A stretch of DNA of 64,000 nucleotides, from the NCBI GenBank assembly GCA_020891255.1, contig BQFW01000002.1, positions 3,720,001-3,784,000 of the forward strand, in the 5' to 3' direction. A model generated the notes under the pieces. The model was not told the DNA's origin and did not search any database. It worked only from the letters and a program-made list of their open reading frames with translations. Made by a program: the position numbers and the translations under genes. This DNA comes from Entomortierella parvispora E1425. Its lineage: Eukaryota; Fungi; Mortierellomycota. Positions 1 to 64,000 of this stretch are shown one piece after another (the stretch's first letter is position 1; the number at the start of each line of letters is the position of its first letter).

Positions 1-1816
1 TTCTTTTTGATCAGGAAGCTGCGAATGTCACGAGTCAGAGCCGCATCGTACCACTCTTTCTGGGAGGGAGTCAGAGGGCAGTAAATGATGTACTCTTTCT
101 TCTTTGGCAAAGAATGTTCAACTATAAAGAAGGCAGCCATGATTCATTAGTTAGCGATTCAAAAAAGTCAACATCATATTTGAACAACAGTACAAAGTAC
201 ATACCGTCAGTCTTGATACGACGGAGCAAGAAGGGCTGGAGGATTTGATGCAGAGTGGAAACCACATTGTGGCTCTTTTCCTGTCCCAAAATACGCTCCT
301 GACCTTCCTTGGCATTGATGTCTTGGAAATTAAAGAATTGCTCAAATGCATCCAGGTCCGCAAACAATTCCGGCATCAAGAAGTGGAGAAGACTCCAGAG
401 TTCTTCGAGGTTGTTCTGCAAAGGCGTTCCTGTCAACAGCATACGATTGGATGACTTGTATGTCTTGAGCTCGCGAATAAGCTTACAGTCCAAGTTCTTG
501 AGACGATGGCCTTCGTCAACAATAATGTACTTCCAATCGTATTTTTGCAAGTGCTTGCGATCCCTCATGACGACTTCGTATGTAGTGATAACGACAGGGA
601 AGCTAGAGTCCAGTTTTTTGAGCCGGTGGTTGCGAATGCGAGTTCTTTCCTCGGGATTTCCATGGTACATCACACAGGGCACATCGGGGACGAAGCTACG
701 GTACAGGAAAAAGAGAGATGAGTCAAATGAAGGAGGGGTAGCTGTCATCAATTACCCGCACTCCCAACACATGAGAGGGTCAACTTACCGCTCAAACTCT
801 GCAACCCAGTTTGAAATAGTCGAGAGGGGGCATACAACCAAGAAGGGGCCCCAGACGCCTTTTTCGTAAAGATGGGCCAAGAAGGCGATGGTTTGGAGGG
901 TCTGCACAAGGGAAAAAAAATTAGTATTTTCTAGGAGTGAACGCAATTGCTCAAAGGACATGCAACGCCTGTTTACCTTTCCGAGACCCATCTCATCGGC
1001 GAGAATTCCGTTAACACCATTTTCGTACAAACTGACCATCCACTCGACACCAGCCAATTGGTACTCGCGGAGAACTCCTCCAGTAACCAAGACAGGCTGG
1101 CGAGCAGAGATCTTGGGCTTGACCACAGGTCCCTTCTTGTTTTCGCTGACAGTATCCCCGTCAATCTTTCTCTTCTTGAGCATGTCTTCGTCCAAGTAGT
1201 CGGTAATGTTGACTCCGCGTTTCTTGGAAGTAGGGTTTGCATTTCTCTTTCTCTTTGTCGCTGTAGTGGCGGCACGGGATCCAGAACGAGTGCTCACGAC
1301 GACGACCTCCTCATCGTCCTCTTCCTGCCGATCGGTCTCTGGTCCTTCGTGGACGGCAGTCTCTTCAACAGCGGCATCTCTCTCTGCGGCCTGCTTTTGG
1401 GCAGCAAGGAGCTTCTGACCCAAGAACTTGGCGTAAATAGAGGACTTGTCGAGTACGAAGCGAATTCGTTTACGGACTTCCTCGTCTTCGCGAGTCTAGT
1501 ACGGCGTAGGAAGAAGAATGTGTCAATAGTCGGATTTTGCCACCAATCTGCATATCCACAAGGGGACTTGGCTTGATCCAGAAGTCTCAACAATCCTAGC
1601 TTACCACAACAACGGAAGGAGCAGCGGGGGTCTCCTCGACAGAAGAGGACTCGGGAGACTCGGATGAGGGCACACTGACACTCTATATGCATCAACAATC
1701 AGGGGCCAAAGTCAACACTTGGATGAGACATTGAATCAAAAGGTGAATGCACAATGCGCATGGGGGGGTGGGCATATGTCACCTACTGGGTCATTAGCAA
1801 CTTCGGGGTCGGCCAT
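1..1816 (-). CDS. IRC5: SNF2-family chromatin remodelling ATPase, HELLS/LSH/DDM1/Irc5 type; multi-exon, 3' part runs off the left edge
   Basis: Translated motifs: [32 protein letters not shown] (Walker A), [11 protein letters not shown] (DExH), [31 protein letters not shown]. Upstream micro-exons were rebuilt from GT-AG sites (ATG GCC GAC CCC at 1816, donor GTAGGT). The subfamily call comes from recalled motif similarity. Confidence 0.9.
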
Positions 1817-2739
1817 TGGCTTCTGGAACTGAATGCTAGATCCACTGGATGCAAGCAGAGCAAATGGAGGAAGCGGAGAGGAGTGGACGAAGAAGAAAAG
1901 AAGGAGTTGGTGGGACTTCGGCTCTGTTTTGTTTTTTTTGACTTTGACGCGAACAGGGGGGCAGACACTTGATTAAGGGTACATTTTGCTGTGGGAGACC
2001 CTGCTGGCTGGCATGTGTTCGGCACTGAGATACCCATTGGAGCAAGCACCTTGTTTGTGCCACGACTGACGGAAATGCAAAGGAATGTCAGTGAAGCGGG
2101 AGGGGGGGCCTTTGGTTTCGTTTCTTCTTTCTAAAGGAAGCAAGGAGAAGTGGACGGAGGATAGCACTTCATGAGTATAGTACAGGTCCTCGTAAACCAA
2201 CCGTAATCGGGCATAGTTCACTCAAGAAAGCTCCGGCTCCATTTTTTCCCTGGAGCACCTCCGCTCCTCAGCACAGGAGAGGACCGAGTGTCACCTCGTG
2301 AAGGACCGAACGTGCGTGCGCTTTGCCATAGATGAGTCTCCTTCCGTCGCATGTCCGCTTCGCTCCATTCGTTGCTTTCTTGGCCCATTCGCCTTTCTCG
2401 TTGTCTCTCTTGTCCCCCTGCTGGCACCCGGACACACAGTTTGGTCCTACCCTCACTTGCAAACATTTTTTTACGATATTGTTTTTTTTTTTTTTTTTTC
2501 TTTTCCTTTTTTCTTTCAATCCTCAAACTGCCCATCCTTCCATTGTTCGTTCTGTCTCTCGTCTGCATCCACTTTATCTTATTCCCGTCCATTCCCATCT
2601 TCCTCCATCCTTCACTCCTTCCACTACCCTACCTATTCCCTAGTGTTTCTTCTTCCCTTCATCCGGGACCACATCCTCCACACCATCTCTCACTCGCAAT
2701 TCTCCCCCCAGCAACGCTGATCCCCTTGCAGATCGAGGC

Positions 2740-4177
2740 ATGGAGCCTCAGGATCAGCCCTCTCACCTCCATCCGGGACCAGGACTGACGCCAACACTGG
2801 CCCAGAGTCATCGGTCTGGCCATGCTGAACAGCTCTCTTCCAGTGCTGGTTCTGGTGCTGTGAGCGACCACAACCCCCAAGAATCTGAACCCTCGTCACC
2901 TCTCCACAAACCGGCGCCTGCAACCTCTACGACACCTAGCACCGTTACCCCACATGGATCCACTGCCAGCCGTCCCCTCCCGTCTTCCTCTCTACCCAAC
3001 TCACCTCCTCCGTCACCACTACCTCCGCGCTTGGCAGGCACTCCCCCAACAAACCCACCGCCCCGGTTCTTTACCAGACCTTACAGACGCCCTTTGGATC
3101 ATCATCATACTCACCATGGTTCTGTTCATGGACCAGGCCATGGCAGCGGACAGAACAGTTCTAGTATTGGTGTCCGGTCAGCATTCAAGGACTTTGTGGT
3201 ACCAGCACAGATCATCCTCTTCTGCTCGATCCTTAATGCACTTTGGCCTACCTTACTGCGGATCGTGACTACAACCGTGGAGTTCTTGGTCCTGGTGCTG
3301 TCCTCGTACTATGCTTGTGCCAGGCGCAGCGACGACTGTTACTTTCTGGAGCCCCTTCTGAACGACGGACAAGAGGCCATCTATGTGGGGACTATCCAAT
3401 GGACCCTACGCACGGTATTCTGTGCCCTGTTCCTGAGCGGATTGATTTTCGCTGGCAGAAAGATTGAGAGGGTACGAACTGAATTGCATGCTACACAAGG
3501 GTGGAAAAGGGTACCAGCAGTTGTTTACACTTTTGTTTTGTTTTGTCTTGTCCCTGGGAACAAGAGAGGATACCTCCGACTCCTCTGTTCCCCAGAGGCC
3601 GACTGACAGGACAGGAAGTGCGGGCGACAATGGATGCCCAATGGCCGTCTCTGGACTGAAGAAGAAAAAAAGATATTTTTTTTTATTGACTGATCGGTTG
3701 TTTTATGCTCTGACACATATGCGGCGTTGCACTTGTTTATTGCACTCTTTTAGATCTGGTCCACTCTGGTGAGCAACCGACAACGGCCAAGATCTTTCTG
3801 GAGTCCAGACAATATCTGGGGCTGGTTCATGACCTATCCCAACGCACTTTGGGCCTACATGGAGCGTGTGTTCCCTTGGAAGGTGACACGTTCTGCCCAG
3901 ACACGGTCCGGTTCAGGTCAGCGGCACCATCGGAAAGCAAGCTCAACATCATCTACTGCACCACGCCACCTGGACCAATTACGTCCCACCTCGCCCAAGG
4001 ACAGAGCCGCAAGCGCCCTGTCCTCGGGCTTTGGTCATATTTATTCTCGCAAAATGGCACCTTCGAGCTCTGCTGTGGACACGGACGCTTACTCTGCTGG
4101 ATCTGGATCCGAAGCAAGACCGAAGTCAAAGTCTAAAAAGAAGTCAAAGAACACAGAAGAGAACCAACAACTACAGC

Positions 4178-4226
<49 letters not shown>

Positions 4227-6768
4227 GCCACAACCACAAAAAGACACCGAAGTACCAACCACCGTATCAACCCGAGCAACAGCAAATGGCAATGGCTCTG
4301 AATCGACAACCACTCGCCTCACAGAGGCAACTGTAACACCAACCAAAACCTCATCGAACGAGGAACGAGCTGTTGACACTGTCACCACGGTATCCAATAC
4401 GGTCTATGAAACTGCAGAGGATGATGATTTCATCTCTACCCAGGACAGACGACGAAGGAAAAGAGCCCAAAGAGTGAGCTCGGCCTCTGCTTTAACAGAA
4501 TCGTTGCCAAAAGTAGGTCTACAGAATGTATCTTGACCTTGACAGGTCATGTAGTGACGCATGTGGCCCAGTACTTACCAACTCTTTTTTGCATCATTCT
4601 AGCCGTCCACTACTTCTCGAGAAATAGAGCCAAAGTCTGCACAAATACCAGGGTCGACCAGCTCATCTCCTATTACCTCCAACACCTCAAAAGAGACGCT
4701 GCCTCCACAGCCGCCAACAGGGGGCCACCCTGCGGAGCAGCGTCAATACACTGTACAACAATCAGGGCAACCCCAGACACCCACAAAGGCTACAAGAGAG
4801 CCAAAAGCGGCTGTGGCGGCCCCATCCACCCAGCCTTCAAAGAAGAAAGACGTCAGTTTTAATACTCTGGAGACGACCTTTCAACACCCTATTCACGCCT
4901 TGAATTCCACAAGTCAAATTGTCCGTCTGAAGCCTACTCACAAGCGTTCACAGTCTGCTCAACTCCCTTCCTTGACAGCATGGAGCACACACTCGGGAAC
5001 AAGTCAAACCAAGACAGGACAAAACTCGGCATTGAGCAAAGTTAGTTTGCCTACTGAAACAGCCACTAAAGAATCGCCGATGAGCCCATCAACAACCAGC
5101 GGTGACGCATCCAACTCTACGGAATCAAAAGGATATGATCTTTTTGGACAGTCCTCCATCTGGTACTCACCCTTCCAGTCTGGTCTCGACATCACGATCG
5201 AGAGCGACCATGAGCATGGAAAGCACGGATCACGTTCGTTGGCTAGACCCAGGATTCAAATTGATGGCCCTGGCTCCAACAAGTCAAATCGACCTAACCT
5301 TGGATATCTTCCGGCCTCTTCGTTCTTTGAATCGTCGCCGAGAACACCGAGAATCATGCCTTTTAGTCAACACCACAGCAACAACCAATCTCCAGGGTTT
5401 GGGCTGGAGGATTGGTCCGTACGAACCAGATCGTCTTCTATTGCCGCACCGCTGACACCGCTATTGGAATCGGATTGTATGGACCCCATGGATTATTTTG
5501 GAGGAAGTCGAAGTGCCTGTAATAGCCGCAGAGGCTCTGTCGAGAACAACCTGACAGAATCCCTCCTCTCAGGAAGAGCAAGGATGTTTGCCTCCTCAGG
5601 ACTGGATATCAACTCTTCGCAAGGATCTGAGCAGCCATCTCTGACTCGATCTCATCAGCACTCGCTCTCGGACGGCAACTTTTTGTCTCCTCAGTTTTCA
5701 ACTTCCATAATCTCCACCAATTCAACTGGATTGTCACCTTTGGACACTCAGCCTCTTGGAACATCTAGCTTGATCTCCCATCCTCTTCCACCAGTATCCT
5801 CCTCCTCAACGTTCTTACCAGTGGATGATGACGCGGATGTGGCACCTGTTTTCGTGAACCCCTGGGAGTCCAATTATCCATACCGATCGACGCACACTAT
5901 GTCCGAGACGTTTTTGCCTTTCAACACACCCACTCTACCGCCTCTCCCAGAATCTGGTGATCCTACGGATGAGCAGGATCGACAAACGAGCCTGCTGAGT
6001 CTTATGAATGGGAGCTCCAGCAGCAGTGGACGTGCTAGTGCGCGTGGTAGTTTTGACGTTGGTAATAGTCTGGGCAATTTTGAACCGAGCACGGGCAGCT
6101 CCATAACTGAGGACGAGAAGGCTGCTATCAGGAGGGGATTTATGTTCCCGAACATTGGCGCAATGGCTCTCGGGCCGGCAGACAAACCGGCGTTCCGGCC
6201 ATTCGCCTCTTTGGAGATGTCCTTGGCCGCAGCAGCCAATCAACCTCCGCCCCTCACAGACGAGCCCCGTTACGACTCTGTAGAGTTGACGATGAAGGAC
6301 TTCCCAACAAGGAGACGCGGGCCGAAACACGATGACTCGGGACGTACTGAATCAGGCGAGAAGAAACCCAAGGAGAGGCACCGTCGTGCGCGTTCTGGCC
6401 ATCACAAGTCGGCCTCACTGGGTTCTTTCTTCCCACCTATCACGCCGCCCTCTGGACTTTCCGAGAATTCCACTCCTGGTATCCAGGGCAATTCCGGTGG
6501 AACCATCGACCCCCTGAGCCGACTCCCCAATCATCACGGCCATGGTCCATCAAAACTAGGGCGGCATCATCATCATTCTCCAAGTGGATCAGGCAGCAAA
6601 GACGGGGATCTGAATGGACACGGATCTGGCTCGTCATCATCTAGTAGACGTCGAGCAACAGGTGCATCAGATCACGAAGGCCACTATAAAGGAAATGGTG
6701 GTAGGCACCATTATCGCCAGGACTCGGCGACAACCAAGCCCAAGAGGAAGCCAGTGAGCCCTGAATAA
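2740..6768 (+). CDS. Uncharacterised ~1230-aa protein with 2-3 N-terminal hydrophobic (TM-like) segments and a long Ser/Thr/Gln-rich disordered region
   Basis: Exons 2740-3510, 3754-4512 and 4603-6768 join in phase 0 without stops. The first donor (GTACCA) is weak. Hydrophobic segments include AQIILFCSILNALWPTLLRIVTTTVEFLVLVLSSYY and WTLRTVFCALFLSGLIFAG. Confidence 0.72.
4175..4227 (+). repeat. (CAA)n coding microsatellite encoding a ~18-residue polyQ run
   Basis: Near-perfect CAA run read directly from the sequence, in frame in exon 2 of the 2740 gene. Confidence 0.95.
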
Positions 6769-6980
6769 ATGACATTTTGGTCTTCAGATGCATGGAAGAC
6801 AGACAGCCACCCAAAATTTTAGACCGTCACAGTGTTTTGATTTTTGCTTTGAAAAAAAAAAAGAAAAAAAAGAAACGAGGCCACGGTGGCGCTCCATGCA
6901 GTGACCTTGACAACCATCTGTGCCTTGACATCCATTGCATTTCCCCATTCCCTCAGTCACTCTCCATCTCATTTCACATC

Positions 6981-9977
6981 ATGGCCAGGCCTGCAAAGAA
7001 AGCACAGCCGACTGGCAAGAATGCCAAGGCTTCCGCAAAGGGTGCACCCAAGAAGAAGGTACACCCACAGCTACTTCTTCCTTCCCTCCTTCTCTTTCCT
7101 GTATCGACCGCTCATGTTTGCTGAAGGCCCTTCCCTTGATCTAACCTCCCTCCCTCCCTTTCTCTCTCTCTTTAACTTGACTCATATTTTCTCAGCCAAC
7201 CAACAACAAGAAGGAAAAGCAGGAAAAGCAGATCAAAGTCCCCAAGGTTGTTGTCCCCAACTTTGAAGTCTCGGAAGAGGTTGATATTGATGACGAGGAT
7301 ATCGAGTTTTTCAGAGAGCACGGTCAGATGTCTGGCTTCTTGAGCAAGATGGACACTGTCAAGCTTGCAAAGTAATTATTCTTGCATTGAGATTACAACA
7401 TTTGGAACTTTACCCTTACTAACATGGCCTCCTCTTATGCACTCCAGGAACGAGATTATCAAAGCCAGGAAGAAGACAACTGCCGGGAACCTCAAGCAAG
7501 GACCTATCACACAAACAGCGGATGATCTCCCTTCAGACGATGATTCAGCCGACAGCGACTTGGAGGGCATGGATATTGATATGGAGGATGATAGCGACGA
7601 GCCTCTCTCTTCAGAAGAATCAGATCTGGATCAGGATTACGACAGTGACTCGGACGAGGAACAGGATTACGAACAGGCTCCTCGTAGCGCTGAGGGTTGG
7701 TTGGAGAAGGGAAGCACACGTCTTCCCATCAAATTGGCCGATGGTCGTATCAAGGAGGTCAAAGATGATCGAGTGCGTCCCAGCGAAGTGAAGGAAGCTG
7801 AGCCCGAGGAGGTCGTCGACAGTGACTTTGCTGAGGAAGAAGAGGAGGAGGAGGAAGAGGAGGAAGAAGAGAAGAAGGAGGTCGTGGAGGAAAAGAAGCT
7901 CCCTAAGAAGGTCCTCTTGGCCAAGAAGAAGGAAGAGTTGGCCACTATTGCCCAGACCGTCATTGCCAATCCTGAGGAGAACGTAAGCCATATTTTTTTC
8001 TTCGAATTGTTGCATCTATGGAAGGTTGCTTGTGTGGCTAACCCTGTTTTCTTTTACTTTTTTTTTCATAGGTCGGACAATTGAAGAAGCTCAGAGCTTT
8101 GGCCCAAGATCCCAGTGATGTTATTAAGAAGTTGGCGCTTTTGACCCAATTGGCTGTGTACAAGGATATTCTTCCAGGATACAGGATTCGCCCATTGTCT
8201 GAGAAGGAGCAGAACGTGACAGTGTCCAAGGAGGTCGCCAAGCTCCGTGACTATGAACAATCGCTCCTCACAAACTACCAACACTACCTTCAGTCCTTGG
8301 AGACGATCTTGAGCCAGGACAAATCGGGCAAGGAAGACGATGAAGCGCCCGTTGAATCAGCTGCCGGTACTGCTTCTTTGACAGCACCGGCTTCCACCCC
8401 AGGTGCCACCGCAGAATCGGATGCATCAAAGAAGGCCAAGGCCGATCTTGCCACCGTTGCTATCCACTGCATGTGCAACCTGTTGACAAGCGTCACCCAC
8501 TTCAACTTCCGTCTCAACTTGATGACAGCCTTGATCGCCCGTATGAGTCGTCGTCGCTGGAGTGAGCTTTCTGAGACCTGTAGCAAAGCTTTGAAGGACG
8601 TGTTTGCTGACGACGAGTCCGGCGAGGTTTCTCTGGATGCCGTCAAGTTGATCACAAAGATGATCAAGTCAAAGTCATACCTGGTTCACCCCAACGTGAT
8701 TAGCGCGTTCCTTACCCTCCGCCTCAAGGAGGAGCTCCCCACGCGTCAGAACGGAGATGACGACAACTCACGGAAACGCAAGAAGAAGGAGAAGGTCCAC
8801 ATCAGTAAGAAGAACAGGAAGCTTCTCAAGGCCAAGAAGGAGGTCGAGGTTGAAATGAAGGAAGCTGAGGCTGTCGTTGACAAGGAGGAGAAGATGCGTA
8901 TGCAGACCGAGACGCTGAAGTTGGTGTTTATTACCTATTTCCGTATTCTGAAGCACGCCCCTGGATCACCCTTGTTGCCTGCTGTGTTGGAGGGTCTTGC
9001 CAAGTAAGAGATTGCACAAATATCTCGTTGTTTTATGAATGGGTTCTGAACCACGTTACTGACTTATAATTCCTACTCCATGACTAGATTCGCACATTTG
9101 ATCAACGTCGACTTTTTCACGGATTTGCTTGAAGTTCTCAAGAAGATTATGGTCGGCGGACCTGATAACCAGCACTTTGACACCTACACAGCCGCTCACC
9201 GCAGAACACAACTTTTGTGCATCGTTTGTGCATTCCAGTTGTTGCAGGGACAGGGCGAGGCCTTGAACATTGATCTGAAGGCCTTCTACAATGAATTTTA
9301 TACCTCACTGTTGACAGTGGCCATGAACCCAGATATCGAGGGCGATATCTTTGAGGCCGCCGAGGCTTCTGCCAAGGAGAAGGAGAAGCAAAAGTTGGCA
9401 GCCAAGAACCAATGGAAGGGCAAGAACTCCAAGAAGGCAGTGCTCGAGGACGAGCCCTTGGTTCTTTTGGCCAGTGATCGGGAGTTGATTCTCAAGGGAT
9501 TCGAGTTGTTGTTCTTCTCAACCAAGGGCAAGATCCCCGTCGTCCGATCGGCCTCTTTCTTGAAGAGAATCGCCATTGCCTCATTACAGTTCCCCAACCG
9601 GTCGATGAAGGACTTTTTGGCAATTATGAAGAAGTTGGTCCAGAAGCAGCCCCAATTGGACCAATTGTTGACAGGATCTGACGAAGACCGTGCCGGTAAC
9701 GGTGTCTACCATGCAACGTTGAATGACCCAGAGTTGTGCAATCCTATGGCGGCCAGTTTGTGGGAGTTTGAACTTATGAAGGTATGGAAATTGCATTGTT
9801 GCCGATTCCATGGCTTCCACAGCCGAACATTGAAACATGAAATACTAATCCAAAGTCCTTCCCTCTTTAATATCACAGTCCCACTTTGACCCCAAGGTCC
9901 GCTCCATGGCTCGCGAACTTGCTGCGTTCACACCAAGCGCAGGCTTGCGGACACACGATCGCACCATCAACAAATAG
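6981..9977 (+). CDS. NOC3: Nucleolar complex protein 3 (NOC3/CBF domain), 60S biogenesis; ~6 exons
   Basis: Basic and acidic N-terminus; KLALLTQLAVYKDILPGYRIRPL, HFNFRLNL, FAHLINVDFFTDLL and GNGVYHATLNDPELCNP motifs. The last exon SHFDPKVRSM... ends in TAG at 9975-9977. GT-AG introns restore the frame. Confidence 0.92.
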
Positions 9978-10511
9978 ACAATTAGACCCTCGAGTCGTTC
10001 TGTGAATGTACAATATTTTATCGGATTAGCATCATCAACGGCAGAACTCCTCCCAATTCCATCACCAAGGCATAGAACATAAAAAAGTACCCATTTATCC
10101 AACATTTTCAAGATGAAGATATGATGAGTGTTGGAATCCCTGGCCCTGTTCTTGATAGGCGCTGGTAGTTCTTTTTGATGCAAGCAAAACAGCGACACCG
10201 ACACGTATGTCGGGAGTGCAGATACGCCATTGTGAGATTCGGGTGCGCTATGTCGAGGGTAAAGATAAGGCACGTCATGGCAGGGATGTATTGTACGCCA
10301 TGGCAAGGAAGTAGGTCGCCATGGCAGCGGGTTGCAGGCACGCCAATGGCAGACATGAAAGTCGAAGACTGAAGATCAGTGTCGCCCCTTAATTTAATGC
10401 CAATGCCTTTAAATATTGGCGTGGTCGGGGTTGACTGTGCTCCTTCTCTATTTGAAAGCATTTCTTACAAGTAATGACCGTCACCTTGCAGCCATGATGC
10501 ATCCATCACAA

Positions 10512-10660
10512 CCCTGGACCATCCATCCATCCATCAGTCATCGTCAGCTGCGAGGGAGACTGCAAGCATGGACTTCACGGACTATCTGCGTCAACTCGGG
10601 ATGGGAGCTTGTTTGGACCAGGGCAACATCTCTGAGATCAGTTTGATCTCAAAAGATGTT
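10512..10660 (+). ncRNA. Candidate structured RNA element in the predicted RPL31 5'-UTR intron
   Basis: Manual pairings: CCCTGGACCA(10512-21)/TGGACCAGGG(10614-23) 9 of 10 bp; TCCATCC/GGATGGG; CAGTC/GACTG; and a hairpin AACATCT..TGAGATCA-GTT-TGATCTCA..AGATGTT (10625-10660). Not folded computationally. Confidence 0.4.
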
Positions 10661-10817
10661 CAACTCTCATCTTACCTCCTATTCATTCACCGCCCTTGTA
10701 CTGCCTGGACGATTGGCACTGAGCACAGGAGACTGAATCCGGAACAGACAATCACCCTTCACATCCATCTTCAATTAGTTCATCCAACTCACTGATTTAT
10801 TTTTTCTTCCCGTAGAA

Positions 10818-11512
10818 ATGGCCAAGGAATCCAAGGGTACCAAGCGTTCTACCATCCACGACGTTGTCGCTCGTGAGTACACCATTCACTTGCACAAGCA
10901 CGTTCACGGAAGGTAACGTAACAACATCTGCTTCACTCCTATGCAATATCAGGACGAGGTCGACTCTGATTATTCAGGATCTCTCAGTGATTGAATATCT
11001 GGATTGTGTTGATATCGCAGTATTTCGGTCACCTCGATGGCTCTGGCTGTTGGCAATGGCATACTGGAGCAGGCAATCTTCAACCTCACTCTTTTGTGTG
11101 CTGAAGCATGGTTTTGTTTCAGGGCAATCAGCTTTCAACTGGACCGTCAAAGTGACCGATAATTGCTGGTTCACGTCCAATCCTTGAGGCCTTTTTTTTT
11201 TTTATTCTGGCAACTCACCCCTCTTTGCTTCTTTATCCCCACAGATCCTTCAAGAAGCGTGCTCCTCACGCCATCAAGGCCATCAAGGCCTTTGCCCAGA
11301 AGACCATGGGTACCTCCGATGTCCGTGTCGACCCCAGCTTGAACAAGCAGATCTGGTCCAAGGGTATCAAGACCGTCCAGCACCGCATCCGCGTCCGCTT
11401 GTCTCGCAAGCGTAACGATGATGAGGAGGCCAAGGAGAAGTTGTACACCTACGTCTCGTACGTTCCCGTCACCTCCTTCAAGGGTCTCGAGACCCAGGTC
11501 TGCGAGGAATAA
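10818..11512 (+). CDS. RPL31: 60S ribosomal protein L31 (eL31); coding intron 10913-11244, plus a predicted 5'-UTR intron 10471-10815
   Basis: [32 protein letters not shown]|[42 protein letters not shown]...[12 protein letters not shown]. Strongly biased codon usage. Confidence 0.97.
10943..11168 (+). ncRNA. Candidate structured RNA element in the RPL31 coding intron
   Basis: Manual pairings: GCAATATCA(10943)/TGATATCGC(11010); CAGTATTTCGGTCAC(11018-32)/GTGACCGATAATTGCTG(11152-68); GCTCTGG/CTGGAGC hairpin capped by GCAA; CTGAAGCA/TGTTTCAG hairpin (11101-11122). Confidence 0.45.
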
Positions 11513-12349
11513 GCGGTTTCTTCAAGAAACTCCTTGTTCTCTCCTCTCTGGAAGAAAAACCCCCCACCCTTCAAGACGGAAAGAGATTTTTTATCTTAAT
11601 AAACTCTTCATCGCTTAATTTGGTTCTGACCCAACCAACGATGTAGACGACATACCATGCTGGGAAGATCCGATTCTCATTTTTTTGAGAAAAGGGTTCT
11701 CTCACATGTAAAACAATCTGGTTTTGATTCTTGATGTTGTTCCCCCTCTCTTCTCTTCCACCACTATAAAAAAATGAACTCGACAATTGCGAGGATTGAG
11801 CAAAGGGTTGGTTTCGACTCGGCCTTGAGTCTTGGCGACCTTCTCTAAGATCATGAATTGCAAATGGTACATTTTTTTGTGGAAGGGGGACAACTCTGGA
11901 ATGTATAAATGTCTGTCTACAATATCGTTTCTGTGTGAATTTGTCTTTTTGCAAATGTTGGACTCCAAGCATTCAAGGAATTGAAAAGGTAGGTGAAAGA
12001 GCAGTTGACGCGTACACTTAGGAAGAAAAACATAAAAAAATAAAATAAAGAAAAGAAAGATATTGTTCAATGACTTTTTCGTATGAATACCTGTTGGGCA
12101 CAGTTGCAATGGTTATCGACTTATCGTAGTCTGTCGGTGAGGTTGGGTCGCACTATTTCTGCCAGAAAGTCAAACATTCTCAAGGGAAGGCGCGTCGATC
12201 GACTGGTTGTCCTGTGCGTGTTGCATGCTGATGCGAGACGACAGTCACGCGCCCGCGGTTGTGGGGTCTGACCGTTGGAAGACCTGCAAGGTCTCTACCA
12301 TTCCCATTCTTTATCCTGCTCAACCTCACCCCCTTCATTCACCATCCAC

Positions 12350-13851
12350 ATGTATCCTCTCCATTCACACTCTGCTCTTTTACTCCTTGCCTGTGCTATT
12401 GCTGTTGCAGCCAGTACTAGGACTGTGTTTACTCCCCACACTAGCTCCTTGGACACTGTCAGACCTGTCGTCTTTTACCATGGCATGGGCGACTCTGCTC
12501 ATTCGAAAGGAATGGAGGAACTCTTTGACTCGCTCAGGGCTTTTGCGCCAGAGATCTTTATCCACAGCGTATCTGTAAGAAATTGTGGCTCTCCCGTCCA
12601 CCGTCAGTGTATTGTAGTGATGAATATGAGATATAATATAAGAGGACCGCTGACGACTCTACTCCACAATGTTATTTAGTTGGCTGAATCCGAGGCAGAG
12701 GACCAGCGTGCAGGATTCTTTGGCAACGTGAACCACCAAGTATATATCAGCCATGGAAGGAGTGACCGTTGTCAACTCATATGCTCTCCAGGGATCAGCA
12801 TTCTAACAACCATCTCTCTGGTTTTTTGTGCATGTCTGAAGATTGAAACTGTCTGCGAACAACTCAAGGGTATCCCAGAGCTGTCTAAAGGATTCAACGC
12901 AGTCGGGTTCTCTCAGGGAGGCCAGTTTTTGAGGGCCTATATCCAGAGATGCAACGACCCGCCTGTCCATAACCTCGTGACAGTGGGTTCTCAACATGGA
13001 GGCGTGTCAGATATCCCAGGCTGTGTCCAGGCCGATGCCTCCTGTCGGCTGATGAGAACCATTGCACGGTCTGGTGTTTATAGCGGCTATGTGCGCGACC
13101 ACATTGTACAGGCTCAATACTACAAGGTACCGTGATCACTGCCCATCCCTCTCCAATGAGTGAGTAGTATCAAGACTAACTCTTTGGTGGTAACATGGGT
13201 ACCACATTGCACATTTTTAGGACCCAAAGAATTTGGCCACCTACTTGAGCAGGAACATCTTTTTGCCCGACATTAACAATGAGCTGGCTTTGAAGAACAC
13301 CACTTACGTCAGACATCTTACCAGCATCAACAAGTTGGCAATGTTCATGTTTATGGAGGATATCACTGTCAAGCCAAAGGAGACGGCTTGGTTCGGATTC
13401 CAAGACGAAAATGGCGACATCATTGAACTGGAAGAGCAAGACCAGTACAAAGAGAATTGGCTTGGACTAAAGACGATGGATCGAGCTGGAAAGCTATCTT
13501 TTGAGCTTTTTCAAGGAGAACATGTAAGAATCCTTTGTTTGCGTGGCTCAGATCATGGAGGGCGGTTGAGTTCAACATAGGCACTGACACAACCCTGTTA
13601 TTGTTGGTTTCATTCATGGCCGACAGATGCGATTCAGCGTTGACGAGTTCATAGACAACATTGCGATTCCATACATCTTTGAGTTGGAGACAGTGGAGGA
13701 AGGCAAAAAGAGAAAGCAAAAGAACATGGAGCGCTATCGTCAAATTCAAAAAGAACAGCAGCAAAGACAACAATCGGGAATGAACGATCAAACTAACATC
13801 TTGAACCGCTTCAATGATCTGGACCAGACCTTGCAGACAACCTTGGGCTAA
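12350..13851 (+). CDS. PPT1: Palmitoyl-protein thioesterase 1 (secreted/vacuolar alpha/beta hydrolase); 5 exons
   Basis: Signal peptide MYPLHSHSALLLLACAIAVAA; PVVFYHGMGDS; nucleophile elbow GFSQGGQFLRAYIQRCNDPPVHNL; DITVKPKETAWFGF (Asp); GEH (His). Confidence 0.93.
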
Positions 13852-13976
13852 ATGTTCATGTGCAACCAACAGCTTGTCTTAAATAAATAATATGATCTTT
13901 CCTTGGCAATGGTGCGCCGATGAACCCGATGTGCAGCTTTTTGTTTATTTTGGGCTGTGAGCGATTCACGGCTTTT

Positions 13977-14827
13977 TTAGAATCCAAAACGAGCCTTTGT
14001 GTTGCCGTTCAACTGTGAGTACCGCTCCGAAGCTTTCCAGACTGCCAAAGAGGCTTTTGAATCGACCTGTTCCTTGACTTTCCACAAGCTTGGGGTCAAG
14101 GTGGCTGACAAGGGGTTCTCCAGACCCTTGGGCACCAACAACAAGATCCGATCAATGACCTGAGCAGTCTTGATATCGGCCAAAGTGACTCCTTGACCGA
14201 CATAGTGTCCCTTGTCTCCATTTGCCTTCAAATGTCCCTCATGGATCTGAATCCATTTTGCCAACGTCTCGGCATAGAACTTTGTCGCAGCGTCCACTCT
14301 GGCCTCTGGAGCGGCACCCACGATCTGTTGAGCAAATGCTTGGAGAAGGACGTCCGTGCTTTGGAAGTAACGGTTGACGAGGTGCTCTTCCCAGATGTTG
14401 CCTCCCAAGAGGTTGAACTTCTGACCGAGGTAGCGCTCGATAGCCTGGGACTCTGCAATCTCGAGAACAATAGGCGCGGAGGAACCCTCGGTGGTGACAG
14501 AGGTGCGTTCGTAGAGGACAGGTGCAACCTGGAAAGGCACCAATGGCTTTTGAGTGGGCCAGTCCTACATTAGATGAAATAAAGACGGTGAGTGTCCATG
14601 TATCGAAGTACTAGGGCCTTTTAGATAACGACCGAACCCCTTACCACAGGGAGTTCTTCCCAGTTAACGGCGCCATAGGCAAGGAGGTTGCGGATCAGCT
14701 CACTCCTTCCGTTCAAGGGAAAGTAAAGCAATTGAAAGACAGAGTCCTTGGCAGGAGAGGCGGCTGCTTTCGCCAGATCTTGAGTAGAGGCCTTGGTGGC
14801 GACGGGAAGTGTGGCAGGGGAAGACAT
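13977..14827 (-). CDS. Glutathione S-transferase (N-terminal Tyr, sigma-like); 2 exons
   Basis: LLYFPLNGRSELIRNLLAYG..W, then |DWPTQKPLVPFQVAPVL, IAESQAIERYL, and the C-terminal domain motif GHYVGQGVTLADI. Confidence 0.88.
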
Positions 14828-15723
14828 ATTGCGTTGTTTGGTAGAGGCGAAAGAGAGCAAGGGGTTGGTGTTTTGGCTGGTGTTTTGGTGTTGAGGGTAT
14901 CCTTTTTTTTGTTGTGTATGTGGGACCAATTGATCTGCTTTTATACCTTTTCCTTGGGTTTCTACAGTCTGTTGTTTCTTTCTCCAAGAAGTAAGTATTG
15001 CTATGGGATGGGGTACAACGGAGACTGAAGAATAGGCCCATTCCGTGCACAAATGACGCGACTCCCAGCACTTGCAAAATAATTTCCCACAGAAACAACC
15101 ATCGCTGGAAGCTAGAAATCATATTTGAGGGGGACGCGACTGCGCCAAATTATCGCGCCATCTCCGAGGTCGGAGGGACAAGATCAGTTTTTTTTGTGTC
15201 CACAGCAGGCATACCCATTCCAAACGGGTTTATCGTTTTTGAAACGTGTGGGGTGCGGGGAGGGGAGGTATGAGCTTTGGAATGTTTTGGCAGCGTTGTG
15301 CAGACCACGAAAACTAGGATGAACGCGTCATTTGACGCGTCCATTGTAGGCGAAAGTTCTAGTCGTTGCCTGCGCACCCCCAACATGACGCTGATCGCTG
15401 AGGTTTAATGTACAGTAGGAAACTGTATGTACTCAATGGCAATCGTGGCTTTTGCTCATGCTCACGTAATAACGTAATACCCATAAAAACGATCATCGCA
15501 ACAACGTAGCTGCTGAGGGTTGACGTTGAAGAAAGCGACATGATCTAGCTAAAGTAGGCACTGCAGGCACTGCAGGATGGTTAAAAGCAAGATGAGATTC
15601 TGACCTCCCTCCTTGAATAGTACGAGTGTTCGATAAGGGAAGTAGGGAAACATCGAACAAAGGGGGTTGTTGCATCTGTCCCTGCCTTTGGGCCTGAGGA
15701 TAAAATAAAATCATAAAAAGCGG

Positions 15724-15733
15724 CTATAAATAA
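15724..15733 (+). promoter_or_regulatory. TATA-like element upstream of the CT-rich leader of the 16218 gene
   Basis: CTATAAATAA at ~15724, followed downstream by a pyrimidine-rich stretch (~15870-16217) typical of these promoters. Confidence 0.4.
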
Positions 15734-16217
15734 AATTTATTCCAGCTATTTTATTAATAGAAAGAGAGAAGAATAGAAGGACAAATCTTCGCTGATGAAT
15801 TGAACCGTTGAGAGCCGTTGTTGAGAGAACAAGGCAGACGGACAGAGAAAGCGAACAAACAGACACGGGCAGACGACCATGGCTCTCGTTTGTCTTTCTC
15901 ATCTGCAACATCCGCCTCCTTGCCAGCGCATTCTTTTTCGTTGTCATTGCATCCCCATCGATCCATCCATTTCCCCTTTTCCCCTCCATTTTCTTTGTGC
16001 TGTTTTTCCCGCTGTCTCCTGTCTATCACCTTTTCCTCGTTCAATCCCTTCATTAATTTCACGCGTCAAGGAACGACCAACCCCTCTTCTTCGCCCCTTC
16101 TTCCTTCGTCCTTGACCCTCTCCTCCTCTTCCTCCCGCCTATTGTCTTTATTCCCTTCATTCGATTCCATCTCACTCTAACGACTGCAACCACTATCACC
16201 CTTCCCTAGCCGACACC

Positions 16218-19200
16218 ATGGCGTCCTGGCAACTCAAGAACAAGCGTGGTCCGGGAGGCGGACTTTCAGGAACCAGCACCTTGAACCCGATTGCTGCCTC
16301 TTCCTCTCACACCCACGCCAACTCCTCCTCATTACAGCCACCCTCACAACAGCAACTCCATCTCTCTTCCCATCTCGACACAGGCGATGACATGGTCCGC
16401 CAGTTTGCTGCATCTCAAATCGACACCCAAAAGACCGCATTCATGCGATGGGTCAATGTCCAGCTTGCCAAGACCACCACTTATGTGCCCATGGCCACGA
16501 TCGAGCGAGACCTCAGAGACGGCAAGAGGCTCATTGGCTTGCTGGAGGTTGTTGCCAAGGAGCCGCTCAAGCCCGAGCGCGGCAATATGCGCATCCATCA
16601 GATGGCAAACGTCTCCAAGGCGCTGTCATTCCTGGAGAAGCGCACGGACGAACCCTTGGGCTCGATCGGAAACGAAGATATTGTCGACGGCAACGTCAAG
16701 CTGACACTGGGTCTGATCTGGATCATCATCTATCGGTTCCAGATTCAGCATGTTGCCAACACCATGACGGAGATCTACCCTTCTCTCACCGAAGATATCC
16801 ATCAGGTATTGATTTCTTTATTCTCTTCTTTCTGGGGGTAGGGCGTTCGTCCGTGTTTGTCCGTGACAGCGCCATGCGCCATGTGGTCTCTGTTGTCTGT
16901 GCTTTTGTTTTTTGTGGGCATGCATGCATCGTTCTCTTCCAGGGAACATCAAGGAACAAACGACAAAAAGTGGTTCTGTTGTCGGTGGTGGCAAAGGGGC
17001 AGCCGATACGGTTTTGGTTAATTTATTATGGTTACCTCGTTTGAGAGCCTTTGTTCACAAGGATTTCTTCCCTTCTTTTTTTTGTTTCTTGTCCCTTTTA
17101 TTGAAGAGTGGGGGAAGTGAGGGGCATGTTTGACAAAACGGCGACACGGAAGCGACACTACATGATCATTAAACATCATTCCCTTTTTTTTGTGTTATTA
17201 ATGGATATAGGATGGAGACGATAGCACGGCGTCGGCAGTGTTTATAATCAAGGGCAAGAAAAAAGGATCCTCACAACAGGTGGATGCAAAGCAGGCTCTT
17301 TTGCGTTGGGTTCGTCTCCAACTCGAGGACTATTCGGATGTGATCCCACCCATTCAGGATTTTCATCGCTCCTGGAGAACAGGAATCGCCTTTGCTGCTT
17401 TGATCCACCGATACGACCCCGACTTCCTACCAGAGTTTTATACTTCGACTCTTCAGGCACCTAATGAGACTATCGAACAGTGGCGCACCACCCTCACTCT
17501 TGCTTTTGACACTGCCTTTGAAAAGATGAATCTGCCCAAACTGCTGGATGCTGAGGATTTGGTGGATGTGGAAACGCCCGATGAACGGTCCATTATGACC
17601 TACGTCTCGGAATATTATCTGGTCATGTCCAAACACGAGCAGGAGCAGGATCCCGCCACCACTGAACAACAGCATACACAGCGTGTCCAGGCCAAGAAAG
17701 AGCGCCAGACTGTCGCAGGAGAGGATCAACAGGCAGCTTTGCGAAGAATCAAGGAAGAGGAGGAACGCAAGAAACGCGAGGAGCAAGAAGAACTGGAGCG
17801 TATCCGACTCAAACGTCTCGAAATCGAGGGCTGGTCCGTTCGTGCGGCTGAACGCGCTCGCGAGGAGGAAGAAGCCCGGAGGAAGCGACGTGAAGAGGAA
17901 GAACAAAAAAGTCTTCAACGAAAGCTTCGGAGAGAACAGCGTGAGCGTGAAAAGGCCCAGTTGTTTCAACAAGCCAATGGAGGCAGAAGATACTCCAGGA
18001 GTGCTCTCGAATCCAGTGCAGAAGTTTTAATTACAGAGACAGAGCCGGGGCATTCAACCTCCGAATCTGAGCCCATGGACCCCGAGGAGGTGGCGAAACG
18101 TCAAGGAGAATTGGACGAAAAGCTGGAGGTCTATTTACAACTGTCCAACGATTTCTCGGACTGGATCCAGCAACAGGAGGACCAGTTTCCGCAGACTCCA
18201 GATATCTCTACGCCTCTTGAGCGTTCTGATCTGGAATCGTTCACAACAGCCATTGAGGAGGCTGAGGCTGAATGGGCATCCAAGGAGGAAGAGCTTGCTC
18301 AGATTCATGGAACCCGCGATGAGCTATTGGACTTTGAATCCCCTGAACTCACAATAGACCAGGCCAACCAGGTGGACAAGATTTGGTTCGACATGGACGC
18401 TTCCTGGAATGCCCTCCGTAAAAAAGCCACAGAGGCCAAGATTGCGCTTCAGGAGATTCAGTGGATCGTCGAATGCTCCCAGGAAATGGATCGCATCATG
18501 GTGGAAGTGCAGAGGTTCGAGGCTCAGCTCCAGGCTGCAGCTGAAAAGCGCATGCAGGATTCCCTGGAAGCGCGATCTCAGTCATCTTTGCTGGACTTTC
18601 AGGATTCAAACCTCTTCTCGATGAAAATGGTTCTTAAAAAGTACTCCGAGATTCTCTCCTCTCTGCTGGACTCGACAGCACACGCAACACCCGAACATCT
18701 CTCAGAAAGGAACCAGGATCTCTCGCAATTGCGACTTCCTCACGTCGTGTCGACTTTAGAAGTAGCACAGCAGAGTCTATCCACGGACCGATCTCTCAGG
18801 ACGTTCTTGAGTGCCTACGAAATTGCGTCAGAAACGATCGAAAAGGCCCTCGAGTGGTTATCTACCCTGGAGAATCCAACTTTTGTGTCAGAGGATGTCT
18901 GGAAGGGATCAGATTCTGTTAAAGAGTACCTTGCCAGGGACGCCAAAGTGGATCTGGATTTTGAACCATTGGAGAACGATCTGAAGGCCTTCAAAACACA
19001 GCTGGAGGAGGAGCAGCAAAAATTGAATGATTTCCGTGCTAATGGATTGACTCGATTGCAGGAAGATTCTCAAGTAGTGCTCGACAACCTTGAGCAAACA
19101 AACGACATCACCGCACCAGTAACAACAATAGCAGTGCAAGGAAAAGTCAAGGAGGTGGCCGACAAGTTTGAAAGAGCAGAGGAACTGTTCCCAAAAGAGG

Positions 19201-22200
19201 CTGCGCGGTACGCCTATGCATCCCGAGTTCTGGACTATCTGATTGCTGCACGCACGACACTCTCGCAACTTGAATCGGTTTACATAACAGTATCAAACTG
19301 GACAAACCCTCAGCCCGCTACTGAAATCGAGCCCGAGGTTGAGCGGGTCGAAGTTGGACTGGCTCAACTCGAGTCTGCATTCAAGGAGCAACGTGATCAA
19401 GAGCCTCATGTCTGGGAGTCGATCCAAACGCGACATTCTGGACTTGCCAACCTCGTCAAGGATCTCCGGTCAGGATTCCAGGACAGGCAATTGTCTCTTA
19501 AGGATGAGCAGCAGCTCAAAGAGTTTTTGGAGCTTGTCCACATCTGTCAAACAACCCTTCGCGACTTCCGATCACAACTTTATGACAAGACACCTTTCAG
19601 TGGATTCGCTCTGGATGACGCAAAGCCTCAAGAAACCTTTTCAACAATGGTCTCTAGTGTACGACAGTCCTTTGAAGCCTTTGAGCATGGAACATATGTG
19701 ACCTTTGACAGGTTGGCAGCGGCTGTATCTGAGTCTATAGCAAGACCTGGATTTAAGCAAGACCCTACGTCCATTCAAAACAAGATTGCCAGCGTTCAGA
19801 GACTATTGAGCGATATTCGTGCACTGCAACTGGATCGGGAACGCGATGTGAGGACTCTCAAGGAGTGCCGCCGCGTTGCAGGACAGCTCTTGGGATTGAA
19901 CTTGACCTTGGCAGAAGTGGAATCCAAGCTGGCAGCCATCGAACTCACAGAAGGCGATCAGTCAGAGTCCTTAAGTGAGCTCGCCGACCAATTCAATCAC
20001 GCCGCCAACGCAATTGCACAGTCGGAGCAGGAGATTGTCTATCGTCATCTGGTCCAGGACCCCTCTTGCACAATTTTGTTGCGGGAGATCAGGGATCGAC
20101 AGGCCAACATTCGACAGATGCAATCTCGTTTGTTGTCTGGATTGGAGGTTGGTCAGCAATGGAGTATCCTCTGGGACCAGTATTCGGATACTGTTGCATC
20201 TATGGAGCTATCCCTCAAGGAGACTGAAGGCGAAATCGTAGGACGAGGCATCTGGAATATGAATGGTCTCGCGGATGGAGAAAAGAACTGGAAAAAGACA
20301 GAGGATGAGCTTCACGATGCTGAGGATGCGAACAACAAGTCTCTTACGAGCTTGAAACAATTCCAGAAAGCTCGTATGGTCGAACTGGCTTCCCTCAAGA
20401 CATCTCTTCATCAATCCATGCAACAGTCTGGAGGAATCGAATCTGTGGACCAATACAGACGTGACCAGTATCATGAGGCAGAGAAGCTGCAGCAGCAAAT
20501 TCGCACTCAATTGCAGCGATTACTCCTCATGGTCAGCCAAGAGGGATTCCAGCTTGAAATTTTGGGACAGCGACTTGTCTGGTCGCAACAACTGAGCGGA
20601 TCAAAAGTTGAAGTTGAATCTTCCACAACCTCTTGTATTGGTAAGTACACCTCTTTTCTCTGATATCTTGGACCCTTTGGTATGCTCGTAATTCTGTTCT
20701 CGACTCACATTGCATTTCTTCTTGTGGCAAATAGCCTTTGTGCAAGAGTATTCTCGATTGTTGACGAAGTGTAGCGAGCACAACGACACTTCAGGTATGT
20801 CAGCTTGATTTGATAAAGGCAAAGGAGTGTATTTTGATTGACATCTAATAAGATATCTTTATTTCACCAGCATTCACCCTCAAGGTCGCGGATAGACTCA
20901 AGCAGCAGGCGGATCAAATTGCATCCACTGCAGCAACGCAAAAGGAAGCAACATTCGACGTTTCTCTTGCCATCTATCAATCCATGACAGAGCTTGCAAC
21001 AGTTGCGGCGCCAGGGGAGACTACTACCGAGGAAAAAAAGATCCCGCTCCATCTCGAGGTCGAACTCTACGAATTCAAGAACCAGTACAGTCTCTTGGAT
21101 CTCCACCTGGCTCACATTCAGGATATTGCTGGACACGGTGCTTCTGTGGGCTCCTTCTTGCGCAAGGTCGATGTCATGGACACTGGATTCTTGCGCATGG
21201 CCACAGAATTGAAGGCCGAAAAAGAGGCCACATTAAAGACATTGGAGAAGTTGGAAGCAATCCGTGCGGAGTTGGAGGACCTGACAACGGAATCTCGGAC
21301 CCTGCTCAAGGTTCCCAAAGCCGTGGACAGAGTGAACGATTTATACACTTCTCTGCAGCAACAGACACGACTGGATCTCGAAAAGATGTTTACGCTACGA
21401 TTGAGCCATAGCAGGGAATTGAGCGTAGGATTGAATCCCCTTTTACTGGAATTCAAGGCGCTGCTCGCTTACCAGACTGGACTACGCCAGCTTGCGGAGG
21501 AAATGAACGAGCATGAACGATGGATCTCTAAATCCGCTCAAAGAGTTCAATCGGTCCAAGACCAGATCAAGCAAATGTTCTCGTCCTGGCCTGGCGACGA
21601 GCTGGAGCAGAGGCGTGCTCAGGCGCACGACACCATGGTTGTATTTGATGTGGATGAGCAAGTCGAAGTGGACGATCTGGACGTGCTGATGGCAGACATG
21701 GACAAGGAGTTTGCACACGTCCAGGCTCAAAAGCCCGCTTTCCAAAAGACGCGCGAGAGCATCGAAATCGCCTTGGAGAATGCAACTGCACACTCGAAGC
21801 AACTGCAGCTTGAGCTGGAATGGATCGTGGATAACTTGGCCACCAAGATTCAGAGACTCGAGACCGACATCCGCACAAAGTCATTGCAGCTTCAGGCATT
21901 GGAACGTCGTGCGATCTGGGAGAAGGAGATTGAGGTAGCCCGGTCTTGGTTCAAGGATTTCGCCAAGGCTGTCATCTTGTTTGCACGAGAGCAGTCGAAG
22001 TGGAAGGCCAATCACCACCGCGACTTTGATGATGCAGCATCGATTCGGTCGTACAGAACGACAGCGAGTCGAATGGTGATTGATCGATTGGGACTTTCGG
22101 TCATGGAGTTTGAGGACCAAGTCGAGGTCTTTGAGACAGAGTCGCGTCCTCGCGTGGACAAGGCCTGGTCCGAGTTGTGCTCCGCTTTGGTGTTTATTGC

Positions 22201-22607
22201 TCGCTCAGTCCCTGAAGAGTTCCAGAGGCGACAGACGGCCTTGGCCCATGAGTTTGACGAGATCCGCAAGCAAGTTACGTATAGCTCTCATATCGTAACC
22301 CAGCGCAAGTCGCTCGAAGACGTGGCGTTTAGACTGGAGGAGCTAGACGGCTACAAGGAGGAGCTCCGATCCAGTGGTATGTCTATCAAGAGCGGACGGT
22401 ATGGACCAGAGGCGACCGCTCCTGTAAAGACCAAGAAAGGTAATTTACTGATTTTGTGTGCAATGGAGAACGAAAGTCGAGGTTGCGCGTGCGAATTTGA
22501 GGATACTGACCTTTTTTTTTCTTTTTCTCATTCACTCTATTATGAACGTAGCTGAGAAAGGATGGAGCAGATTCCAGGCAAAGGTCAAGAAGCTGACGCG
22601 AAAATAA
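16218..22607 (+). CDS. ~1900-aa actin-binding protein: tandem CH domains (alpha-actinin/spectrin-type ABD), an ER/K charged helix, and a long spectrin-like/coiled-coil rod
   Basis: Exons 16218-16805, 17211-20640, 20735-20794, 20871-22439 and 22552-22607 total 5703 nt, in frame. CH1: IDTQKTAFMRWVNVQL, IGNEDIVDGNVKLTLGLIWIIIYRFQI. CH2: AKQALLRWV, IQDFHRSWRTGIAFAALIH, LLDAEDLVDVETPDERSIMTYVSEYY. Confidence 0.88.
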
Positions 22608-23300
22608 TCAATTGTGGACAAATGAGCAGCGAAAGAAAACATGCACACACACGCCCTGACCCAAGCAACAAACGACAAACATTTTATACCCTCACCAACC
22701 AACTGTTACGAACATTTAACGACTTTTTTCATGAACACCATTTAATGACTTTGACCATGCAACAACACAGCACCGAACACGACCAAAATTTACTAGAAAT
22801 AAAAAACCAAAAAAAAAAAAAAAAAAAAAAAAAAGACCTTCAATAACAACCCTGAAAACAAGCAGTGGTGTACTCCTATTCAATAAGATCGGGCATCGTC
22901 ACCAGATCAGAACACCACGGACACTCCTTTGGATCAAGGGGGCCAGGAGCCAAGCGGCCATGGCGGATGGGGCTAAAAAGAAACGGCGCGCACGGCTTTT
23001 TTTGGATCCACAGCGAAGAACACAAAGGTGCCCCCGCCAATTCCCAATTTGGATTTCGTGGGAAGAAAAAACACCGTGCGAACGACGGGTGGACGGACAG
23101 GCGACTGACACGGCGACGAGGCCCTTTTTTGATTCTTTTTCTTCTTTTTCTTCTTTTCTCCTTTACGTCTCCACATCTATCCCTCCTCCCCTTCCTTCTC
23201 TTCCTCTCCACCCCTCTCTCTGTTTCTCTCTGTCTTCGTCTTCCCTTCCTCCTCTCTCCTCCTCTCAGTATCTTTCTTCCCATAACCATCATATTCAGCC

Positions 23301-23732
23301 ATGTCTGATCTGCTTTCCCCCAACTACCAGGCTGGTCTGCCCCACACGGTCAAGAACACCTCTGGCTACATCGAGAATGCTTTCCCCGGCAAGGAGGAGC
23401 AGATGCTCCAGGTCACCGAGTACTTGAGCGAGAAGGCCTTCATCCCTGCCGCCCTGGCCCAGAACGAGGTCTCGTGGTTCTACGGGTAAGATTTTTTATT
23501 TTTTATTCTCGTTTGACTGGACGGACCAAGCCGTCGGCATGTCTGCATGTCACATGAACCCCAGCCCCACCCTTCCAAGGGGAGAGAGGAATGCGAATGA
23601 TGGAGATGAAGATGACGAATATGACTCCAGCCGCGCTCTCTTTCCATCGACACGACACAGAGCACAAAAAAAAGAAAAAGCTTGCTCGACTGAAACGGAA
23701 CAAAGGACATCGATCCATTGTCTAACACTTTA

Positions 23733-23769
<37 letters not shown>

Positions 23770-26700
23770 GGCTGCATCTCCATCGATGCCTCCGTGGGGT
23801 CCCTTTTCTATTCTGCCCAATTCCATGATTCCTTATTTCTAGAAACCTGGGCATCGATGACATGTACTTTGCCTCCGAGTCGGTCGAGTCGATCGCCAAC
23901 CATATCATGGCTCTCTATGGTGCAAAGATCTTTGCTTACACCAAGAACGACAACGGTCTCGACATCAACTTGGAGCGCGAGACCGAGGAAGGCGCCGTCT
24001 ACATCCACACCTCGCGCCCAGGTGTCTCTCAGCTCTATGGACCCCAGCACGAGAAGAGGTAAAACATTGCTTTTCCTGTCTTTTATTTTCTTTTGCTTGA
24101 AAGAAAAGCACTGGAACCGCACAAGTTTGTTTGGACTGGAGGATGTGTGGTTTGGAGTGACCCATGCAATGTAATTTGGGTTTCTGTTGTTTGCAGTCCC
24201 TTGCCGCATTGGTGTCGAGCCGCATTGGTGTTAGGAAAGAAGCCAAAGACAGGGGAGGGAGAGGGCAGGTGCGCGTTCATTTTTTTTCCTTCTTTTGTTC
24301 TGTTGTTTTGTGTATGTCATCGACCCAGACCTGGGACCCGTGTTCAATCCCTGGGGGCCTTTCTGGTGCAGTTTCGTCGTCATCGGGGACAGGACTTGCG
24401 TGCTACTTTACGGTTTAGCATTTTTTTTTATTTTCCTAACTCCACACGCTGCCACGATCTGATCTACGAATGGTTCCATCAATTGCCCCCAGGTCGCTAT
24501 TTGAATTGTGACTAGGATGAGCAATGCCAACGATCCAACGACGCCAGCGCGCAAGAGCATGGGTAGTGGGGGTAAAGCAGTGCCAAGGGGGAACGCAAAC
24601 TGCGAGTGAGGGTTGAGTGCGTGAATTTAATAGAACGTCACGAATGGATCAGAGATGCGGGGGACAGGGGAGATCGAATTCTCTCGTCCGTATTGTCTTG
24701 CTTGATTCAAGATCGTGCCATGATCCAACCGACTCACCCTACTACGGCTTCAATTGGCCGTTTTTCTCCAATAGAATCGACTCAAAGTACCTCGACGTCA
24801 GCAACACGGAACGCGCGTACCGTCTGGAGTCTTACCGCTCCAAGGGAACTGTTTCGTCCTCATCCTCCACTCAGCTCCGTACCTACTTTGTGCGTGAGTG
24901 TTCCTTTGTGAACCCCGCCCCCACCAAGGAGCAGGAGAATGACATCCGCGAGACCGCTGACAAGTCCTTCCTCGAGAAGGCCACTGACAACACCCTCGAG
25001 ATCTACTCGAGCGTCATGAAGACCGCCTTGAGCCGCACTGGACCCGTCATTGAGATGTTTGAGGTTGAGGGCTCCCGCGAGCGTCGCCTCGTCATTGCCT
25101 ACAAGCAGCAGACCACCCAGTCCTTCTTCTCTGCTATTTCGGATTTGTACCATTACTACGACTTGTACTCGACCCGCAAGTATGTCGAGCAATTCTCCAA
25201 CGGTATCACCATCGTCTCTCTCTACTTGAACCAGATTCCCAAGTCGACTGCTCCCCCAATTGAGCACTCAATCCACCAGATCATCAAGGAGGCCTCTTTG
25301 ATTTACTGCTTGCCAACTACCCCTCTCCAGAGCTTCTTCCAGACCAACAAGTTGTCAGTCCAGGAGTCGATTTACGGTTACATTGGATGGATTTTTGCTC
25401 AACATTTCTTGAATCGTCTCGGAAACGAATACACCTCTTTGGTCAACATTCTGGATACCAACAACTCGACTCATCAGGATGTGCTCACAAAGATGAAGAA
25501 GCGTCTCCGTACCGATACGTTTACTCGTGATTACATCCTCGAGATTATCAAGATGTACCCCGAGCTCGTCAAGTTGCTGTACATCAATTTTGCCATGATC
25601 CACTACGTCAACCCCTCCATCAACTCGCTCAAGCCCACGCTCTCTTACCAGCGTCTGCGCACGGACAACATCTTGACAGAGGAGGAGCTGTACGAGAAGA
25701 TCAAGCGTACCACCTCCAACTCGCATGAGCTGATGGTCTTTGAATCCTTCTTGATCTTCAACAAGCACGTCTTGAAGACCAACTTTTACCAGCCCACCAA
25801 GGTTGCTCTCTCCTTCCGCATGGACCCCGCTTTCTTGCCCGAAATCGAGTACCCCACCAAGCTCTTTGGCATGTTCCTCGTCATTGGTTCCGAGTTCCGT
25901 GGTTTCCACTTGCGTTTCCGTGATGTGGCCCGTGGTGGTATCCGAATCATCCGCTCCCGTAACAGAGAGGCCTACTCCATCAACTTGCGCTCTCTTTTTG
26001 ACGAGAACTATGCTCTCGCCGCCACTCAGCAGCGCAAGAACAAGGATATTCCCGAGGGTGGTTCCAAGGGTACCATTCTCTTGGATGTGAACCAGCAGGA
26101 TAAGCCCTTGGTGGCTTTTGAAAAGTACGTGGACGCCATTTTGGACTTGCTCATCTTGGGACAGACCCCCGGCATCAAGGAGCGCATCGTCGACCTCTAC
26201 AGAAAGCCCGAGATCTTGTTCTTTGGCCCTGATGAGGGTACTGCCGACTACATGGACTGGGCCTCGGCCCATGCTCGCGAGCGTGGCGCTTCGTTCTGGA
26301 AAGCCTTCACCACTGGCAAGTCGCAGTCCTTGGGAGGCATCCCTCACGACACCTATGGTATGACCACCCGCTCTGTCCACCAATATGTCCTCGGTATCTA
26401 CCGCAAGTTGGGACTCAAGGAGGAGAACTGCACCAAGCTCCAGACCGGAGGACCCGATGGTGATTTGGGATCGAACGAGATCAAGATCTCCAAGGACAAG
26501 ACCTGCGGTATCGTCGATGGTTCCGGTGTCTTGTACGATGCCGAGGGTATTGACAGGACCGAGTTGCATCGTTTGGCCGAGAGCCGTTTGATGATTTCCA
26601 ACTTTGATGTGTCCAAGTTGTCGCCCAAGGGATTCCGTGTGTTGGTGGATGAGGTCAACGTGAAGTTGCCCTCGGGCGAGGTCATTGATGACGGTCTTTC

Positions 26701-27433
26701 GTTCCGTAACAACTTCCACTTGAACTCGATGGTGCACTGCCAGGTCTTTGTGCCCTGCGGTGGTCGTCCCGAGTCTGTGGATCTTCAGAACGTGAGCCGT
26801 CTTTTGGACCATGAGAACCACCCCCGTTTCAAGTTCATTGTCGAGGGTGCCAACTTGTTCTTTACGCAGGAGGCACGTCTTCGCTTGGAGCGTGCCGGTA
26901 CTGTCGTGTTCAAGGATGCATCTGCCAACAAGGGAGGCGTGACCTCGTCCTCGCTCGAGGTCTTGGCTGCCTTGTCCTTCAACGACGAAGAGTTCGCCGA
27001 GCACATGCAGGTCACGGAAGATCACATCCCCGCTTTCTACCAGGACTATGTCAAGGAAGTGCAGACCATCATTGAGAGAAACGCCCAATTGGAGTTTGAG
27101 GCTCTCTGGCGCGAGCACCAGCGGACAAAGACGCCTCGTTCCATCTTGTCCGATGACTTGTCTCTTGCGATCGTGAAGTTGAACGAGAACCTGCAGCACA
27201 CTTCGCTCTGGGACAACCTTCCCTTGCGTAAGGTCGTCTTGGAGGAGGCCTTCCCCAACTTGTTGTTGAAGCAGGTTGGCCTGGACACCTTGATGAAGCG
27301 TGTTCCCGAGAACTATGTCCGTGCCATCTTTGGATCTTATCTCGCTTCCAGATTCGTCTACAAGTACGGAACCGAGCCCAGTCAGTTTGCCTTCTTTGAG
27401 TTCATGACTCCTTACTTCTCCAAGGTCCAGTAA
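23301..27433 (+). CDS. GDH2: NAD-specific glutamate dehydrogenase (large fungal type), ~1019 aa; exons 23301-23485, 23843-24058, 24775-27433
   Basis: GFHLRFRDVARGGIR, KNKDIPEGGSKG, FFGPDEGTAD, GGIPHDTYGMTT, QTGGPDGDLGSNEI, EGANLFFTQEAR, KDASANKGGVTSSSLEV. Confidence 0.97.
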
Positions 27434-27717
27434 AAAAGAAGGAAGCCAACACCACACTCCCTTTTTGGGTTTTTTTCTTGAATGTGGGCACTCTTATCTT
27501 TTTTCTTTTTTTGTCTTCTTGTTTTGAGTCCACACAAAGCAGCAGTTGTAAATAAAATCGTAAAAAAAAAAATCACCGAATATGTCAAAAAGAAACCACC
27601 CTGTCAAAGAAGGATGCATGGCGATATGAGAATTAATAATTTTCGTTTTTTATTTTTGCTGAAAAAAGCATGGGTATGAACGGACGTTGGTTTGTTTTTT
27701 TGTCTCTAGGTTCGTTT

Positions 27718-29229
27718 CTAAAAGACACCGTTGGATCGTAAAAAGTTGTAGGAATGGACGAGCAAACTCTGGTTGGCAATCAAGTTGTGGCCCTGGTTCT
27801 TCAAGACGGGTTCCATGAACAAAGAGGCCGTGGTCAAGTTGAAGATCCAGGTCATGGCGATCAGGATCACGTCCGGTACGCGGACCTTTCGACCAATGGT
27901 CGAGTCCAAGATCTGGGAGACGATCGTGCCGGCACCCTGGATCAAGAAGAAGGCCGTCATGTGGCCGGGACGGATTTGCCACATGCCAATCATCATGTAT
28001 TCGTGCATCAAGCCCGACATCAGGAAAACACCCATCACAGGCAAGATCCGCTCGGCCGTCTTGGCCATTGCCTTGTTCTTGGTCTTGGGCGTCACGTACT
28101 TGTGCAAAAAGTGATAGGTGGGCTTGGCTCCCAGATCCACCCAGATGTACTGGAAGAGATGGTGCCATTGTTGCCAAAAGACGCGTGGCGAGGTGGCCAG
28201 ACCGGGGAAATAGTGCGTGACGAGGGTCCATTCGGTATTGCGGATCTTTTCTCCAGTGACGTTGGCCCAGATGATCATGAGTGTGTAGTTGGCCAGAGAA
28301 ATGTCAAAAATGACCATGGCCGCCACGCCAATCCTGACGGGCAATTGACCCAAGGTCGAAAAGGTTTGGATTTGGGCAAAGTCGATAAAGCTCATGCAAA
28401 AGACAATCACATCTACCAAGGCGGCGTAAAAGAGCCAGCGAGGAAGGTAGACGCTCCAGTGCTGTGGGTTAGGGTCCATGGGCGGGGTGTAAATCTGCTT
28501 GACGGGTTTGCCCTTCATCGCGATAGGCTTGGATGCTGTTGTTGCTGTGGTGGATGAGGTGGTAGTGGAAGTGTTTGTCGTAATCGAGTGGGTATCATTA
28601 GCGGCTGTTGTGATAGTGGCTGTTGTTTTCGTAATAGCATCCTCGTTCTTTTCGTTCTCGAGCTCCTTGTTCTTTTGCTCCACCTTGTGGGCAGCATTTC
28701 GCTCGAGCTCCATGCGAAGTCTCGACTGTTGCTGCTCGAGTTCGAGCCTTTGGAGTTGTTCTTTGCTCAAGGGGATCTTGCGGAAGGGCTCCCAGACCTC
28801 TCTCCACCAGTCTTCGAGGTTCATGGTAGGTTCTTTGCCGGTTCTCCAGGGGCGGACGTAATACAGGTCGATCATTCGCATCAATACACATCCACAGGCA
28901 CCCATATGGACCAATTGCAACAGTGGAGAGTTGATGCTCGAGGTGATCAGGGGGAAGACGGTCAATCCTAGGACAAGAGGTGCGGCCATGGCCTGTTTTT
29001 GTTGGAGGTTGAAGGGCAAAAGGAGGAGGATGTAGAGTCCACCGCCAAAGATGAAGAAGATGGAAAAGTAATAGGCGTCTGTCAAGCCGAACTGGAAGGC
29101 GTTCTTGTTTTGGAGAAGGAGACAGGGCTCGACAGGGAGCTTTTGAGGAAGGGCATTAAAGAAGGCATTGTTGGTGTATTGGTTGAGGGTGGAGAGGAGC
29201 CTCGTTGTTGAAGCGGTGAGGACCTCCAT
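27718..29229 (-). CDS. Membrane-bound O-acyltransferase (wax synthase/MBOAT_2-like), single exon, 503 aa
   Basis: Multiple TM segments; SPRVFWQQWHHLFQ and FLMSGLMHEYM, the latter carrying the catalytic His of MBOATs. Confidence 0.85.
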   Translation of the reverse strand: MEVLTASTTRLLSTLNQYTNNAFFNALPQKLPVEPCLLLQNKNAFQFGLTDAYYFSIFFIFGGGLYILLLLPFNLQQKQAMAAPLVLGLTVFPLITSSINSPLLQLVHMGACGCVLMRMIDLYYVRPWRTGKEPTMNLEDWWREVWEPFRKIPLSKEQLQRLELEQQQSRLRMELERNAAHKVEQKNKELENEKNEDAITKTTATITTAANDTHSITTNTSTTTSSTTATTASKPIAMKGKPVKQIYTPPMDPNPQHWSVYLPRWLFYAALVDVIVFCMSFIDFAQIQTFSTLGQLPVRIGVAAMVIFDISLANYTLMIIWANVTGEKIRNTEWTLVTHYFPGLATSPRVFWQQWHHLFQYIWVDLGAKPTYHFLHKYVTPKTKNKAMAKTAERILPVMGVFLMSGLMHEYMMIGMWQIRPGHMTAFFLIQGAGTIVSQILDSTIGRKVRVPDVILIAMTWIFNLTTASLFMEPVLKNQGHNLIANQSLLVHSYNFLRSNGVF

Positions 29230-30615
29230 TGTGTAATAATCTGTGCGCGAGGATGAAGAGGGCTGTCCGTGCGAAGGTTAGGTGTCCGTGAGCTGGGAGG
29301 TTGATGTTTGTAATACAGGGGAAGAAGGGGTATAATTGGAATGAGTCGTGACAAAAATATAAAGAAAGCGTAGGACGTTGAACGGATGGTTGTAGGTGGG
29401 AAGAAAGAGAAGAAAGAAGAAAGAACAACGGACGATGGGCACCTTTTTAAACAGAGAGAGCAGTGGAGCGTGCAAATATGAGTGCACAGATGGTGTTTGT
29501 TGTTGTTTTAATTAGCACTGAGAGCCATGAGAAAAAGCAAGCGACGACGACGACCAACGGATCGGATGTCATATGAAAGACTAGCTTTACATGGCTCTGC
29601 TGCCTTGAGTCTTTCTTGGCACTGTCTTGCGGTGGGAAGCGAAGGCATCCGCACGGACGGAGCAGGGCGGATGTCGAACTCTTTTTCTCTTAATCTCCAG
29701 CTTCTTGCATCTTTTCTGGCTGTCTCCCTTTCGCCCACATGCAATGGGCATTTGGTATCGTACCTCATTCACCCACATGTGTGGCGTGGAGTTCCCACAC
29801 CTGTTTAGCATCTCCACTTGTGCCTGCATCAACATGTTCTCTCCACCCACACCTTCACCCACATGTTCAAAATCCTGTTCTTTTGTACCCACGCCCGACC
29901 TTTTTCTTCTTCTTGAGCCTTTTGATAGTGCGGGCGGAGAGGAAAAAAAGAAAAGAAAAGAGGGAAACCTGTGTGTGCGCAACCCACATCGTGGTGAACA
30001 ATGAACATCGTGCATGACGCTATCTGCAGGTTGCATGTCTGGTTTGTCATGGTTTTGCCCTCAGTTTCCTTTTTTGTTTGGAAACAAGACGAGTTCACAA
30101 ACATCTTTTTTTGCTGTGTGTTTGTGTGTGCATGTGTCTTGTCGTGGTCCGATCGCAGAACCAAGGAATGAAAAAAAAAAGGCACAAGGAGCCAAGAACA
30201 GGTCAATTGGGCAGAGAGCACAAGCACACGCTATTTTTCAAGCGGATAAGAGCGAAATCCATCTCATCGCATGCCGAACCTTATGGGACATGTGGAAAGG
30301 CAGACAGAGACGGGGGCCAAGCCCGTTCGCCGGTGCGATGCGAGCCGAGGAACATAGCGTCCATCCGGGAACCGAGTTGACGGACGTTTGCATCACATCC
30401 CTTTCTTCTCCTTTGTCGATTCTCACTCTTCTCTCTCGTTCCCTCTTTCCTCTTGGCGGTTGACTGTCTGTGCGACTCAGCTCTGTTACCGCTGGAGTGC
30501 ACTGCGTCGCATCCAAAGCACTGGACGTGGCGCTCATCTCTCAGAATGGCATTCATCCCTTTCAGCCTCTCATTCAATTGTTCATTCACGTTTTGAACGG
30601 TCCGTTCTAAATAAA

Positions 30616-30946
30616 GCTAGATGGCTCGGAGAACCATGGAGGAGAGTCAGAGAAGCCTAGGAGAACTGAGTGAGGCTAGAGAATTTCGGGCAGAACTAGG
30701 AGATCCATAGGAGAAAAGTGAGAGGAGCATGGCTGTAGAGCGAGAGAAACATAGGAAAATTAGGAGACTTAAGAGGACTTGAGAGAACTAGGAGAACCAT
30801 AGGGGAACCATAGGAGAGGAGTGAGATAGGGCAGGAGAGCTCTAAGAGAATCTCAAAGAACCACAAGAGAAAAGTGTGAGAAGGTAGGACAAACCGTAGG
30901 AGAGGAGTGAAAGAAGGTAGGATCTGAGAGAGCGAGAGAACTCTAG
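30616..30946 (+). repeat. Degenerate purine-rich minisatellite (units GAGAACTAG / GAGAACCATAG / GAGAGGAGTGAGA)
   Basis: Units recur many times, for example AGAACTAG-GAGATCCATAG-GAGAAAAGTGAGA (~30692) and AGAACTAG-GAGAACCATAG-GGGAACCATAG-GAGAGGAGTGAGA (~30784). Strong A+G bias on the + strand. Confidence 0.8.
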
Positions 30947-31679
30947 CGCGTGGTTGTCAAGAGGGCGAATGTTGTGTGGCCAGCCCAATGGCCCTCCGAT
31001 ATGGGGCTTGCTGTAAACGAACACAGGAACAAAGTATACGTACCGACCGATAAACTGACCAACTGATGAGCAACGAACAACATTGACTGCAGCAGGGCCA
31101 TATCTCAACGAGCTATCAAGAGGCTGGCGATCTGGCACTGGAGGAGCAACGAACGAATGAGGCACAAACAAGCCCTGGAGGGTGCAATCTAAAGCTCTGT
31201 CATCAAACAGACGACAGACATCCAACCTGCGTCTGCTTGATACGTGGCCCCTGACAGCGAGGGGCAGGACAGCCGCAGAGATACAGACAGAGCGGCCAAC
31301 AAGAGGCGCTTCCCCACAACCCAAGCAATTTTCCGCCGTTGGGTTTGTCCACACTGCACCGCCAAATCGCCGTCCTGGGTAATTTTCCGCCACTGGATGA
31401 CGCCGAAGTTGAACCTTCGTTTCGATTCTCCCATTGATCGCGACTCACCTTTATTCTTTCCGGGGGTTACCCTTTTTATCGTCTCTCTCTCTCTCTTTCT
31501 CTCTTTCTGTTTTCTTTTCTCTTTCCTTTCTTTACTCACGCTAATTCTTTCTTCATTGTCCTTTTGTTCTCCTCATTGTACCTCTCATTCACATCTCTCA
31601 TTCAGTGCTCCATCTCTCCTTCTCTTCCTCTCCTCCTCTCCTCCAAAGTACAAAACTTCTTTTTTTTATATATATTTCC

Positions 31680-32619
31680 ATGTCACCTCACAACCTAACT
31701 GCCACAGCAGCTGCTGCCTCTGGTGCCTCTGCCTTCCCCATCCGCTGCAAGGGACTTCTCTTTGACATGGTAAGAACAACCCCTTCCCCTTCTCACCGAA
31801 GCATTGACTCGATCTGTGTGCCCCTCCCCCCCCCCCCCCCCAACAATGGACTGCGCTATCTGGATAACACCCTGGTCACAATCACAAAAACCTTGCTTTG
31901 CTCACCCCCAAATCTCAATTCCCTTTTTTTTTTATGATATTCCTTGACGATCCTCGGTGCTCTCTGCTCTTCAGGATGGCACTCTGATCGACACCACCCC
32001 CATTGTGGAGCGCCACTGGAAGATCTGGTGCGAGGCCCACAACGTCCCCTATGAGAAGCTTATCGCCACCTCCCACGGTCGTCCTTCTTTTGAGATCATG
32101 AAGGAGTGGGCACCCGACCATCTCCAGGAAGAATACCAGACCCGCGCTTACCTGGACAAGCTTGAGGGGGCTGTTGCTAACGACTTGGACGGCATGTTCT
32201 TGATCCCAGGCACCAAGGAGTTGTTGAAGACTGTCCCCAAGAGTCAGTGGGCCGTTGTGACCTCTGCAGGATACGAGATGGCAGTTCAGAGATTTCAGCA
32301 GATGGACTTGACCACACCCCCCATCTTGGTCACCGCCAGCCATGTCACCCGAGGTAAGCCTCACCCTGAGGGCTACATGTCCGCCGCCAAGCAGTTGGGA
32401 TTGGACTCCAAGGATTGCGTAGTCTTTGAGGATGCACCCGCCGGTATCAGGGCCGGTTTGGCTTCTGGCGCCAAGGCTGTTATCGGTATGAACACAGGAA
32501 CGATGCCATTGGATCATTTGGTCGAGGCTGGTGCCCACCCCATTGTCAAGAGCTTTGACGAGTTGACATTCTCGTTCCTGCCTGATGGATGGATCGAGAT
32601 CAATAAGAGAGTGGCTTAA
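31680..32619 (+). CDS. HAD-superfamily (IA variant 3) sugar/glycerol-phosphate phosphatase, DOG/GPP-like; intron 31770-31974
   Basis: Motif I LFDM|DGTLID is split by the intron; motif II VVTSAG; motif III GKPHPEGY; motif IV VVFEDAPAGIRAG. Confidence 0.9.
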
Positions 32620-34405
32620 AAAAAGGAGAACGGGCGAGAAGAACCGGACTCTCTAATTGCACATCTCTTTGTTATCATACTGTTTTTTTGTCAAGATAAG
32701 ACACAACCTTCTTATTTCCTCTGCTGTAACATTACTCTATATAAAAAAGATGTTGAAATCGGATTGGACACGTCAAATGGCCTTGTCGAAAGGAGAGAAT
32801 CCTGGGTATCTGGAGAGATCGGCATCAAAGCGTTTGCGATTGGGTAGAGAGAGCAATTGTTACGCCCAATGCTTTGCACGCGGACGGGTGCACAAAGGCA
32901 ACACACGCATTGAGAAGAGAGCAAAACCCTTTCCCCTGCAGCGTCGTCTCAGAGTCCATGCCCCTTGGAAGGGGGAGGGTGGCCCTTACGGTTCAGATTT
33001 GTAAAAAAAAAAAAAATGTCAATCACAACCAGACTAGGATTGAGCTCCCAAGGAGGAGCAACAGGGTTGCCAAAAAAGTGAAATTGTATCGCTCTTGAAC
33101 GTACTATCCGACCTCATTCCTGCACAAGAACGAGACTGGTGAATGGCGAATGTTTGTAGCGGTTCTCCACGTGCCGAGGCATGGAAAAGGAATGGGGAGG
33201 GTGCCCTACGAGAGAAGTCATATTTGCGGATGCGTACTTGTGGAGATGTAGATACGATGAGATCCTCTCCCCCTTGGCCACATCGGGTGGTCGGTCGGTC
33301 CCCCTCATAGTTCTGCACCATAAAAAAATTCATGAAGGTGGTGTTTGCGGGTATGGTATCATTCCCACATTCTTTGGCTTGACTCCATCCACGACGCTCC
33401 CTGCCCAACGTGGTACAAAAATAGAAGATGCATCTAGAAACCTCGCGTGGAGCAGAGCCATCGTTGCTGCTTCTTGCTTCCCAGGTTTGGCGCCTTGGCT
33501 GTCCTCCTACCAACCTTACATACTCCTTCTGTGTCTCAGAGTTGCACTGCACGTTCAAGTCGACGGCCAAGGGGTCCTTTCTACCTCTCATCTGGCCCAA
33601 TCTAGAGAGAGAGAGGATGTCAGCCAGGGGAATTTCTTGCCGCTCCTTCGTTCTCTTTGTCCCTCCCCCTTTCGGATGTGTTGAGAATTCCAATGCCTCC
33701 TGAACGCGTTTTTTACCCTTTTTTTGCCCTTTCTTTTCTATGAGCCGCCTCCGCTGCTGGCTGGCTCGATTCAATTCCCCCCACTCGAGCACCCCTCCTC
33801 TCCGTCCCCAAAATAAAGAGTGACCTTCTATTCTTCCTCCAGCTCTTCGCAATCTGTCCTTCCTTCTCCTTCTACATTCCTGGATAATTGGATTCGATAC
33901 CTGTCGCTGCTGATCCAGTCCAGTCCAGTCCAGTCTGTCCGACGCGTTCCTGGGATTGGACCCTTTCTTCTCTTTTCCTTTCCTTTTTCTCTCTTCTTCC
34001 CTCCACTCTCAACCTCCTTCCGTTCCGCCAATCCGTCAATCCTTGTCCCACTCTCACTCTTGTTTTTTTTTTTTGCCACTCTTGATACTCCGTCATTAAC
34101 CTACACGACGACAACAACAACAACAATAGCATCAACATTTGACAAAAAAAAAAAAAAAAAAAACCAAAGTCAAGAGAGAGGAGAAAAAAAGACCGACGCG
34201 TTATCTATTTTATTTTAAAGTACTCTTCTCTCCTCCACCTATCCATTCCATCCAAAGAGAGAGAGAGAGTTGTAGTCCGAACCATACCTTCCATCTTTCC
34301 TCCTCTCCTTTTCTCCACCATTCCCTACTTCGGCTTTATCACATCTTGTTCTGCCAACACTGCCTTTACCTGTCCTCTTTGCCCTACAGACCTCCGTTTC
34401 ACTCC

Positions 34406-37298
34406 ATGCCGCCCCAGCCGCCAGAGGAGACCTCGGTCTTGAGCCATCGATCGTCCAACCAAGATCCAGAGTCGGGATTGATCTTGCATCCTCACCCAAA
34501 GGATCCCTTGGCATACACCACGTCGTCATCTGTTACCCAGGGCCTAGCGGGTCTGGGCTTGGGAGGTCTTAAATCGGCGCCGGTGCCCACCAGTCTTCGT
34601 CATGGAGCGACCTTGTCGATCGACTATAGTATGATGGCCCATCAGCCCTTTCAGCAGCACCATCAGCCATTGCATCCTGCTCGTCAACAAAACACACCGC
34701 AGCAGCAGCAGCAGCAGCAACAACCACAGTCGCTTCCACCACCACAGCAAGAACCACAGCACCAGCAGCAACAGCAACAACAAATGTTGATGAATGGGAA
34801 TGGTCTGAGCAATGGATATCATCATCACCACCACCATCACCACCACCCCTATTCGCCCTATGGAACGCCTTCACCCGTGTTTTCCAATTACTCGCCTATC
34901 GAGACCTTTCATTCGGCGCATGGCTCACCCATGATCCCAATCGTGAGCGAATACAAGTCCCCACCCGCATCACCTTCTATCGATTTGGCACATTTCCGAA
35001 CCGTGGCCTCTATAGCCAGCTCCTCTGCCGCTGCCGCCGCCGCCGTGGTCGCCACGACGACGTCCAACACGAGTGTTTTAAAGAACTGTCCAGAGGCCAT
35101 GTTCAGTAACAATCGTAGTCTGAGCGCCAGCAGTAGTACCACCACTAGTAGCAGCACAAGTCCTACCCTCAAAGCTCCACCACCTTATTCTCCTCCCGAC
35201 ACCGCCAACGGGTTTTATGGCGTGGGTCGAAGAGGTAGTGTGGTTGGCGGGATCGCCAGGGCCGCCGGTGGGGCCTTTGGTTGTGGTGTGGGAGGCACCA
35301 GTGAAGGTGTTGGCTTGATTTCCTCCTATGTGTCCATGTGGAAAAAAATATCCTGGGTCATCTTTACGATGGGCATCTTCTTGATGCCGTACGCGGTCCT
35401 CAAGGCCTGTTTTCATGTCCAAGTCTCTGCAGGCGCTTGGCAAACGTCCCTGACCTACGGTATGTTGATGGCGGTGGATTTCTTGGCCGTGATCACGTTC
35501 TCGGCCCTGAACCGCCGTCGCGTGAAACTGCGGGTGGAAAAACGGGATCCTCACTGGGTGGGACTCTCGACAGGGATCCTGGCGGTCGGTTATCGAGAGG
35601 ACCCGGTCCTGCTGGAGGGCTGTTTAAAGAGTTTGAAGGCGATCCGGTATGTGAGGAATCAGAGGGTCCTGTTGGTGGTCGACGGTAATGAGAAACAGGA
35701 CGAGTACATGGCCCAGATCTTTATGAAGGTCTTTGAGAAACAAGGCGCGGCTGTCTTCCGACCGGATTTCTTGTGCATGGACCGGTCGCCTAGTGACAGG
35801 GACCGTGAGGAATTGGTCCGACAGATTGCCTACCATCCCGGACCCGTCTGTGTGATGCAGCCCCATCGTGGTAAACGTTCGGCCATGTACACTGGTTTTG
35901 CGGCCTTGCAGCAACAGGGCATCGAGTCTGTGGTCGTCACGGATTCGGATACATATCTGGATCCAGCCGTCTGCAAAGGTAAAAAATACTCGGTTTTTTT
36001 GGAATGCCACCACGAGATCAGGAGTTGGAGCAACCCAAAAAAAAAAAAAAAAAAAAAATCTCGAGGGCAGATCCGGCAGAAGACTCTCAACTAACCCACA
36101 CGCGCCCCCTTTTTTTTTCTATCTCTAGAGCTGGCGTTTGCATTGGCAGAGTCGCCAATCGTTGGTGCAGCCACAGGAGATGTCAGGATCTACAACACAG
36201 GCACCTGGGTCAGTTTCTTGTCTTCCCTTCGGTACTGGTTCGCGTTCAATCTCGAGCGCGGTGCGCAGTCGTACCACAGTGTCGTCAATTGTGTGTCGGG
36301 TCCGCTCGGTATCTACCGGATGACGATCGTGGCCGATGTGATGGATGCCTGGGTCAAACAATCCTTCCTCGGCGTCCTCTGTACCTATGGCGATGACCGT
36401 CATCTGACCAACCTGGTCTTGCGTGAAGGTTACAAAGTCAAGTACTCGCACTACGCCATCTGTTACACCGACACGCCCATCCGTTTCATTGCCTGGGTGA
36501 CCCAACAGACCCGGTGGTCCAAATCCTTCTTTCGCGAAATCCCTATTCAATTGGGGTGCATGCACCTGCACAGTCCTTGGATGACCTACGCTTTGTTGTA
36601 CCAACTGATTTACCCCATGATGATGGTCTATAACCTGGTCAATTGCATTTATTATGGAACCGGCTCTCAGATCTGTTGGTGGTTAGTTTCAATCTCCTTT
36701 GTGGGCCTGATGAAGACTGCGTACGCTGTCAAGGTCACGGGCGAGAAGAAATTCTTCTTCACGACCATCTATGGGTTCCTGTACATGCTCGGCTATGTCC
36801 CGGCAAAGATCTATGCTGCCTTGACCCTCTACGATAACTCTTGGGGAACTAGGTAAGAAACCCTCGAGTCCTTCCTCCTTTCCTATTCGCTCGTTTGTTA
36901 CTCATCTCAAACTTCTCATTGTCCTGCCAAAAAAAAAAAAAAAAAAAAATAGTGCGCGTTTGATCCGCAACTTTACTCAACTTCAAAACTACCTGGCTCC
37001 ATTCACTTGGGGCTTGATCCTATTCTTCGGCGTCCTTCACGACCCAGCCCGGTACTGGCAGCATGCCCCCTTGCCCGAAGGTCTTCCACCACCGATCTTC
37101 ACGGACAAAATGATCTTCCAAGCCCTCTTGTTTTTCGGCTTTTCTTACTTGCTCGCCTTTTACTGGTTCTTTGTAAGGACAGGCATCATCACCCGAGACT
37201 ACAAACGGGACTTTTCATACGAGGAACTGTTTGAGAACATGACAAGTTATATATTAGTCGACGGAGGCAAGCGTAAAGTAGCCCGGTTCGAAGTTTAG
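34406..37298 (+). CDS. Class I hyaluronan-synthase-like processive GT2 glycosyltransferase, ~880 aa; exons 34406-35978, 36129-36852, 36953-37298
   Basis: VGYREDP, VVDGN, QPHRGKRSAMYTGF, VVTDSDT (DxD), GAATGDVRIYN, RYWFAFNLERGAQS, CVSGPLGIYR, TYGDDRHLTN, QQTRWSKSFFRE (QxxRW), and WGT|SAR across intron 2. N- and C-terminal TM helices are present. Confidence 0.92.
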
Positions 37299-37383
37299 AC
37301 ATTTTTTTTATTTTTTTTTTAATTTTTTTTTTTTTTCTTCATTGAATTTATTAAAAAGAAAAAAAAAAGGATCCATTTTGCTT

Positions 37384-40300
37384 CTAAACCCATGCCATGG
37401 GTTCGCTATCCCACTCGAGTGTGGTGTCGTAGGTTTCTCCAGGGACCCACATTCCTTCGGTATCATGGGTGACACCACCACGGGGGGCTCTCGCTCCCCG
37501 AGTTCCTCTTCCTCTCACAGCCCCTCTGCCTCTGACAGCTCCTCTCCTCGGAGCTGACACTCGGGTCGCAACCACAGCGGCATCCTGCTCCATGCCCTCA
37601 TCTGATTCCGGGCCACCTGGGATGAAATCCGGCAACTCCAAGGCAATGCTCTGTCCTCCGGATCCGTCCTCACACAGCTCCTCCACCAAGGCCAGGTACC
37701 GTTCCTTCAGCGCCTTCACATCTTCTGCCTTGGCCAAGAGCTTTCCGGCTGGCTTCGAGACCGTGTTATTCAACCAAAACTTCAAGAACAAGGCTACCAG
37801 TTTCTCAATCATCAAAGCCTCTCGATGACCTTCGATCGCGACCTCCTCCCGGACGTCACGCAACAGATACTCGGCCAGATCCAGGGCCAAGGACAGAGAT
37901 GGTCCCCAAACCAACGAATGCTCGTCTGTTGGGTCCGCGACAGCAATAAAGGCATTGGCCATCTGGCCTGCCACCCTTTGAACAGTCACTACAGCAACAG
38001 GTGCGGTCAAAGCCACCCTCATAAAGTCCAGGTAGACAAAGGGTCGCGTCAGCACAAACTTGTAGAAGTCGTCCAGCGTTTTCGCAATCTGCTCTTGGAA
38101 CAGTCTTTGGATTGCGGGACTGAGTGCCTTCTCGCTTGCTCTGGCATTGGCCGCTATAATACAAAGGGAATTAGGGGAAAAGAAAAAAAAAAAAAAAAAA
38201 AGGAAGAGAATCAGTGCACCAATACAAAAAAACGTTTTATCCAGCTTACAATGATTTTTACCTTGAGCCAAAGGTCCAAAGTATCCAGAGTACTTCCTAG
38301 CAGTTTCGTTCCAGCGATCGTCCACATCCTTCAAAGTTCTGATGGGCTTTGTGTCACCCTTGCAGGGTACCTGGTACCACAGCCCTTCCATGACATCGCG
38401 AGGCAAACTGTGCTGGACAGAAAACGTCGAAAAGTCCAACTTGTCAAGCTGGCCATTGATCACACTTTCGATAATAAAGACCTCGGCGGGGGTGATACCC
38501 TTCGCCGGCGAGGCCTGCGACTTCTGGCTTTCGCTCATCTTCGCGCCCTCCTGGATGGCCCTACGGCTAGAGTCGACAATATCCCGAAGTGAGAACGAGA
38601 GAGGCGTGATCCTGGATCCGTGATCCACCATTCGCTTATACAACATGGGTCCAACTTCAGTTGGGAAGAGCTTCGCCACAGTGTAATGATCTCCTGCCAT
38701 AATGGCTGCAGCAATCATTGAGTCAGGTCCCTGGGTCCATCCTGATTCCTTGGCGCGCTTCACGATGGGCGTCAAGAGGGTCAAAATCGACGCCCACACT
38801 TCCTTGGAAACGACGGCTGAACGAGTCGCTTTAGCCTTCGCATGGGATACCTCGACGTTCACTTTTTGGGCTATAACGCCGGCATGGGTCCAATAGAACG
38901 CAGGAGGGCCTTGGCTGGCTAGGCGCTCTACAAACGCGCTAATCTCTACCAACGGAATTCGACCGGTGCTCTGCTTCAGGATCATTAGTCCCAGGTCATC
39001 CAAGTGAACCCAGTCCAGCAACTCTTCACGGGGTTCCAAGATTGCCCGCCCAAGGAAAGCAAACAGATCCGCACTCTTGTTAACAAGGCTGTTTTGGATC
39101 CAGCCTTGAACCTCGTTGAAATCGGCAAGATACTTGTTACTGAGCTCGGCGATCCTAACCAAGATCCTGAAGGCCTCTTCGTTGATCTGAGTCGCAGTCA
39201 TGGAGTTCTGAGGCTTGAAGTTGAAGATCTCCCTGGAGAGCACAATGTTCCAGGTCACAGGTTCCAACGTCTTTGTCATGAGCGGCTTCACAATATCTGA
39301 CTGCTGGCCTGAGAAAGACCCTGCTGCTTGAACCTTTTCGAAATTGCTCAACAAAGCGTTGGATCCCAGGTTCAAGAGGCGGATGCGGTCTTCCATAGCC
39401 CGTTGACGAAGGGAACGACGCAAGGATCGGTCCAAAAACTTGTCTGCCATATCTTGAACTACACCTGCCAGCTCGTTCCAGGCCTGGACCCCATCTCCGC
39501 CATTTTCCAGAGCTCCCTGCGCCTCTTTGCCGACACAGAGCGAGATTCCTTGGACCAAGAGCATCCAGAGTTGATGTGGATCCTCCTCCAAAGAAATCTG
39601 AGCTGCCTGTTGACGCCAGTCCTTTGCAATTTTGACGGCGTTTCGGGGTGTGAACCAGTTCTCCGAGAGAATCATCACCTGCAAGGCAACAGTACGGAGC
39701 TGGACCAGGTCCACATCTTCAGCATCCTCACCGGCAAGAACCGCGCACATGGGGTAGAGCACCTCATCCACATAACGCTCGACCAAGCCATAAGGGATAC
39801 TGATCACCGCTAAATCTGCCAATGTCGCGCTCTGGACCTTGGTGCGAGACACGTTCAAGACCACTCGAGGAGCATCCCCAATGCACTTTCCGGAGGGCGA
39901 GACTGCCAAAAGGACCGTGGCAACGCCTGCCTTCTTGTACGCGCTCGAATGTGAGATTTCGCTCAGGTAGGACCAGATCCATTCTACAGTATCTTGGTAT
40001 CGCTCCTCCTTGCCATCGGGACTGGCAAGCAGACCGAGAAGAGACTGCAAGATCACAACTCGAACATCGGAACTCAGGTCCTTTCGAACCCACAGACCTT
40101 TGATCATGTTGGCAATCCTAGAGTCCCTCAAGAGCGACATATTTGCACAGGCAAGACGCACACCCTCCTTTTGAATCGTCACCTTCAACTGGCGTTTTCC
40201 TGCTGGAGGGAAGAGTGGAAGGATATAATCGGGTCTGTTCTCCAATGGCACGTACTTAAGAGCATTCTCCACCGCGTGGATCGATGTGCGGGCTAAGTGC

Positions 40301-43300
40301 GAATTCAGATAGACTGGTGCCAGCAAAATCTGGAGGGTAGACGCGGGCTCCCCCATGGTGGGCAAGTACATCAAAAGAGCCTCCACAATTCTTGAGGGAA
40401 GCGAAGGTGTACTCAAGGCCTTGGCGACATCCTCCACATTGGTCGAAGGTAGGGTGACAAAGGCTTGGGCATGTCGAACCCGAGTCGCGAAGGGGATCGC
40501 AGAGTCGGTCATTCCAACCAGGTGTCTGGCCTTCAGCAACTCGCACTGATGAGGCGACAATCTTGAAGGGGTCTTGATGAAGAAGTCCCAGGCCTCTGGC
40601 TCCTCGACTTGGTTGAAGACGCCAGGGATGCCCTTGGTCATGGAAAGGTGCTCATCTGACAACAGGTCAGGTCGATCACTTGTCACAAACTCTTGGACAC
40701 GCCTAAGGTGGATCGCAGAGGGCGAAATCTTCAGCAGATCCTCCATGAGAGTCTCGTGCAGCTGTGGAGCCTTCTTGCCGTTTGGAAGCTTGCAGTCATC
40801 CACGAGATCCACATACTCGTCAAGCGCATTAGAGGACCGAATTCGCAGTTTCCTGAACCGAGTGAACCAGGTCAAGCTATCCCGATGATCACGAAGCCAT
40901 TCTTCGCTGTAAACGCGGCCGACGCGTTCTACATATGAAGTTTCATCATAGTCATTATTCCAGTTGAGGACATTTTCGTCGCCAAAGGTTTCCTCCTCAG
41001 CCTTAGCAAGGTTATCGATGATCCTTTCCAAATGAGCCGCCAATGTTGGAGATTTTTTCCATCGCCAGCCCAATTCGGTGTGCATAGCACGGCAGGCGTC
41101 CCGGTAAACGCTGTTCTGGCATCTCCTGAACGTCTCAATGTCCTCCTCCTCTTCGTAGGGGTTCATCAGGCTCTTGACTGACTTCCAGCGAGAGTTAAAG
41201 ACGTTCAGTTTAGCTTTTACAAACGCTTCCTCTTCACCCTCCTTGATAATAGGTTGACCCCAGTCTCCACCCTCGGTCTTTCGAGTCTCCTCTTCCTTCG
41301 CCAGAACACGACGTCTCTCCATCTCTTGCTCCTCATCACGATCATTATCCGAGTAGTTGGCCTCGGTGACCATCAAGCTGTAATTGATCAAGGCCATGGA
41401 CTCGCCACGGGAAGCAACCTGACGTCTCCAGGGGATCTCGGAGCCGACATGATAGAAGGGATGATCAGGCCTGCCGACGAAACGCTTCCATGCCTCATTT
41501 GCAATCTTGTCCAAAAACCGAGTAATACCAGACACTGGTGTAATCGCGGCGGCATTCTATACGGTGGATAATAGGTCATGAGCAAGATGGAACGCAGAAA
41601 GAACGAAAAAAAAAAAAAAAAAAAAAAAAAAGATTGAGACTTACCCTCGAGTCCATGGTAAGATAGAGAGAAGCCAACTCTGTTGCCTGCTCCAGTGTCG
41701 CATTGTCCAAGTACTGCCTTGGAACACAGTTGTCGTCAGGCAGCAAATGCTTCGAGAGTGATTGGAGATTAGGCAAAATCTCATTGCGAATCCTAAAATG
41801 AAAGAGAAAATCGATTTGTCAGAAGTTTGTTGCCATTGGAGGAACTCAACGATGTGTTGCTGTGAGGATACTTACTTTGGGATGAGCCACTTCAAGGTCA
41901 AAAGCCATTCTTGAACACTGCCAACAGCTCGAGTTGCATTCAGAATGGCAACGATCCACTTGAGACGGTCCTCGAATGCTGGCTTGCTTGTTTCCTTGAC
42001 CATTAGCTCACGAACTTCCGGAATACGGATATCCAAATACGCAGCCCAGTTTGCACTGTTGTCACCCAGTTCCACATCCTTTTCCGTTTTGTCTCCAAAC
42101 ACTTGAGGGAAGACAAACTCATGACGGAGCTCAATGTTGGTGCACAGTGGCTCTAGAATAGGATACACTGCCTCTCCTTGGTTCTTGGACAAAAATGTCT
42201 TGAAACCTGGATGAGCCACTATCCACATCACAATATCGTCCCTCTGTGCGCTTGTCACGGAGGGGGCGATGGCCCTCAGATGGTTGATCCAAGAGGCATC
42301 GAGTTTGAAGGCCGGAACAGGCTCATTCAAGCAGCGCTCCACGACGTCCGCAAACACATCCTTGTTATCCCAGGCAGGGATGGAGCTGTATGGCTGTACC
42401 AAACCGTTATCCGGGATGTTATACACGCTCATATCCTTTGGTGCAAGCACTCGGAACAAAGTTTCCACTGCTAGGACGACAGCAGCATCAAGACGCGTCT
42501 TGTGTCGGATCATACCCTTGATTTGATCGTAGAAGACTTGACCAAGCGGAGGGAAAGACGCGAGTTGATTCCCAAGGAGAGGGGTCGTAAACTTTCGAAG
42601 AACGAGGGCTTCCAGAAGGATCTGGTTTGGATAGCTGGACTTGTAGCTTTGCATGGCGGATTGAATCACAAGAGCAATTAAATCCTGCAGTGTCTCGTAG
42701 AAGTAGGAGGCCGAGCTATTGCGGTCCTTGAAGGCAGAGCAACCAGACAGGCGCTGGACCAAGTTGCTAATGCCCTGAACAGCAAAATTGAAGATGTAGT
42801 CGATGCCGGGTCTCCCGAGGGTCAAATCGGATTCATTTTCGTCAATCATTGAAATGGCCCTCCGTATCAAACGATCAACAACAGGTCCACGGCAGCAGTT
42901 GAGCAAGCTGATTGGAGGCACTTGACCAGTCTTGAGTAATCTGCCGTCGCCTCCAGTCAAGATGTGTTGCATGTAGTCTTCCAGGAGAGCACCGTCATCA
43001 TCGCGGTGACACCAGTACCGAATGGCTCGTTTCGTGCTATGTAGGCCCTCAGGAATCGCCACATTGTACTGGTTCTTGCCAACTTTCCTGTACGATGTTT
43101 CCTTCAATACACGCATTGTACGCTCGGGATCATGCTGGAGGAAAGAAAATAGGTTGTTTTCAATCAGAAGTGCCAGCTTTGGTGACCGCTGCTCTGGGTC
43201 GGACGTCAACCAAGGGAAGAGCGGCGGGAATGTTTCTTGGAGCGTGAGCACCACGTCTTTGATGTTCTCTCCTGCTTCTGTAAGATTCGCCTTTCGTTGG

Positions 43301-44110
43301 TTCGTGACATCGATCAAGGTGTTGTATTCGTTCCAAATGCGTTCACGTCCATATTCCTTGGCTTTTGACAGATCATGGCGAAGACGCGTCGAGAGTGGCT
43401 TCTCAGGCGTAGTGGGCTATCAATGGAGAGAAAGAGCGAGGGTTGATGTTCGATAGATTAGGATCACATTCGTTTCAGGTCAGATATGCACGAATGCGAT
43501 GCGCTGTCCAGGGAAGTGCACCTACTTTTGCGGTTCGGGGTTTGCCCAAGAGGACGTATGAGAGGGCCTTGCGCTTGCATTTTTGAAGCGCCGAAACCAG
43601 GCTGTCGATCACGGCGGGAGGAGTGTCCTTGGCGGCGGCAGTAATCTCATCGTCACTGGCATGGAGTGCCAGGCTCTGGATAAGCATCCTTTTACCCACG
43701 GTGGATGGGTGACGCAGATTGGCCAGCAGGAGATCTATAGCCCCCTTCACGCCTAGTTGGGCCAAAGTCGTGGCCATGGCAATTCCTGTGGACCTTTGCA
43801 GATACCTGTTCGAGGCATTGGTCTGTGGGTTGAGGAGGAGCACGATGTCGATTTCGGGAGCAGGGTTGCCTCCCTCTTCTGTCAAGTCAGACTCCTTTTC
43901 AGGAGGGCGGCAGATGGGGATAGCCGAGACCAAGTTCTCGGTCACAAGGAGCTGGGTGAGCAAGGGCAGGAGCGCGTCCTTGTGGGTCGAGACTAGGCTC
44001 TGGATATAGATGGTGCGAGGGCGGATACGGTATGAGAGGAGCGTTTTCATATAGACGTCCTCGGAAGCAGGGAGCACGGGGGCATCCGCTGCCGAGATTG
44101 TGCTGGCCAT
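37384..44110 (-). CDS. Uncharacterised ~2110-aa Leu/Ala-rich, probably alpha-solenoid protein with an RG-repeat C-terminal tail
   Basis: Exons 44110-43526, 43416-41876, 41792-41645, 41556-38262 and 38153-37384 total 6339 nt, with phases consistent and all introns GT-AG. No family motif was recognised with certainty. Confidence 0.85.
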
Positions 44111-44291
44111 GGTGCTGATTCAATGAGCGATGGGAAGAAAGGAAAGGAAAGGGAATAATAAATGCAAGGACCTGAGGTAATCTTAATTCAGAGCGCGACG
44201 GCGTGTTCGTGTCTTTGTGCAAAGGGACGAAGGCGACTGAAAATAGACAACCAGGCGCGAGTCTCAGAAGAAGAAGAGCTGTTGGGACTGT

Positions 44292-44330
44292 ATGGATGGA
44301 TGGATGGATGGATGGGTGACTGACTGACTA
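44292..44330. repeat. (GGAT)n followed by (GACT)n microsatellite in a divergent promoter
   Basis: ATGGATGGATGGATGGATGGATGGGTGACTGACTGACTA read directly. Confidence 0.9.
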
Positions 44331-44743
44331 GGAGGAAAGAAGGAGGAGGGACTTCTGGAGGGAAGGAGAAAGGACAGCAAGACGAAAGGAGACCATGGCT
44401 CGTTTTTATATTCTTGGTCTGCCTTTAGTCTGGGCTGGGGTTGCAATGGCAGGACCGGTTCTTCTTCCTTGTCCGCGCCTCCAGAGGAGGACTGGTGCAG
44501 TCCACAGTCCACAGCTGCTGCCTCTTCTTTATCCCTGCCCTCTTCTCCTTCTCACGGTCCTCCATGGTTCTGCCTGCTTCGCCCCCACGCGTCCTCTGTC
44601 CAACAAAGGTGCCAAAAGAACCAGACCTGCAGATCATGTTGCCTCTTCGAGTTGATGCACGTGACTAAAACCTTGGGATTTTTGAAAGGACATGCATGCT
44701 TTTCCTCTCCATCTCCTCATCCCCCAGTCCACATTCACAGATC

Positions 44744-45535
44744 ATGCTTCCTGAAAACGCAGTAGGATTCATTCTCGGTAATACTCGCGTGAATGGTTGC
44801 ACCCTTGCTACTCTGATGCTGCATTATGACACGAAATGGAACCACATTTCCCTTGACAAATAACCAAATAACGGCTCGACTGAACAACCAAAAATCTTCA
44901 ATCTCTCTTTTGATCAGTCGCTCTCTGCTGGGGCTTTACGAATCCTTTCATCAAGAACGGATCAAAGGGTCTCGAGAACATCAAGCGCGATTCTTGGCTT
45001 TCTCAAGCTGCTGCCGAGTACTTTTACCTCTTTACGCGTTGGCAGGTAAGAAAGATTCGGGCCTGAATTCAGAGGCCAACTCGGCGCAATTGAAGACGAG
45101 TCAACAAGGAGGCCAGAGAATGTAATTGAGGATGCTGCAGCCTGGATGACAAAGCTTTAACCTGGTCTTTGATCCCCTGCTTACCTTACTGCTCTAGTAC
45201 GTTGTGCCATTGGTCCTGAACCTCTGTGGATCCGTTGTTTATTACCATACCCTCGGCAAGGCAGATCTGTCCCTGGCCGTACCCATTACCAACTCTCTTA
45301 CTTTTATCTTTACCACCTTGGCTGGTATTCTCCTGGGCGAGAGCATTGGCTCTCCACGTAAGTTTATGATATATATACCGACATTCATTTGATGCTGAAC
45401 AGATCCAGGCCAAATTAGTGGAACAACCTCGTCATTCATTTCCTAATGTTTTGTCTTGTTTCTTTAGGGTCCTGGCTGGGAATGTCGATGGTCGTCTTGG
45501 GGGTCGGTCTTTGTGTCCAAAGCAAGGCGCAATAG
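44744..45535 (+). CDS. TMEM234: TMEM234/UPF0546 small DMT-fold membrane protein; 4 exons
   Basis: MLPENAVGFILV|ALCWGFTNPFIK..W|Q YVVPLVLNLCGSVVYYHTLGKADLSLAVPITNSLTFIFT..LLGE..|GSWLGMSMVVLGVGLCV. Confidence 0.88.
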
Positions 45536-45726
45536 AGCGACACATCGTAGAAGAGACTCAAAGCCATCGATATTATAAAAAAAAAAATTGAATAATTTAA
45601 ATAGAGTTTTTTTATTTCTGAAATTTCGGTGGCGTGCATGAGAGATCAAGGTCCAGCATTTGCACCTTTTCTTGCATTCATTTCTTGCTTCAGCATCAAC
45701 AAGTCCATTAATCCATAACATCAACA

Positions 45727-46657
45727 ATGTCGACCGTCGTATTAGAAACCTCCATGGTAATAGAGCAGAACCAGTACTCCCGGACCCTTGCATGACGGAG
45801 TTTTCACTCGCCGGCTGGGACAGGATTCAACGCATTAAACGTCGAATGCTGACCTATTTACAACAACAACAATTAGGGTGAGATCACCATCGAGCTTTAC
45901 ACCGAGCACGCACCAAGAACCTGCAAGAACTTTTACGAGCTGGTATGCGTGTCAGGATATTGAACTTGCTGAAAGGCTGTCCTTAGGGAGCAAAGGAGAG
46001 AATAGCTTTGCAGAGATCACCATAATTTTGATATTAACCGACCTTCTCTTTATTCTTTGTTGATCCTATAGGCAAGAAAGGGCTATTACAATGGCGTTGT
46101 GGTATGTCGAATGTAGTCAGAATGTTGAATCAATGGCTCCGTTGATGCGGAGGAAATATATCCTTCCTGGAAAGCACCATGTACCAGTTACTGATCTAGA
46201 CATTTCTTTCAATAGTTCCATCGTATTATCCCTGATTTCATGGTCCAAGGAGGAGACCCAACAGGCACAGGACGTGGAGGCTCCTCGATTTACGGGTATG
46301 GGCCACAACAAGAAAACACTTGCAAACTTACATGTGTGTATGCTTATGTCTTGGCCTGACTATTGACCATTGATTTTTGACGGCGTCTTCTATAGCGACA
46401 AGTTCGCAGACGAATTCCACCCAGACTTAAAGCATACAGGAGCAGGTATCTTGAGCATGGCCAACTCTGGGCCCAACACGAACGGATCGCAATTCTTCAT
46501 TTCCCTTGCTCCCACACCATGGCTCGACAACAAGCACACCATCTTTGGACGAGTTTCCAGCGGTATCAAGGTCGTCAACAGGATGGGTCTTGTTGCCACA
46601 GATGCAAACGATCGTCCAAAGGAAGCCGTGCGTATCATTCGCGCTAGAGCGGAATAA
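45727..46657 (+). CDS. PPIL1: Cyclophilin-type PPIase, spliceosomal PPIL1 class; 5 exons
   Basis: [10 protein letters not shown]|[22 protein letters not shown]|[10 protein letters not shown]|[27 protein letters not shown]|[53 protein letters not shown]. Confidence 0.92.
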
Positions 46658-46867
46658 AATGACAACTTTTTTTGACCCAAGATCAGTTGTACTCGCTTGT
46701 TGACTTTACGACAAGAATCAGTAGCGCGCCATGAACTGTGCCTCCAGCGTATAACCTCAAAGCGAAGGCGCAAATGCTGTGCCCCCATAGCAGTGGTAGC
46801 CGAACGTAATGGCTCTCAACGCAGGAGGTATGCCTCCAAGCAGTTTTTTTATTCTATTGATCTACTC

Positions 46868-48707
46868 TCATTCAGAGGGCCCGCGCCAAAAGAGAACTCG
46901 GTTCATACCTTCAAAATTAAGCCATGTGGTTTCGATTTCGGGGTGCAAGCTCGCCAGCCATGTTACAAAATCGTCATAGGATGAAACAGGTCGGGTATCT
47001 GTGGCGGTTTCTGTTCCATTCGTCGACCCTTCCGGTTCTATGCTCTTGTCAGTTTTAGTATTGGGGAGGACCCGATGCGTATTCTCACGACTAAAGACGC
47101 AGCAAGGAATAATAGCAAAGGGCTTTCCTGCCTTGAGAGCAGCCCTCACGATAGGTTCAGTCGCTTGGTCCGGATGCAGTCCAATTAAGATTGAGGAATC
47201 GCGAACAAGCTGGTGGCGTTTCTCCAAGAATTCATCGTCCAATATGGTTTGTATCCTATCCGGGTCTGTTGCTTGTAACGGGTGACTTTTCACCGTCGGA
47301 ATAAAATCTGCCAGACCAGCTGGCTCCTGATCTTCGTTCTCACGGTCCTTGTCCTCTTCTTCCTCATCGGCCTCATCTCCAGCTTTCGAGTTGTCTGCTG
47401 TTGCTTCCGTTGTTTCAGCATCAGCAGCAGGACCCTGGTTGGCCGCAAGAAAACCAGCAAGCCATTTTCGCTGCCACTTTCGCATTCCTTTCCCCTGACG
47501 AGGCTCAACAATGGTTGACTGAATGCCTTGCCTTGTCTGAAGTTCCCAAGAAAGATCACCTCGACCTCCAGCAATGTCCAGCACACCTGCGCCCGAGTTC
47601 AAATAATCTCGAGTGAAAGTTTGGATGAGCCATTGAGCAAAATAAAGGGCGCGTTCTCTATGTTGGTTCTTGGTCGTCTTTTGGTGTGGATCGGATGAGT
47701 GATGAGAGATCTGTCGTTTTGCTTGGATACGCTAAAAGAGTAAAAGGCTTTGGTTAATAAACCGCAGCTCGAGGTCAGTTGCACCATCTACATCACGATC
47801 AGAGCAATCGAGTATCTACCTCTTCCACCCAGCGTTTTCTCTCTGCCTTCAGCTTTGCTAGGTCGGTTTCGTGCCAAAATGGGCATGGGTTCTTGTTGCA
47901 CTTTCCAGTGTTGAGCCAGAACTTGCAATGGGGCTGAGCCTCGTCTCCTCTCTGGACATCTGCAGTCGTCGATCCGAGCATATCTGCGCTCTTGCGTTTG
48001 TTGTTCAGCTTTGCCTGGGATCCATTTTGTTCTCCTTGACGACCACGTTCGTTGTTAATCTCTGCCGATCCTGGATGGGGCTCGAATGCTTCTTTGCCTG
48101 TCCAAAGCTCCAGTGTCTCAAACTCAAGACAGTGAAGGAGAGCTGACCATTCATCAGGCTTATCGCCCTCATGATTGAGCTTGACACCCTCCTCGCCAGA
48201 GACTCGTTTCTTCTCAGAGAGTTCAATGTCGCCCACAGCCCTAACAACCGCTCCCAGATGCACTCTGCACCAGAGGTTGTCCAAATCCTTTAAAGAATGC
48301 GTGGGAAACCGAACAATAACCTCCAAGCGTGTCGTGGATCGGGTCCGGCAAAGATTAGGCTCATTGTTCCCAGAGGATCCGGAAGACGGGTCAATGTCCT
48401 CCCACAGACCGCTGACGTCCTGGTCGCCCGCTGCACTGTCTGCATAGGGCCGCTTCTTGTGAACAAAGACAAGGTCAAGGAAAAATAGTTTGCGGGAGAG
48501 CTTCCTCTTGTGGATGATGCGACCTTCAAGGACATATCGCCTCTGAGGCTGGAACCCGAATCGGACAGGTTCGTTCTCCTGTTCTAACCCTCTCTCCTTG
48601 TGGTCGACCGCATCAACCTTTCCGACATCACCGACATCACCGATGCGACTGGGTCCAGCAGCGATCAAGTCCTGGAGCAATGAGGGATCGAGCTGGATGG
48701 GGACCAT
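46868..48707 (-). CDS. ~583-aa protein: OB-fold-like N-terminus, CCCH zinc finger and SAM-dependent methyltransferase-like domain; intron 47732-47819
   Basis: VLEGRIIHKRKLSRKLFFLDL (OB-like); HCKFWLNTGKCNKNPCPFWH (C3H1); VLDIAGGRGDL (motif I); LIGLHPDQATEPIV and FAIIPCCVF. Confidence 0.82.
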
Positions 48708-49397
48708 TGAATGCAAGAGGAGAGAAACGAAGAAGAAGAAGACGAAAAAGAAGAAGAGATCAGTCGCAGCATTGCATTCCCTCTGTTCGTCCGAAAAAGA
48801 CAACTTTTTTTTTTTAGAACACTGAAAAGCAAGTCATGGCACACTCGGCTGGATTTGATCCGGCTGGACAAAGACGAATGCCATCCGCACATGGGGATTG
48901 TCGTTCCTCCTTCTTGTCCCTCTCATTCCCTTCTCTGATCACTTGCCATCCCCCATTCCATCCTTACTCGCTTGTCTGAGTGTGGGACGTGTCTCCTTCC
49001 TTAACCGTCTGTTTGTTTGTGTGTTGGCCCGTTTGCTTTTGGCTGTGCCGTTTCTTCTATTTCCTTTTTTTTTTTATCGCCTTGATTTCCTTGTGTCCGT
49101 CGTCCAAACTGTCTTTCTTTTCTGTCGACTCGCAACTCCACCTTCACTGCATTGGTACCTTCTCCCCTCTCGCCTCCCCTTCCCCACTCTGGACCCTGTT
49201 GGCTCAACCCACAGTCTCGGCCACGTTTTTCTCGTCAATTGAGTTGTCGAGTTTTGTCGTTTGGTCTCGTCTTGAACCCTGTTTCCATACTATCAACCTG
49301 CAGGCCGCGCTCGACCTTTCCAGCCCTTCGCTCCCTTTCCCTTCTCCCTGGGACGCTACAAGACGACTGTCCATCGACTTTCTAACCCACCGTTATC

Positions 49398-52300
49398 ATG
49401 GCCAAGAAGGATAAGGCAGCACAGCGCCACCAGGCTGAGCAAAGTCCCTCAGATTCGGATGACAACGACCATGATCATGACGACCACGATGAACATGAGG
49501 ACCATGACGACCATGAACATAGCCAGGATGGCTCTGCCTCTACAGTCAAGCGCAAACGACTGACTCTGGCTTGCAGCAACTGTCGCCGCAAGAAAATCAA
49601 GTGCGGTAGGTGACCAAACTGTGAATGGACTGAAAAGGACAAGCCCGGTAGACAAACACCATTAGTCCCTTGATTGCGGGTTGGTCAGCACCAAACAAGA
49701 AAACAAGGACGAGAGCGGCTGAAGTGTGTATCAAATAGATTGTGCGCAGAGGGGGCAATACCAAACATCGCGCTGCAACGCGTCTTGTTGAAAAGCAGCA
49801 GAGTGGAGAGGGGGAGGTAAACCTCGACTTTCGATCGCATTTCTATGAAAAAGTTCTAAATCCTTCCTTCGGCCTACGCAATTCCTTCTCTCCTAGATGG
49901 AGTCAAGCCGACGTGTGCCAACTGCGCAAAGCTGGGAGTCGAATGCGCGTACTTGCCAAGCATGAAGAAGCGGGGCCCGCGTCAAGGATACATTGAGCTG
50001 CTGGAGAAACGTCTGGACAAGATGGAGCAATTACTTCAGCAAGGACCCGGAGCAGCGGCCGTGGATCCCGAGTTGCTTGATTCGAGTTCGATCCGCAACT
50101 CACGCCTTCGCCCAGGGAACAACAATTATCGCCGATCCAACTCCCCCGACTCAAGACATGGCGTCTCTCGTCCCAAAGAAGATCCCGAGGAACGCTATTT
50201 CGGGACCACTGCTGGATACACGTCTCAGCACCTAGAGTATGACAAGCAAAACGACGAGAGCAAAGGCGTGGTGGGTCCCCGATACAGCTCACAATCGACC
50301 CTGCCCCAGAAGGGCAGCGGCGATCGCCCAAAGTACCCAATCTATGGAATCAAAGACGATATTCCACGAAAGGACATTCTGGACCATCTCATCCAGCTGT
50401 TTTTCGACTCGATCTACTTTCAATTGCCTATTATCCACCCGGGAACGTTCATGAAACAGTACAAGGAAGGCAAGGTCTCGCCCAACTTGCTCAATGCCAT
50501 GTGTGCGGCCGTCGCCCGTTTCTCCAACCACCCAGATGTGATGACCACCCCCGCATTTATGGCAGGAGAGCCTTTTGCCACTAATGTGCGAGCCTCATTG
50601 GTAGACTCGATCGACATTCCGACGGTTTCAAACGTGCAGGCATTAGTTTACCTGTCCATGTACGAGTATGGAGCCGCGAGAGGGCCTCGAGCATGGATGT
50701 TTGGAGGAATGGCGCTTCGGCTGGCCCAAGAGCTGGGTTTGAACCGAGAAGACAGCAGCCCTGTCTTTTATCTCAAGGGCGACTGGGTGATGCGAGAGAC
50801 GAGAAGGAGGACGTTTTGGGCATGTTTTATGTTGGATGTGCTGGCCTCATCCTCTTCAGGCAGACCCAGGATGATGGACGAACGGGATTGTGAGGTCCTC
50901 TTGCCCAGCGAAGATAATGACTGGTACGACGAGAGGCCTGTTGTCACAGAAATGTTGGACGACGACCAATCTTCAACGGATGGCACGGATAACGAACGTG
51001 GCGAGTCAAACCCAGTAGCAGCAACGGAACAAAAACCTGGGGGTAACAAGGATGTGCCTATGGAACAAGAAGGCGGCAAAACTGAGGCAGGATCTGGGAC
51101 GCAGGCGTCCGAGGGACCTAAATCGACACCTTCTCCAAAGAGCAAAAAACAAGGCGGTCATGTCCTCAGCTCATTTGCGTATCTGATCCGTATCGTGGCC
51201 GTCCTCGGAAAGGTCTCCCAGTACGTCAATAGACCCCGATCCAAGAAGGCCTTGCCTCCAAATGAACCTGGTTCAGAGTTTTCTATCATCGATAATGCCT
51301 TGACGGCCTGGCACAACTCTATCCCTGAGCATTTGGCCTATTCGCTCGAAAATGGAAAGATGGTGAAAGACAAGGGCGAGGGATGCTTGATTGTTTTCAT
51401 GCATGTGATTTATCATACCTCTGTCGTACTGCTCCATCGACCGATCCTGGCAGCCGATCGAGCAACCTTCCCAATCGACTCTGCATTCGTGGAAAATTCA
51501 GCGGCCCGATGCGCCGACGCGGCGAGCAAAGTCTCAGATGTGCTCGAATTTGTCCAAGCCTACAACTGTCCACCAAGGATCTTTATTTCTGCTTTCTTTG
51601 CTTATCCCGTCTTTACGACCGCAACGATGTGAGTGCTCCTGACATAATGGGAATGAGTGTATGCACATCCGTGGTGAAATATGTTTTTGAAACTGACCAT
51701 CTCTCTGCCCTCTCTCTGTAGCCATATCACAAATGCGTTCGCGTCAGACCCTACCGTCGCATCAAGAGCCCGCCGGAGTCTCAGCATACATGTCAAAATT
51801 CTGCAGACGATGAAGTCATATTGGTCAATGGCAGACAAATTCTTTTACATCATTCGCGACCTCTACTCTATCCAGTCCAAGATCAGTTCTTCAGCATCCG
51901 GGGTAGTGGTCCCTAAGGCTGTGGCTCATAGCTTGCAAGGCCGATCCAAGAAATCATTTGCGACCGACGGCTCAGGATATAGCGAGGGGACGCCTGCAGG
52001 AGGGGAATCAGGAGAGAGTGCTGACGCTGCCAAGAATGACCCAGAGGATGGCTCACCACCAGGAATGGCCAAGGGCAAACTGGCCTCTATTAGTTCCTTC
52101 TTGAAAAGCGATTCTGGTCTAATTGCGCTTTGGAGGCGAGCGACAGAGATGCAGTCTTTAGACGAGGCGAATCAGGAAAAGAGACGACTCTCAGCATCAG
52201 AGGAGTCTGACAAGCACAAGGCGATTTCTTTGGACCAGATGAAGGAATTGCATCCTCAAGACAAGGAGCTACAGGAACACCGCGACCGAATGAATGCGCT

Positions 52301-53609
52301 AGAGATCCAAGAGATCAACCAAGAGTTTGACAGACGTTGGAGATCAAAACTAGAGCCGCGTACAGAATTGAGTCGCGCATCTGGACGAAGCACCAATACT
52401 GCGGAAGGCGAGGCGTCGTCAGTGCATGACAAGCGTCACAAGGACGACGAGGACGAGGACCACTCGAATACCAATCCTAAGGGCTCAAAACAAATGAGGA
52501 CAGAAAAGACCACCAAGGCAAAGGTACCGCCTCGAAAGTCCCGGTCTACTACAGTCAGTGGAGGGGATTCTGCACAAGAGAACCTGTCGACTCAAGAATC
52601 TTCGAGTTCATCGAGCCAAAAGCCGGCCGAAAGCACTACTTACCGCCACTCGATCGTATTACAGCCACAACAGCTTCAGCAGGCAGACTCGTACATCATG
52701 CAACCAATGCAGATTCAACCGACCACTGGACCACAAAAGCCAGCAACCGACGTCAATCAGCAGCTCTTGGACCTCTACGCTCAGCAGAACCAGTCGATCG
52801 ACATGATGCAAAACACCAACATCCAGCGACAACAACAGCTCTTGATGCAGCAACAGCAAGCAGCACAGATGTCATCACTGGCATTTGGACCTCCTGGTGG
52901 CTATCCTTCTCTGTTCATGAACAATCCAGGTGGTCCGCTTCAAGGGTTTGCGCCCCAGACAGGAGTTGGCACCGTTCCCAACTTTGTTCCGCCTCTTGTG
53001 TACGGTAGCAACTATGACAACAGACAGCAGGCCAGGATGCCAACAGAGTCCCTGGGATCGTTGTTTGACTTTGCATTGCCTCAAGAGGATATCTCTTTCC
53101 TGTCGAATTCCTTCCAGGTCACTCCAATGATGATGCAGGAGAATGGATCATTCACTCAGCAGAACGCTGCGTCCACTTTGCAGATGGGAGGCAATGCTCG
53201 ACCTATGGGCGGATCAAGAGCGCCCGGCGCGACCATGGGGGATGGTAGCGCTTCTCTCCCTCCCACTGCAGCCGGTGGCATGAGCTCACCCCTTTCGACT
53301 ACCTCGTCGGGTCATAGACGCAACCTGTCCACGTCGTCTCAAAGTCCGTCCACCGACACTAACAGCATGTTCAATCTGTCCCCGGGTTTGAATTCATTCA
53401 TGATGTCCGACGAGAATCTGATGGGCGCCCAGGCGACGCCCAATAACTTAATCCGATACTTGCAACTGCATCATCAGCAAGAGTTGCAGCAACACGAACT
53501 GCAGCAACAACAGGATACTCAGCCATTGTTGAATCAGCAGAACTCGCTGATTTATGACGATTATTTCCCCTGGAGCTCCTTCTCAACGCAGCAGCAGCCA
53601 GGACTGTAA
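49398..53609 (+). CDS. Zn(II)2Cys6 transcription factor with fungal-specific middle homology region and Gln-rich activation tail; 3 exons
   Basis: KRKRLTLACSNCRRKKIKC|DGVKPTCANCAKLGVECAY; LPIIHPGTF; AWMFGGMALRLAQELGLNRED; ETRRRTFWACFMLD. Confidence 0.94.
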
Positions 53610-53963
53610 TTTTTTTTTTGCCATATTTTTGCCATCCCTAATAAAATCGTAATGCAATCAAACAAGATGGAGACCAGCGAGCTTGTCGTCTTTAGTTGAT
53701 CCTAGATACGTGTTCAATTCGAGCATGTCCTCCTTGATTTAACGTCGACTGGAAGAAGAAAATCCAATCATTTGAAAAGAAATCGTGTGGATCTTGCCAT
53801 TAAATCGTCTCCGTCCAATACGTTTTTATAGCAATAGAGTGGTATTGAGGGACTGAGACGGCTCAAATGACCCATACTGAAATTGGAGATGCAATTGTTG
53901 TGATATATTAGAAGATATTGTACAAGTAGACTGTTCGTGACGACATCGCAATGCTCTGTCCTT

Positions 53964-54608
53964 TCACCGTCTTCGCCTAGCCATCTGCAAACTGGCTTGA
54001 TGCTCGAATTCTCTCCGGGTCCCTGGCATGGGTTCCAATAGTTCGATCCGGATATGAACCGCGGAATTCTGACGTCCATGGGTTCCCAAATCCTGCTCTG
54101 TATCGACAGGAATCAGATCATCGACCAAATCCACAGTGGCGGTTTCGGTTTGACAACGGACCTGTCCTGAACAAGAGGCACTGATTCCCATGGCAAGTCC
54201 AATAGCACGCTCAATGGCGGCTCCCATGGCATGTACCATGACGAAGGGGTGTCCGTCTTCAACCAGAAGCTTTTTGGCCCTGGTCAATTGGCCCTTATAG
54301 CTGGAACTCTGGGTGACATAGATATCTGTGGGGAGCGTTGGGGGTCGCACGGGAGCTCGTTTCCGGAGAGTGGCTGGTTTGTTTGAAATAAAAACAAAAA
54401 CGTTAGAGTCGAGGCTTGGAATCAAGAACAAAGACATGCTGCGATCTGGTCGGAGCGGTCAATGGTGGCGCGTCCATGTTGAGCTGATCTTCACGGGAGG
54501 AAGAGAAATGTCTTTACCATCTTCTTTCGCTATCCGAGCTCTCTTTGTGTCTGGCTTGTCCACGCTGCTTCTGAGCCGGTCCCGCTTTGGTTGGCTTGGT
54601 GCTGACAT
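53964..54608 (-). CDS. POP7: RNase P/MRP subunit Rpp20/Pop7 (Alba fold), 166 aa; exons 54608-54518 and 54373-53964
   Basis: KRAPVRP...DIYV, LTRAKKLL, VHAMGAAIERAIGLA, ETATVDLVDDLIP, RQNSAVHIRI. This matches the recalled Rpp20 pattern. Confidence 0.85.
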
Positions 54609-54830
54609 GTGTTATCCTGGTCCTGCGGGTGGTTGAGCAAAAGAGAGAGGATGGACCGCTCCATGAATACATTTTTTTTTTTGGTTGCTTTGAGGCAATG
54701 CTGTTCTTAAGGGGCCAATTCGCCCAACTGTCTTTGTTCCTTTGTTTCGAGGGTGAGGCACATGCACCGCTCAACCGAGACTCATTCCCTGCAGACAGAC
54801 AGACAGACAGCCAAACACCGAGAGCAAGGA

Positions 54831-55804
54831 ATGCAGGCTCTGCCGTCAGAAGAACACGGCGATGCCGTGCAGACTCGACCGCCGGGATCCCAGCCTAATA
54901 GACTCCCGCCCTCCAATTACGACATGGACGAATACTCAGTGGACACGGATGTAAGCTTTGACCTCACCAACATAGTGCAACCCAGGAGCAAATGGTGGCC
55001 GTTGAATAATGGTCCTGACCCTTTGCTGTCTGTTTGCTTGGGAATAGCTTGCCATGCCCATAAAGTTTGATCGTATCCCCGCGCCTTGCATCGATGATAT
55101 CTGCCCAATCCATACACAGAGGATTCCTCCGCCTAATCCGGACCGTGGAAGGTCGCGCTTGGAGTACCTTGTTATACAGAAGGCAGGTCCTGTATTCGTC
55201 GCTTGTAGTTCTCAGCATGTTTTTACTGTTTACTAATACTTGTGCTTGTTGCTCTACTTAGTATGCCAATGTACCGGCTGACACTGAACCGCAGACCTTT
55301 CGCTGTCCACTTGGGAGCTGCATGAAGACAATATGTAGTGCGATGTGCTTGACGTGGAAGGAGTTCGCAATTGAGATCATCGATCATCTTTCTTTCCATG
55401 ATTTTGTGGACCACAAGGACGAGGTGAGAGATGATCTGTCCTTTCTGCTGACCCAAGGAATACGTTGTCTTTCTTCTTGGCTAACGTGTATACTTGGCCG
55501 GATCTGATAGACCTGTATGCAAAACTACATTGGACAGCCGCTGACTAAACGGCCAGCCCAGAAACGACCGATCGCGATCCGACATGCGAGTATGTCTGCC
55601 CGACGTAGACTGCTGGACATGCCGAGACAAAAAGGAGAGGAGAGACATGTCCTAAACATTCCCCTCTACTGGGCATTGAAGGAAAAGGCCGCCACGGCCA
55701 CCCGGCCAGTAACTCGCTCCGACTCTCTTCGCACCGCTGCTCCTTTGACGATGGCGATGCCAATGCCCACGCAACAACCGCGCTCACACCACAAGCGCAC
55801 CTAA
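54831..55804 (+). CDS. Uncharacterised ~233-aa protein with an atypical C-x4-C...H-x3-H zinc-finger-like motif
   Basis: Exons 54831-54950, 55066-55191, 55262-55423 and 55511-55804 are all phase 0, stop-free and have GT-AG ends; intron 2 has a TACTAAT branch point. Motif FRCPLGSC...IIDHLSFH. Confidence 0.62.
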
Positions 55805-56172
55805 TCTGTACATATCTACTACTATCTACCGGTGTCTGGCAGGGATGGCAAGGATGCAGATCCGTAGACACTGAAGCACTTGGAATTTCCACGAACATTA
55901 AAAAGGGGTGGACTTGAGAAGACCAGCACCAGGGCGAAGAATGGGCGTTTTGAATTTTGAATTTTATTTATTTCCCAGCTTTGGGCTGTTTTTCGGTCTG
56001 CCTCCATTTCTCTCCTTTACACCATCCTTTCCATCCCTTTTCATTTCACCTTGCTCTGCTCATCGTTGGACCATCTACAAGCTAGGACAGCATTTCTTCA
56101 GCAGAAACGACCCCACCTCTTGGAACGTCAAGAAGGAACAACGACTCTTCACAACAGCTGAATTAGATTACC

Positions 56173-57811
56173 ATGACAGCACCTACTCCCCAGGGCAGCT
56201 CCATGGCCAACTCGGCCACAGTCAGCATCCTGGCATACTGCTCTTCAAGCATCCTCATGACCGTTACCAACAAGATGGTGCTCTCGCAGTTTGACTTCAA
56301 CATGAACTTTTTGCTGTTGGCATTCCAGGCAAGTGAGCTTTTCTGAATGGAGAAAGTCCGTGTCTGTTGAGGTCAGGCAAGGCAGGGCAGGGCAAGGCAG
56401 GGTTGTTGGACAATTACAAACGTGTCATACAATGACCCAAGTGGTCTGCACGTTCTTGTTTTGTACCATTTTCAGGATCAAGGAAGGACCGTGGACCGAT
56501 TGTGATCGTGTGCTGACGATAACGAATCATTCTTTCCCGCGGCTCTGCAGTCTTTTGCGGCCGTGATCATGCTTTCTGTGTTTAGAAAACTTGGCCTCAT
56601 CTCGTACCGCAATATGGACCCTGCAGAGGCAAAGAAGTGGTTCCCCATCTCCCTGGGCCTCGTTGCCATGATCTATACAGGAAGCAAGAGGTAATATTCT
56701 TTTTTGCCGATGACAGGGTCACTGGAGCAATTCGAACCGAAATGAGCTAACTCACGCGTCTGGGCTATTACGCACTTTAAATAATATAGTTTGCAGTTCT
56801 TGAGTATTCCCGTGTACACAATTTTCAAGAACTTGACCATCATCCTCATTGCGTACGGAGAAGTGCTGTGGTTCGGTAGCAAGGTCACCCCTGTGATGCT
56901 CCTGAGCTTCTTCTTTATGGTAAGAGAAATTCTGGAGATGCGTTCTTCTTGTGTTGGATTGCAATTGGTACACCCGACTCACTCCCACCTCCTGTTGTAA
57001 TAACCTAGGTCTTTTCGTCCGTAATTGCAGGATGGTCAGACATCAGTTCTCAGGGAGCAACTGGGTTGGTGCAATTGAACCCTGGTTATTTCTGGATGGC
57101 GGTGAACTGCTTCTCTTCTGCAGGATACGTTCTTTACATGCGCAAGAGGATCAAGCACTTCAACTTCAAGGATTTTGATACTGTTTATTACAACAACTTG
57201 CTGAGTCTTCCTGTGATGCTCTTGCTCAGTATCACCCTCGAGGGATGGATGTCTGGCGAAATCAGCAAAACATTGTAAGAAAATTGGATATGACATGCCC
57301 AACCTTCCAACAGCCTCTAACAGCATCTTTCACTTGGATTTATAGTGCTCCTGAAGTACGCTCGTCTCTGTGTGTGGCCATCTTGCTCTCGGGAATCTCT
57401 TCATTTTTGATCTCCTATGGAAGCGCATGGTGTGTCCGTTGCACTTCCTCCACGACTTACTCTATGGTCGGCGCGCTGAACAAGCTTCCTGTGGCGGCCA
57501 GTGGAATCTTGTTTTTGGGCGACCCAGCGACTTTTGGAAACGTGTTTGGTATCTTTTTTGGCTTCATTGCAGGACTCCTTTATAGTTACTCAAAGACGGA
57601 TCAGGCGCAAAAGAACCTGGCGCTGGCCAACAACACGACCCTTACCCACACCTCGCTGGGCAACCAATATACCAAGGTGGGCGATTCAGAAGGAGCCGTG
57701 AGCTCACTGGACGGTGATGTCGTGGAGCTCAAGGCACCAGAGCACGTCCCCTCCAAATCGACGGCTTTGCCTCTGTACAAGAGCAACCCCGATGGAAAGA
57801 TTGCAGACTAG
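56173..57811 (+). CDS. VRG4: Golgi GDP-mannose transporter (Vrg4/Gmt family); 5 exons, first intron GC-AG
   Basis: [68 protein letters not shown], and [13 protein letters not shown] (GALNK motif). Confidence 0.94.
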
Positions 57812-58060
57812 ACTGGGGCAACAACATGGTGAAATAAATGGTTGAACTTTGGAACTTCTTTTGAAGGGGCGGGGGGGGTTTTTTTTTTTTGCACCGCTTG
57901 CATCGTTCTGACTGAGGACGGAAGAGAAGAGAAGGAGCAAGAACAAGTCACGTCGATTCATAATTGACCGCTCCGAACCCCGTGTTCCTGCATGACCCAG
58001 GAAACCGACGCTGGATGGATGCGGATGTGTCCAAAGCGGGAATGAGAAAGCTCGTTCTCG

Positions 58061-58113
58061 CATTCATTCATTCATTCATTCATTCATTCATTCATTCATT
58101 CATTCATTCATTC
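58061..58113 (+). repeat. (CATT)~13 perfect microsatellite upstream of BolA
   Basis: Read directly. Confidence 0.95.
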
Positions 58114-58180
58114 CCTCCTTCCTTCTTTGCCTACTCCATCAAGTGCATCCGCTCTGCCGATCCACTTCTCAGTCAACCTC

Positions 58181-58814
58181 ATGATCCTCGCCGCCATTGC
58201 CTCCCCCTCCAAACGCCTCCTCTCCTCCTCCGCATTCTCCCTTGCTAGACCTTTCCACATTTCTGCCATGTCTTCCCAGGAACAGGACGGTCCCGTCACC
58301 TCCAGCATCCGCAACACTGTAAGGCCTTCCCTCCAGAGAAAGCTCCCTGCCTTGGCAATAGCTTTGTGTATATCTTTTTAATCCCAATACCCGAGGATAT
58401 GCGGTGGTCCGGTGGACGATCCATGTAACTCATACCCATACCTTGTTCACATATCCCTTGATCTGCGCAGTTGACAGAGCTTTTGCAGCCTCAGTCGCTC
58501 GAGATCATCAACGACAGCTCAAAGCACGCTCATCATTCGGCCATGCGTGGCGTCTCCAGCAAGGAGACTCACTTCCGGTAAGTTTGCCCTATGTCTTTGC
58601 CAATTGATCTTGCTAGAGACCACAAGTACTGAGTTCACTTTTTATATGATCCCGCAGCGTCAATGTCGTCTCGGAGGCCTTTGCTGGAAAATCAACCATG
58701 CAGCGTCACCGTCTCATCTACGGCGCCTTGAGCAAGGACTTTGAGGCAGGTCTGCACGCGTTGTCGCTCAACACAAAGACACCTGCAGAGATTGCAAAGG
58801 CATCTGAGGCATAG
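58181..58814 (+). CDS. BolA-family protein (BOLA1/Bol1-like) with a mitochondrial-type presequence; 3 exons
   Basis: Ser/Arg-rich N-terminus; GPVTSSIRNT|LTELLQPQSLEIINDSSKHAHHSAMRGVSSKETHFR|VNVVSEAFAGKSTMQRHRLIYGAL..GLHALSLNTKTP. Confidence 0.93.
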
Positions 58815-58929
58815 ATATCACGCACTCTGTAATATATTTCCCTAGATCCTACACTCTCAATATTACTTGTTGTTTTCATTCGCGTGTGGATTCTTTGTTG
58901 TTGTGGCTGTTGTTGTTGTTCTCGCTGTG

Positions 58930-59352
58930 CTACCCACGGCAGTCAATGAAAGGGGCAACCCTTTTCATACAACAGCGAAAGATCTCTCTTTTTTTTTGCA
59001 ACATCATGTCCGTGCCACTTTCTTGACCACATCCAATGCCATGAACACTGATGCACGACACCACATCGTACGGATCGATGAACTTTTTGGCACGTTCTCT
59101 ATCGTCAACAACGCCTTTGTCAAAGAGACTTTGATGCGGGTCCGAATTGTCAGGACGCGTCTTGACCTTTGGATCCAAACTAGCCCTCTAGGCAGGTTGA
59201 ACGTGTCCATTGTGAAGGCATTGGCGCGTCAGCATGGCAATTAAAGTTGGCGATCGCATTTGCAGGGTCCTCTGATAGATCATTCACATGCAGCATACTC
59301 GTGGGCATCCACTATTCTGACGTTCCAGTGTCGGTCGTGTGTGCAGGGTCAT
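58930..59352 (-). CDS. Possible small (~103-aa) two-exon orphan ORF
   Basis: ATG at 59352 with an 18-codon exon, GTATGC donor (59298), TGCTGAC branch-like site, CCTAG acceptor (59188) and an 86-codon second exon. It converges on BolA at 115 bp. No homology was recognised. Confidence 0.3.
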
Positions 59353-59643
59353 TGTTTGGGCTGGAGGAGGACTTCATTTTCTACTCTTGGTGTCACTGTT
59401 GACCTTGGCCCTGCCTCCTTTTTTTGCAGCAAAATGATATGCTTCGGTTCGAGATGCCCCCCCCCCCCTATTTCAAACTGGGCCTTGAAACCACAACGCT
59501 GATGGTTGGCAAGAGCGATTGCTTTACTCTTTTGGTGTCGTTACGTTCCTCGAAGAGCAGATGACCGCCCACTCCAAAGATATGGTGATGATGATCAAGG
59601 TAAAGGGCTATTAGGCCAAAGGAGGACCTCGTCCTCAACACAC

Positions 59644-59650
59644 TATAAAA
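59644..59650 (+). promoter_or_regulatory. TATAAAA followed by a CT-rich leader; possible distal promoter of the F-box gene
   Basis: CACTATAAAAACC, then a pyrimidine-rich stretch and a GTAAGA donor-like site at 59889. Confidence 0.4.
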
Positions 59651-60504
59651 ACCTCGCCCTTCACACACACTCTTTCCCCTTTGTCTCCTCCCCTCGACCC
59701 TCAATCTCCTCGCACGTAGAAGCGATCTCTCTCTCTTGTTCCTCTCCAGGCTCCCACGCCTATTTTTCTTCTCGGACACTTGCTCTCACCGCTGCGTAGA
59801 CGAGCTCTCCCGCAGGTGCAGGCATTGAGCCTTAAAGATAGATAAAGATATAAAAAAAAAAAGGTCCATCCGACCTCATTTCCTTACGGTAAGAAACTGC
59901 CTTTTGCTTTATCGCGGGCTGCACCTGGACCCAAGCACTTTGTTTGTACTGTACATATTTGTTCGGAAATGATGTGCAATGGTCTCTCTCCTGGCAACTC
60001 CTCGACGTAAATAATCCCTTGACCCGTGCCCGTTTCTGGGTACTCCTGGCCAATGCGTCCTGCCCTTGGCCTTTTTTATTTTTTTCATTACTTCTCGTGC
60101 GTGTCTCCTTTCAGGCTCTCAAAAAAAACCCATAGTCTTTACTGCCTATCCCTCCCTTCCTGGCGACCTGGTCCGTCCCATTTTGGGCACAACCTTCTTT
60201 CCTTCCTTTCTTTAGTTCCCAAAGTACAGCAATCCTTCTTGTTCGGCTTTTGTTCACACAACTATAATCTTATTTTGTTCGCGCGTTTGTGTGTTCCTGC
60301 AGTAATTAACATCCAAGATGAGGTTCCCTTTTTTTTCGTGTTCTTTCGCGTCTCGATTCCTTCCGGATTTTGTCGCATTCTTTTTTTTTTTTTTTCTGTT
60401 GCTCTGTTACGTCCTCTCTTTCCCTGCCCTCCCCCCGGCTCTCCCCAAGAGCTGCTGCCTTTGTCTTGATGTTCGCCTGCCTTGTCAGCACCTTTGAATG
60501 CGCT

Positions 60505-60512
60505 TATAAATA
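60505..60512 (+). promoter_or_regulatory. TATAAATA, proximal promoter of the F-box gene
   Basis: Followed by a CT-rich region; the ATG is ~270 bp downstream. Confidence 0.5.
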
Positions 60513-60776
60513 GTCATTTTTCTCTTGTTATCACGACCCCTCCCTTCGTCACCCCCGCAGACCCGTTGAGCATTTCACAATAGTCACTTTGGCTTGCTCC
60601 CCCCCTCTTTCTATCCCCATCTCCTGCCTCCTTGCATTCAACTGTATATTCAACTGCACCAAACTGCAAACAAAAAGGGCAGAGGATCCAAGTATAAATC
60701 CCTAATTGGACGCCCCAATAATTACTTCCTTTGTTTCCAAAGACAGAGACGTTCACAGCAACAAGACTCGAACGCC

Positions 60777-63156
60777 ATGGCCGGCATCTTTCCCCCTCCA
60801 CTGTTCGATACAACGGAGCAGCAGCAGCAACAACAGAATCAGCCATATCAACAGCAACAGAATCAGCCATATCAACTACAACAAAAACAGTTGCAGTCCA
60901 CGCTCTCCCCCCCAATTTCTCCCATCGACAACACCCCGATTTCCGATATTCGTCAACAATACTACCACAGAGATCATCTCCGTTACCATCATAATCATTC
61001 TCAGAGCCTTGTCCACTGCTTCGACACTCTTGCAAAAAGGGGGACCAACAGTAACGACGCTCAAGAGGAAGACGATTATCCCATCTTTCAAAAGTTCCAT
61101 CACCCTCAAGAGCGCCATCACGGCCAACACCCTCTTAACCGCATCCAACCTTTCTCTTCCCTGCATCAACCATCTCAGCAACAACAACAGCCACAGACCG
61201 GATCAGACCTCCACAACGACACAGATATGGCCTGGAATCAACAAAAACATCAATGGCCCCCAGAGCGAAAATTCGTGCTCTCCAGTCCTCCCTCTTTCAG
61301 TCGAGGTCGTAACCCATCCACAGACTCGACAGGATCGGTCGGATCACCGACGCCTGCAGCGGTGATTGAGAAGGTGACGCTGCGGCCGTCGAGGGAGAGA
61401 CCGACTTCGGCCATGTACAAAATCACCTATGGCAAACCGTGGTCACCGTCCTCCATTACCAAGGTTGGCTCCACGCCTATCACGCCGATCACTCCCTCTC
61501 CCACCTCATCAACTTCGAGTCACTTTCCCCCATCTTCATCCTGTTCTTCGACGTACGAAAGTCTGCTGGAGCAAGTCGCCGCTCAAAAGGAAAAACTAAG
61601 GCATCTTGGCTCTGGGATCAAGGACGTGACATCCAACCTGCACTCACTGGACAAGACTCTGACAGAAGAACAAGAGTCCATAACAAGAGTCATGGGCGAG
61701 ACAGAGCGAGCCATTGAAGGGTGGGAACGAACATGGGCAGCGTATTCCAAATGTGAGCCTGTTGCGGCCCTTCAAGAACAACCCACGATGATGGCATCCT
61801 TGATCCAGGGCATGGGCTGGCATGAGAAGAAGGCCTTGTAAGTTTGGTGTTGATCCAGTTTATAATTCTTTCTCTCCCTTCCCTTTTTTTTTCCTGCCCC
61901 TCCCTTTCTCGTCCTCCTTTTGAAATTCGACGCGTTTCAGACTTTGTCGGGATAGTTCACTCGGAGGTAATCCCAATTTGCATTGACTAACCAGGCGATG
62001 CATGTCCCCATCACGATGACTTTTTGACGACCATAGGTTCGAGCAGCTCGTGGCGAGCTGTCAGCCACGCGAGGTGTACATGTTGCAGCAGCAGATCGTT
62101 CTTCATCACGGTCAGGTCGAGGGCTTTGATTTCCTTGAACAACTACCCCTGTCCATTTCAACCATGATCGTCAAGCTCTTACCCTTCAAAGACCTCAGCT
62201 CGTGTCGACTGGTAACGAACCTTTTTTTGGTCTAGAGTCGTGAATAGTGTATTCATGTTTTTAGATTCTCATCGTGCCCTCCATCCCTCATTTCCCCTAT
62301 TCTTACTAACGAAACCATCCTCTGTTTTATTTTTTGGTTTCCTTTTCCTGTCGAACAATGTAGGTGTCGCGCTCCTGGAATGAACGCGTCTTGTCTTATG
62401 ACGTGCTTGAAACAGCCATTCGTAAGCTCTCCTATGAAAACGACACCCTTCTTGTCAACGCCGAAGACGCAGTACTCTCCAATTGGAATTTGCTCTGCCG
62501 CTACCACGAGCGTGAACTGCGCTGGCGAAAGGTCAAACCCGCCTCCATTCAGCCCTTGCTAGCTCACTCCAGCTATGTGACCTCCGTGAAGGACCGAGGT
62601 GAATGGATCGTCAGTGGAGGATACGATGAAAAAGTGCGCCTCTGGGAGGCCGCCTCCGGCAAATGTGTCAAGATGTGGGAGGTAGGATCGGCCATCAGCT
62701 GTGTGGAACTTTTCATTGATGCTACCATGGAGGGAGGGGGTGTCGTGGTTGCCGCATTCGTGGACGTTGGGTAAGATGAAATGCAATGCTATCCGTGAAT
62801 GTTGCCGTGTTTTTTTTATTTTGCCTTTCACCAACCTTTTCTAACCTGCACGCTACCGTTGTTGATTCGTTCTTGACCCCATACCAGAGTGGTCAAGGTG
62901 TGGTCACTTCATGGCCCCTTGAATATGCAGTCGTTGACGGGTCACCAGAAGGGGGTGCGCGCCATCGCCATTAACGAGACATACCTGATTACTGCTGGAC
63001 ATGATCAGACCGTTGTCGGTTGGCATTGGGCATCCGGTCGTAAGGTTGCCAGTTTCCGTGCCCACAATGAAGTGGTAAGGGTCGCATATTAGACACACAC
63101 ACGACCATCCTCTCTTTCTCTCTCTTCCTCTTTTTTTTCTCTCCATCGTTCTCTCC

Positions 63157-63202
<46 letters not shown>

Positions 63203-64000
63203 TCTCCCTCCCTCCATCTCCATCTCCATCTCCATCTCTTCCCTTGAAACAGACCAGGATGATGCAAAGGGTTGGATACCAGCAGCTAAACAACCATTCC
63301 GTTCGTGTCCTTCTAGATTCAGAGCGTCCATTTGAGCAAAAACACGGTCTACTCATTGTGTATCGATGCCACACTGCGCGTCTTTGACATCCCGTCAAGG
63401 ATGCTTCTCCATCAGGTGAAGTTGTTTGAGGTGCAGCAAGGGTCAACCCTGCAGTGGTCCTGTCTCCGGGACAACGTTCTCGTTACCGCCACGAGCAAAA
63501 AGATATATATTTGGCAGCTGGAGCACCTTGAAAGCCTCGTGACACAGAACTACCAACTATCCCAATCCCAAGACTCCCGCCAAGTTTCTCGCCTCTCACT
63601 CGACTCTTCGTCCTCTGCTGACTCGTCAAGCACATCCAACACCATTGCCAGCCTGGAGAGTAGGAAGTATCCAGTCTACTCTTATCCTCCTCGATCACCC
63701 TCCCGTTCAACCACCTGTACATCCTTCACCAGCATGACTTCTGAGCCAGAGACCCCGACCATCTCATCTGTCGCTACCTCGCCACGCTCTGAGGCCGGAT
63801 CCTCCTACTTCTCCCTCGTCAAACTGGAGTCTTCATCGCCACCCGCACCCGCACCCGCAGCCGCTTTGATTGACTTTGAGCCAGTGGAGACTCGCGTGAA
63901 ACCCCTCCTCACTGCCGTGCTGAATATGACGACGGACATGTGGTGCGGCAAGATCACTCACCACAACCCACCAATGCTCTTCCTTGGATCGCGCAGCTCT
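60777..64000 (+). CDS. F-box/WD40 protein (Cdc4/Fbw7/beta-TrCP-like architecture); runs off the right edge
   Basis: Gln/Ser-rich N-terminus and a coiled coil; after the intron at 61838, the F-box DFLEQLPLSISTMIVKLLPFKDLSSCRL|VSRSWNE; WD repeats AHSSYVTSV..IVSGGYDEKVRLWE and GHQKGVRAIA..LITAGHDQTVVGWH. The last exon is open from ~63319 to the window end. Confidence 0.88.
63105..63240 (+). repeat. (TC)n and (CCATCT)n compound microsatellite in an F-box gene intron
   Basis: Read directly. Confidence 0.9.

Follow-up and report, generated by a model that had tools for sequence, protein, structure and literature searches.

A predicted class I hyaluronan synthase family member encoded by a resident gene of the fungus Entomortierella parvispora

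Recent structural work assigns the class I, non-reducing-end hyaluronan synthase (HAS) to vertebrates and large DNA viruses (PMC12987647). A gene on the forward strand of Entomortierella parvispora E1425 contig BQFW01000002.1 was read in a preliminary description, made from the DNA letters, as encoding an enzyme of this kind. The locus raises the question of whether a fungus carries a resident member of the class I HAS family and, if so, which polymer the enzyme would make. The window analyzed here is the whole stretch of 64,000 nucleotides (positions 3,720,001 to 3,784,000 of the contig), and all coordinates are those of the window.

Gene model and domain layout

The gene consists of three exons separated by two introns (Table 1), and the gene bounds proposed in the preliminary description were exact. 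The alignment of the spliced model with its orthologue P0002 from Gryganskiella (879 aa) was collinear and ran end to end over residues 1-880. The protein P0001, the public model of the same gene, is identical to our model over residues 1-765, after which it runs into intron 2 and then stops; the public annotation of the E. parvispora gene is truncated and misnamed. Exon and intron positions across relatives were compared by exact-block mapping, which showed that the position of intron 1 (profile column 231) is common to the Mortierellaceae genes P0002, P0005, and P0019 and to Basidiobolus P0060, and that the position of intron 2 (profile column 472) is common within Mortierellaceae. In each of the four Mortierellaceae genes compared, exon 2 encodes 241 residues.

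Table 1. Coordinates of the HAS-family gene, its exons and introns, predicted domains, and sequence motifs in the window.
Feature	Position	Strand	Description
HAS-family gene	34406..37298	+	880 codons plus stop; ATG at 34406, stop at 37296-37298; three exons
Exon 1	34406..35978	+	Residues 1-524 and first base of codon 525
N-terminal extension	34406..35305	+	~300 residues; low-complexity, predicted disordered
TM helices 1-2	35336..35539	+	~Residues 311-378; align to N-terminal TM region of Chlorella-virus HAS (CvHAS)
GT-A catalytic domain	35567..36475	+	Predicted cytosolic; ~residues 388-640, broken by intron 1
GYREDP	35588-35605		GT-A domain motif
QPHRGKR	35858-35878		GT-A domain motif
DSD	35939-35953		GT-A domain motif
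Intron 1	35979..36128	+	150 nt, GT..AG, phase 1; 22-nt A run at 36037-36058
Exon 2	36129..36852	+	241 codons; second half of GT-A domain, interface helices, TM helices 3-4
RYWFAFNLERGAQS	36230-36271		Motif
NCVSGPLGIYR	36287-36319		Motif
GDDRHLTN	36389-36412		Motif
Interface helices with QQTRWSKSFFRE and TM helices 3-4	36482..36823	+	Include channel lysine K720
QQTRWSKSFFRE	36503-36538		Motif within interface helices
WMTY	36578-36589		Motif
Gating-loop motif WGTSAR	36842..36959	+	W763-R768; split by intron 2
Intron 2	36853..36952	+	100 nt, GT..AG, phase 2; 21-nt A run at 36929-36949
Exon 3	36953..37298	+	End of gating loop, TM helices 5-6, C-terminal tail, stop
TM helices 5-6	36966..37181	+	~Residues 771-842

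Every motif quoted in the preliminary description was found in the spliced model, and its splice through WGTSAR was right; the spacer between ...GAQS and NCVS..., which it gave as four residues, is five residues long. The gene product carries a single GT-A (GT2) domain with DSD at residues 513-515, GDDR at 612-615, and QQTRW at 650-654, and the DxD, GDD(R), and QxxRW positions of this domain were invariant in 74 family members. The N-terminal extension is rich in S, P, Q, A, G, T, and H, contains one Q8 and one H9 run, and has no counterpart in solved HAS structures. Residues 1-301 of the orthologue P0002 showed a pLDDT < 50 in its AlphaFold (AF2) model. The extension is fungus-specific and may have a role in regulation or localization.

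Relationship to characterized synthases

With the window's own exons as queries, only HAS chains were matched at E<0.01. Exon 2 alone matched Xenopus HAS1 (E=3e-63) and Chlorella-virus HAS (E=6e-49), and the C-terminal half of exon 1 gave E=2e-26 to Chlorella-virus HAS, indicating that the likeness to HAS is far above chance. The search of PDB sequences with the family profile scored 522 bits for Xenopus HAS1, with profile positions 14-550 aligned to chain positions 34-588 over the full length, and 476 bits for the HAS of Paramecium bursaria Chlorella virus, which was likewise aligned full length. The Pfam search of exon 2 returned generic GT2 families together with Chitin_synth_2, the latter barely above the cut-off, and no Pfam match was found for exons 1 and 3.

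The structural comparison was carried out with the AF2 model of P0002, an orthologue 84% identical to the window's protein, and its results are those of the orthologue. The core of this model had a pLDDT mostly > 90. Foldseek analysis of the P0002 model placed 13 HAS entries on top (TMt 0.82-0.90, 508-547 columns), followed by cellulose and chitin synthases at ~0.3. The best superposition was with Chlorella-virus HAS (PDB 7SP6 and related; TMt 0.85-0.90, rmsd 3.0-4.5 Å), and Xenopus laevis HAS1 (PDB 8SMM/8SMN/8SMP) gave a TMt of 0.82-0.84. The helix pattern of two N-terminal TM, three interface, and four C-terminal TM helices is that of HAS, with modeled helices 310-335 and 343-377 matching TM helices 1-2 and helices 770-800 and 816-841 matching TM helices 5-6. 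The complete HAS architecture, composed of TM helices, GT-A domain, interface helices with QxxRW, and a WGTS-type gating loop, is thereby shown at the level of the predicted model.

Functional positions were mapped from the two enzymes with assigned residue roles, CvHAS (UDP, metal, and GlcA contacts; PMC12987647) and Xenopus laevis HAS1 (XlHAS1; PMC11750622). All 26 mapped substrate, acceptor, channel, and gating-loop positions were conserved in the window's protein, and the same positions were conserved in nearly all of 94 fungal family members. They include CvHAS Y91, E93, H174, K177, D201, D203, Y299, G300-D302, R341, W342, and R348, and XlHAS1 R287, Y288, F292, R296, C307, C337, S385, K448, W491, T493, and R496. 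In CvHAS, K177 and R341 sandwich the GlcA carboxylate (PMC12987647), and in XlHAS1, R287, R296, and K448 make the channel electropositive (PMC11750622). The fungal protein has K490 and R653 as predicted GlcA-carboxylate contacts and R559, R568, and K720 as predicted channel residues, each kept in 40-42 of the 42 other fungal members. The alignments showed that every checked residue with a known role in binding UDP, metals, the GlcA carboxylate, or the GlcNAc acceptor is kept, together with the basic channel residues. Because the GlcA-contact residues are invariant across the whole wider family, many uncharacterized lineages included, their presence is no proof of GlcA use.

The fungal protein shares with vertebrate HAS the DSD, GDDRHLTN, and QQTRW-KS motifs, the acceptor collar, the IFH1 arginines, the channel lysine K448, and the gating-loop W, T, and R whose importance is known from mutagenesis, although the core identity is only ~36-39% and vertebrate HAS lacks the disordered extension of ~300 residues. 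Two positions are in the viral state, namely His at CvHAS H174 and Tyr at CvHAS Y299, where vertebrates have Trp and Phe, respectively. The gating loop reads WGTSAR-L, with A in place of G and L in place of the final K/R, whereas it is WGTSGRK/R in vertebrates and WGTRG in the Chlorella-virus enzyme (PMC11750622). The residues reported for UDP-GlcA, metals, and the priming loop of Chlorella-virus HAS are all identical in the fungal protein; the viral enzyme differs in having no N-terminal extension, and only the fungal gene has introns. The Chlorella virus also encodes its own UDP-glucose dehydrogenase, whereas the surroundings of the fungal gene contain none. From these sequence and model comparisons, the gene product is predicted to be a membrane-integrated member of the class I HAS family.

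Identity as a chitin synthase was rejected. Saccharomyces cerevisiae Chs1, Candida albicans Chs2, and Phytophthora sojae Chs1 share the principle of a processive membrane GT2 enzyme, QxxRW, and a gating loop, but the family profile gave only 35 bits (E=4e-8) for chitin synthases in the PDB, the TM-scores were 0.29-0.42 with rmsd > 13 Å, and Chitin_synth_2 reached 30.8 bits (cut-off 27) over 130 residues only. Identity as rhizobial NodC was also rejected. The NodC equivalog TIGR04242 is a related GT2 family (E=1e-44 to 1e-46), with the kinship spanning the C-terminal two thirds of the catalytic region, but the match covered profile positions 113-392 only and scored 153.1 and 159.1 bits for the orthologues P0002 and P0019 against a cut-off of 550. 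The preliminary assignment to the HAS type rather than to the chitin synthase or NodC type was borne out by the profile bits, the NodC cut-off, and the TM-scores of the fold.

Among fungal GT2 enzymes, Cryptococcus neoformans Cps1 has likewise been linked to hyaluronic acid in the literature. It is reported as a hyaluronic acid synthase homologous to the pneumococcal type 3 synthase, as cited in PMC9676211. No Cps1-named or Cryptococcus protein was present among the named homologue-search matches.

Predicted polymer product

An enzyme of the class I HAS type would be monomeric and would elongate the chain at its non-reducing end, as in vertebrates and chloroviruses. The fungal enzyme would processively make and export a GlcNAc/GlcA-containing, hyaluronan-like polymer, which would add to the glucuronic-acid-containing wall or matrix of Mortierellaceae and their kin. 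With moderate confidence, we infer that the gene encodes a resident class I HAS-family enzyme whose most likely product is a GlcNAc/GlcA polymer, either hyaluronan or a close variant. The UDP-GlcA supply assumed in the preliminary description is plausible because GlcA was a wall sugar of all Mucoromycota tested, Mortierella elongata included (PMC11170279). The genes neighboring the HAS-like gene form no sugar-nucleotide pathway cluster, and no UDP-glucose dehydrogenase gene is adjacent. In the searchable literature, we found no biochemical or chemical report of hyaluronan in any Mortierellomycota or Mucoromycota and no biochemical study on the product of any family member from early-diverging fungi.

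Within Zoopagomycota, wall GlcA was found only in Basidiobolus, with Entomophthorales among those lacking it (PMC11170279). Basidiobolus also carries the gene family.

The product could instead be a different acidic polymer of zygomycete walls, such as a GlcA-rich homo- or heteropolymer of the mucoran or mucoric-acid type, and not hyaluronan in the strict sense. Mucorans, not hyaluronan, are the classical acidic polymers of these walls, and polymers of GlcA and fucose are the acidic wall components described for Mucoromycota (PMC11170279); no mucoran synthase was named in the literature searched. The gene family occurs in Mucoromycota plus Basidiobolus, in parallel with wall GlcA, and CvHAS is promiscuous toward its acceptor. 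However, the gene is also present in chytrids and Neocallimastigomycota, and the GlcNAc acceptor collar of XlHAS1 (Y288, F292, C307, W382, S385, and GDDR) is fully conserved, which argues that the enzyme still uses GlcNAc as one of its two sugars. A polymer of the mucoran kind is regarded as unlikely.

Another reading is that the enzyme, although a HAS by descent, converts UDP-GlcNAc in vivo into nothing but chitin or short chito-oligosaccharides and would function as an additional chitin or chito-oligomer synthase. Given UDP-GlcNAc as the sole substrate, vertebrate and viral HAS can hydrolyze it and use it for priming (PMC12987647), so that a chitin-oligomer product is conceivable. NodC was the sole NCBIfam relative of substance (153-159 bits), Pfam returned generic GT2 families and Chitin_synth_2 only, and the walls of early-diverging fungi are chitin-rich (PMC11170279). 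Against this, the GlcA-carboxylate contacts K490 and R653 and the channel residues R559, R568, and K720 are kept under strong purifying selection, chitin synthases are matched only very weakly (35 bits, TM ~0.3), and early-diverging fungi already have many true chitin synthases according to the literature. We consider production of chitin or chito-oligosaccharides alone to be rather improbable, and the GlcNAc/GlcA polymer is retained as the preferred product.

Residence, distribution, and origin of the gene

A protein on an E. parvispora contig of 3.99 Mb matched the window's protein with 100% identity, and both intron positions are common to orthologues and paralogues. A synteny block composed of MBOAT_2, HAD, the HAS-like gene, and a large ORF is also present in Gryganskiella, and the GC content is uniform across the window, with the gene equal to its neighbors. 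The dN/dS values were 0.035-0.065, and the gene is under strong purifying selection. Since dS was at least 1.5 between genera, residence in the genome has been long. The preliminary description had taken the introns to mean that the gene is resident, and residency is upheld by the conserved introns, the synteny, the exact match to the assembly of the species, and the purifying selection. The reading of the gene as a pseudogene was rejected on GC, synteny, intron, and dN/dS evidence. Related genes on giant-virus metagenomic contigs (L001-L009) and the viral nature of the best-known non-animal HAS might suggest contamination, recent horizontal gain, or insertion of a giant-virus gene instead of long standing in the fungal genome. 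This reading is effectively refuted by two spliceosomal introns at positions common across Mortierellaceae (the first also in Basidiobolus), by the conserved synteny and neighbor-like GC, by a Mortierellomycotina clade with 100% bootstrap while viral sequences are only 28-38% identical, and by the divergence (dS) between genera.

Homologues were found across Mortierellomycotina, Mucoromycotina, Basidiobolus, Neocallimastigomycota, and chytrids, and the E. parvispora gene would belong to a large, well-conserved fungal branch of the class I HAS family. The orthologues are auto-named "Hyaluronan synthase 3", and many fungal homologues are auto-named "hyaluronan synthase". Crisp et al. (2015) used fungal HAS homologues to argue for a fungal origin of chordate HAS (PMC4358723). 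The fungal HAS family is not new as a kind, being widespread in non-Dikarya fungi, labeled in databases, and discussed in PMC4358723, and the novelty implied by the preliminary description was overstated. In the neighbor-joining tree of 230 family members without outgroups, the Mortierellomycotina, Mucoromycotina, and chordate clades each had 100% bootstrap, and the backbone had ~0%.

In Dikarya, the sole relatives found were those of a GT2 clade represented by P0230 and P0331 and auto-named "hyaluronan synthase 2" or "chitin synthase". This clade belongs to the same superfamily (E ~1e-60 to 1e-70) but is separate with 100% bootstrap, ~34% identical, and aligned mostly within the query's C-terminal half. 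An overlap with the published chlorovirus-like CHS/Chs8 class is possible. The Fusarium oxysporum locus of the clade has no adjacent UDP-GlcNAc dehydrogenase gene, and for this reason the clade was not equated with the published Chs8/UNGD cluster.

A broader proposal, which we put forward tentatively and regard as possible, is that early-diverging fungi, namely Mortierellomycotina, Mucoromycotina, Basidiobolus, and zoosporic fungi, make hyaluronan or a very close GlcA-GlcNAc polymer, either as an ancestral opisthokont trait or as a fungal invention later passed to chordates, and that the enzyme is the missing synthase behind part of the GlcA in zygomycete walls. If hyaluronan or a related acidic polymer is indeed the product, part of the GlcA-rich nature of these walls would be explained, with a bearing on the interaction of fungi with plants, endobacteria, and animal hosts, and a hyaluronan-type matrix would no longer be a specialty of chordates and viruses. 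The gene family would also serve as a tangible outgroup in the dispute over where chordate HAS came from, in which fungus-to-chordate transfer (PMC4358723) is set against ancient vertical descent. A scan of bacterial genomes for the signature motifs of the family returned two MAG contigs only. An annelid homologue was seen among the family members, and its presence favors vertical descent over fungus-to-chordate transfer for chordate HAS.

Gene structure and public annotation

The hyaluronan synthase (HAS)-like gene of Entomortierella parvispora, a member of the Mortierellaceae, was modelled as three exons (see the table below). The joined exons form an 880-codon frame without internal stops. 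Intron 1 (150 nt, phase 1) and intron 2 (100 nt, phase 2) both have GT..AG borders. The splice-junction codons read ...AVCK-E-LAFAL... (intron 1) and ...WGT-S-ARLIRN... (intron 2), the latter restoring the WGTSAR motif across intron 2 as spliced in the preliminary description. All motifs quoted there were located in the gene, with the spacer from ...GAQS to NCVS... being five residues rather than four.

Coordinates of the HAS-like gene and its neighbours in the window
Feature	Position	Strand	Remarks
NAD-specific glutamate dehydrogenase gene, large	24617-27433	+	Pfam GDH_2nd (E = 3e-89), ELFV_dehydrog, Bac_GDH_CD
MBOAT_2 gene	27718-29229	-	Pfam; syntenic with Gryganskiella L012
HAD-family hydrolase gene	31957-32619	+	Pfam HAD_2 (E = 9e-20); ~1.8 kb upstream of HAS-like gene
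HAS-like gene, exon 1	34406-35978	+	reading-frame model
HAS-like gene, exon 2	36129-36852	+	reading-frame model; 241 residues
HAS-like gene, exon 3	36953-37298	+	supported by end-to-end orthologue alignment
Large convergent ORF	37384-41535	-	no Pfam match; syntenic with Gryganskiella L012

Over residues 1-765, the three-exon model and the public protein record of this gene (P0001, from a 3.99-Mb contig) agree at 100% identity. The gene model behind P0001 (766 aa, window 34406-36856) runs into intron 2 and ends there, and exon 3 (115 residues, TM helices 5-6 among them) is missing. The Gryganskiella cystojenkinii orthologue P0002 (879 aa) aligned with the three-exon model end to end at 84% identity, supporting exon 3. 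The same "WGTR-stop" truncation was observed in at least 12 other Mortierellaceae models (e.g., P0008, P0024, P0027, P0031, P0036, P0050, P0053-P0058, and P0078). The public name of P0001, "mannitol-1-/sugar-/sorbitol-6-phosphatase", probably belongs to the upstream HAD hydrolase gene. Many orthologues are automatically named "Hyaluronan synthase 3" in NCBI and UniProt, and several carry the wrong name "ATP-dependent RNA helicase". Each intron contains a run of 21-22 A nucleotides (36037-36058 and 36929-36949) shortly before its 3' splice site region, and A/T homopolymers of a similar kind flank the gene, upstream at ~34140-34170 and downstream from 37300.

Family membership and functional residues

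Comparison with Protein Data Bank chains matched exon 2 to Xenopus laevis HAS1 (XlHAS1; E = 3e-63) and Chlorella-virus HAS (CvHAS; E = 6e-49), and the C-terminal half of exon 1 to CvHAS (E = 2e-26); no chains beyond those of HAS were matched by the window exons at E < 0.01. A family profile built from twelve diverse members scored 522 bits against XlHAS1 and 476 bits against CvHAS, both over the full length, versus 35 bits against chitin synthases, and its match to cellulose synthase was not significant. NodC was the only NCBIfam model with a substantial score (153-159 bits against an equivalog cut-off of 550 bits), and the Pfam matches were to generic GT2 families only. An AlphaFold2 model was made for the orthologue P0002 from a 74-sequence alignment, with pLDDT mostly above 90 over residues ~310-860 and residues 1-301 disordered. 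Its best structural matches were thirteen HAS entries (target-normalised TM-score 0.82-0.90), followed after a large gap by cellulose and chitin synthases at ~0.3. The profile and fold comparisons thus separate the protein from chitin synthases, the grouping weighed against HAS in the preliminary description; no Cps1-named protein appeared among the named matches of the homologue searches. The N-terminal 300 residues, which are rich in Q, H, S, and P and predicted to be disordered, have no counterpart in solved HAS and may carry regulatory or targeting information.

Published residue numbers from two structural papers were transferred via alignments of the window exons to HAS chains, with offsets between chain index and published number of +1 for CvHAS and +13 for XlHAS1, verified on DxD, GDD(R), and QxxRW. 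All 26 functional positions examined are conserved in the window protein. Those derived from CvHAS comprise Y91 and H174 (uracil contacts), E93 (second-metal ligand), and K177 and R341, which sandwich the GlcA carboxylate (PMC12987647), together with W342, R348, the DxD aspartates, the priming-loop Tyr, and GDD. Those derived from XlHAS1 comprise the GlcNAc acceptor collar (Y288, F292, C307, S385, and GDDR), the interface-helix arginines R287 and R296 that stabilise GlcA in the channel, and the channel lysine K448 (PMC11750622), as well as W, T, and R of the gating loop. Almost all examined positions are invariant in 52 Mortierellomycotina and 42 other fungal sequences. At two positions, CvHAS 174 and 299, the fungal proteins have the viral residues His and Tyr, respectively, neither of which was found in the chordate-cluster sequences (n = 8); vertebrate HAS has Trp and Phe there (PMC12987647). 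The channel K448 is present in the fungal proteins, as in 7 of 8 chordate sequences, and is rarer elsewhere (3/7 giant-virus and 34/118 unnamed sequences). The fungal proteins are a mosaic of viral and chordate residue states.

Proposed mechanism and product

Homology with the solved HAS enzymes predicts a membrane protein whose GT-A domain faces the cytosol and whose DSD motif binds UDP-sugars together with Mn/Mg. The GDD aspartate would act as the base, with the acceptor sugar placed on the QxxRW tryptophan. The WGTS-type gating loop would shut the active site, and basic residues would line the channel that the elongating chain passes through.

Strong constraint acts on the acceptor collar, on the GlcA-carboxylate contacts, and on the basic channel residues. 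The preliminary description expected UDP-GlcA to be available, given the uronic-acid polymers of Mucoromycota walls. GlcA was present in the walls of all Mucoromycota tested, of Basidiobolus alone among four Zoopagomycota, and of Hypocreales only among the Ascomycota tested (PMC11170279). HAS-family genes show a parallel distribution, being present in early-diverging clades and in a Dikarya clade with Fusarium, Ilyonectria, and Beauveria. Given these conserved residues and the wall GlcA in tested gene-bearing lineages, the enzyme most likely makes a polymer of GlcNAc and GlcA, either hyaluronan or something close to it. The alternatives are a different polyuronide and chitin or a chito-oligomer; the GlcNAc/GlcA-contacting residues are equally invariant across the whole uncharacterised superfamily. 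No report of hyaluronan from these early-diverging fungi, and no paper on the product, expression, or role of their HAS-family enzymes, was found in the searchable literature. Recent structural work presents the class as vertebrate and viral (PMC12987647). In Gonçalves et al. (2016; PMC5122149), HAS served only as an outgroup and non-CHS GT2 proteins were dropped. The window gene thus joins a family already annotated in databases.

Residency, distribution, and phylogeny

The two introns sit at exactly the same positions in three further genes of Mortierellaceae, namely the Gryganskiella orthologue and the long and short copies of Linnemannia elongata, in each of which exon 2 also encodes 241 residues. 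The position of intron 1 is common to the Basidiobolus ranarum gene too. The Mucor lusitanicus family gene is intronless, and that of Polychytrium has six introns, all at other positions. Gryganskiella (locus L012) has the same gene order of MBOAT_2, HAD hydrolase, HAS-like gene, and large convergent ORF, and GC content stays even along the window. Over a core of 578 codons, dN/dS amounts to 0.035 in the comparison with Gryganskiella and 0.065 in that with the short copy of L. elongata, with dS of at least 1.5. These features rule out a contaminant or recent insertion and indicate that the gene is old, functional, and vertically maintained within Mortierellaceae, in agreement with the residency proposed earlier from the introns. 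The glutamate dehydrogenase gene is unrelated to it. In L. elongata, a TPT/UAA-type nucleotide-sugar transporter gene (L014 4636-6121) precedes the short paralogue P0019 (L014 8001-10256) by ~1.9 kb in the same orientation, and the neighbours of the long paralogue (L013) differ from those of the short one.

An exhaustive HMMER search, with representatives clustered at 50% identity, returned 333 representatives at E ≤ 1e-30 and 1212 at E ≤ 1e-10. The family occurs in essentially all sequenced Mortierellaceae, whose genomes usually have two copies: one of ~830-940 aa that bears the N-terminal extension (long form) and one of ~640-680 aa (short form). Other fungal carriers among the named members are Mucorales, Umbelopsis, Bifiguratus, Endogone, Basidiobolus, Neocallimastigomycota, many chytrids, and Gonapodya. 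The sole Dikarya relative found is a separate clade, with the automatic names "hyaluronan synthase 2" or "chitin synthase". Relatives also occur at nine giant-virus metagenomic loci, and bacterial genomes are essentially without the family, with two MAG contigs only.

A bootstrapped neighbour-joining tree, confined to 230 family sequences, supported Mortierellomycotina (100%), Mortierellomycotina with Basidiobolus (100%), the same with Endogone added (99%), and the Mucoromycotina, chordate, and Dikarya clades (100% each), with amphioxus HAS2 inside the chordate cluster. The backbone is without resolution, and no sister lineage to chordate HAS is therefore claimed. Crisp et al. (2015; PMC4358723) "reclaimed" human HAS1-3 as fungus-to-chordate transfers and stated that metazoans other than chordates lack HAS; their supplementary table gives a fungal best match, UniProt I1C447 (268 bits), presumably a Rhizopus entry. 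A HAS-family protein of the annelid Owenia fusiformis (P0173, on a 40.8-Mb scaffold) fell beside the chordate cluster with a weak bootstrap of 22; if genuine, it contradicts that statement and would favour ancient vertical descent over fungus-to-chordate transfer.

The two "proteobacterial" MAG contigs, one of them 292 kb long, bear family genes at L010 3001-4368 (40% identical to the query) and L011 3001-4251 (31%). The L010 gene pairs with the Logan protein P0140 at 100% bootstrap within an otherwise eukaryotic part of the tree, and the MAG-borne genes could reflect mis-binning or real transfer into bacteria. The two B. ranarum copies P0059 and P0060 (L017) group with Mortierellomycotina at 100% bootstrap and have intron 1 in common with them, and Mucorales and Umbelopsis form a clade apart. 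This arrangement points to ancient fungal paralogy or, alternatively, to a transfer involving Basidiobolus and Mortierellomycotina. Basidiobolus has, in addition, three members of the Dikarya-type clade (P0195, P0391, and P0393).
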